Of a DNA stretch of 38,206 nucleotides, positions 1 through 38,206 are shown piece by piece. A model generated the notes under the pieces. That model was not told the DNA's origin. It did no database searches and saw only the letters and a list, made by a program, of their open reading frames with translations. The translations under genes were made by a program, and so were the position numbers. Numbering within the stretch: position 1 is the stretch's first letter; every line of letters begins with the position of its first letter. Source of the DNA: a virus; the IMG/VR virus record IMGVR_UViG_3300013945_000001, positions 1 through 38,206 of that record; one strand, written 5' to 3'.

Positions 1-279
1 TTCCACACAATAAAGTTGAATTAGGTACGCTGGTGTCAATCAAAATGCGGGTTGATTGCTGTTGAGCTCGCCCGTAATACGAGTAACTTTCTGTGCTGAT
101 GTGTCCGATTGAGGCATAAAAAAAGCGTTTAACCATAAATGAAATGGTTGAGCGCTTTTTTTATGCCTCAATCGGACACATCAGCACAGAAAGTTACTCG
201 TATTACGGGCGAGCTCAACAGCAATCAACCCGCATTTTGATTGACACCAGCGTACCTAATTCAACTTTATTGTGTGGAA
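1..279. repeat. Fold-back palindrome. Arms 1-127 and 153-279 are perfect reverse complements (position i pairs with 280-i).
   Basis: Base-by-base comparison; symmetry breaks only in 128-152. The right arm is in-frame coding sequence. Positions 1-123 have no counterpart at the other end of the window. Confidence 0.9.
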
Positions 280-308
280 TTGTAACGGTTGAACTACAGA
301 TTCAATAA
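126..308 (+). CDS. C-terminal part of the tail-completion-like protein; continues 37834..38206 across the circular junction
   Basis: Same frame as the ORF running off the window end. 38206 followed by 280 reads ...LLCGIVTVELQIQ, with stop TAA at 306-308. Confidence 0.7.
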   Translation, partial: RLTINEMVERFFYASIGHISTESYSYYGRAQQQSTRILIDTSVPNSTLLCGIVTVELQIQ

Positions 309-328
309 AGGAAAGGAAGGAAGAATAA

Positions 329-934
329 ATGCCAGAAACCAAAAATGATAGCGTGCTTAAGTTCTCCGGCGACGATGTTGTCGGTTACGTTCGTAAGCTA
401 TCCAATGCCAAAACGGAAGCAGCACAGTTAATCCCTGGGCAAACCTCGTTTGAGATTGACTTCAAGCGAGATGCCGACACAGAAGACACAAAAGATGGAG
501 GATTCCAAACTAGTTCCTCATTGGAAACTGACGTGGAAATCGACTTCATCAACAATACCTCAAAGATTGCTGACCAACTCATTGATTCGATCATGAATAA
601 TGAAGTAATGGAAATCTGGGGTGTGAACCGGAAACGCAAAAACAAAGATGGCAAGTACTATGCGTGGTACATGCGCGGAGTAGTCTCCGAAGACGACAAC
701 TCTAATGATGCAGGCGACAAGTCCGAACGTGACGTGTCGTTCGCAATTCAAGGCGTCCCTCAACGGGGATGGTTAACATTGTCTGCTGATCAACAAGCTG
801 AATTAGACTACATCTTCCGTGGCTTAGATCAAGTCACAGAAGGTGAAGACGGTACCGAAAGCAACGGCGGAACACCATGGGAAGATGCGGATGCCGGAAC
901 AAACGTGCCTGACGCAACACCATCGTCAAAATAG
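329..934 (+). CDS. Major tail protein (by position)
   Basis: 201-aa ORF with an AGGAAAGGAAGG Shine-Dalgarno (SD) sequence upstream. It lies between the head-tail joining genes and the tail chaperone pair. Confidence 0.7.
   Translation: MPETKNDSVLKFSGDDVVGYVRKLSNAKTEAAQLIPGQTSFEIDFKRDADTEDTKDGGFQTSSSLETDVEIDFINNTSKIADQLIDSIMNNEVMEIWGVNRKRKNKDGKYYAWYMRGVVSEDDNSNDAGDKSERDVSFAIQGVPQRGWLTLSADQQAELDYIFRGLDQVTEGEDGTESNGGTPWEDADAGTNVPDATPSSK
926..934 (+). promoter_or_regulatory. Candidate -1 slippage site TCA_AAA_TAG (A AAA at 928-931) at the last sense codon of the major tail protein
   Basis: The -1 frame is open from 913 through 1455. A GC-rich hairpin (945-948/955-958) lies just downstream. The downstream ORF has no SD or good start. 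Confidence 0.45.
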
Positions 935-942
935 AAGTCCCT

Positions 943-1455
943 GTGGGCGTGCGTGCCCGGCCTACCGAAACAAGGGCGGATGTACATGTAGATGAGGACG
1001 GTGTAGACCGCACAAAACAACATCTAGTCGTCTATCAATCGAATGTTGGAAAGTTTACAGGCGAACTCGGTAAAAGAATGGTGTCGATTGTTGGGATTGG
1101 AGCGGGCACGGTAGTTAACTCCGGAAATTATCAGATTGCTTGGAGCAATGGGCCTGACATTTCTGAAAAAGTGGACGTACCTGGTTTCACCGTAATAGTA
1201 CCAGTTACGGGGATAACGTTAACTAAAAGTGAATTATCAATGAACGTTGGTGACCAAACCTATATTGGTGCAGTAGTTTCACCACCTAATGCAACCAATC
1301 AAAAAATTACCTGTTCATCTACAGACGAAGCGGTGGCAACGTTTGATTACACGGGATTAGTTGTGGCAAAAGGTGTTGGTAAGGCAACGATTAAAGCTAC
1401 AACCGTTGATGGTGGTTATTCCGCAGAATGCGTGGTTACAGTTACCGAAAAATAA
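943..1455 (+). CDS. Ig-like (Big_2-type) domain ORF, probably expressed as a C-terminal extension of the major tail protein
   Basis: Sequence ITLTKSELSMNVGDQ...ATIKATTVDGGYSAECVVTV looks Big_2-like. There is no SD, and the frame is -1 relative to 329..934. Confidence 0.6.
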   Translation: MGVRARPTETRADVHVDEDGVDRTKQHLVVYQSNVGKFTGELGKRMVSIVGIGAGTVVNSGNYQIAWSNGPDISEKVDVPGFTVIVPVTGITLTKSELSMNVGDQTYIGAVVSPPNATNQKITCSSTDEAVATFDYTGLVVAKGVGKATIKATTVDGGYSAECVVTVTEK

Positions 1456-1517
1456 AACTCAGTCGCCGACGAAATGAACAATACCTACGGGGGCGGCAAT
1501 TAAAGGAGTAATAAAAC

Positions 1518-1853
1518 ATGGAAATTACAATTGGAAAGCAAAAACAAGAATTGAATTTTGGAGTTCGCTTTGTAAATGAACTTGATAATGTAATCGGAGT
1601 TAAACGCGATGGAATTTCGTTGGGCTTTGGATTGACAAAGAGTATTCCAGCGCTCCAAGCCTACGACACGGCAGTACTGGCTCAAGTCCTATACTGTGCG
1701 ACCTTCCCTAATTCACCACGGGCAAGCCTCGAATCAATCTATGATTTTATTGATAATCCAGACACTGATATTGAAGGCTTGTTCAAAGAAGTAAACAAAG
1801 AACTTAAAAAGGCTAACGCAGTTAAGTTGGCATTAAAAAACATGAAAGCCTAG
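1518..1853 (+). CDS. Tail assembly chaperone (gpG-like)
   Basis: 111-aa ORF with SD AAAGGAG, directly upstream of the tape measure gene; contains a slippery heptamer near its end. Confidence 0.7.
   Translation: MEITIGKQKQELNFGVRFVNELDNVIGVKRDGISLGFGLTKSIPALQAYDTAVLAQVLYCATFPNSPRASLESIYDFIDNPDTDIEGLFKEVNKELKKANAVKLALKNMKA
1835..1841 (+). promoter_or_regulatory. -1 slippery heptamer A_AAA_AAC for the G/GT chaperone fusion
   Basis: Zero-frame codons are TTA AAA AAC. The -1 frame is open from 1826 to 2269. Confidence 0.7.
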
Positions 1854-2269
1854 ATGGCAAACGAAAAAGATCAAGCGATGAAGAATATCGCGAAATCATT
1901 TTATTTTCGTTAGCTTATCTAGGCTTTACTTCTATCCAAGAAATTGAACGTATGACGATTAGCGAGTATTACCTGCGCTTAGAAGCCTACCAGCTTCGCA
2001 AAGTAGAAGAGCGCACCAACTTAGCACTACAAGCCTTTTTTAACCAAATGGTGCAAACACCTAAGAGCAAAAGCAATCCGCATCCGAAGTACGACCAACT
2101 TGATAAGTTATACGACGCTGAAGCTGAAATCAGTGAGATTAGGCACCAATTCGAAGGGTTACCTTCTAAGCGAATTGAAAAGCAAGAACGCAGCCGCATG
2201 ATTGCGGAGCGCTATGCTGCTTATCAAAAGATTAAGGAAAGGAGGAAGCAAAATGGCGGAAAGTTATAA
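1835..2269 (+). CDS. gpT-like extension of the tail chaperone (frameshift product GT)
   Basis: Open -1 frame continuous from the heptamer to 2269. This matches the conserved G/GT arrangement upstream of tape measure genes. Confidence 0.65.
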   Translation, partial: KKHESLDGKRKRSSDEEYREIILFSLAYLGFTSIQEIERMTISEYYLRLEAYQLRKVEERTNLALQAFFNQMVQTPKSKSNPHPKYDQLDKLYDAEAEISEIRHQFEGLPSKRIEKQERSRMIAERYAAYQKIKERRKQNGGKL

Positions 2270-4883
2270 CGTAACGGCAGTATTGAGCGCCATTGATAAA
2301 AATTTCAGCGCAATGATGAAAAAGGCTGCCGATCAGACTGCTTCCTTCTCGTCCAAGGTTGGAGCCGTTACTAGCGGGGTTGGTAAGTCAATGGCTGTTA
2401 TTGGCGGAGCAACTACTGCACTAGGTGTTAGTTCTGTTAAGTCTTTCGGTGACTTCCAAGCTTCGTTGAATAAGGCAGCTGTAACTGCTGGTGGGACGTC
2501 AAAAGACATTTCAGGACTAGCAGACGTTGCTAATAAGATGGGTGCCGACCTACCTCTATCAGCGCAAGATTCAGCGGACGCCATGATTGAGATGGCGCAA
2601 GCCGGTGCGGACGTCGGACAGATTAAGGAGCAGTTTCCTGCAATAGCCGAAGCGTCAACTGCGGCTGGTTCTGATTTAATCCAGACGGCAGGAGTTGTGC
2701 AGAATGCGATGAACATTTGGGGTGATAGCCTCGAATCGCCAAAACAAGCTGCGGCGGCATTAACATTAACCGCCAATGCAAGTAATGCCTCAATTGAGGA
2801 CATGCAACAAGCGCTAGCAACAATTGGTGGTACCGCGAAAGCGTCCAACATGAGTTTACAAACCACATCTACAGCCATTGGGCTATTAACTAACCGTGGT
2901 TATAGTGCGGCTCAAGCTTCTGATGATTTGAATCATGCTATTTTGCAAATGCAAGCTCCTAGCAAAGTAGCGCAAAATGCTATGCAGAATTTAGGGATTA
3001 GCTTCACTGACGCCCAAGGAAACATGAAGCCATTCCCTACAATCCTTCAAGAAATTAGCAAGTCAATGGACGGGATGACATCGTCTGAAAAGCAAAAAAA
3101 TCTTAAAGCACTGTTTGGTACTGCCGGAATGCAAGCAATTGGACCGTTACTTGATTCAATTAATGATAAATCAGGCTCTGTTACCAAGTCGTGGGACGGC
3201 ATGTTTCAAGAAATTCAAAACGGATCTTACAGTGCCTCGGCGGCATCAAAAACTTTAAGTACGCAAGCATCAGAAATGCAGAAAAATGTTGGCTCTAAAA
3301 TTGAGCAAATAGGCGGTAACTGGGAAGCTTTACGAAACAAGGCTATGGATAGCAAAAACGGCGTTGTCGGTGCCATGATTGACATGATCAATAATACTAT
3401 TACGTGGGCGACAACTTCTAATTCATGGATCGCAAAAGTTATTCGTGGTTTTGTTGGGCTGTCGCCTGTATTAGGGCCGGTGTTACTGGCGTTCAGTGCA
3501 CTGACAATTGTTATTGGTAAGGTAATCTCTTCGGCACAAGCAATTGCTGGTGCTTTTAGCGGGATTGGAGCGGTGCTTACTAATCCGTGGTTCATTGCAA
3601 TAGCTGCAATTGCCGCCGCTGGTGTAGCTTTGTGGGCGTTCTTTACTAAAACCGAACAAGGCAAAGCTATTTGGCAATCATTTTCAACTTTTTTGATTGG
3701 ACTGTGGAATGCAATTAGTCCAGCATTGATTGCGACTTGGAACGCACTATCCGCGGCTTTTGCGGCAACTTGGCAAGCACTAGTTACAATTATTCAGCCT
3801 ATTATCCAGTCAATCATTACCATCTTTACGCAATTGGCACCAATTCTAGTACCGATTATTCAGGGGCTGGGGCTTATTCTAGTAACTACGTTTACTGGAA
3901 TAGTTACAGGAGTGGCTGGCATCTTACAGGTACTATTAACGGTTATTTCTGGGACTTTGACCGTAATTGCGACTGTATGGAGCGCTGTCTGGAACAGCAT
4001 GAGTGCAGTAGTGGGCACAATCTTTACTGTAATTGGTGCACTGATTTCTACTGCGCTTCAAGTAATTGTCGGTGTAATCACAGTAGCTCTTGACCTCATC
4101 ACTGGTAATTGGAGTGGTGCATGGAACGCCATTAAAGGCATAGCTAGTGCAGTTTGGAATGGTATTAAGACAATCATTTCAAGCGTCCTATCGACAATTA
4201 AGACTATTATCATGTCTGGTGTTAGTGTAATTAAAGCGATTTGGAACGCTGGCATTAACGCATTAAAAGCTGTAGTTACTGCTGTCTGGAATTCTATTAA
4301 GGCAGTGTTTAATGCTGGAGTAGCTTTTATTAAATCAGTCGTCCATATTGATTTAGGCAAGGAAGGTGAAGCAATTATGAATAGCTTCTTGAATGGCCTT
4401 AAACGAATATGGACGAGTGTAAAAGACTTTGTTGGCGGAATTGGAAGTTGGATTAAACAACACAAAGGACCAATTAGCTACGATAGACGTCTCTTAATCC
4501 CTCATGGTAAAGCTATCATGCTTGGATTCAACGAAGGATTGATGAAGCAGTTCAGCAATGTACAGAGCAACGTTACTGCAATGGCAGGACAGGTAGCTGA
4601 TAGCATGCAGTTTACGATGCCTTCGATTGATGCTTCAAACATGAACAATAGTCTCCGTAGAGTTCAGTCACTATCATCGAACACCTTTGGCGCCAACTTT
4701 AGTGGCACGGTTGCCTTGCAAGATTCGACCGTAGGACAACAAAACAACTTGCTTTTGAGAAAAATAGCTAACAAGCAACAAGCTATCTATCTTGACGGTG
4801 ATGCCCTAGTTGGTAGGACGTATACACGCACAGATTCGGCACTCGGTAATCATGCTGATCTTAATGAAAGGTGGGGACGCTAA
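2253..4883 (+). CDS. Tape measure protein
   Basis: ATG at 2253 follows SD AAGGAAAGGAGGAAG. 876 aa with a long hydrophobic W/A/I-rich repeat core, typical of tape measure proteins. Confidence 0.85.
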   Translation: MAESYNVTAVLSAIDKNFSAMMKKAADQTASFSSKVGAVTSGVGKSMAVIGGATTALGVSSVKSFGDFQASLNKAAVTAGGTSKDISGLADVANKMGADLPLSAQDSADAMIEMAQAGADVGQIKEQFPAIAEASTAAGSDLIQTAGVVQNAMNIWGDSLESPKQAAAALTLTANASNASIEDMQQALATIGGTAKASNMSLQTTSTAIGLLTNRGYSAAQASDDLNHAILQMQAPSKVAQNAMQNLGISFTDAQGNMKPFPTILQEISKSMDGMTSSEKQKNLKALFGTAGMQAIGPLLDSINDKSGSVTKSWDGMFQEIQNGSYSASAASKTLSTQASEMQKNVGSKIEQIGGNWEALRNKAMDSKNGVVGAMIDMINNTITWATTSNSWIAKVIRGFVGLSPVLGPVLLAFSALTIVIGKVISSAQAIAGAFSGIGAVLTNPWFIAIAAIAAAGVALWAFFTKTEQGKAIWQSFSTFLIGLWNAISPALIATWNALSAAFAATWQALVTIIQPIIQSIITIFTQLAPILVPIIQGLGLILVTTFTGIVTGVAGILQVLLTVISGTLTVIATVWSAVWNSMSAVVGTIFTVIGALISTALQVIVGVITVALDLITGNWSGAWNAIKGIASAVWNGIKTIISSVLSTIKTIIMSGVSVIKAIWNAGINALKAVVTAVWNSIKAVFNAGVAFIKSVVHIDLGKEGEAIMNSFLNGLKRIWTSVKDFVGGIGSWIKQHKGPISYDRRLLIPHGKAIMLGFNEGLMKQFSNVQSNVTAMAGQVADSMQFTMPSIDASNMNNSLRRVQSLSSNTFGANFSGTVALQDSTVGQQNNLLLRKIANKQQAIYLDGDALVGRTYTRTDSALGNHADLNERWGR

Positions 4884-5644
4884 TGCAATATCGTTTCAGA
4901 GATTTACAACCTACGCTTAGAGATACATTTGATGAAATTCCAGAGGAAGGCTTTGCATTCGGTGATTTCGATAGCCGAAAAGCAGGGCTTTTTTTAGTTG
5001 AACGCACGGCTCCTACGCCAGAAGAAAAAGAGATCACCGAGAGTGTGCCTTATATGCAGGGTGTTTACGATTTTTCAATGTATCAAAACGAGCGCTTTTT
5101 CGAAAATCGAGAAATCACGTATAAGTTAGTTATCCCAATCGGGGTCTATCACGATCGAAAAGGCGTTGAACAAGATATCAAGCGACAGCTAATGCCTTTG
5201 GGACGACAAGCGTTAATTGACACTCACGAGGAAGTCTATTACTGGATTGGCAAATGTAAAAGCGTTGAAGCTGACGACGATTCAGAAAAAGGACTGCTGA
5301 CCGTCACGGTAGTATTTGATTGCTACCCGTTTGCCTTTACAAACAATCTCGAAGGTGCAGACGTTTGGGATGAAGTTTATTTCGACCATTGGATTTGGCA
5401 ACCCGTCAAATTTAATGTTAACGGAAAGCAAGGTATCCAGTTAGAAAATATAGGGTCGCATAAGGTGATGAGTAATTTTAAAGTGACTGGCAAAGTGACT
5501 ATTAAAGGTGCGTTTGGCACGAAAACCTTAGATGATAAGACGGATGAAAAATCGTCAATCCCAATTCAGGTAGGGACTAACAAGATAACGCTTGATGGCA
5601 AAGGCACGATTTGGTTTAAATTTAGAAGAGAGGAGCTTTTGTAG
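4883..5644 (+). CDS. Distal tail protein (Dit-like)
   Basis: ATG overlaps the tape measure stop (TAATG). The position between the tape measure and Tal genes supports the call. Confidence 0.65.
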   Translation: MQYRFRDLQPTLRDTFDEIPEEGFAFGDFDSRKAGLFLVERTAPTPEEKEITESVPYMQGVYDFSMYQNERFFENREITYKLVIPIGVYHDRKGVEQDIKRQLMPLGRQALIDTHEEVYYWIGKCKSVEADDDSEKGLLTVTVVFDCYPFAFTNNLEGADVWDEVYFDHWIWQPVKFNVNGKQGIQLENIGSHKVMSNFKVTGKVTIKGAFGTKTLDDKTDEKSSIPIQVGTNKITLDGKGTIWFKFRREELL

Positions 5645-8625
5645 TGTACAAGATAATAGCGTACAATGAGCCGACTGATACAGCGGGCTTCGTGATTCAT
5701 GACCCCGCTGTTAATGAATCGGTTAGTGAAGGCAAGCTAAATCTTAAGCAGTCCGATGTTAACGATCTATCGCTAACCATCAATCAAGATAACCCTCTCT
5801 TCGGCAATGTGAGACCAATGCACACGCACGTTGAGGTCTACGACGATGATAAGCTTATCTTTCGGGGGCGAGCGTTAAAGCCTACGCGAGAGATGAAAGA
5901 TTCCGGACAATTTCTGCAGACCTATGTGTTTGAAGACATTTCAAGCTACCTAATCGACAGCGTTCAGCGCTTTTTAGAAGTTAGAAACGCAACGCCTAAG
6001 CAATTTCTGGAGAAGGTTGTTGAGGAGCACAATACTCAAGTACCGGCTTATAAGCAGTTCAATCTAAGAACTGTAACGGTTGATAATAGCAAGGATAACG
6101 CACTCCGAACAATTGACTATGCCACAACCCAAGAAACCATTAAGAAGCTACTAACGGATTCCGTTGGTGGCTTTTTGATTACTGAATATAAGGACGGTAA
6201 GAACTACCTGGATTACCTTAAGGCACCGGGCAAGGACCATAACAACGACACACCAATTCGCATTACCGAAAACATGCAATCGGCAAGCGTTACGATTGAC
6301 CCGTCTAAGGTAATTACTAGATTGATTCCGCTAGGTGCACAGATCGAGACCCAGAACCCGGATAAAAAGAATGATGATAGTTCGGACGATGGGACTAAGT
6401 TAAGCGGTCCAATGCATGCTGTTAATGGTGACTGGGGGCCAGCGATTAAGTTTGCGGCACAATGTATGAACACTAAGGTGACCAACGCCCAAGTTGCTAC
6501 TATCAAAAATGTTATTCAACATGAGTCCGGTGGTAGCGAGACAGTGGTTAATAACTGGGATTCTAACGCTGCAGCTGGGCACCCAAGCAAGGGACTACTG
6601 CAATTCATTGACACGACTTTTAAGGCGTACGCTATCGAAGGCTATACCGATATTCTCAAAGGCTTCCACCAACTGTTGGCGATGTTCAATGATTCCAATT
6701 GGGCTAGTGATGTCCATACTGGTGGATGGGGGCCCACCGGTAAGCGTCGTTATGATAAATTACCAGTTGAAATTGTTGCTAGCGGAGGTGGTAATTGGGG
6801 GTCTCCGTTCCCTTCTGTCGGACACGTAGCATTCGAAAGCGGACAACTTTTCGGCGTTCACCCTGGAGGAGAATTCCGACAAAATGGCTTCCATGACGGC
6901 TTAGACTTTGGGACGGCTAAGTATCCCGGCACCGACGTTCACGCCGTCCATGGCGGTAGAGTAACGCATAAGGGCTACATGGGTGGATTGGCATACTACT
7001 TCGTCACCCATTCCGATGATGGCTACAATGTGGTCTATCAGGAAGCATTCGGCAGTAGTAGCAACATCAAGGTTAAGATTGGAGATTACGTTAAGACTGG
7101 CCAAGTAGTCGGCAGACGGACAACCAATCACCTTCATGTTGGTGTGACAAAAAAGGACTTCAACTACGCAGTTGCACACTCGTTTACCAATAATGGTACA
7201 TGGATTGACCCGGAGCCGTTAATTTTTGGATCAAAAAAGAGAAGAATGTTGAGGGCTGAACAGGTAGTTGCTGATTCGCCGTTAGCTAAGCGGGTAGTTG
7301 CTGATTCGCCGTTAGCTAAGCAAGCACTTGACATTGAAGCTGGGGTAAAGCTGTTCGAAGCGGCAAAGTCTTCACATTTAAAATATGAGACCAACTACCT
7401 CCGCGCGGACATCTTGTCTAATCAAGCGCACGGCGATTGTTCATCGTTTGTGAGTTACTTTCTAGAGTTGGCAGTACACGAAACTGATCGAACGCTCTAC
7501 ACAACCGACACGTTGCACGGATTTTTGAAAAAACATGGCTATGCACTGCATTACGAGGGCAACACTAAGACGCTCCCAGCATTGCAAACTGGCGATGTTT
7601 TTATTTTGGGCAAAAAAGGAGCTCAACCGAGCCATACCGCAGTAATGAAGGACGCGGATACGTTATTAGAGTGCGCGCAAGGTTGGAGCAATGGTTATGA
7701 CCAAGGTGGCGCCGACATGTTTGAACATGGTAAATCCGGTGATGAGAATTTAGCTGCTTGGTGGAAACGGAATTCACAAGGTTGGAAGGGCGAATGGTAC
7801 TGGTACCTATACCGTTTTGGCGGAAATATACCAGAGCAAGAATCGGGTGACCAAAAGGGCGGAACGATTAAATCCGGTGTCCGTTATACCATTGCGCCGG
7901 TTAACGATGGTAAGGATTACCTTGAGATTCCCGATTTTCAAAAAGAGTTCGGGATCATTAATGGTGCTGTCACGTGGGATGATGTTAAGGATCCGAACGA
8001 GCTATTGAGTAAGGCTAAGGCTTGGATCAGGAACCAAAAAGCGTCAACCAACTCTTGGAACATCTCGGCATTAGAGTTGCCGGACTACGACCACTTTAAG
8101 GTTTACGATCGCTACTTATTCGTTAATCCGTACGTAGCTGACACGCAGTTACTGACGGTGGTTAGCAAGGAGATCGACATTACCAATCCATTTAAGTCCA
8201 CGCTAACAATTGGCGATAAGACGCCAAAGTTGACCGATTACCAGAACGAAAATCGAAATATATCCAAAGAAGTTTCAAAGCTGGCAAGCACAGTCACAAC
8301 TATCTCTGGTGATGTTTCTGCCATGCGTGGTGGTGCGGGTAACTCTAGCAGTCAACTGCAAACAATCTACGACCGGTTAGGCAATACCAACGTGCCACAG
8401 TTGCAGAAAGACGTTGAAGGTATCCAAGATTTCAGCAAAAAAGCCGATGAACGATTGACTACCGCTGAAACGGACCTGAAAACTGTAAAAGAAGATGACG
8501 AATCGACTAAACAGACACTAGCAGATTATCAGCAGACGTTAGCAAAATATCAGCAGACGATTGCTGATTTAGATGAACGATTGAAGAAATTAGAAGGGGG
8601 TAATGATAGTGGTACAGGTGTATAA
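5644..8625 (+). CDS. Tail-associated lysin (Tal) with three peptidoglycan hydrolase-like domains and a C-terminal coiled coil
   Basis: GTG start overlaps the Dit stop. Motifs: QHESGG...GLLQF (lytic transglycosylase-like); HDGLD...HLHVG (M23); GDCSSFV...SHTAVM (NlpC/P60-like). Confidence 0.8.
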   Translation: MYKIIAYNEPTDTAGFVIHDPAVNESVSEGKLNLKQSDVNDLSLTINQDNPLFGNVRPMHTHVEVYDDDKLIFRGRALKPTREMKDSGQFLQTYVFEDISSYLIDSVQRFLEVRNATPKQFLEKVVEEHNTQVPAYKQFNLRTVTVDNSKDNALRTIDYATTQETIKKLLTDSVGGFLITEYKDGKNYLDYLKAPGKDHNNDTPIRITENMQSASVTIDPSKVITRLIPLGAQIETQNPDKKNDDSSDDGTKLSGPMHAVNGDWGPAIKFAAQCMNTKVTNAQVATIKNVIQHESGGSETVVNNWDSNAAAGHPSKGLLQFIDTTFKAYAIEGYTDILKGFHQLLAMFNDSNWASDVHTGGWGPTGKRRYDKLPVEIVASGGGNWGSPFPSVGHVAFESGQLFGVHPGGEFRQNGFHDGLDFGTAKYPGTDVHAVHGGRVTHKGYMGGLAYYFVTHSDDGYNVVYQEAFGSSSNIKVKIGDYVKTGQVVGRRTTNHLHVGVTKKDFNYAVAHSFTNNGTWIDPEPLIFGSKKRRMLRAEQVVADSPLAKRVVADSPLAKQALDIEAGVKLFEAAKSSHLKYETNYLRADILSNQAHGDCSSFVSYFLELAVHETDRTLYTTDTLHGFLKKHGYALHYEGNTKTLPALQTGDVFILGKKGAQPSHTAVMKDADTLLECAQGWSNGYDQGGADMFEHGKSGDENLAAWWKRNSQGWKGEWYWYLYRFGGNIPEQESGDQKGGTIKSGVRYTIAPVNDGKDYLEIPDFQKEFGIINGAVTWDDVKDPNELLSKAKAWIRNQKASTNSWNISALELPDYDHFKVYDRYLFVNPYVADTQLLTVVSKEIDITNPFKSTLTIGDKTPKLTDYQNENRNISKEVSKLASTVTTISGDVSAMRGGAGNSSSQLQTIYDRLGNTNVPQLQKDVEGIQDFSKKADERLTTAETDLKTVKEDDESTKQTLADYQQTLAKYQQTIADLDERLKKLEGGNDSGTGV
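7261..7320 (+). repeat. 30-bp tandem in-frame duplication (29/30 identical) encoding QVVADSPLAK/RVVADSPLAK
   Basis: Read directly. It lies in the linker between the M23 and NlpC/P60-like domains of Tal. Confidence 0.95.
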
Positions 8626-8938
8626 AGATATCACTCAAATGGAAGCTGATATTGATACTATTAAAGACGCAATCGAAGCTGTTCAGAATGCGCATTATGG
8701 AGTTGATATGCGAGTTGCGATTAAACGTGGATTTGAAATCATCAATGGGCTGGTTACAAATGGAAATTTAGTTACCCAAGATGATCTTGATACAGCAATC
8801 GATGAGCTTAGCAAAGCGATCGATTCTAAGTTAGAACAACAGGATTTAAATATCAAACAAATTGTAGCAGCGTTACAAAAATTTGAAGTTCCAATCGAAT
8901 GGGATGGCGAAAACATAGTGATAAGAGAGGACGTTTAA
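8603..8938 (+). CDS. Hypothetical tail/baseplate protein (start uncertain; alternative ATG at 8639)
   Basis: 111-aa ORF between Tal and the receptor-binding protein. Its 5' end overlaps the Tal stop. Confidence 0.5.
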   Translation: MIVVQVYKDITQMEADIDTIKDAIEAVQNAHYGVDMRVAIKRGFEIINGLVTNGNLVTQDDLDTAIDELSKAIDSKLEQQDLNIKQIVAALQKFEVPIEWDGENIVIREDV

Positions 8939-8939
8939 T

Positions 8940-11732
8940 ATGATTAAAATACCAGAAGCAAGCATCATCACACTTGATACTTATAAGCGTGATTTACATG
9001 TCGGAGAAGCATTTGATTTAAGTGAGAACTTTAACGGTCGTGTTGGTGATGAACAAGTACCATTGGTTATTAAATTTTTAGAACGAGGTAAAACACAACA
9101 ATTTGAAGATGGATTAGTTCCGTTTATCAGTGGATTTGTTGGTGATAGACTCAATGATGATAATGTTGTAAATGCAGATACTGGTGTAGGTGTCAGCTAC
9201 ACAGGTACTCGTTCAGATATTGTTGGAATGGGTATGGTAAAGATGAATCTTCCCGGAACCATGTTTCCACAAGAAGGTTGGTTCTATGGATTCTTAGGGT
9301 TGGAAACTCCCGACCATTCTAAACGAGTATCAACATTCAATGTTTGGTTTCATGTTTATAATGGCAACCCAGATATGTTCGTTAATAAAGAGCCATTCAG
9401 AATAGAACTTCAAAAATTAATTGATAGTTTTGCAACGGATATTGCTAACACCGAAAACGACGCATTAGCAGTTATCGCAGAATATAGAAAAAAATTCCAA
9501 GACGTTGCCGATGATGCAACTTGGATGATGAGCCAACTAGATGTCATCGAGGCAAAAATCAAGTCAAACGACATTGCTACAAGTTCACAATTGAAACAAG
9601 CTATTAATGACATCAATACAAGTCTAATGAGCGAAATCAATCAACGACCAAAAAATTCAGATGTTGTAGACATGTTGAAGCGAGGATTTGCTAATTTTGA
9701 TGGTGGACAACCACATGCTATTGCTGATGAAACAACCCTGAAAAATACCTATCCCAATGGCCATGATGGGGTATTCATTACAATTGACACAGGACACAAG
9801 TGGATGTGGGGACCACAGGGAGCATGGATTGATGGTGGCGTTTATCAGAGTACACAGATTAAAGATGGAAGCATTGATATTACAAAATTGTCTGGCAATG
9901 CTCAAGCGCCAATTTTTATTCCATCTAAAGACGGAATCCCTAACTATGATTCGAAAACTGATACTTTTGACTTTAGATGTGAAACCGATTCGGCTTACTT
10001 TATGATGGATAATAAAGTAATCCAAGCACCTAAACCACTAGTTGTCAAGAATTCGTTGTTTGCAAATCCGGGTGTAACTAGTGCTAAATTAATCTACGAT
10101 GCAGATTCTGGATCATTTAGTTTCATTGGTTGGGCAGAAAAATTAGGAATTGATCAAACGATGATTGGTGGATTACGCCGAAGTGATGAAGGCTGGTTCT
10201 GGTCAGGCTCAATGGATATTACGATTGACGGCAAGCAAGTTGATCAATATAATGTTGCCCCTAATATTTTGTTCATTACTTCTGGACCTAATGTACCTAA
10301 TTTTGATTCCAAAACACGAATTTTTGATTTTAATAGTCAAAATACTACAACAGCAACTATTGTTATTGGAGAACGTGTAATTCCTGTGCCACAAGGTACT
10401 GTTGCTCAACCATCTGCAGCTGCTATGAAAAACAATACGTTGCGAATTGTATACAATGTCCATGACAACACGGCTCAAATTATCAGTTGGAATGAAGCTG
10501 TACCACCTTATTGTGTAACGATTGCTCCAATTCTGATGAATTATCGTAATCATCCGATTATTAGTGGTGGTTTTCCATACACGATTGATGGCTCACAAGT
10601 TGAAACGCAAAATTATAATGTGGAATTTGCCGCTTCATCTGATGGAGCGCCTATTTTCAACAAGGACGATTATTCCCTAGACTTAAATTGTTATACAGAT
10701 TCAGCTTACATCGTTTACGATGGTAATAGTTATCAAGTCCCTAAAAATACAGTTATTCCATATGAAAACAATAAATATACAAGTGTTAGATATTTATTCA
10801 AACCATCGACGATGGAATTTAAAGCTGTGGCGTGGAACACTCCAATTAGTGTTGGTTGGGTACAAATTGTCGCAATCCGATTCACTAAAAACAACGAGGC
10901 ATTGGTTACTGCGTCATTCCCAATCACTGTTAAAGGAGCTTCTTTTAAGACTAAAGCTACAGATAATCCGCTCAACGCTAAAGTTAAAGGGATTAACCAT
11001 CGTGGATTTAACACAGTAGCTCCAGAAGAAAGTCGGTCAGCTTATTTACTATCGAAGCAAAATGGCTATCACCATTGGGAAGGCGACATTAATTGGACGA
11101 AAGATAATGTGCCAATGATGATTCATGATTTGGCTATTAATCGAACAGCTCGAAATCTTGATGGTTCTCAAATAAACGGAACAGTAAATATTACCGACTT
11201 GAATTATGCTGATCTAGCTAAGTACGATTTTGGTATCGTTAAGGGCAATCAATACAAAGGCGAGCCACTGCTATCGTTTGAAGAATTGGTTAAATTAGCT
11301 CGTTATAATGATACCTTCTTGCATATTGAGTTTAAGTATGCTTTCACACAAGAACAAGTACAAACGCTCCATAATATTGTGGTCAAATACAATATGCTCG
11401 ATCGGATTGGTTGGCAAGCCTTTGGCTGGGATTGGATTAAACCAATGATGGCACTAGAGCCTAATGGTCAGTACGAATTGTTAGGCGGAGATGTTAATGA
11501 TGACTACTTTACTAAAATGGCAGCGTTGAAGACGAACACCAACACCATTATTGCAAGTCAAAACGCTGCACTAAGCGTTGATGATATTCAAAAGATTGCG
11601 GATAAGGGCTATCCAATCTACCTCTGGACTGTAGATGATGGCGATACGGTTCGTAAATTCCGTGATATTGGAATGGTAGAAGGAATCATGACTAATGGTG
11701 CCATTAATGTAGCGGATGAGTTAACAAAGTAG
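8940..11732 (+). CDS. Receptor-binding/baseplate protein: BppU-like N-terminus, three divergent internal repeats, C-terminal GDPD-like domain
   Basis: N-terminus resembles the BppU family. The repeated motif P(N/I)(Y/F)DSKT..FDF...DSAY occurs three times. The C-terminal motif HRGFNTVAPEES...EGDINWTKDNVPMMIHD is GDPD-like. Confidence 0.75.
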   Translation: MIKIPEASIITLDTYKRDLHVGEAFDLSENFNGRVGDEQVPLVIKFLERGKTQQFEDGLVPFISGFVGDRLNDDNVVNADTGVGVSYTGTRSDIVGMGMVKMNLPGTMFPQEGWFYGFLGLETPDHSKRVSTFNVWFHVYNGNPDMFVNKEPFRIELQKLIDSFATDIANTENDALAVIAEYRKKFQDVADDATWMMSQLDVIEAKIKSNDIATSSQLKQAINDINTSLMSEINQRPKNSDVVDMLKRGFANFDGGQPHAIADETTLKNTYPNGHDGVFITIDTGHKWMWGPQGAWIDGGVYQSTQIKDGSIDITKLSGNAQAPIFIPSKDGIPNYDSKTDTFDFRCETDSAYFMMDNKVIQAPKPLVVKNSLFANPGVTSAKLIYDADSGSFSFIGWAEKLGIDQTMIGGLRRSDEGWFWSGSMDITIDGKQVDQYNVAPNILFITSGPNVPNFDSKTRIFDFNSQNTTTATIVIGERVIPVPQGTVAQPSAAAMKNNTLRIVYNVHDNTAQIISWNEAVPPYCVTIAPILMNYRNHPIISGGFPYTIDGSQVETQNYNVEFAASSDGAPIFNKDDYSLDLNCYTDSAYIVYDGNSYQVPKNTVIPYENNKYTSVRYLFKPSTMEFKAVAWNTPISVGWVQIVAIRFTKNNEALVTASFPITVKGASFKTKATDNPLNAKVKGINHRGFNTVAPEESRSAYLLSKQNGYHHWEGDINWTKDNVPMMIHDLAINRTARNLDGSQINGTVNITDLNYADLAKYDFGIVKGNQYKGEPLLSFEELVKLARYNDTFLHIEFKYAFTQEQVQTLHNIVVKYNMLDRIGWQAFGWDWIKPMMALEPNGQYELLGGDVNDDYFTKMAALKTNTNTIIASQNAALSVDDIQKIADKGYPIYLWTVDDGDTVRKFRDIGMVEGIMTNGAINVADELTK

Positions 11733-11800
11733 CATAGTATTTTTATACGCTTTGTAGGCGTTTTTATTTTGGAAAAATTAAGGGGAAAGAAGGTGTAATA

Positions 11801-12091
11801 TTGCACACGCTATTGGGGTTGTCTTGGGGGGAATGGGCATCGATTACAACCGTCATTATTTTTATGGCAAGCATGGTTAGCCTGCTTTTTAAATACATCG
11901 TTTTTGGCCCATTTCAGGACGATATAAAAGATTTAAACAAAAATTTTAAAACGCTTAATGATAATCTAAGAGAAATAAGAGTTAGCATTGATGAGTTAGA
12001 TAAGCGAGTAGACGAGCATGATCGGCGGTTAGACCGCCACCACGAACGAATTAAGGATTTACACGACAAAATATGGGGAGGCAGTTATTAA
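11801..12091 (+). CDS. Membrane-anchored coiled-coil lysis-module protein (holin accessory/XhlA-like?)
   Basis: TTG start 7 nt after GAAAGAAGG. One N-terminal transmembrane (TM) segment followed by a charged coiled coil. Confidence 0.55.
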   Translation: MHTLLGLSWGEWASITTVIIFMASMVSLLFKYIVFGPFQDDIKDLNKNFKTLNDNLREIRVSIDELDKRVDEHDRRLDRHHERIKDLHDKIWGGSY

Positions 12092-12330
12092 TGAAGAATG
12101 TAAAAAACATCAATTGGCATGATGGTAAATTGTGGGCAGGATTGATTAGTTTACTAATCGTTTTAGTTCAACAATTAATGGTAGCCTTTGGATATACCTA
12201 TCCAGTCGATTGGCAAAACATTGTAGGCATTATTAACACAGTATTAACCATCCTAGGGATGTTAGGGGTAATTAGTGATACAACTACCGTTAGTAACCAT
12301 ATAGGAGGGCAAAATGACAAAACTAAATAA
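12091..12330 (+). CDS. Holin-like small membrane protein
   Basis: ATG follows GGGGAGG. 79 aa with two hydrophobic segments and a charged C-terminus; lies immediately upstream of the endolysin. Confidence 0.65.
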   Translation: MKNVKNINWHDGKLWAGLISLLIVLVQQLMVAFGYTYPVDWQNIVGIINTVLTILGMLGVISDTTTVSNHIGGQNDKTK

Positions 12331-13642
12331 ATTAAAATGGGTTGTTGCAATTGCAGCAGCCTTTTTTGTTGGAGCGAGTTCCGCTCCACTGGTCAGTGCC
12401 AATGCTGGTGGAGCTACGAATAACCAATACGCCAATGTACAGCATAAAGCAGTGGTTAAACATCCTGATAATGCCAAGGCTAAAACAGGTCAGAAACAAG
12501 CTAAGAAGTCGGTTACTTCGGTACGTAGCCAAGGTGTCGACTGGGCTAAGTACCAAGGATATAACGGCGTTAAAGGCTATAAAAACGATCAGTTTGCAAT
12601 TGCACAAATTGGTGGATCATACGGTGGAACGTTCATTAACCAAGCTACGTACAACAGTCAAGTTGCTAGTGCATTAAATCAAGGGATTCGGGCACATACT
12701 TACATTTGGTATGGGGTTGGTGGTAGTACAGCACTCGGTAAGCAATGCCTTAACTACTACTTGCCACGCGTTAAAACACCCAAGGGTTCGATTGTTGCCC
12801 TCGATTATGAAGATGGTGCTAGTGGAAGTATTGAAGCTAACACAAATGCTATCATTGCTGGTATGCAACAGATCAAGAACGCTGGATATACGCCGATGTA
12901 TTACAGTTACAAGCCTTATACGCTTGCTCACGTGGACTATAAACGGATTGTGCAACGGTTTGGTACATGTCTATGGATTGCTGCTTATCCCGATTATCTA
13001 GTCCGGAGCACACCATACTGGGATATGTTCCCAAGTATGGACGGTGTGGCTATCTGGCAATTCACCTCTACCTATATTAATGGTGGACTAGATGGCAACG
13101 TCGATTTAACTGGAATTACGCACAACGGTTATGATGGTAAGCAAACTAATCCAGCTTCAAAGCCAGTTAAGCCGTCAAATAAGAAGCACGTAGATGTAAC
13201 CTACGCAATGCACCAACGTAATGGCCAATGGTTATCGCCAGTTAAAAACGCTGGTTCTGGTGCTAACGGATTCGCTGGAATGCCATGCAGTGCGCACGAT
13301 TTGCTTTACATTAAGGTTAACCATGGCTCTATTAAGTATCGGGTTCATACCAAGGAAGATGGTTGGTTACCATGGGTACACAAAGCTAACAAGAATGATA
13401 CTGTTAACGGGGTTGCCGGTATTAAGGGCCGCACCATCGACGGCGTACAAATGTACTACACAACTCCTAGTGGCGAGACCTACCAGCAAGCGTACTACCG
13501 TTCGCAATCAACGCAACGAGGTGGTTACCTCGGTACCTGTGCTGACAATGGTTCGGTGGCCGGTTATGATAGCTGGGCAGGTATGTACGGCGAACCGCTG
13601 GATCGGTTACAAATTAGCATTAACAATCATAGTGATTTCTAA
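12314..13642 (+). CDS. Endolysin: N-terminal Sec-type signal peptide, GH25 muramidase-like domain, C-terminal binding region
   Basis: N-terminus MTKLNKLKWVVAIAAAFFVGASSAPLVSANA. Motifs GVDWAKYQG...FAIAQIGG...DYED look GH25-like. Confidence 0.8.
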   Translation: MTKLNKLKWVVAIAAAFFVGASSAPLVSANAGGATNNQYANVQHKAVVKHPDNAKAKTGQKQAKKSVTSVRSQGVDWAKYQGYNGVKGYKNDQFAIAQIGGSYGGTFINQATYNSQVASALNQGIRAHTYIWYGVGGSTALGKQCLNYYLPRVKTPKGSIVALDYEDGASGSIEANTNAIIAGMQQIKNAGYTPMYYSYKPYTLAHVDYKRIVQRFGTCLWIAAYPDYLVRSTPYWDMFPSMDGVAIWQFTSTYINGGLDGNVDLTGITHNGYDGKQTNPASKPVKPSNKKHVDVTYAMHQRNGQWLSPVKNAGSGANGFAGMPCSAHDLLYIKVNHGSIKYRVHTKEDGWLPWVHKANKNDTVNGVAGIKGRTIDGVQMYYTTPSGETYQQAYYRSQSTQRGGYLGTCADNGSVAGYDSWAGMYGEPLDRLQISINNHSDF

Positions 13643-13668
13643 ACCTATTAAACAGGAAGTAATTATTT

Positions 13669-13696
13669 AGCCTCTGTCTTCGGACGGAGGCTTTTT
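13669..13696 (+). terminator. Intrinsic terminator after the endolysin
   Basis: GCCTCTGTC-TTCG-GACGGAGGC forms a 9-bp stem, followed by TTTTTT. Confidence 0.85.
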
Positions 13697-14005
13697 TGTT
13701 GTCTGGACAGGTTGTTTTAAAGTGTATTTGGGTGTAGGATTACCATTAGTAGGAGGATTAGTTTAAGGGTTAAAGGGGGAGTAGGCTCTTGAATTAAGTT
13801 CTCCTATTTTTTATTGAAATGACATCATTATTCTCCAACGTAGGAAGAAAACTTATCCACGCCAATTATTTCGGAAAAATAACTTAAAATACAGAAAAAG
13901 TCCACACGACCAATAAATGGTTAAGCGGACTTTCCTTAATACAAATAAAGTATTACAATGAAATAGTAAGCCAGGTTCCTCCAAAGAATATCAGGCTTGC
14001 CGGGA

Positions 14006-14040
14006 AATCACCAGCTTAGAAATAGGCTGCGTGATTTTTT
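14006..14040 (+). terminator. Intrinsic terminator in the non-coding attP-proximal region
   Basis: AATCACCAGC...GCTGCGTGATT stem (10 bp with one bulge) running into TTTTTT. Confidence 0.6.
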
Positions 14041-14245
14041 GTTTGTGTAATTTATTTTGATATCTGAAAAAGACAGGTTTATATAGTTAAGAGGTAAAAT
14101 TCATCGTTAATACAAAATAAATCACAGCAGAATTCATAATAAAGCAAATCTAGAAGCATTGCAAGCAATATGCATGGCTAATATATTACGATTGATGACA
14201 CGATTTACTGATACAAAATAGAAAAAGCCGAATCAAGAAGATTAT

Positions 14246-14266
14246 AAAAAGCACCCACTCGGGTGC
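14246..14266 (-). terminator. Short hairpin terminator on the minus strand
   Basis: GCACCC-ACTC-GGGTGC, followed on the minus strand by TTTTTAT. Confidence 0.45.
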
Positions 14267-14303
14267 CCGCTTATTTAAACATAAAGCGCTGCTATATTAT
14301 TGT

Positions 14304-14320
14304 GGTGCTATAGCGGTGCG
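14304..14320 (+). repeat. Pair of GGTGC(T/G)(A/G) direct repeats 11 nt apart (candidate integrase arm-type sites)
   Basis: GGTGCTA at 14304 and GGTGCGG at 14315. The same motif pair recurs at 14512 and 14523. Confidence 0.4.
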
Positions 14321-14420
14321 GTAAATTCAGTAAAGCATTGGTATAACGGCGTTTGTAGGAAGTTTTGAAATCCTGTACTCTCCTTATTAGTACCTTTTTA
14401 GAAGGTCTTATGAAACGTCG

Positions 14421-14467
14421 TAAAAGTGGCTTACACCTTGGAAACACTGGTGTTAAGCCACTTTTTT
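14421..14467. terminator. Bidirectional terminator downstream of the integrase gene
   Basis: GTGGCTTACACC...GGTGTTAAGCCAC hairpin flanked by TAAAA on one side and TTTTTT on the other. Confidence 0.75.
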
Positions 14468-14511
14468 GTTAGATAGAATAAAATGAGAATATTATATGAA
14501 AAATGCACTTC

Positions 14512-14529
14512 GGTGCTACTCCGGTGCTA
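14512..14529 (+). repeat. Second pair of GGTGCTA direct repeats 11 nt apart, overlapping the integrase stop codon
   Basis: GGTGCTA at 14512-14518 and 14523-14529. Confidence 0.4.
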
Positions 14530-15642
14530 TAAAATTTTTCGCACATTTTTTGAATTCAGTGAAATCTTATCAAGTGATTTTTCGATACGTAGATCAGCTT
14601 TTTGTTTGTATTCGTCAATTAGGTATGAATATACTCGACTGGTTGTTGATATATCAGAATGGCCTAATCGCTTTGATATGATAAACAAATCAACGTTTTC
14701 GGATAAGAGATACGCCACATGCGTATGACGTAACGAATGGAAGTGAAAACTAGGTTTATCGATTCTACAATGGGCTAATGATTCCCGGAGTGTTTTATTT
14801 ACGGCACTGGAAGAGGGCACCGTACCATATTGATTAGTGAATATCTTGGTGCTACTGCTCTTAGGTTTCAGCTGTTTCAGTAACTGTGCTAAATCGTCGT
14901 TAATCTTAATGATTCGCACTGACGATTCGTTTTTAGTTGGTTGGAATTTTTGTTCTTCATCATTCCAAGACCGTCGAATAGAGATGGTATTAAAGGTGGT
15001 GTTGATATCTTTCCAAGTTAAGGCTTGAATTTCGCCCAGACGAGCACCAGTATAAATCGCAGTTAAAATCATGTACTTGCTTGTAAAATGATTATTTAAA
15101 CTACTACGAAGATAAGTGGACAGGGTGTTCATCTCGTCAATGTTTAAATAATCAATTTTGCGAGTCTTGCTCTTGTTGAAGACCATGGAAACGCCGTAGA
15201 CAAAATCTTTTTCAATGGCTTTATCGTAGAGTGCATCTTTGACACAAGCATGAATTAACGAATTAAATTTAGTTACGGTGGACTTAGCATGTTTCTTGCC
15301 AAAGACATTGATGAAACGCTGGTAATCTTTCCGGGTGATATCGCCAACCGGTTTTTTAGCAAGCAATGACTTCTTTAAAACGTTATATAGCTGTAGGTAA
15401 GTAGCTTTAGTCCGATTAGTTACTGAGGGTTCTTTATACGTTAGGTACCAATCGTAAAAATAAGCAGGAAAATAAGTCTCACTATCAATATCTCGTTTGT
15501 TTAACTGGAAATCTGCTGCCCATAATTCTGCCTCGGATTGCGTTTTAAAATTATACTTGCTCTTGTAGTGACGTTTTCCCTCCTCATCTCGCCAGGTTAT
15601 CCTAGCAGTCCATTTTCCATTTTGTTTTTTAATACTTGCCAT
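14527..15642 (-). CDS. int: Tyrosine recombinase (phage integrase)
   Basis: 371 aa. N-terminus MASIKKQNGKWTARITWRD is typical of phage integrases. C-terminal motifs ARLGE...HSLRHTH...LGH...Y. SD GGAGG upstream. Confidence 0.9.
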   Translation of the reverse strand: MASIKKQNGKWTARITWRDEEGKRHYKSKYNFKTQSEAELWAADFQLNKRDIDSETYFPAYFYDWYLTYKEPSVTNRTKATYLQLYNVLKKSLLAKKPVGDITRKDYQRFINVFGKKHAKSTVTKFNSLIHACVKDALYDKAIEKDFVYGVSMVFNKSKTRKIDYLNIDEMNTLSTYLRSSLNNHFTSKYMILTAIYTGARLGEIQALTWKDINTTFNTISIRRSWNDEEQKFQPTKNESSVRIIKINDDLAQLLKQLKPKSSSTKIFTNQYGTVPSSSAVNKTLRESLAHCRIDKPSFHFHSLRHTHVAYLLSENVDLFIISKRLGHSDISTTSRVYSYLIDEYKQKADLRIEKSLDKISLNSKNVRKIL

Positions 15643-15736
15643 AAAAGCGAACCTCCGTTCTGTTGTTGGAAGCAGGCTTCAATGTTAAAATAAGCGTACA
15701 TTAAAGGAGCCACTTCCGTGGTTTTTCTAAGTGATA

Positions 15737-15778
15737 GTCACATCCCAAACTTTGGTCGGTGGGGGATGTGGCTTTTTT
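15737..15778 (+). terminator. Plus-strand hairpin with T-run (copy A of a repeated element)
   Basis: Stem 15737-15746/15763-15772 followed by TTTTTT. The 20-nt core GTGGGGGATGTGGCTTTTTT is identical to 16191-16210. Confidence 0.55.
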
Positions 15779-15864
15779 GTTGTGTAGTTAAATCTATTAA
15801 GTTAACTACTATTTCCCACATACAGAGTCGGACTGTATCTAGTCACCGGAGTGGAAAGAGGATA

Positions 15865-16062
15865 TCATCTAAGCTGAGGGCTACCAAGTATGATTAAAAA
15901 TAAGCCAATGCAGATAAAGATAATTCCCCAAAACATCTGCGTAAACATACTACGATCACCAAAAAAGAAACGTAAGATATTTAAAGTTCGACCAAGACTT
16001 ATTATTAATGCTCCAATAAAAAATATAATTATTCCAATGATAGCCATAATATTCGTTTCCAT
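15865..16062 (-). CDS. Small two-TM membrane protein (lysogeny-module moron, i.e. an accessory gene)
   Basis: 65 aa and strongly hydrophobic (IIGIIIFFIGALIISLG ... WGIIFICIGLFLIILG). Confidence 0.55.
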   Translation of the reverse strand: METNIMAIIGIIIFFIGALIISLGRTLNILRFFFGDRSMFTQMFWGIIFICIGLFLIILGSPQLR

Positions 16063-16091
16063 AAACTATTCGCTCCTTTGTAAATAAAGTA

Positions 16092-16178
16092 TTAATGTAG
16101 CGCGGTATAGAATGTAAAAAATCCTAAGAAAATACCAGGGATGTTAGCTGCAATGATCGGCCAATCACGTTCTAACAT
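16092..16178 (-). CDS. Possible 28-aa hydrophobic peptide (MLERDWPIIAANIPGIFLGFFTFYTALH)
   Basis: Manual translation; no convincing SD. The start codon lies inside the stem of repeat copy B. Confidence 0.2.
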   Translation of the reverse strand: MLERDWPIIAANIPGIFLGFFTFYTALH

Positions 16179-16211
16179 CTTACTTGGCGAGTGGGGGATG
16201 TGGCTTTTTTT
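16175..16211 (+). terminator. Plus-strand hairpin with T-run (copy B, weaker stem)
   Basis: Shares the 20-nt core with copy A and is followed by TTTTTTT. Confidence 0.45.
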
Positions 16212-16236
16212 GTTTACTTATTAATTTAAGTGGTTA

Positions 16237-16857
16237 TTAATGATTTTGTGGCGGGCCATCAATTTTTTGTGAAGATCCGTCACGGTCAAAGTGGTACCAT
16301 TGTCCGTCAGGAGCTTGCTGGTACTCATTTGCTCTGTATTCGCCTTCTTCATATTGACTTGCTTTTTCGGGAGTCATAAATCCTTGGTCGGAACTGCTAT
16401 CCTCTGTAGAAGTATCACTACTGTTATCCTTATATGCATCCGGATGGTTCATCGCGTATTCGGTTTGTAATTCACCAGAGCTCTTCATATTTCGAGGTGT
16501 CGAGGCTAAGGCTTCTTTTTGTGACATGCCCTGATACTTCATTTTGTAAGCGACAGGGGACATACCATATTTATTAACGAATTCGGATAAAGTTTGAGGC
16601 TCCGACTTAGAGCTTGCTACTTTTTTGGATTGAGAAGAGGCAGAACTCTGTTCAGGGCTAGAACTTAACGAACCACTGCTTTCTTTTTCAGTTTTAACTT
16701 TAGATATTCGTTTCTTGTGATTATGTTTTTTATGTGTTTTAGTAGTGTGCGAACTGCTATCTTGGCTATTGTCATGCGAGTTCTTGTTATTACTTCCACA
16801 GGCTGACAAAGACATAGCGATCAAGAATGTAGCTCCCAGCATTAATGCCTTTTTCAT
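16237..16857 (-). CDS. Lipoprotein with a Ser-rich linker (candidate superinfection-exclusion factor)
   Basis: ATG lies 8 nt after GGAGG. Signal peptide MKKALMLGATFLIAMSLSAC with lipobox LSAC. Confidence 0.75.
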   Translation of the reverse strand: MKKALMLGATFLIAMSLSACGSNNKNSHDNSQDSSSHTTKTHKKHNHKKRISKVKTEKESSGSLSSSPEQSSASSQSKKVASSKSEPQTLSEFVNKYGMSPVAYKMKYQGMSQKEALASTPRNMKSSGELQTEYAMNHPDAYKDNSSDTSTEDSSSDQGFMTPEKASQYEEGEYRANEYQQAPDGQWYHFDRDGSSQKIDGPPQNH

Positions 16858-16875
16858 ACTAATTTCCTCCAATCG

Positions 16876-17520
16876 TTAATTTTGACCAGTAAATAACAAC
16901 TCACCAAGCCCGTCATCAGCCTTTTTATCATATTTGTAAACTTTAGTAGTAGCTCCGTCTGCTGAATCAACGCGAACTAGTAATCCATAATCTGTTTTCC
17001 AGCTATACATAGTTTCACCAGTATCTAGGGGCATTTTCTTGTAAACGCTTGGCATTCTATCTAAATGTTTTGTACTTCTTTCTCCGAATGCTTGGGCAAA
17101 GCTCTTTAATTTCTCACGCTTCTCTTTTTTCTCAGCATTTTTCTTGTCAACTTGTTTTTGCAGCACTTTGTAATTGCCACCAATAACTTTATTATCAACT
17201 AGATAAATATCCTTTTTTCCGTAGGTTAAGTTACGGGAAGTTTGAAAATCAGGCTTACCAAGCTCTTTGATTACTTCTTTCTTAGTCATCCCAAGTTTAA
17301 TGTTAGAAAAGTGTGATTGTTTTGACGTAGAAACTTTTTCCGTTTCTACAGATTTGTTAGGTTTTGCGGTACTATCTTTACCGAAAAATCCAACCACAAA
17401 AAATGAGATTATAGCAATTACAATAGACACGTTTCTATACTTTTTATTTGGAGACTTTTTCCAAAAGTACCAAATAGCAATTAATGCTATTAAGAAAATA
17501 ACTGTAAACAATGTTGCCAT
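16876..17520 (-). CDS. N-terminally membrane-anchored protein of unknown function
   Basis: ATG at 17520 lies 10 nt after GGAGG. Two N-terminal hydrophobic segments are followed by a soluble domain. Confidence 0.65.
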   Translation of the reverse strand: MATLFTVIFLIALIAIWYFWKKSPNKKYRNVSIVIAIISFFVVGFFGKDSTAKPNKSVETEKVSTSKQSHFSNIKLGMTKKEVIKELGKPDFQTSRNLTYGKKDIYLVDNKVIGGNYKVLQKQVDKKNAEKKEKREKLKSFAQAFGERSTKHLDRMPSVYKKMPLDTGETMYSWKTDYGLLVRVDSADGATTKVYKYDKKADDGLGELLFTGQN

Positions 17521-17578
17521 AACGAACACTCCTCCAAAATATGTACAGCTTTTTTTGACTTCAGTTTTGGTCCTAACA

Positions 17579-17995
17579 TTACTCTTTTGGTAGTCCGTAC
17601 GAATAAACTAAATCATTTAATGTATCTGGATATCGATCGTTTTCTTTAATGTACAAAACACCAAGCAGAGCAGCCGCAAAAACATCCGCCTCATGCTCCA
17701 ATTTAGAATGGCCGAATCTAACCCCGGTATAATAGCCTGCCAAACCCTCGTGTAAAATAACATGACCGATTTCATGTGCCAAAGTGTAGTAACGGGAAGG
17801 CAGATATCTAATCCGTTCGTTCATCATTACAATAGGTTGGTCACCGTCATAATTAGTTTTTGCAAACGGCTTTGCTCCGAGTAGGGAGGTCCACTCTACG
17901 TCTATATTTAATTTATTGGCAATTATAAAAGGGTCGGCTGTTTTATATCTATCAACTATAGTTTCAACAGCTTCTTTAATTTTGTCGTTATTCAT
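17579..17995 (-). CDS. ImmA/IrrE-family zinc metallopeptidase
   Basis: HEIGH motif; positioned immediately downstream of the XRE repressor in the same operon. Confidence 0.8.
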   Translation of the reverse strand: MNNDKIKEAVETIVDRYKTADPFIIANKLNIDVEWTSLLGAKPFAKTNYDGDQPIVMMNERIRYLPSRYYTLAHEIGHVILHEGLAGYYTGVRFGHSKLEHEADVFAAALLGVLYIKENDRYPDTLNDLVYSYGLPKE

Positions 17996-18010
17996 AGAAA
18001 ACACCCCTTA

Positions 18011-18373
18011 CTAATCATGTTTATGGCGTTTCCAGAATATTGTGGTCATGGCAAGCTTAACTTGTTGCTTTTCTTCGTCAGTTAAATCCTCGCCACCATA
18101 GGTCATTCCACCTTCAAGGTTTCTTTCCAAGAAAGTTTTCAAATCATTTGTATCCTTTTCATTTGCCCATTCAGGTGTCTCGTTTTTACCTAGCAAATAG
18201 TCCACAGTGACTCCTAAAACGTGCGCTACTGCTTCAATGCTTTTCTTTCTCGGATTATCTGATTTTTTCCAAGTATAAAGATAGTTTTCACTTAAACCTG
18301 CTTTACGCTCTACTTCTGAAACTGTCATTCCTCGCTTTTTTATTATTTCCTTTGTTCTATCAAATAGCGTCAT
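18011..18373 (-). CDS. XRE-family repressor (CI-like)
   Basis: N-terminal helix-turn-helix (HTH) motif (MTVSEVERKAGLSENYLYTW). SD AGGAGA. Divergent from the early operon. Confidence 0.8.
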   Translation of the reverse strand: MTLFDRTKEIIKKRGMTVSEVERKAGLSENYLYTWKKSDNPRKKSIEAVAHVLGVTVDYLLGKNETPEWANEKDTNDLKTFLERNLEGGMTYGGEDLTDEEKQQVKLAMTTIFWKRHKHD

Positions 18374-18398
18374 GTAAGCATCTCCTATGCTTAACGAA

Positions 18399-18614
18399 AA
18401 TATTCTAGAAAATATTTGTAGAAAACACTAGACAAAGTCTAGTTTATAATCTAGAATAGGATTTGTTAAGAAATATTGTTATTGAAAAAAGCAAACTAAA
18501 AACACCAATTGATCAGCTGGCAGGCAAGATTCAAAAGGATTTTTAATTGCTTATTTAACTATGACTACATTCTAGCATTATTTTATAGAAAAAGGTAGGT
18601 TTCTAGAAAATTTT
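18399..18614. promoter_or_regulatory. Genetic switch region with repeated TTCTAGAA-type operator half-palindromes
   Basis: Copies at about 18401-18414, 18447-18458, 18568-18580 and 18600-18614, plus the palindrome ACTAGACAAAGTCTAGT at 18427-18443. Confidence 0.6.
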
Positions 18615-18646
18615 CTTAACAAAATTTATAAAAGGAGGTGATCGAT

Positions 18647-18862
18647 TTGTTTATCCACATGGAAACAAACAACAAAGCCGAAGCAATTAAGGCTTGGTTA
18701 TCAAATAATCGACGTCTTGAAACACAAGGTTCACTTGCTAAGAAATTCGGAAAGTCTCGAAGCTTTGTCAACTTATCACTCAATAAGCAATCAGTGACAC
18801 GTGCTTCTGAAAACCTAGTTAATGAAATTTATGAATATTTGCATGAAAAATATGGAATTTAA
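18647..18862 (+). CDS. Cro-like small DNA-binding protein
   Basis: TTG start 8 nt after GGAGG (the track's GTG start overlaps the SD). Sequence LAKKFGKSRSFVNLSL is HTH-like. Confidence 0.6.
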   Translation: MFIHMETNNKAEAIKAWLSNNRRLETQGSLAKKFGKSRSFVNLSLNKQSVTRASENLVNEIYEYLHEKYGI

Positions 18863-18876
18863 AAATGTTTCACTCG

Positions 18877-18988
18877 TTTTTGGCATATTCTCGTTTTTTT
18901 ATCCATATTAGTTGTGTAGGGCAAATATGTATAAAAAATAAAATAATCCAGTCTTTTTTGGCAGATTCCAATTTTTTTATACATATTA
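18877..18988 (+). repeat. Two 34-nt direct repeats (29/34 identical) at 18877-18910 and 18955-18988
   Basis: TTTTTGGCATATTCTCGTTTTTTTATCCATATTA versus TTTTTGGCAGATTCCAATTTTTTTATACATATTA. Confidence 0.85.
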
Positions 18989-19008
18989 AGAAATGGAAGG
19001 AGGGAAAT

Positions 19009-19413
19009 ATGAAAGAAGATCTTTGGGAATTAAAACAGCCAACCCAAAAAGTAGTGGAGTACTTAGATGGAGTGACTGTTGATGGAAAGAATATTGAATT
19101 TGTTTCGGATGTGCAGGCAAAGCTAGTATCAGAAAATTTAGTAGAAATGACAATTAAGTTTTTCGCTAAGGATTACAAATTAGTGACTGGATATTTGAAT
19201 CCTGAACACAAATACGACTTTTTAGGCATTGATAAAAAAGAGGAGGGGATAAATATGAAAAACAAACTCGATACAAACGGAATCGGATTTGGTGATGCCG
19301 TAGCGATTGGAATTTACTACAAAGGAAAATTACTAGCATTAATTGAAGAGAGTAACGATGAGCGTTTCGACAATAATGTGGAGATAAAGATGATTAAAAA
19401 AACAAATCACTAG
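19009..19413 (+). CDS. Hypothetical protein (134 aa)
   Basis: ATG follows GGAAGGAGGG. The upstream part of the track ORF is the repeat region and is unlikely to be coding. Confidence 0.6.
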   Translation: MKEDLWELKQPTQKVVEYLDGVTVDGKNIEFVSDVQAKLVSENLVEMTIKFFAKDYKLVTGYLNPEHKYDFLGIDKKEEGINMKNKLDTNGIGFGDAVAIGIYYKGKLLALIEESNDERFDNNVEIKMIKKTNH

Positions 19414-19433
19414 GAGTGATTTGCCTAATACGA

Positions 19434-19649
19434 TTAGTTACTTGAAGGGTACCAATCTCTATTTAAAACAGTTTGCCCGTCTTGTCTTTCAATCACATAT
19501 CCATTTGCAGATGGGTTATCGATGATTAAAGATTCAGCGTCAAAGTAGTCTACAACTTTTTTGTTAGGAAGATGAACATGAACAACTTTAACGTTCTCTA
19601 TAGTTTTGACTTTGTTCATAACGGGATTACTAAACGTAATAGCAAACAT
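19434..19649 (-). CDS. Hypothetical protein (71 aa), encoded opposite to the early operon
   Basis: SD AAAGGTGG lies 9 nt upstream on the minus strand. Confidence 0.55.
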   Translation of the reverse strand: MFAITFSNPVMNKVKTIENVKVVHVHLPNKKVVDYFDAESLIIDNPSANGYVIERQDGQTVLNRDWYPSSN

Positions 19650-19709
19650 TATTTATCACCACCTTTAATTGAACTAACTAAATTATACACACGAAAGAAG
19701 GAAATAAGA

Positions 19710-20444
19710 ATGAACGAATTAGTCATTATGAAAGACCAACAAGCAGTAACAACCAGCTTACAAGTAGCAGAAGTATTTGGAAAGAATCACAAACACGTTT
19801 TAGATGCTATTCAAAACAAAATTGACTCAGCCGAAAATTCGGCTCAGTACGATTCGATGTTTGCTCAGGGCGAATACAAAGATAAGAGCGGTAAACGAAA
19901 CAAGATGTATTACATGAATCGTGACGGATTTACATTCATTGCTTTTGGGTTCACCGGTAAGAAGGCAGACGAATTCAAACTTAAATACATTGAAGCTTTC
20001 AACCAGATGGAAAAAACCATTAAGGCAGAACGTATTCAATTACCCAAAACGCCAATGGAAGCATTGAAATTGATGTTTGATGCAACAGAAGAAACCAATA
20101 ACAAGGTAAACCGAATCGGTAGTGACGTTAAGTATTTGAAGGATAATCAGCGCTTGGATGTGGGCGAATATGGATACATCTCACGCCGTGTTTCGGAAAA
20201 GGTTAACGAATATATCAAGATTCACGGATTGACATTAACGGCTGCACAACGTAGCAAGTTGTTCAAGGACATCAACCGCGGTCTAAACGAAGTAACCGGG
20301 ATTAAGACGCGGTCACAACTTCGTCAAAAGGACTTTGACAAAGCCGATGAATTCATCAGTAACTGGCAGCCTTCCACTGCAACGGTACAAATCATTAAAG
20401 AGATGAGTAAGGTACCGGCAGGTCAAACAACGTTAGGAGAGTAA
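19710..20444 (+). CDS. Rha-family regulatory protein/antirepressor
   Basis: ATG follows GAAAGAAGGAAA. The N-terminus TTSLQVAEVFGKNHKHVLDAIQN is Rha-like. Confidence 0.75.
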   Translation: MNELVIMKDQQAVTTSLQVAEVFGKNHKHVLDAIQNKIDSAENSAQYDSMFAQGEYKDKSGKRNKMYYMNRDGFTFIAFGFTGKKADEFKLKYIEAFNQMEKTIKAERIQLPKTPMEALKLMFDATEETNNKVNRIGSDVKYLKDNQRLDVGEYGYISRRVSEKVNEYIKIHGLTLTAAQRSKLFKDINRGLNEVTGIKTRSQLRQKDFDKADEFISNWQPSTATVQIIKEMSKVPAGQTTLGE

Positions 20445-20457
20445 GGAGGTAGCAAAG

Positions 20458-20787
20458 GTGGCTCAAATTGTTGAAGCGAACATTAAGTTCGAGATACCGG
20501 CTGACAAAGTCTTAGTAGACCGCATTGAATGGGAAACCACCAAGAAAAAGGCAGAAGCTCACGAAATTTGGAAAATGGACGACTTGAAAAACTACATGCT
20601 CAATAAGAGCACCCAATGGATTACCGCTAACGTCTTAGCTAACCCACACTTATACAAACAGCTGCAAGAGCTTCGCGATAAAGGAGCACTTGGTGGCGGT
20701 GGCAAAGGTGGTACATGGTGGATGTTTGCCGATGAAATCAAGGAATTTATTGATAACAACAAAGAAGTGATTATGAGGGGGAATTAG
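20458..20787 (+). CDS. DUF771-like protein (possible excisionase-type DNA-binding protein)
   Basis: GTG follows AAGGAGG. Family assignment is from recalled similarity only. Confidence 0.5.
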   Translation: MAQIVEANIKFEIPADKVLVDRIEWETTKKKAEAHEIWKMDDLKNYMLNKSTQWITANVLANPHLYKQLQELRDKGALGGGGKGGTWWMFADEIKEFIDNNKEVIMRGN

Positions 20788-20789
20788 CA

Positions 20790-20873
20790 ATGAGAATTCT
20801 GATAGCAATGCTGATTATAGCAGGAATGGCCTACGCATTTGGTCGTTTTGGATTTAATTCATTTTTCGAGTAA
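20790..20873 (+). CDS. Possible 27-aa hydrophobic peptide
   Basis: Manual translation gives MRILIAMLIIAGMAYAFGRFGFNSFFE; tightly packed between neighbouring genes. Confidence 0.3.
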   Translation: MRILIAMLIIAGMAYAFGRFGFNSFFE

Positions 20874-20887
20874 GGGGGTGAATAGGA

Positions 20888-21196
20888 ATGAAGTTAGCAA
20901 AGATTAGAGAAGATTTGTATCTAAATCCATGCAATATTACGTCTATTGAATTTGATGACGAATATAATACAACACTCATAACAATGGTTAATGGAGACGT
21001 ATTTAGCTTAAAGCTACCAACTAAAAAAGCACTAGACGCTATTTACGGTAGCGAGGAGCACTTAGTATCTTCAAAAGTTTCAACAGAAATTAATATCGAA
21101 AAGATTAAAGAGTATCAACAACTTTTGAAAGACGGTAAAAAACAAATCAACAAACTTAAAAAGGTTGTAGAACAAATTGAGAATTTTGAATTTTAG
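20888..21196 (+). CDS. Hypothetical protein (102 aa)
   Basis: SD AAGGGGGTG upstream. Confidence 0.6.
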   Translation: MKLAKIREDLYLNPCNITSIEFDDEYNTTLITMVNGDVFSLKLPTKKALDAIYGSEEHLVSSKVSTEINIEKIKEYQQLLKDGKKQINKLKKVVEQIENFEF

Positions 21197-21511
21197 CTAG
21201 AATCCCAATTTTTTTGCAAAAAAGGTATTGGTTGCTGCTTGCTGCATATCTTTCCACGAATCAAAATTTGTTTCTGACCTAACTTGATTCTCTAAAGTTT
21301 CTTGTGGCAATTCTTCGAAATCATGTTGATTTTTAACACCTAATTTTTCTAAAAATTCGTTAATGGATTTAAATTTTGTGTTATCAAGCATAAATGAATC
21401 AGAAAATAGTTCACCAAAATTAACGGATTTAGGTTGTTCGTATTCTTCAGCGACATCTATCATATGATTTAATTTCTTTTCGAGTTGATTAAGACCTTTA
21501 ATACTACTCAT
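21197..21511 (-). CDS. Hypothetical acidic protein (104 aa), divergent from a small XRE gene
   Basis: ATG follows GGAGGTGAAACA on the minus strand; the longer track start lacks an SD. Confidence 0.6.
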   Translation of the reverse strand: MSSIKGLNQLEKKLNHMIDVAEEYEQPKSVNFGELFSDSFMLDNTKFKSINEFLEKLGVKNQHDFEELPQETLENQVRSETNFDSWKDMQQAATNTFFAKKLGF

Positions 21512-21601
21512 TGTTTCACCTCCAGTATATATAAAATGCGTATCAAGAACTATGGCGAAGGCACTTGATGCAAATTTAATTATACAGTACAAAATATATC
21601 A

Positions 21602-21617
21602 ACACAATATATTGTGT
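21602..21617. promoter_or_regulatory. Perfect 16-bp palindrome ACACAATATATTGTGT in the divergent intergenic region
   Basis: Read directly. A related half-site, ATACACACATAT, follows at about 21632. Confidence 0.6.
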
Positions 21618-21663
21618 ATTTTTTAAATTAAAATACACACATATCGTAGGTGAGGAGGAAAAT

Positions 21664-21858
21664 ATGTGGCCAAAAATTCAAAAAATACTAAACGAACAAA
21701 AAATTACAGCCAACCGCTTATCAGTTTTGATGGGAAGTAAAAATAACACAACCATCTACGCTCTAAAGAACGGAGAAATCAAGAAACCAAGTTTTGAACT
21801 AATGGAAAAAATAGCGGACGCATTGGAAGTGAGCTTGGATGAATTTAGAACAAAATAA
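21664..21858 (+). CDS. Small XRE-family HTH protein (64 aa)
   Basis: SD GGTGAGGAGG. Sequence ITANRLSVLMGSKNNTTIYALKNG is HTH-like. Confidence 0.7.
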   Translation: MWPKIQKILNEQKITANRLSVLMGSKNNTTIYALKNGEIKKPSFELMEKIADALEVSLDEFRTK

Positions 21859-22024
21859 AAAGCCCGCTATGGCAATAGCGAGCAAAGAAATAAATTTAAC
21901 AACTGGAGTATATCACATGAACAATCAACAGTTAAGTGCAAGCTTAGAAAGAGCTTGGGAAACAGAACGTGAGAACAAAGAGACCGAAGCTTTATTTGAA
22001 AGGGATGAACCTAATGAAGATTGA
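21839..22024 (+). CDS. Small hypothetical protein (start may be the ATG at 21917)
   Basis: ORF track entry. An internal ATG is preceded by GGAG at 8 nt. Confidence 0.4.
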   Translation: MNLEQNKKPAMAIASKEINLTTGVYHMNNQQLSASLERAWETERENKETEALFERDEPNED

Positions 22025-22469
22025 TGAATTAGAAGCTAAACGTAGTGAGCTCGATCGTAAATTACGCAAACTCAAGCACGATAAAGAAGGTATCAACATT
22101 CAAATTGATGAACTTCGCGACCAGATTAGTGAGGTCGAACAAGAGGAGCTCAACTTATTTCAAGGACGTGAATTGCAGACCGCTACTTGGCGCTATGTTC
22201 GAACCGAAAGCAATCCTAGCAAACCAACGTGGTGGCAAGTTACGAAGGCAAACAATGCGAAGCCTAAAGAAATTGTGCAGTCACTTTCTGGAATTGATGA
22301 AACGTTAGTAAAACAAGAGCCTAACTTGTCAGCAATTAAACGCATGGTTGCTGAAGGACGATTTATCCCATCAAAAAACGGACAACTAGTCGACACAGAA
22401 ACTGGAGCACTAATCCCTTATGTGGCACGGCAGAAACCAGACAAGTTATCAGTTAAGGCGGTGGATTAA
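22014..22469 (+). CDS. Hypothetical coiled-coil protein upstream of Erf
   Basis: ATG lies 8 nt after AAAGGGA; the earlier starts lack an SD. Confidence 0.55.
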   Translation: MKIDELEAKRSELDRKLRKLKHDKEGINIQIDELRDQISEVEQEELNLFQGRELQTATWRYVRTESNPSKPTWWQVTKANNAKPKEIVQSLSGIDETLVKQEPNLSAIKRMVAEGRFIPSKNGQLVDTETGALIPYVARQKPDKLSVKAVD

Positions 22470-23195
22470 ATGATAACGACTAAAGCAGAACCAAAAGAGG
22501 AGGTTAAACCTAAGACATTGGCAAATAAAGCAAAACCTAAAACACTGTACCAAAAACTACAGACGATCCATGCTAGCGCAAAGTACGTGCAAAAGTCACA
22601 ACGTTCAACGCAGTACAGCTATGCCGGTTCATCGGATGTATTGGGACAAATCCACGAATTGATGGACCAAGAAGGCGTGCTGCTGATTCCTCGAATCACG
22701 AGCAAAAATGTAATGACGAGTTCAAACAAGAAAGGCGCGTTGGTGTACTTTACCGAATTAATTATGACCATGACGTGGATTAACAGCGATAACCCCGAAG
22801 AAACAATCGAATGCCCGTGGTACGCACAGGGTGTTGATACCGCCGGTGAAAAGGGCGTCGGTAAGGCACTGACATACGGCGAAAAGTACTTCTTACTCAA
22901 GTTTTTCAACATCGCCACCGACGATATGGATCCCGATTCGTTTCAAAAAAATGTTGAAAGCAAAAAACAACCTGACCCAATTTCTAGCGAACAAAACGAA
23001 ACACTAACGGCATTATTCAAGACAATGGCGACTGCCACTGGTAAGCCAGAGACCGTAGTTAAATCGGCGTATCTAAGTAAGGCGCACGTTGCCCATATCA
23101 ATGACTTAAATTACGAGACAGCTAACCAGATGATTGTGCTCGTAACTAAGCAACTGGACCACGTCAGCAAAACACAGGAGGGGCACCATGAATGA
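22470..23195 (+). CDS. erf: ERF-family single-strand annealing protein
   Basis: Resembles the ERF family by eye; it lies one small ORF (23188..23394) upstream of the SSB gene. Confidence 0.65.
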   Translation: MITTKAEPKEEVKPKTLANKAKPKTLYQKLQTIHASAKYVQKSQRSTQYSYAGSSDVLGQIHELMDQEGVLLIPRITSKNVMTSSNKKGALVYFTELIMTMTWINSDNPEETIECPWYAQGVDTAGEKGVGKALTYGEKYFLLKFFNIATDDMDPDSFQKNVESKKQPDPISSEQNETLTALFKTMATATGKPETVVKSAYLSKAHVAHINDLNYETANQMIVLVTKQLDHVSKTQEGHHE

Positions 23196-23394
23196 AAACT
23201 ATGAACTAGGTTATGAAAACGGACAGATTGCAATGCTAGATGCGTTAAATCAGAAATTAACTAATATTAGCGAACCGTTATACAGACGGCTTTTAAAAGA
23301 TGGGAAGCTAGATTCAGCAGGCAACGCACAATTAGATGTGCTTAATAGCATTCGTGATTGGCAAATAGAAAGGATCGAGGAACTCCATGATTAA
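23188..23394 (+). CDS. Hypothetical protein (68 aa)
   Basis: Overlaps both neighbouring genes in a translationally coupled arrangement. Confidence 0.5.
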
Positions 23395-23812
23395 TCGAAC
23401 AGTACTAATAGGACGCCTAACTAAAGATGTTGAGCTTCGCCACACGGCTAAAGGCGATGCGGTAGCTAGTTTTACCGTGGCAGTTAACCGACAGTTTACC
23501 AACTCACAGGGTGAACGCGAAGTGGATTTCATCAGCTGTGTAATGTGGCGTAAGGCAGCAGAAAACTTTGCCAAGTACACACAAAAAGGTTCGTTGGTAG
23601 GCATTGAGGGTCGAATTCAAACTCGTTCCTACGAGAATCAACAAGGACAACGAGTGTACGTTACCGAAGTTGTTGCGGAAAACTTCTCGTTGCTGGATTC
23701 GAAACCGAAAGGCAACCAGAAAAATAGCACACGGAATGCATCAACGCCGGGAGATCCATTCGCTAATGGCGGACAATCAATTGATATTGGTGACGATAGC
23801 TTGCCTTTCTAA
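23387..23812 (+). CDS. ssb: Single-stranded DNA-binding protein
   Basis: OB-fold N-terminus [18 protein letters not shown] and an acidic C-terminal tip DDSLPF. Confidence 0.9.
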
Positions 23813-23822
23813 GGTGATGTAA

Positions 23823-24200
23823 ATGCAGAGAGCAAGAGCGGAACAACGAGGTAGAGACCTAGTTATTCATTTAGACAAACCGCTTAACCAAGACCATTTA
23901 GAGACAGTGAGCGGTGGGCAAGGCGAGTTCTACGTCGATTTCGAGGTAGCAGACCCGCGGAAAGCACGAGTACAACAGCGACGGTTATTTTTCGCCCTAC
24001 TACATGACATTGAAACGTATTTTGTGGTGCCAGCTGAATTTCTGAAATCGATGTTCTATACGCAGTACGAGTTTTATACCGCTGGTAAGTCTATCAGCTT
24101 ATCAGACCACACAGAATCTTCTGTGAGCGATGCTAACCAGTTGCTAGACCTAGTTATCGATTTCATGTTCGAATGGCGAGTACCGTTTAAAAAAGGCTAG
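23823..24200 (+). CDS. N-terminal fragment of a split HNH/DUF968-like gene
   Basis: Ends at a TAG created at the junction of a 25-bp tandem duplication. Confidence 0.6.
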   Translation: MQRARAEQRGRDLVIHLDKPLNQDHLETVSGGQGEFYVDFEVADPRKARVQQRRLFFALLHDIETYFVVPAEFLKSMFYTQYEFYTAGKSISLSDHTESSVSDANQLLDLVIDFMFEWRVPFKKG

Positions 24201-24224
24201 GCGAGTACCGTTTAAAAAAGGCTA
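24175..24224 (+). repeat. Perfect 25-bp tandem duplication GGCGAGTACCGTTTAAAAAAGGCTA x2
   Basis: Read directly. Removing one copy fuses 23823..24200 and 24229..24525 in frame. Confidence 0.95.
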
Positions 24225-24228
24225 TGAG

Positions 24229-24525
24229 TTGTTACCAAAAGAAGAGCATTACTTCATCTACCAATGTTGTAGACATCGTGTGTGTCTCGTTTGTGGGAAT
24301 TACGCAGATATCCATCACGTGGACGTGGTCGGGCGAACGAACCGAAATAAGATTGACCATTCAAAACGGCATGTACTACCGCTTTGCAGAGTGCATCATG
24401 GCGAAATTGAAAGTATTACGTCAGCTAAGTTTGCCGCTAAGTATCACGTGCCAGTAAACGGTATCAAATTGAGTGTCGAAGATTTAAAACGATTAAAAAT
24501 CAGGGGGAATTACGATGAAGCTTAG
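24229..24525 (+). CDS. C-terminal fragment of the split gene (Cys/His HNH-like motif region)
   Basis: Motifs CRHRVCLVCG...IHHV...LCRVHH. No SD or ATG of its own (the track uses a TTG). Confidence 0.5.
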   Translation: MLPKEEHYFIYQCCRHRVCLVCGNYADIHHVDVVGRTNRNKIDHSKRHVLPLCRVHHGEIESITSAKFAAKYHVPVNGIKLSVEDLKRLKIRGNYDEA

Positions 24526-24739
24526 TGAAAAACCACTAAATACAGAAATAGATCAACATATGCAAAATATTTATAAATTAAAGGGGCAGAACCTTTTAAT
24601 ACTGGAGCAATCCTTAAAACTTGCAAATGAAATAGTTGAAGAAATGCAGAAAAAAGGAGCTTCTTATCTTGAAATACAAGAAGCCCTGATATTAGTTGAC
24701 AATTGGCTTTATTCAAAAGCAATCAATCAGAAGTTATAG
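24515..24739 (+). CDS. Hypothetical protein (74 aa)
   Basis: SD AGGGGGAA upstream. Confidence 0.55.
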   Translation: MKLSEKPLNTEIDQHMQNIYKLKGQNLLILEQSLKLANEIVEEMQKKGASYLEIQEALILVDNWLYSKAINQKL

Positions 24740-24754
24740 GAATTAAAGGAAATT

Positions 24755-25522
24755 ATGGGGGTGAGCAAAATGAACAATTTACTGATCAGTGAGCCACCAC
24801 TGCAAGTACTACCGTCGTTGGCAAAAATAGTCGGACTAAACGAAGCTATTGTTTTACAACAATTTCACTACTGGTTGGAAAGATCTAATAATATCCGAGA
24901 CGGTTATAAATGGATTTATAACAGTTATTCCAAGTGGAATGAGCAGTTTCCATTTTGGAGTAATGCAACGCTTCGCAGAACAATTAATAGCTTGGAAAAA
25001 CAAGGATTTTTTATAACAGCAAACTACAACAAAGCTGGTTTTGACAAAACGAAGTGGTATCGGATTGACTACGAACGAGTGAGCAATGCATCTGCTCAAA
25101 ATGAGCAAACGAGTTGCTCAAAATGCGCAAGTGCATCTGCTCAAAATGAGCAAACCAATACCAATAGACTACCAGAGACTACTACAGAGACTAACAATAA
25201 TACGTCGGACAATAAGTCCGACCATATCCAATACAAACAAATAATCGACTATCTAAATGAAAAAGCTGGTAAGCACTTTAGAAACGTCGAATCTAACAAG
25301 AAACTGATTCGCGCTAGATGGCATGAGGGTTATAGATTGGACGATTTTAAGAAGGTAATTGATAACAAGGTACTAGACGCAAACGATGCTAACTCATTCT
25401 TTACGGCTAAATACTTACAGCCAAGTACTTTGTTCGGAAACAAGTTTGATCAGTATTTAAACCAACAAATTAAACCGAATGTAGAGAAAGGGACACAATC
25501 TTATGGCGGGGTTGAATTTTGA
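24755..25522 (+). CDS. Replisome organizer (DnaD-like N-terminal region plus conserved phage C-terminus)
   Basis: Both terminal regions look typical of the family by eye. A low-complexity middle contains DNA repeats. Confidence 0.7.
   Translation: MGVSKMNNLLISEPPLQVLPSLAKIVGLNEAIVLQQFHYWLERSNNIRDGYKWIYNSYSKWNEQFPFWSNATLRRTINSLEKQGFFITANYNKAGFDKTKWYRIDYERVSNASAQNEQTSCSKCASASAQNEQTNTNRLPETTTETNNNTSDNKSDHIQYKQIIDYLNEKAGKHFRNVESNKKLIRARWHEGYRLDDFKKVIDNKVLDANDANSFFTAKYLQPSTLFGNKFDQYLNQQIKPNVEKGTQSYGGVEF
25087..25155 (+). repeat. Iteron-like repeats: TGCATCTGCTCAAAATGAGCAAAC twice (25087-25110, 25132-25155), with a degenerate copy at 25115-25130
   Basis: Read directly. The core TGCTCAAAATG(A/C)GCAA occurs at 22-23 nt spacing. 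Confidence 0.85.
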
Positions 25523-26318
25523 GTTACTAAAGCATGTTAAAAAGACAAACGAATACTGCCAAATTCATCCAGAACAACAACTACTAGTGCTGGCTAACCA
25601 TGAACCCTTCTGTCCTAAATGCGTTGATGAGAAACGTAGGCATAAAAATAATGAGTTAGTCACGATAGGAGCTTTGCGCAATTACAAGCGTGGCTTCCAT
25701 GATGTGCTACGAAAAGATTCGATCATTGACGATGAGGACTTGTGGCAAGCGAGCTTTGATAACTACGAAGTCGATGCTGGTAGCGAAGCAGAAGTGAACC
25801 TGAAAAAGGCTAAGCGGATCGCATACAGGTACATGGATCGCAGCTACCAAGCTAACACAATCATTACGGGTAAGCCGGGGGTCGGTAAGTCACACTTAGC
25901 AATTTCCATGCTTAAGGGCGTCAATGAAAACATCAAGCCTGACGCTTCCTGCTTGTTCATCTCGATAAATGAGATGATGCGAAAAATTAAGGATTCGTTC
26001 GAGCATCGAGATAGTTATTACACCGAATCTCGCATGGTGGACTTGCTCGGTAAGGTTAGCCTACTTGTGTTGGATGATTTGGGCAGTGAGGCCTCGTTTA
26101 GGCGCGAATCAAGAGAAGCAAGTGAATATGTACAGCAAGTGCTTTTCGGCGTCTTAAACAAGCGGAGCCGGACAATTATCACTACTAATTTGAGTAGTAA
26201 GGAACTATCGGAAATATATAACCCGAAATTATTAAGTCGGATGTACAAAGGTGTCATTAAGAACGACGCGATTATCAAATTTGAAAAAACAGAAGATAAA
26301 AGGATGGCGATTTTTTAA
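25503..26318 (+). CDS. DnaC/IstB-like AAA+ helicase loader
   Basis: Walker A motif GKPGVGKSH and Walker B motif LLVLDDLG. Confidence 0.8.
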   Translation: MAGLNFELLKHVKKTNEYCQIHPEQQLLVLANHEPFCPKCVDEKRRHKNNELVTIGALRNYKRGFHDVLRKDSIIDDEDLWQASFDNYEVDAGSEAEVNLKKAKRIAYRYMDRSYQANTIITGKPGVGKSHLAISMLKGVNENIKPDASCLFISINEMMRKIKDSFEHRDSYYTESRMVDLLGKVSLLVLDDLGSEASFRRESREASEYVQQVLFGVLNKRSRTIITTNLSSKELSEIYNPKLLSRMYKGVIKNDAIIKFEKTEDKRMAIF

Positions 26319-26458
26319 TGTGTCAATTATGTGGCGATACGCAAGTTATTTATCAAGTCGATGGCGCAATTATGCAGGTGAAACCCTGCCCGAATTGCAA
26401 TGTGGAATACCGAAAAGCAAAGGAGCGTGAAGCTAATGTGGCGTTTGGTTGGAGTTAA
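26318..26458 (+). CDS. Small zinc-ribbon protein (46 aa)
   Basis: Manual translation gives MCQLCGD...CPNC. The ATG overlaps the upstream stop. Confidence 0.45.
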   Translation: MCQLCGDTQVIYQVDGAIMQVKPCPNCNVEYRKAKEREANVAFGWS

Positions 26459-27068
26459 TAGCAAGGAGGTTTATGGAGAAAGCAAGTATAAGTCGGACCT
26501 GCACAAGTGGATGCTTAAGAACTACACAAAATATGACGGTGACCGCAAGGATAGCATCTATATGGATATGCCAGAACCAATGCGCTATGTACGAGTTGGT
26601 ACGGCTGTTAAACAGTCCGATATTGAACAAGACTTATTGGATCGTGGCGACTACGAAGGCTTCCGTAAAGCTCGTGGGTTAAGTATCTCAAAGATTAAAA
26701 AGCGTAAGTATATTGGCGAAATTAGCATGACTCGGCACAAGATGAAGGTTGCACGGCAGAGCCTAATTCCAGAAATGCTTGATAGAAATCTTAGTTATGC
26801 TGACATTGCATGGAAGTTAGGCGTAGAGGTTCAAACGATCTATTCAGATTTGCGAGAACTCGGGATCGAAATAAAAAAGGGCAAGAACAAGAGGACACCT
26901 AAGAAGTGGACTAAAAAGGAAGATGCGTTTCTGATTGCCGAAAGAAGCAAGGGTGCAAAATTTGATGAGATTGCCGAAAAATTAGGCATGGCAAGCTATA
27001 ACGTTGCCAGTCACTGGTACAAGGTGTGCAAAAAGGAGGCGTCATCGATTGATCAAGTTAAGAATTGA
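26436..27068 (+). CDS. Putative DNA-binding protein (HTH plus Myb/SANT-like C-terminal repeat)
   Basis: Sequences LSYADIAWKLGVEVQTIYSDL and WTKKEDAFLIAE...EIAEKLG. Confidence 0.5.
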   Translation: MWRLVGVNSKEVYGESKYKSDLHKWMLKNYTKYDGDRKDSIYMDMPEPMRYVRVGTAVKQSDIEQDLLDRGDYEGFRKARGLSISKIKKRKYIGEISMTRHKMKVARQSLIPEMLDRNLSYADIAWKLGVEVQTIYSDLRELGIEIKKGKNKRTPKKWTKKEDAFLIAERSKGAKFDEIAEKLGMASYNVASHWYKVCKKEASSIDQVKN

Positions 27069-27450
27069 CGGCGAGCCAGTAGCCGCTAGTAGACCGAGGG
27101 TGACGCGGAAAGGCTGGGCGTACATTGCTCCGAAATACAAAGTCTATAAAGATAGAGCCCACTTAATTGTTAGAAATCAGTACAAAGGCGAACCACTAAT
27201 GGGCGCGTTGAAAGTTAAGACTACGTTTTATCGGTCGGTACAGAAAAGCGTGTCAAAAACCGAGCGTAGCAGAAGGCTTTCTAATGAGCATAGACCAATC
27301 TTTAAACCGGACATAGATAACTTGTTTAAAGCCGTGACAGACGCGTGCACAGGCGTTGTATGGCACGATGATAATCAGATTGTGAGCGTGGAGATGGATA
27401 AGATGTATGCCGAAGAGCCTAGAGTTGAAATGGAGGTTGAAGAGTTATGA
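27049..27450 (+). CDS. rusA: RusA-family Holliday junction resolvase
   Basis: TTG start 9 nt after AAAAGGAGG. Motif DIDNLFKAVTDACTGVVWHDDNQIV. Confidence 0.8.
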   Translation: MIKLRIDGEPVAASRPRVTRKGWAYIAPKYKVYKDRAHLIVRNQYKGEPLMGALKVKTTFYRSVQKSVSKTERSRRLSNEHRPIFKPDIDNLFKAVTDACTGVVWHDDNQIVSVEMDKMYAEEPRVEMEVEEL

Positions 27451-27584
27451 CGGCAGAGGAAATTGTTAGAGAAATCTACGGCAACAATTATACAATCGAT
27501 GATTTAAAACGCATTGAAAAAGCAGTTGCAGAGGAGCAAGAACATTGGCGAAAGAAGCAATTTAAAAAAGGAGATGGAAAGTAA
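27447..27584 (+). CDS. Small hypothetical protein (45 aa)
   Basis: ATGA overlap with the rusA stop. Confidence 0.4.
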   Translation: MTAEEIVREIYGNNYTIDDLKRIEKAVAEEQEHWRKKQFKKGDGK

Positions 27585-27955
27585 TGTATGTAATCAAAAA
27601 CACAGCAACTAATAGATATTATCGTAGGCTAGGAAATCAAGCCCACCAGTACGTAGGTATTGAGGATGCCACGGTATTTAGAAAATGGAAGCAAGCAAAA
27701 CAGAAAGCGGACATCTTACACGCTGCGATTAGTCCGATCGGTGAGCAGGTTAACTTCGAAGTTGAACAGCATAAGTTCTACATATTGAAGAATAAGGACG
27801 ATAAAGGCTACATGAACCAAGTGTCATGGACGGCCCCGAAAGAAGAAGCCAAGCTATTTGCTGAAAAAGAAGCGGCGTTAAAAGAAGCCGAAGAGATTGC
27901 GATTGGTATGGCGAAGGTAGGCATTGATGTGGAATTTCAACCGGAGGAAGTCTAA
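27584..27955 (+). CDS. Hypothetical protein (123 aa)
   Basis: SD AAAGGAGATGGAAAG; TAATG overlap with the upstream gene. Confidence 0.6.
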   Translation: MYVIKNTATNRYYRRLGNQAHQYVGIEDATVFRKWKQAKQKADILHAAISPIGEQVNFEVEQHKFYILKNKDDKGYMNQVSWTAPKEEAKLFAEKEAALKEAEEIAIGMAKVGIDVEFQPEEV

Positions 27956-27957
27956 TT

Positions 27958-28122
27958 ATGTTTATATTGTGGTATTTCTCGTGTGCACTTTGGTTGTTAC
28001 CGGCTGTGCTAATCGGATGTGCGCTTCACAGTGAACTGATTGGCGTAGCAATCTTTATATCGGCAATTATTCTACAGATGTGGATTAGCGGGATTGCTTA
28101 TTTGATTAAAGGAGGCAATTAG
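27958..28122 (+). CDS. Small two-TM membrane protein (54 aa)
   Basis: Manual translation; tight gene packing. Confidence 0.4.
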   Translation: MFILWYFSCALWLLPAVLIGCALHSELIGVAIFISAIILQMWISGIAYLIKGGN

Positions 28123-28123
28123 A

Positions 28124-28669
28124 GTGGATATTAAAGAGATAAAACGAAGATTAACAGATTTAAGAGATGAACGTAGCTTTGCCGCTGCTATTGAAACTGA
28201 TAAAGGAGTATTAGGCGAATATTTAAAAGGTAGTTATGAAGCTTATAGACTCGCAGTTGATATGTTAGAACACTTGGAACTTGAAAAAGTTGTTATTCCG
28301 CAGTTCGTGGCGGATTGGATTGAAAATGACCTCGATTATGTTGGGAAAGAACCTGTAAACATTGTACATGGAGTGGTTGAAGACGGTGATTGTGGTCCAC
28401 GGGGTGAGTGGTTAGATGATATTGAAAATCAAAAGCTATTACTCAATGCAATTGCCAATGGATATGAAGTTAAAAAAGAACCTAAGTATCGGGTTAAGTT
28501 GCCGGGATTAGTAGGGAGTAATGGACAGCAATATATTAGCAAATCAGCAGACGGTAAATTATTTGCTTGTGCATATCGTGACTACTTGCAACAAGAATTT
28601 ACCAATGATGAATTAAAGCAACTTCCTGATTGGATACGACGGCTTGAATTTGAGGAGGTAGAAGGCTAA
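28124..28669 (+). CDS. DUF1642-like phage protein
   Basis: GTG follows AAAGGAGG. Family assignment is from recalled similarity. Confidence 0.55.
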   Translation: MDIKEIKRRLTDLRDERSFAAAIETDKGVLGEYLKGSYEAYRLAVDMLEHLELEKVVIPQFVADWIENDLDYVGKEPVNIVHGVVEDGDCGPRGEWLDDIENQKLLLNAIANGYEVKKEPKYRVKLPGLVGSNGQQYISKSADGKLFACAYRDYLQQEFTNDELKQLPDWIRRLEFEEVEG

Positions 28670-28845
28670 TGGATTGGGAAACAGAAATGCAGAGATTACA
28701 GGATGAACAGGCAAAGTTAATGAAAAAGTTTGAAAGAGTATTGCGTAACATTAACCGGCATGATGATGATTTCGCGAAAGAATTAAGACAAATAACGGAA
28801 AAATTAATTAGTAATAATGTCGAGATAAATGCGATGTACCGCTAA
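28669..28845 (+). CDS. Small coiled-coil protein (58 aa)
   Basis: TAATG overlap with the upstream gene. Confidence 0.4.
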   Translation: MDWETEMQRLQDEQAKLMKKFERVLRNINRHDDDFAKELRQITEKLISNNVEINAMYR

Positions 28846-28954
28846 TTATAGAGAGGGAAGAAAACCAACAGAAAAGAAAGCTGTAATATCAACGTTTATA
28901 AGGCGTTTTAATTAAAGCAAGTAGGAAGCCTGTAGAAAAACGGAGGAATAGTAA

Positions 28955-29260
28955 ATGACTGAAATAAATCCGATTACAAAATTAAATGAATTTTCAAAAT
29001 ATGAAATCCCCAAAAGCCGTATGACTGTGGGGTTACAAAATAAATATAGATTTCCTAATGATTATGGTGCAAGCCTGATATACGCTCCGGGTAGTTATGG
29101 TTTGGAATTAGCTGTGTTAAATTTTAGTGCTAACCCAGAGGGCGATCTAGAATACAATACACCAATTACTAACGATGTACTTGGCTATTTGACCTGGGAA
29201 CAAGCTGTGGAAGCCCTAATTAAAATTAAAGAACTACCAAGCAATAAAATGGAGGATTAA
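28955..29260 (+). CDS. Hypothetical protein (101 aa)
   Basis: SD ACGGAGGAA upstream. Confidence 0.6.
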   Translation: MTEINPITKLNEFSKYEIPKSRMTVGLQNKYRFPNDYGASLIYAPGSYGLELAVLNFSANPEGDLEYNTPITNDVLGYLTWEQAVEALIKIKELPSNKMED

Positions 29261-29263
29261 CTA

Positions 29264-29461
29264 ATGAAAAACGTTTATGTAATTAGGCTAGGAAATTTGT
29301 ATTATAAGGGAAGAGAATTAAGTATAACAAACGATTATCGATACACAATGACTGATAATTTAAACGACGCAATTTTGAGTGAAAGTTTTGATGATGTGAA
29401 AAAGATTGCAGAAAAAATCGGTGGCAAAGTTTATAAAATCAATCTAGAAGAGGTGGAATAA
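29264..29461 (+). CDS. Hypothetical protein (65 aa)
   Basis: SD GGAGGA upstream. Confidence 0.55.
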   Translation: MKNVYVIRLGNLYYKGRELSITNDYRYTMTDNLNDAILSESFDDVKKIAEKIGGKVYKINLEEVE

Positions 29462-29465
29462 GTCG

Positions 29466-29642
29466 GTGTTAAAAGAGGTAATTAAGATATTTGTCTTAGT
29501 TGATTTAGCAGTAATCAATTTTGGAATAGCACCGGTGGTAGTTGATACGTATTGTGGAGAGCCTTGGTTTTCATTGTTTATGGCGCTGTGGTGGTTCCCT
29601 ACCGTAATAATAGTGGCTAAATTAATTGCGGAACAATGGTAA
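29466..29642 (+). CDS. Small membrane protein (58 aa, GTG start)
   Basis: Manual translation shows two hydrophobic segments. Preferred over the junk-like 158-aa antisense ORF. Confidence 0.4.
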   Translation: MLKEVIKIFVLVDLAVINFGIAPVVVDTYCGEPWFSLFMALWWFPTVIIVAKLIAEQW

Positions 29643-29783
29643 GGGAAAGCAAGCAAGGGAGCAAAATGAAAAATGCATATTGAAGAACATATATTAGACA
29701 AATAGTAATAAAAAAGAGCACCTCGCAGACGTGCCCTAGATCTAATAATCTCAACAACATTATTATAACAGGAGTGACGGGGC

Positions 29784-30218
29784 ATGACATTATTACCAGA
29801 ATTAGATGATGAAAAGACAATCAAAAACGTTAAACGTTTCTTCGAAAAAGAATTTCCAACCTTGCAAAACATGGCCCATATTTCATTTGTCGACATCAAG
29901 TCGCCGGTTATTAGTGGCATGCCGGTAGCTCACGGCATGGATAATGGATCGGAAACTAAAGCAACTCTGCATGTCTATGCTAAGAACGTGTTACACAAAG
30001 TAATAATGGCGTGTGGTGGCTTAGATTGTCGGCATCGCAAAATTTTAGAGCTACGCTGTTTTAAAGAGCTAACGTGGCTTGAAATATATGAAGTAACAGG
30101 CTACGGAAAAACTAGGGCGCAAGAGCTGCTAAATGAATCGTTTATACAGTTCGCGTGGGCGTTTGCAGACGTTGACGATTTGCGAGTGTTCAAAAGCGAA
30201 CGCTTAGCGACCGATTAG
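29784..30218 (+). CDS. ArpU-family late transcriptional regulator
   Basis: 144 aa with a sigma-like C-terminal HTH (LTWLEIYEVTGYGKTRAQELL). Its position upstream of the terminase genes supports the call. Confidence 0.7.
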   Translation: MTLLPELDDEKTIKNVKRFFEKEFPTLQNMAHISFVDIKSPVISGMPVAHGMDNGSETKATLHVYAKNVLHKVIMACGGLDCRHRKILELRCFKELTWLEIYEVTGYGKTRAQELLNESFIQFAWAFADVDDLRVFKSERLATD

Positions 30219-30262
30219 CGGACACAGGGCGACCGCAAAATGCTGTATATTGGTAGTATCGA

Positions 30263-30361
30263 AAGATGTAGGGCAGATGGTTCGACAGACTTCCGTTTCA
30301 ACAAATTCAATCAGGGAAGGCATGTTACGTTTGTTGCAAGGTTCGATTCCTTGCTGTCTTA
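30263..30361 (+). ncRNA. tRNA-like module 1: canonical T-arm and acceptor-like pairing, but no canonical D or anticodon arm
   Basis: T-arm CAAGG-TTCGATT-CCTTG (30337-30353). AAGATG (30263-30268) pairs with TGTCTT (30355-30360) as 4 Watson-Crick (WC) plus 2 GU pairs. Confidence 0.4.
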
Positions 30362-30483
30362 TTACCGGTGTGTTTGACGTCGCAGTTGGTAGCTACGGAT
30401 AAGCAAACACAAAAGAAGTCTGGTGGAGATACATAAAGGCCAGCATAAGTCCTACTCGGAAACCATCGGGGACAACTACCAGG

Positions 30484-30616
30484 TGAGATGTGGCGGAATA
30501 GGTAGACGCTATAACACAATGACAGAGACTGTGAACCTATCGGAGCGGTGTTAAGATGATGGGATTTATTCCCTATGCCGACACAGTTATGTAAGGTGCA
30601 AATCCTTACCATCTCA
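30484..30616 (+). ncRNA. tRNA-like module 2: tRNA-Leu-like D-arm, 7-bp acceptor and 6-bp T-stem, with a 70-nt insert in place of the anticodon loop
   Basis: TGAGATG/CATCTCA (30484-30490/30610-30616). D-arm region TGGCGGAATAGGTAGACGC. ATAAC/GTTAT (30511-15/30586-90). T-arm GTAAGG-TGCAAAT-CCTTAC. Confidence 0.45.
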
Positions 30617-30630
30617 TTCTTATAACTAAG

Positions 30631-30661
30631 GTCACATGACGCTATCGTTGTGTGGCTTTTT
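30631..30661 (+). terminator. Intrinsic terminator directly upstream of the terS ribosome-binding site
   Basis: 11-bp stem 30631-30641/30646-30656 (3 GU pairs), loop CTAT, followed by TTTTTATTTT. Confidence 0.7.
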
Positions 30662-30693
30662 ATTTTGTCCTAAAGGAGGTGTGGTGATATGTA

Positions 30694-31185
30694 ATGAAAC
30701 TAACAGCTAAACAAAAGAAGTTTGCGGATAACTACATCAAGACTGGCAATGCTACTCAATCGGCAATTGATGCTGGTTATAGCAAGAAGACAGCGCCAAC
30801 GATTGCAAGTGAAAACCTAATAAAACCTAACATTAAAGCGTACATCGATAAAAAGATGCGAGAGATTGAATCAGACCGCATTATGGGGGCACAGGAAGCT
30901 TTAGAGTTCCTCACTAATGTAGTTAGAGGCGAGGAGCTTGAAACGAAAGTGGTCACCACACAGTACGATGTAAGCACAGTGAAGGTGCCGGCTGATGTTA
31001 AAACCAAGATTAGCGCTGCTAAAGAGATTCTTAAACGTTATCCTGACAACGATAAGTTACTTGAACAGCAGATTAGGAAGCTTACCGCCGAAGCTGATAT
31101 AAGTGAGTACAAAGCCAAAGTAATGACCGATGCTACAAACTTAGAAGATAAGACAGTGATTGTGAGTGATTTGCCAGATGAATAA
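30694..31185 (+). CDS. terS: Terminase small subunit
   Basis: SD AAAGGAGGTG. N-terminus MKLTAKQKKFADNYIKTGNATQSAIDAGYS is typical of this family. Confidence 0.85.
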   Translation: MKLTAKQKKFADNYIKTGNATQSAIDAGYSKKTAPTIASENLIKPNIKAYIDKKMREIESDRIMGAQEALEFLTNVVRGEELETKVVTTQYDVSTVKVPADVKTKISAAKEILKRYPDNDKLLEQQIRKLTAEADISEYKAKVMTDATNLEDKTVIVSDLPDE

Positions 31186-32524
31186 GGTAATTAAACTTAG
31201 TGACTTAATACAACCGCACTTTTATAAGTTTTTTAATTCCAACAAGAATTATTTCATTCTTAAAGGCGGGCGTAATTCGTTTAAGTCCAGTACCATTAGT
31301 CTTAAGCTGGTTATGATGATGAAGCAACAGATTCAGCGCAATCACAAAGCCAACATAGTTTGTGTTCGTGAGAATGCTGTTAATTTACGTGATTCAGTGT
31401 TTAACCAGATTAAATGGGCAATTGATATGCTGGGCATGACTAGTGAGTTTAGATCTAGTGTTAGTCCTATGAAAATTGAACACATACGTACAGGTTCTAC
31501 TTTTCGATTCTATGGTGCTGACAATCCAGAAAAGCTTAAGTCGAACACGATTAGCAATGTAATTGCACTTTGGTACGAAGAAATAAGCAACTTTAAGAGC
31601 GGTGAAGTATTTGACCAATCTAACAGTACTTTTGTACGTCAAAAAAGCCCGTTCGTAGATGCCGTTAAGATATTCTACTCGTTTAACCCCCCTAAAAGTA
31701 AATATAATTGGGTTAATCAATGGGCAGAAGAGATGGCAGGAGACCAGGACTATTTCATTGATACGTCTGATTACACTATGGATAGGCTAGGTATTATCCA
31801 GCCTGAACAACTGCGCATGATTGAGAAATACAAGCGGAATGACTATAACTATTATTCATGGCTGTACTTAGGTAAATCAATCGGTATCGGTAACAATGTG
31901 TACAACATGAAGTTGTTCCATAAATTGCAAGAGATACCAACCGATGATGAGATTAAATCATTAGCCGTTGGTTTGGATGCGGGGCACATTAATTCGGCTA
32001 CGACAGCCGTTGTTATTGGCTTGACGTCTAAAGGCAAAGTGATCGTGTTAGACACTTATTACTATAGTCCGCACAACAAAGCAAATAAGAAGGCGCCTAG
32101 CGACTTAGTCCCCGAGATTAAGTCTTTTTTAGATTCCGTACAAAAACGGTATGGGAACAAGCGATACATCAAGTTAACGATTGATTCGGCAGAAGGTGCT
32201 ATGCGAAACGAATTCGTAAAGGAGTTTAATTTGCGTTGGCATGGAGTGATTAAGAAAAAGGAAGCTGAAATGATTGACTTCGTGTCTAACTTATTGGCTC
32301 AAGGACGAGTTTATTATTTGGATAATGAAGACAATAAAATCTTTATTGACCAGCATGAACGTTATTCATGGGACGATAAGACTTTTGAACTGGACGAACC
32401 TAAAGTTATTAAAGAAGACGACCATACGTGTGACGCATTTAAGTACATCATTATGGACCTAGCTTCCAAACTAGGACTTAAGCAAGGCAATAAAGCCGCA
32501 GTATTGAGAAATGATTATATTTAA
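31178..32524 (+). CDS. terL: Terminase large subunit (PBSX/XtmB-type, headful)
   Basis: Walker A-like motif GGRNSFKSS. The size and position fit a large terminase subunit. The start could instead be the GTG at 31166. Confidence 0.85.
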   Translation: MNKVIKLSDLIQPHFYKFFNSNKNYFILKGGRNSFKSSTISLKLVMMMKQQIQRNHKANIVCVRENAVNLRDSVFNQIKWAIDMLGMTSEFRSSVSPMKIEHIRTGSTFRFYGADNPEKLKSNTISNVIALWYEEISNFKSGEVFDQSNSTFVRQKSPFVDAVKIFYSFNPPKSKYNWVNQWAEEMAGDQDYFIDTSDYTMDRLGIIQPEQLRMIEKYKRNDYNYYSWLYLGKSIGIGNNVYNMKLFHKLQEIPTDDEIKSLAVGLDAGHINSATTAVVIGLTSKGKVIVLDTYYYSPHNKANKKAPSDLVPEIKSFLDSVQKRYGNKRYIKLTIDSAEGAMRNEFVKEFNLRWHGVIKKKEAEMIDFVSNLLAQGRVYYLDNEDNKIFIDQHERYSWDDKTFELDEPKVIKEDDHTCDAFKYIIMDLASKLGLKQGNKAAVLRNDYI

Positions 32525-32605
32525 GGAGGTGGTCTTATCCAAGGAATTAATGAAAACATATTAGTAACTGATAACAATACGCTAGTATTTCCAGCAGACA
32601 AAGAG

Positions 32606-33925
32606 TTGACGGGACAAGATGTATTAGATTTTATCTTGCAACACATGATGATTGCAGAACACTATAAAAGTTTGCGAAAAGATTATATCGGTGATCATGA
32701 CATCTTGCATAAAGATACCCACCGCGGTAATCGACCGGACAATAGATTGGTTGGTAATTTAGCACACTATATTGTTGAAACGTTTAACGGCTTTTTTATT
32801 GGCATCCCACCAAAGATTACGTTAGACGACGAAAGTGATAACAAACAATTAAAGCAATGGAACGACGCCAATTCATTTCAAGATAAATTATCCGAGATTA
32901 GTCGGCAGGTAGATATTTATGGCCGTTCGATTGCTTTTTTATATCAAGATGAGAATAGTGAGACACGAGTGCAGTACGCTAGTCCATTAACAGCGTTCAT
33001 TATCTATGATGATACGGTCGAGATGAAGCCAATAGCGTTCGTTAATTATTACTACATTAATAATAAGTTGAATGGACAAGTAATCACTAATGAAGCTAAA
33101 TATGATTTGTCTGATACGTTCAAAATGGAAGATGGAGAAATTAATCAATTCGGTACTGTTCCAGCAGTTGAGTTTTTTCAGAACGAAGATAGGCAAGGAA
33201 TATTAGATAATGTGCAGACATTAGTTGACGCATTGGATAACACGTTAAGTCAAAAAGCTAACCAAGTGGAATATTTTGATAATGCTTATCTAGCAATGCT
33301 TGGCGTTCAACTTGAAGAGGACGAGGAAGGTAATCCTAAGCTTAATCTCGAAGGGCAACAAGTTATCTATTCGCCCGATGCCGATGCAACTAATGCCAGA
33401 TTAGAATTTCTATCTAAGCCCGATGGCGATAACATGCAAGAAAATCTGATTAATCGAATTACTAATCTGATTTATCAAATCAGCATGGTATCTAATCTGA
33501 ATGATGAGGCTTTTGCGGGAAATAGTTCGGGTGTGGCAATGCAGTACAAATTATTGCCAATGCGTAACTTAGCGATGAATAAGGAACGAAAGTTTACTCA
33601 ATCATTAAGACAACTCTACAAGCTATTGTTTAGCGTTGGAACGGTATTGAGTGACAGCAAGCAAGATGCTTGGCAAGACTTATCATTTAAGTTCTCACAA
33701 AACATCCCAGCCAACCTTGCCGATGAAGCTGCCACTGCTAAGAATCTTGAAGGAATTACCAGCAAGGAAACGCAATTATCGGCGCTGTCAATTGTCGATG
33801 ATCCAAAAGAAGAAATTAATCGCATGGAAAAAGAACAAGCTGATTCAATTAAGAACTCGCTTGAAGCTACAGGCAATTTGACCGACCAACAGAAAGCTGG
33901 TGTAAACGGTGGCGAAGAAGAATAG
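32606..33925 (+). CDS. Portal protein (SPP1 gp6-like); the true start may lie upstream at a non-canonical codon
   Basis: ORF track TTG start. The frame is open from 32525, and GGAGG at 32525-32529 is followed by an ATC at 7 nt. Confidence 0.8.
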   Translation: MTGQDVLDFILQHMMIAEHYKSLRKDYIGDHDILHKDTHRGNRPDNRLVGNLAHYIVETFNGFFIGIPPKITLDDESDNKQLKQWNDANSFQDKLSEISRQVDIYGRSIAFLYQDENSETRVQYASPLTAFIIYDDTVEMKPIAFVNYYYINNKLNGQVITNEAKYDLSDTFKMEDGEINQFGTVPAVEFFQNEDRQGILDNVQTLVDALDNTLSQKANQVEYFDNAYLAMLGVQLEEDEEGNPKLNLEGQQVIYSPDADATNARLEFLSKPDGDNMQENLINRITNLIYQISMVSNLNDEAFAGNSSGVAMQYKLLPMRNLAMNKERKFTQSLRQLYKLLFSVGTVLSDSKQDAWQDLSFKFSQNIPANLADEAATAKNLEGITSKETQLSALSIVDDPKEEINRMEKEQADSIKNSLEATGNLTDQQKAGVNGGEEE

Positions 33926-34880
33926 TGATGATTATTGGAAGCAGCGTGAAGCCAATGAACGCAAGTGGATTGAATCTAATATCAAAAACGATAAGGACTT
34001 CGATAAGCTCCTCCAAGAGCACTATGACACTCTGCTAGATAGCATTAACAAGGATATCAGCGAGCAGTACACACGTTACGCAAAACGAGAAGGGTACACG
34101 CTTGCCGAAGCTCGTAAAAAGGTGGCTCAAGAAGACGTCCAGGCGTTTTCTAGCCAAGCCAAAAAGCTGGTAGCAAAGGCGAGAGATATCTTCAAAAAGA
34201 AAGGCAAAGTAGAATATGCCGACTTTTCAGACGAAGTTAACACACGCTTGCGCCTATACAATGCCACGATGCGTATCAATCGGCTAGAAATGTTAAAAGC
34301 CCAGATAGGCTTAGAAATGATTGATAACAATATGGATATATACAGCTCAATGACTGACCGACTCAACAATGAGTATGTTGAAGAATTAAAACGACAGGCT
34401 GGTATCTTATCCGATTCAGCTGGAGCAGTTAAAGCGGCTGAAACGTCTAGCATTGTAATGGCGTCTACGGGCAATGCTAATTTTAGCGAACGATTATGGG
34501 CTAATAGCGACGTTTTTAAAGCTAAGCTTGACCAATTGCTAACCAAACAGATGGTGCAGGGATTGAATCCGAGGGTGATTGCACGAGATTTGAAGCCTTA
34601 TCTTAAAGATGAGGTTAACAATGCTAGATATGTAACTGAACGTTTAGCACGTACAGAATCCGCTAGAGTTGCAGCAACCGCTCAATTAAAGAGTTTTACA
34701 AAGTATGGATATAAATATGTCAAGTGGATTGCAGAGCCGTCAGCTTGCAAGATATGCCTTGAGATAGCATCCCATAACGACGGCGTTTATTCGGTCGATG
34801 ATGTTCCAGATTTACCTGTGCATCCCAATTGTAGATGCAGCATTTCGGCTTGGCATGACAAAACTAATAGCGATGACTAA
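33909..34880 (+). CDS. Minor head protein (Mu F / SPP1 gp7-like)
   Basis: C-terminal motif ARTESARV...CKIC...HPNCRC. Confidence 0.8.
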   Translation: MAKKNSDDYWKQREANERKWIESNIKNDKDFDKLLQEHYDTLLDSINKDISEQYTRYAKREGYTLAEARKKVAQEDVQAFSSQAKKLVAKARDIFKKKGKVEYADFSDEVNTRLRLYNATMRINRLEMLKAQIGLEMIDNNMDIYSSMTDRLNNEYVEELKRQAGILSDSAGAVKAAETSSIVMASTGNANFSERLWANSDVFKAKLDQLLTKQMVQGLNPRVIARDLKPYLKDEVNNARYVTERLARTESARVAATAQLKSFTKYGYKYVKWIAEPSACKICLEIASHNDGVYSVDDVPDLPVHPNCRCSISAWHDKTNSDD

Positions 34881-34984
34881 TTACGGTTACCGCTATTTTT
34901 ATGCTCTTTTTCCTGTTTGCAGAGCTAAAAGAACAACTGAGTAGCCTCCCAAGGCTTTAAATGCGAGCAAAAGGAGAAATCGTT

Positions 34985-35701
34985 ATGAAACTAGAAGAAA
35001 AATTACCAATGAACTTACAATTCTTCGCTGAACAATCAGACGATGGCGGCAATGCTACTAATGATAATCTTGATCCTAATGCAGACACCGATGCTAGCTC
35101 GGAAGATGCACAAGGACAACAAGAGGAAAACGAAGAAGAAAATGGCAAAAATGAGAATATCGATGGCGACAAAACCGTTGATAAGCTCAAGAAGCGTCTA
35201 GATTCTAAAACAGCTGAAAACCATGACTTGAAGCAGAAGTACGATGAACAATCTCAATTGCTTGATGATTTGAAGTCCGGACGCAAATCAATCAAGGAGC
35301 TTTTTTCTGATGACAAAAAGTCAAAGGAAGAAACTGAAAAAGATAATGAGATTGCTAAGTTAAAGGCTGAAATCGCCCGTACTAAAGCTATCAATGAAAC
35401 TAATGCAGTCTTTAAAGACCAAGGCTTAGTAGTGAGTGATGACGTCCTTAACATGGTTGTAGGCAATGGTACTGATAATGACGCTATTTACGAAAACGTA
35501 AAGGCGTTGACAGGCTTGATTAATAACATTAAGGAAGATACTAGAAAAGAGTTTATGAAAGGATCGACACCACGAATCAGTGGCAAGAAATCAGCTAAGG
35601 TTTCGACAAAAGATTTTGATCAAATGACATTGGCTGAAAAGGTTCAACTCCTTGCAAACGATCCCGACAAGTTTAATAAATTAACAGGAGGAATTAAATA
35701 A
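34985..35701 (+). CDS. Scaffolding protein
   Basis: ATG follows AAAGGAGAAATCGTT. Acidic, coiled-coil-rich sequence lying immediately before the capsid gene. Confidence 0.7.
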
Positions 35702-36519
35702 TGGCAGATACAGCCCCAACAAAAATTGCAGATTTAACAAACCCAGAGGTATTAGCACCGATTGTGTCCTATGAATTACAGAAGGCACTTCGTTTTTCAC
35801 CATTAGCAAATGTAGATACTACTTTACAAGGTCAACCAGGGACAACATTGAAGTTTCCTAAGTTTACCTACATCGGCGATGCACAAGATATTGGTGAAGG
35901 CGAAGCTATTCCACTTGATAAATTAGGGACAGAAACGCAAGAAGCGACCATTAAGAAGGCTGCTAAAGGGACTTCTATTACTGATGAAGCAGTACTTTCA
36001 GGATATGGAGACCCGCTTGGTGAATCTACTCGTCAATTAGGCTTATCGCTTGCCAATAAGGTTGATGACGACGTATTGGAAGCTGCTAAGACAGCAACTC
36101 AAACAATCACGTTCGATCCAACAGTTGATGGCATTCAAGCCGCGCTTGATATCTTTGATGATGAAGATGACAAGGTAGTAGTGGCAATTATGAGCCCTAA
36201 GGATGCAGCTAAGGTTCGTAAAGATGCTATGACACAAAAGCTTGGTTCAGAAGTGGGCGCCAATCAATTAATCAACGGCACATATCTTGACGTATTGGGT
36301 GTTCAAATTGTGCGTTCTAAAAAGTTAAAAGAAGGCGAAGCAGTATTTATCAAGGTAGATCCAACTAAGCCAGCTCTCAAGTTAATCATGAAGCGTGGTG
36401 TGCAAGTTGAAACTGACCGAGACATTACTCGTAAGACAACCATCATGACAGCTGATGAACATTACACAGCTTACGTTTACTACGATAAAAACCTTATCTA
36501 CTCGGCCCCAAAAGCGTAA
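35701..36519 (+). CDS. Major capsid protein
   Basis: 272 aa. TAATG coupling to the scaffold gene, and the expected position. Confidence 0.8.
36507..36513 (+). promoter_or_regulatory. -1 slippery heptamer C_CCA_AAA, two codons before the capsid stop
   Basis: Zero-frame codons are GCC CCA AAA. The -1 frame is open to 36803. Hairpin CCCAC/GTGGG (36521-25/36532-36) starts 7 nt downstream. Confidence 0.7.
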
Positions 36520-36557
36520 ACCCACCTGCTAGTGGGATTACCGCTAGTCAAAAAACG

Positions 36558-36803
36558 TTGTCCGAGAAGGTGGGGGACGCTAAAGATATTACCATCACTA
36601 GTGATCCAACAGATGCGAATGATGCTGACGCCGTAGTTAAGGCTACAACTGCCACATCAAGTGACGAAACCGTAGCAACTGTTTCTAAGAAGAGTAATGG
36701 AACATTTACCGTTACTGGCGTTAAGGCTGGAACAGCAACTATCACGTTCACTAGCGGCAAATTGACCACAACATTAGCGGTAACAATCACTGACGCCGCC
36801 TAG
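36558..36803 (+). CDS. Ig-like domain ORF, probably a frameshift extension of the major capsid protein
   Basis: The -1 frame is continuous from 36507. Sequence ITASQKTLSEKVGDAKDITITS...ATITFTSGKLTTTLAVTI looks Big_2-like. No SD. Confidence 0.65.
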   Translation: MSEKVGDAKDITITSDPTDANDADAVVKATTATSSDETVATVSKKSNGTFTVTGVKAGTATITFTSGKLTTTLAVTITDAA

Positions 36804-36814
36804 GAGGTTGTCAA

Positions 36815-37189
36815 ATGGCTGAAACAGAAGATTTGAAGAATCTTAAAAAGCTACTGATGCTGAAGAAAGACGATGTTAGCAAAGATGAATTACTACAGTT
36901 AATCCTTGATAATACGTCGGCATCATTAAAAATTAAGCTCCATAGGAAAGCAAGCGAGACTGTCCCCGATGAACTCAACTACATCTTGTTAGAAGTGGCT
37001 GTACGGCGTTTCAATCGCCTTAAAAATGAAGGAATGGCTAACTATTCCCAAGAAGGTGAATCAATCACATTTAACAGTGATGATTTTGACGATTTCAAAG
37101 ATGACATCGTCGATTGGTTAGCTGATCAAGAAGATAAGCCTACATCGTTAGGTAAGGTTAGTTTCATTTCGGGATACCAAGGGAAGTGA
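36815..37189 (+). CDS. Head-tail connector (gp6/SPP1 gp15-like)
   Basis: SD AGGAGG; the position and size fit, and the sequence resembles the family. Confidence 0.65.
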   Translation: MAETEDLKNLKKLLMLKKDDVSKDELLQLILDNTSASLKIKLHRKASETVPDELNYILLEVAVRRFNRLKNEGMANYSQEGESITFNSDDFDDFKDDIVDWLADQEDKPTSLGKVSFISGYQGK

Positions 37190-37193
37190 TGGG

Positions 37194-37499
37194 ATGCGAT
37201 TCACAGATAAGGTTAAATTCTACAAATCAAACGACCATTACGATCCAAGTAATCCTAGCGGAGAGCCAGTTATGGTTGGTGAAGCAATTGCTAACGTCAC
37301 ACATCTAGGCGTTGACCGCTCGCAACAATTATTTGGCGACATCGACGTGGATAGGTTGGTTGTCCGTTTGGTAGAGCCGTTTAATGACGGCTGGGACGTA
37401 CTGACTGTCAACGGCGGGGATACGTTCTACAAGCTTCAGACGGGTGTGCATCCGTTGAAAATCATGGGATACATTGTAGGAGAAACGCAGAATGAGTAA
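37194..37499 (+). CDS. Head closure/head-tail joining protein (SPP1 gp16-like)
   Basis: Position and size (101 aa). Confidence 0.55.
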   Translation: MRFTDKVKFYKSNDHYDPSNPSGEPVMVGEAIANVTHLGVDRSQQLFGDIDVDRLVVRLVEPFNDGWDVLTVNGGDTFYKLQTGVHPLKIMGYIVGETQNE

Positions 37500-37833
37500 C
37501 TATAATTTTTCAGTCAAAGGTCAAGACCTTTTAATTAGAAAATTGAAGCAAAAAGCTCAAAAAGGTGCAGTTAAAGCTATTGTTAAATCCCATACTGCGA
37601 ATATGGAGAGCAAAGCACAAGAATTAGCTCCTGTTGATACTGGTAACTTAAAACGTGGTATTAGTTCTCAATTACTAAAAGGCGGTATGGCAGGAGCCAT
37701 TATTTCTTCTGCGGAATATTCAGGATACCAAGAATTTGGCACTCGTTTTATGGCTGCTCAACCATACATGGGTCCAGCTTGGCGAAAGGAACGACCACTA
37801 TTTTTAAGCGATTTGCATAATTTAGTAAGGTAG
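37492..37833 (+). CDS. HK97 gp10-like tail component
   Basis: Motif APVDTGNLKRGI...EYSGYQEFGTRFMAAQPYMGPA. Confidence 0.7.
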   Translation: MSNYNFSVKGQDLLIRKLKQKAQKGAVKAIVKSHTANMESKAQELAPVDTGNLKRGISSQLLKGGMAGAIISSAEYSGYQEFGTRFMAAQPYMGPAWRKERPLFLSDLHNLVR

Positions 37834-38206
37834 GTGGTTAATATCAGAAAATCACCAGCACAAGACGTCTACGATCGCTACTTCATGCTTTCCAGGAAAA
37901 TGGGATACGACACATACGACTACTTACCTCCAGATAAGGTCAAGTATCCGTTCGTCGTAATGAGTAGCGTCGAAGACAACAAAAATAACACTAAAACAGA
38001 ATTGACTGGTTCAATCGTGCTAACCATTGATTGTTGGGGCACACCGAAACAGCGTTTAACCATAAATGAAATGGTTGAGCGCTTTTTTTATGCCTCAATC
38101 GGACACATCAGCACAGAAAGTTACTCGTATTACGGGCGAGCTCAACAGCAATCAACCCGCATTTTGATTGACACCAGCGTACCTAATTCAACTTTATTGT
38201 GTGGAA
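37834..38206 (+). CDS. Tail-completion-like protein, running off the window end and continuing at 280-308 (133 aa in total)
   Basis: GTG directly after the upstream stop. Open frame to the window end, with continuity across the junction. Confidence 0.65.
   Translation, partial: MVNIRKSPAQDVYDRYFMLSRKMGYDTYDYLPPDKVKYPFVVMSSVEDNKNNTKTELTGSIVLTIDCWGTPKQRLTINEMVERFFYASIGHISTESYSYYGRAQQQSTRILIDTSVPNSTLLCG
38051..38206. repeat. Terminal direct repeat identical to 124-279 (156 nt), implying a circular or circularly permuted unit of 37,927 bp
   Basis: Exact match by eye. Identity stops at 38050 (c) versus 123 (a). Confidence 0.9.

Follow-up and report, generated by a model that had tools for sequence, protein, structure and literature searches.

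The window, by which we mean the whole 38,206-nt stretch of DNA analyzed here, comes from a Pediococcus acidilactici prophage and contains a plus-strand RNA locus assembled from exchangeable modules. Upstream, a 144-aa ORF (arpU, 29784..30218, plus strand) is predicted to encode an ArpU-family late transcriptional activator (Ltr superfamily); the exact protein carries an ArpU-family regulator annotation in Pediococcus acidilactici, and a 97% identical homologue matches TIGR01637 (3.8e-16) and phrog_248 (2.5e-27). Downstream, the first late gene encodes the small terminase (terS, 30694..31185, plus strand; Pfam Terminase_2, 2.3e-30), and it is followed by terL (31166-32524), whose product matches Terminase_3 and Terminase_3C. 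From 5' to 3', the elements of the locus are ArpU-type direct repeats, a promoter-like box, three modules that we designate M1, MX, and M2, an intrinsic terminator, and the terS RBS.

The original prediction had described the gap between arpU and terS as one structured, non-coding region of ~440 nt. The region is indeed structured and non-coding; however, instead of one 440-nt RNA, it comprises three modules that evolve independently, together with a promoter-like box and a terminator. Covariation and many G-U pairs support the predicted structured RNA on the plus strand, and because of the many G-U pairs, the folds of M1, MX, and M2 are specific to that strand. The folding stability of the region is ordinary (MFE z = 0.14 on the plus strand and 0.11 on the minus strand), so the evidence for structure is comparative, not thermodynamic. 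Using blastn to search GenBank phages with the gap, we identified a single match, to the 5' end of terS; a megablast search of GenBank phages with 18 kb of the window identified no match. Relatives of the region show a mosaic block structure. Within the window, a search for antisense targets identified no match longer than 13 nt.

The motif TWGGTAG occurs on the plus strand at 30250, 30386, and 30499, exactly where it had been reported. The window contains 14 matches to this motif on both strands, compared to 6.7 expected, and three matches within 256 nt of one strand compare to an expectation of ~0.04. All three had been read as D-loop motifs, but only the one at 30499-30505 forms a D loop, in M2; the motif at 30250 lies in the promoter-like box, and the motif at 30386 is a hairpin loop that pairs with 30476-30481.

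Based on direct reading of the sequence, three 7-nt direct repeats located 11 nt apart occupy 30206..30234 on the plus strand: AGCGACC (30206-12), AGCGGAC (30217-23), and GGCGACC (30228-34). Ltr proteins bind a repeat block immediately distal to the ltr gene, and direct repeats of ~7 nt specify the cognate activator (PMC3753634). In relatives with other ArpU types, different repeats with the same 11-nt phasing are found in the same place (TGGAGTAAA, TTGCAAG/TTGAAAG, GTACAA...). Phased repeats at 30206-34 whose sequence varies with the ArpU type are as expected of an Ltr (ArpU/RinA) late promoter, and we presume that they are ArpU binding sites. A box with the sequence TATATTGGTAGTATCGAAAG (30246..30265, plus strand) is the presumed -10 and start region of this late promoter. 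Its conserved form (TATATTnGTAnTATCGAAAG) recurs with ArpU types of 54-97% identity, whereas the upstream repeats differ, and in Leuconostoc phage LN34 and phage H1-Guo, similar strings (TATTATCGA / TTGTCGAAAAG) occur upstream of the RNA. A sigma-70 scan did not call the box as a promoter, and the box has no -35 element, which fits with dependence on an activator.

At the other end of the locus, an intrinsic terminator (30628..30667, plus strand) consists of a 14-pair stem, including four G-U pairs, followed by a U tract. A strong terminator had been predicted at 30631-30661, and our scan places it at 30628-30659. Because of these G-U pairs, the hairpin is plus-strand-specific. The U tract ends ~10 nt upstream of the terS RBS. 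Relatives have conserved the terminator, which varies in a compensatory manner in one of them (L016), and it always occurs directly before the RBS of the next gene, whether that gene encodes an HNH protein or TerS.

M1 (30269..30362, plus strand) is a tRNA mimic of ~94 nt without a D arm. Its acceptor stem pairs 30269-75 with 30355-61 (alternative register: 30270-76/30354-60), and the acceptor is followed by GAUGGUUCGAC (30276-86) as a substitute for the D region, a long irregular arm (30287-30335), and a T arm (30336-54) with a canonical UUCGAUU loop. Two GGTTCGA motifs, at 30279 and 30340, had been identified as T-loop cores; both are present, and the second is the M1 T loop, whereas the first forms part of the D-region substitute. 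Pairing in the acceptor and T stems reaches 95.5% over 19 distinct relatives, and six pairs are changed on both sides. None of 500 shuffles matched the observed percent paired, number of pairs or cells changed on both sides, or covariation score; for further pair types, 115 of 500 shuffles reached the observed value. ARAGORN called no tRNA in M1, and the Rfam matches to tRNA-Sec (15.1 bits; threshold 47) and mascRNA (16 bits) are far below threshold. Of the tRNA core, M1 has the acceptor and T arms only.

The 5' part of M1 resembles the tRNA-like domain of the tmRNA encoded by Enterococcus phage EFDG1 (GGGGTAGTTTTGGTTTCGAC). As in tmRNA tRNA-like domains, an unpaired GGUUCGAC-type stretch stands in for the D arm after the acceptor stem, a long helix enters just ahead of the T arm, and the T loop is canonical. 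However, M1 is only ~94 nt long and has no pseudoknots and no tag reading frame. In the register used for the alignment, its third acceptor pair is A-U in 11, G-U in 5, and G-C in 2 of the 19 relatives; thus, the G3-U70 pair that confers alanine identity on tmRNA is not conserved. The tmRNA model (RF00023) did not match the window at E<=10, whereas the same model scored 140.6 bits on EFDG1. In EFDG1, an M2-type element begins 2-3 nt after the genuine tmRNA, as M1 lies upstream of M2 in the window; this pairing of a tmRNA-like module with an M2-type element was found in EFDG1 and the close relatives of the window and is not general. Two relatives (L020 and L047) carry true tRNA genes in the M1 slot. 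M1 persists where protein genes replace MX and M2, and for this reason a role in cis fits M1 at least as well as a role in trans.

MX (30367..30482, plus strand) is a structured connector with helix P1 (30369-76/30404-11), hairpin P2 (30378-97, with loop UUGGUAG at 30386-92), hairpin P3 (30418-44), and hairpin P4 (30449-73, with a loop containing CUCGGAAACCAUC); in addition, 30387-92 pairs with 30476-81 to form a pseudoknot. Compensatory changes affect P3 (CG to AU, UA to CG, and GC to AU) and P1 (GC to AU). MAFFT could not structurally align the divergent MX copy of relative L017 or the inner arm of M1, so those helices rest on direct reading and were not counted. Read directly, the L017 copy compensates P1 (GTTAAAG/CTTTAAC), P2 (TGAAT/ATTCA), and the pseudoknot (AGTAGG/CCTACT, versus TGGTAG/CTACCA in the window). 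MX was detected in close relatives only, and a search with the loop pattern CTCGGAAACCATCNNGG returned mostly chance matches and few new relatives.

Three long-range helices had been proposed for the gap, and analysis of relatives upholds two of them along with the stems of M1, MX, and M2. The helix at 30369-76/30404-11 is P1 of MX, which has GC to AU changes and is fully compensated in L017, and the helix at 30484-90/30610-16 is very strongly supported by covariation of the acceptor within the M2 family. In contrast, the proposed pairing of 30420-26 with 30476-82 is not supported, as relatives change 30420-23 together with 30440-43 (CTGG/CCAG to CCAG/CTGG or ATGG/CCAT).

M2 (30484..30617, plus strand) is a scaffold derived from tRNA-Leu. 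It comprises an acceptor stem (30484-90/30610-16), U8 and G9 (30491-92), a D arm (30493-30509), a 79-nt insert (30510-88) in place of the anticodon and variable arms, a T arm with loop UGCAAAU (30591-30609), and a discriminator U (30617). The T arm corresponds to a T-arm-like hairpin that had been noted at the same positions. M2 and a true tRNA-Leu(UAA) (L138) have identical 5' halves, including the D arm GCGGAAUAGGUAGACGC, and a pattern search of genome contigs returned a real host tRNA-Leu as its sole match, which shows the origin of M2. All elements of the tRNA core are present (acceptor, D, and T arms; U8, A14, G18, G19, A21, U54, A58, and C56); however, M2 has no anticodon arm with a 7-nt loop. 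That the tRNA-like folds lack an anticodon arm, as originally predicted, is therefore borne out, and in M2 the insert takes its place. M2 also differs from tRNA-Leu in its T loop, which has G at position 55, and in an invariant extra G-C pair in the T stem, which lengthens the acceptor/T stack to 13 bp. Some tRNA enzymes could recognize M2 less well because of either feature.

Tools for tRNA detection do not recognize native M2. ARAGORN found 0 tRNA genes in the window at default thresholds, in agreement with the statement that these are not ordinary tRNAs, and only a permuted tmRNA call at a lowered threshold. When we combined the M2 scaffold with the anticodon and variable arms of a real tRNA-Leu, ARAGORN called this chimera as tRNA-Leu. 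M2 aligns end to end with the Rfam tRNA model (RF00005) at 13.2 bits (threshold 29), and in this alignment a 75-nt insert replaces 17 anticodon-arm positions. In the scan of the whole gap against Rfam 15, the GOLLD, ROOL, tmRNA, and tRNA models gave no match, even at E<=10; narrower scans of the gap produced sub-threshold tRNA-clan matches only. We also considered M2 as an intron-containing tRNA-Leu and rejected this candidate, as there are no conserved anticodon-stem halves beside the insert and some inserts measure only ~20 nt. Scans of two sets of loci (13 in total) at relaxed thresholds gave no match to a group I intron or ribozyme family.

We identified at least 119 distinct M2-type sequences in IMG/VR. 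The family is defined by a 7-bp covarying acceptor, UG, the D arm GCGGAAUAGGUAGACGC, a variable insert, AUG, and a T arm with a UGCAAAU loop and the extra G-C pair, and by having no anticodon arm; positions 30484-30617 of the window show every one of these features. Seven GenBank phages with Listeria, Enterococcus, Leuconostoc, Lactiplantibacillus, and Bacillus hosts contain a complete copy, which in each case is unannotated or lies beneath a small hypothetical ORF. A full-text search of the literature did not find a description of these elements. The family is large and widespread in phages of Gram-positive bacteria, and we found no match to it in the RNA databases and literature examined.

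Across 75 scaffolds of the family, pairing in the stems reaches 95.6%, and 274 cells carry changes on both sides, versus 80 in shuffles (0/500 reached the observed value), and six of the seven acceptor pairs occur as all Watson-Crick pair types. U8, A14, G18, G19, and A21 are invariant or nearly so; these tertiary-interaction nucleotides and the invariant UGCAAAU T loop are kept in phages whose hosts span Listeria to Bacillus. Many members share the discriminator A of tRNA-Leu. In the maturation of Firmicutes tRNAs, RNase Z and the CCA-adding enzyme act on 3' ends in which CCA is not encoded; among the matches listed, CCA is encoded in two of 119 family members and is missing from the other 117.

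In contrast to this core, the inserts range from ~20 to >200 nt and fall into 77 unrelated clusters with no shared sequence among the at least 119 members. Among the matches listed, one acceptor sequence occurs with up to eight insert clusters, and eight insert clusters occur with more than one acceptor. Cassettes are exchanged at conserved flanks. The inserts are hypervariable and shuffled among scaffolds, around a tRNA core that has been conserved. At least one insert type also shows conservation, with stems compensated between the distant copies L004 and L141 (GAAAGTA/TACTTTC versus GACAAC/GTTGTT). A closing helix at insert ends is not enriched (4.43 bp, versus 4.32 bp in shuffles), and no anticodon-type loop was evident in the inserts that we inspected by eye.

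M2-type elements occur just after late activators (ArpU, RinA, or sigma-like) or within phage tRNA arrays. Among the matches listed, the nearest upstream ORF encodes ArpU or RinA in 34/98 cases, and sigma-like and Alt-like activators add to these; overall, about 35-45% of members follow a late activator. Also among the matches listed, true tRNA genes lie within 1 kb of 54/151 members, always on the same strand, and a terminator is found within 120 nt downstream of 31/128 members, compared to 15/384 control windows. In L208, a tRNA-Gln called by ARAGORN lies within a few nucleotides of the end of the M2-type element. Other elements are found in tRNA arrays of lytic phages or form stand-alone promoter-terminator units far from the start of the late operon; in Leuconostoc phage LN34, the element has its own promoter (TTGACT-17-TATAGT) and terminator. 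M2-type elements adjoin different packaging systems. They look like members of tRNA operons rather than terS-specific leaders.

In sibling prophages, the same slot carries protein genes. KwaB and KwaA (Kiwa) replace MX and M2 in L010, RmrT and RmrA (RosmerTA) replace them in L013, and a gene for a Tad2-like anti-Thoeris protein lies between M1 and M2 in L007. In the wider family, about five weak or scattered non-HNH matches to defense or anti-defense genes were found among 89 downstream genes. Matches to PtuB beside family members were discarded, as these are ordinary HNH endonucleases.

Several known RNAs share the niche or the design of these modules. ROOL and GOLLD occur in Lactobacillales phages next to or nested with tRNAs, and the suggestion that the locus belongs to such a niche was apt: in Lactobacillus phage ATCC 8014-B2, one tRNA cluster contains both ROOL (139 bits) and the T arm and 3' acceptor strand of an M2-type element. 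However, M2-type RNAs are much smaller, have a tRNA core as their defining feature, and show no sequence or structure match to either RNA; neither ROOL (RF03087) nor GOLLD (RF01998) matched the window at gathering thresholds or at E<=10. GOLLD can contain a whole tRNA, and the M2-type insert of L219 likewise appears to contain a whole tRNA-Lys. Listeria RliG and Rli62 (RF02415 and RF01486) occupy the same position, between an Ltr-type activator and the first late gene. Both were matched at the equivalent position in Listeria phages LP-101 and vB_LmoS_188, and in LP-101 an M2-type element directly follows rli62; in phage A118, RliG and Rli62 are present and the M2-type element is absent. Their sequences and folds are unrelated to M2, and neither model matched the window.

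YrlA and other bacterial Y RNAs, mascRNA, and the MHV68 tRNA-miRNA transcripts are non-decoding tRNA-like folds that are recognized by tRNA enzymes and joined to another domain. Their likeness to the modules described here lies in the use of a tRNA mimic as a module or processing handle. The topology of YrlA differs, as YrlA closes the acceptor and opens the anticodon side, whereas M2 carries a hypervariable insert; YrlA (RF02553) did not match the window, and the genes examined beside the locus (arpU, terS, and terL) are not Ro/Rsr genes. Some YrlA genes are reported to be phage-borne (PMC4201824).

Based on these features, we give an even chance to the reading that tRNA-processing enzymes release stable, tRNA-shaped RNAs from late-promoter transcripts and that these RNAs act in trans in conflict. 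ArpU bound to the repeats would fire the late promoter, and the transcript would continue through M1, MX, and M2. Host RNase P would cut 5' of each acceptor stem, with RNase Z and the CCA-adding enzyme acting at the 3' side, and the tRNA-shaped modules would be excised as stable small RNAs. The tRNA core would then serve as a scaffold for processing and stability, and possibly as bait for tRNA-binding proteins, with the variable insert as the working part. In trans, the RNAs may serve as accessory factors in conflicts between phage and host or between phages, for instance by decoying or inhibiting immune effectors, tRNA-directed or otherwise, and RNA polymerase passing the terminator would express terS and the rest of the late operon. 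The structural prerequisites for RNase P, RNase Z, and the CCA-adding enzyme are present in the family, namely an acceptor/T-arm minihelix, the elbow nucleotides, and a 3' end that is without encoded CCA in nearly all of the members listed. Nonetheless, the promoter, processing sites, and RNA stability of family members are predictions from sequence. We counted the occupancy of the slot by Kiwa, RosmerTA, and Tad2-like genes in favor of a role in conflict, and the scarcity of such neighbors in the wider family against it; Listeria RliG, made in lysogeny yet not required for plaques, is a precedent at this position. More tentatively, and with more doubt than belief, we suggest that the M2 family represents tRNA-scaffolded cassette RNAs, an unrecognized class in phages of Bacilli. 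In such RNAs, a tRNA-Leu-derived core would hijack the host machinery for tRNA maturation and stability and display rapidly exchangeable domains, at times with an additional one in the D loop; these would be decoys or inhibitors of immune effectors, or prophage defense RNAs, swapped by recombination at conserved arms within a hot spot for Kiwa, RosmerTA, and Tad2.

The locus may instead be a cis-acting leader of the late operon, in which the structured RNA and terminator form an attenuation or antitermination device and the tRNA-like folds are 5' stabilizers, processing sites, or polymerase modifiers. Analogues include the lambda pR'-6S RNA-tR' region, which works with Q, and the put RNA of HK022; the late promoter, short structured RNA, and terminator that must be read through recall the lambda region and the StxS leader of Stx phages, although the regulator there is the antiterminator Q rather than an Ltr/ArpU activator and those leaders are not tRNA-like. 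In the lambda 6S and StxS type, the terminated leader product can act as an sRNA in trans. Here and in all close relatives, the U tract ends ~10 nt before the RBS of the first late gene, whatever that gene is; there is no room for a promoter between terminator and RBS, so late transcription must read through the terminator, which argues that the leader also has regulatory meaning for the late genes. M1, the box, and the terminator form a constant frame even though the cargo differs, and a substantial share of the listed family members follow late activators. Lysogens produce RliG, which occupies this position, as a short RNA (PMC7397523), in the manner of lambda 6S or of StxS, a by-product sRNA of Stx phages (PMC7547250). 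However, plaques form in the laboratory without RliG (PMC7397523). Defense cassettes can replace MX and M2 while the frame is kept, so terS expression does not require these modules; M2-type elements are also present in lytic-phage tRNA arrays and stand-alone units far from the late operon; and a hypervariable insert would be unexpected in a device that acts on a conserved RNA polymerase. We consider a cis-acting leader rather unlikely.

The remaining alternatives are much less probable. A DNA-level element (a packaging site of the pac or cos type, a linker for recombination between phage modules, or a hot spot for insertions, with hairpins that are incidental or act in DNA) would account for the position immediately upstream of terS, the mosaic blocks among relatives, and the cassette exchange at conserved flanks. 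This explanation is nevertheless very unlikely, as the frequent G-U pairs in stems become A-C mismatches on the other strand, making the folds specific to one strand, and as the same element occurs in tRNA arrays and beside different packaging systems; the terminase here is a Terminase_2/Terminase_3 pair. M1 and M2 could also be functionless tRNA pseudogenes that decayed from a phage tRNA cluster and have stayed similar among phages only through recent recombination, as might be suggested by the M2 5' half that equals a real tRNA-Leu half, the true tRNAs in the M1 slot of two relatives, and the fact that neither module passes as a tRNA with ARAGORN or Rfam. Under neutral decay, pairing is lost; the compensated acceptor pairs and nearly complete pairing across the 75 scaffolds, together with the size of the M2 family, therefore contradict simple tRNA decay and largely refute it. 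The conserved tertiary nucleotides and unusual T loop from Listeria to Bacillus hosts, and the compensated stems of the insert type in L004 and L141, also make decay highly improbable. Membership in a described class (ROOL, GOLLD, tmRNA, YrlA, RliG/Rli62, or T-box) as a diverged form is suggested by the niche common to ROOL, tmRNA, and RliG/Rli62 and by the resemblance of M1 to the tRNA-like domain of tmRNA. We give this little credence, as no Rfam 15 family matched at E<=10 apart from the far-sub-threshold tRNA-clan matches, whereas the same scans readily found ROOL, tmRNA, rliG, rli62, and mcrA at other loci. Finally, ORFs of 43-95 aa exist in the window, and the locus could encode small proteins from plus-strand ORFs of 43-50 aa or from an antisense ORF of 95 aa (30325-30612). 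There is no conserved ORF: the antisense ORF has no Pfam match and is not kept in relatives, and none of these ORFs keeps its length or frame among relatives. In the 10 relatives that were scored, the longest ORF in any of the frames ranges from 29 to 67 aa and shifts between frames, and relatives differ by whole-block swaps and by indels that are not multiples of three. Coding for small proteins is thus barely credible.

The location of a terminator before the terS RBS raises the question of whether Ltr/ArpU proteins are activators only or also confer termination resistance on RNA polymerase. If the RNAs do act as proposed, they would add an RNA layer to a hot spot of defense and counter-defense upstream of packaging genes, as an RNA counterpart of protein anti-defense islands, and they would offer a handle on why ROOL, GOLLD, RliG, and phage tmRNA cluster with tRNAs near late operons. 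Tertiary tRNA mimicry would then be a portable scaffold for the expression and stability of diverse RNA domains, and the M2 scaffold would provide a natural design for stable RNA expression in Gram-positive bacteria. Carriers of M2-type elements include genetically studied phages, such as phi3T/SPbeta-like phages, LP-101, and EFDG1. If transcribed and processed as proposed, M2-type elements would represent a common, overlooked class of phage RNA in phages of Listeria, Enterococcus, Bacillus, and lactic acid bacteria.

The window is a Pediococcus acidilactici prophage, and the exact ArpU and TerS proteins that it encodes are present in P. acidilactici records. A gap of 475 nt separates arpU (29784-30218, + strand; a 97%-identical homologue matches NCBIfam TIGR01637 and phrog_248) from terS (30694-31185, + strand; Pfam Terminase_2, with terL matching Terminase_3). 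GenBank phages yielded no match to this gap; within IMG/VR, we identified 13 related loci via ArpU and 13 via an exact 28-mer from the gap. All of these loci have an arpU-like gene (34-97% identical) upstream of the element, and the packaging modules downstream of the element differ (HNH, several terS/terL types). BLAST among the relatives revealed a mosaic of conserved blocks interrupted by unrelated stretches. By reading the aligned sequences, we delimited three heptamer repeats with 11-nt phasing (30206-30234), a conserved box TATATTGGTAGTATCGAAAG (30246-30265), a tRNA mimic without a D arm (M1, 30269-30362), a pseudoknotted connector (MX, 30367-30482), and a tRNA-Leu-derived scaffold with an insert (M2, 30484-30617). 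The original prediction had proposed a structured, possibly new tRNA-like RNA here, and every motif that it listed was located where it had been placed. Its terminator was confirmed as well, at 30628-30659 (a 14-pair stem followed by a U tract), and the U tract ends ~10 nt upstream of the terS ribosome-binding site.

The heptamer repeats overlap and follow the arpU stop codon in the window and in relatives L006, L016-L019, L021, and L024. Their sequence differs with each ArpU type (AGCGACC; TGGAGTAAA; TTGCAAG/TTGAAAG; GTACAA...), while the box downstream stays constant; judged from sequence, this looks like activator-operator co-variation. Work on the late transcriptional activator superfamily (Ltr, including RinA and ArpU) places its operators, which are direct repeats, immediately past the ltr gene and ahead of the late promoter of terS (PMC3753634); the repeats at 30206-30234 match this description. 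We infer that the conserved box is the late promoter, from which ArpU-dependent transcription would start at ~30255-30260.

In its 5' half (acceptor, U8 G9, and D arm), M2 is identical to the same half of a genuine tRNA-Leu(UAA) found in an Erysipelotrichaceae MAG; its 3' half comprises a T arm, whose UGCAAAU loop is unusual, and then the complementary acceptor strand. The position of the anticodon and variable arms is occupied by 79 nt; a 75-nt insert replaces the anticodon arm in the end-to-end alignment of the Rfam tRNA model, which scores only 13.2 bits. When the insert was swapped in silico for the anticodon and variable arms of this real tRNA-Leu, ARAGORN called a tRNA-Leu. The scaffold is almost unchanged among close relatives, and the insert falls into at least seven unrelated types of ~23 to 150 nt.

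Predicted folding energy of the gap was no better than that of shuffled sequence on either strand, so the case for structure must be comparative. Scanning IMG/VR with a T-arm pattern identified at least 120 loci; those listed hold at least 148 T-arm instances, 137 of them with a D-arm motif 41-327 nt upstream, and the family comprises at least 119 distinct sequences. We aligned 75 scaffolds with inserts removed and the window as first sequence. In this set, 95.6% of cells are paired, all Watson-Crick types occur at six of seven acceptor pairs, and 274 cells carry both-side changes versus 80 in shuffles (0/500 reaching the observed value); in slid registers, pairing drops to ~40%. The D stem covaries too (C-G to U-A in nine sequences), and U8, A14, G18, G19, and A21 are invariant or nearly so. 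Because the search pattern partly constrained the T-stem columns, the acceptor and D stems provide the fair covariation test.

Among the 119 sequences listed, the inserts form 77 clusters, with up to eight clusters on one acceptor sequence and eight clusters shared by two or more acceptors; 56 sequences have A and 51 have U as discriminator, and two encode CCA. Two loci with unrelated scaffolds (L004 and L141) carry ~103-nt inserts that are distantly homologous, their stems being compensated (GAAAGTA/TACTTTC vs GACAAC/GTTGTT), and thus at least some insert types are themselves conserved structured domains. A second large insert occurs in the D loop of L144, L154, L178, L179, L191, L192, L205, and L217, between G18 and G19 (GGAAUAGA[...]AGUAGACGC); L144, L178, and L217 share a conserved ~100-nt D-loop domain. 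At L219 (~4895-5135, - strand), a tRNA-Lys called by ARAGORN at 4968-5040 appears, from these coordinates, to lie whole inside the insert of an M2-type scaffold, a nesting like that described for GOLLD.

The acceptor and T arm of M1 also covary (95.5% paired, six pairs with double changes); four of the five measures gave values that none of 500 shuffles reached, and on the fifth, further pair types, 115 did so. M1 has no D stem, and its GAUGGUUCGAC segment and a helix that enters immediately ahead of the T arm resemble features of the tRNA-like domain of tmRNA; the tmRNA model gave no match on M1, and G3-U70 is not conserved. Real tRNAs take the place of M1 in two loci (L020, L047). The MX hairpins are compensated among relatives, as is its loop-to-tail pseudoknot in the divergent L017 (TGGTAG/CTACCA to AGTAGG/CCTACT); this pseudoknot replaces a predicted helix, 30420-30426/30476-30482, that the relatives contradict.

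With the T-arm 30-mer, 242 GenBank phage records were matched at a permissive E-value, and we inspected nine, eight of them by sequence. Complete M2-type elements are present in seven (Listeria phages vB_LmoS_188, LP-101, and B054, Leuconostoc phage LN34, Enterococcus phage EFDG1, Lactiplantibacillus phage H1-Guo, and Bacillus phage phi3Ts), each with six or seven acceptor pairs, a count that for phi3Ts assumes one extra C (the default register of the script scored 3). Six of the seven have no annotation under the T-arm match, and B054 has an overlapping small hypothetical ORF, gp75. In Lactobacillus phage ATCC 8014-B2, the T arm and 3' acceptor strand were seen alone, with no 5' scaffold found within 330 nt; this copy may be truncated, or its insert may be very long.

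These tRNA-mimic RNAs are placed after late activators or within tRNA operons. Among members listed, the nearest upstream same-strand ORF (98 in all) is ArpU in 20 and RinA in 14, and others among these ORFs are sigma-like or Alt-like activators. True tRNA genes lie within 1 kb of 54 of the 151 instances listed, always on the same strand. In EFDG1 (KP339049), an unannotated phage tmRNA (976-1326, Rfam 140.6 bits) sits inside a tRNA array, and the M2-type element (1326-1530, 150-nt insert) starts 2-3 nt past it. ATCC 8014-B2 has a tRNA cluster just upstream of terL, in the order ROOL (263-835, 139 bits), tRNA-Leu, tRNA-Met, the T-arm match (~1490-1545), tRNA-Gly, and terL. In LP-101, RinA is followed by repeats, an rliG-like piece, rli62 (112 bits), the M2-type element, an mcrA motif (77 bits), and HNH, with the RNA modules at 1188-1643; Listeria phage A118 shares this leader but lacks the M2-type element, and in Listeria phages the gap between Ltr and terS is a mosaic of RNA modules. 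The LN34 element has its own sigma-A-type promoter and terminator, and a terminator-like hairpin occurs within 120 nt after 31 of 128 members listed, versus 15 of 384 control windows.

In sibling Pediococcus prophages, M1, the box, and the terminator form a constant frame, and the cargo between them varies. The window carries MX-M2; in L007, a Tad2-like anti-Thoeris gene lies between M1 and M2 (3583-3882, 4e-23), and MX-M2 is replaced by KwaB and KwaA (Kiwa) in L010 (3660-5237, 1e-96 and 1e-45) and by RmrT and RmrA, a RosmerTA-like pair, in L013 (3715-5667, 7e-50 and 1e-112). Given this cargo, the RNA modules sit in a defense/counter-defense hot spot; in the wider family, such neighbors are only occasional. 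The L013 cassette has an apparent promoter of its own (TTGAAC-17-TATAAT).

Several explanations other than a set of tRNA-mimic RNAs are disfavored. Were the region protein-coding, reading frames should persist, and neither the 95-aa antisense ORF nor the short sense ORFs are kept in relatives, in agreement with the original prediction. A missed member of a known RNA family is countered by the Rfam 15 scan, in which no family reached threshold in the gap; GOLLD, ROOL, tmRNA, and tRNA, all named in advance as models to check, gave no match even at E≤10, where only terminator-driven noise and a 15-bit tRNA-Sec appeared. ARAGORN calls neither a tRNA nor a tmRNA in the window, bearing out the view that these are not ordinary tRNAs. 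Simple tRNA decay would account for the tRNA-Leu half of M2, and a DNA-level site for the position just upstream of terS; against decay stand the compensated helices, and against a DNA-level site the G-U pairs that tie the folds to one strand. Shown by these comparisons is a modular, conserved set of tRNA-mimic RNAs that are strand-specific and carry a hypervariable domain.

The strongest competing explanation is a leader that regulates the late operon in cis, of the lambda 6S/StxS type. In every close relative, the ribosome-binding site of the first late gene follows immediately on the conserved terminator (30628-30693 in the window); this leaves no room for a promoter before terS, so ArpU-driven late transcription must read through, and terS would be expressed in this way. 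The need for some read-through or antitermination favors a cis leader, and because it must occur, cis and trans roles may coexist. On the trans-acting tRNA-mimic reading, which we consider the most likely, RNase P, RNase Z, and the CCA-adding enzyme would excise the modules, and the tandem placement with tRNAs and tmRNA and the lack of an encoded CCA agree with excision by tRNA enzymes. The products would then act in trans as accessory conflict factors. RliG, a Listeria RNA at the equivalent position, is produced during lysogeny, and plaque formation does not require it (PMC7397523), which by analogy fits an accessory role for the window RNAs.

We found no description of the M2 family in Rfam or in the full-text literature, coverage of which is incomplete; the family thus appears to consist of undescribed tRNA-mimic non-coding RNAs, an earlier description being possible. 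In the SPbeta-like phage phi3Ts, an HBsu-like gene precedes the M2-type element (~1390-1540; acceptor AATGCGG/CCGCATT, T arm GGGAGG/CCTCCC), and a DUF3800-VIII RNA motif lies 1.2 kb beyond the element. This phage offers a genetically tractable system for the function of the M2-type element.
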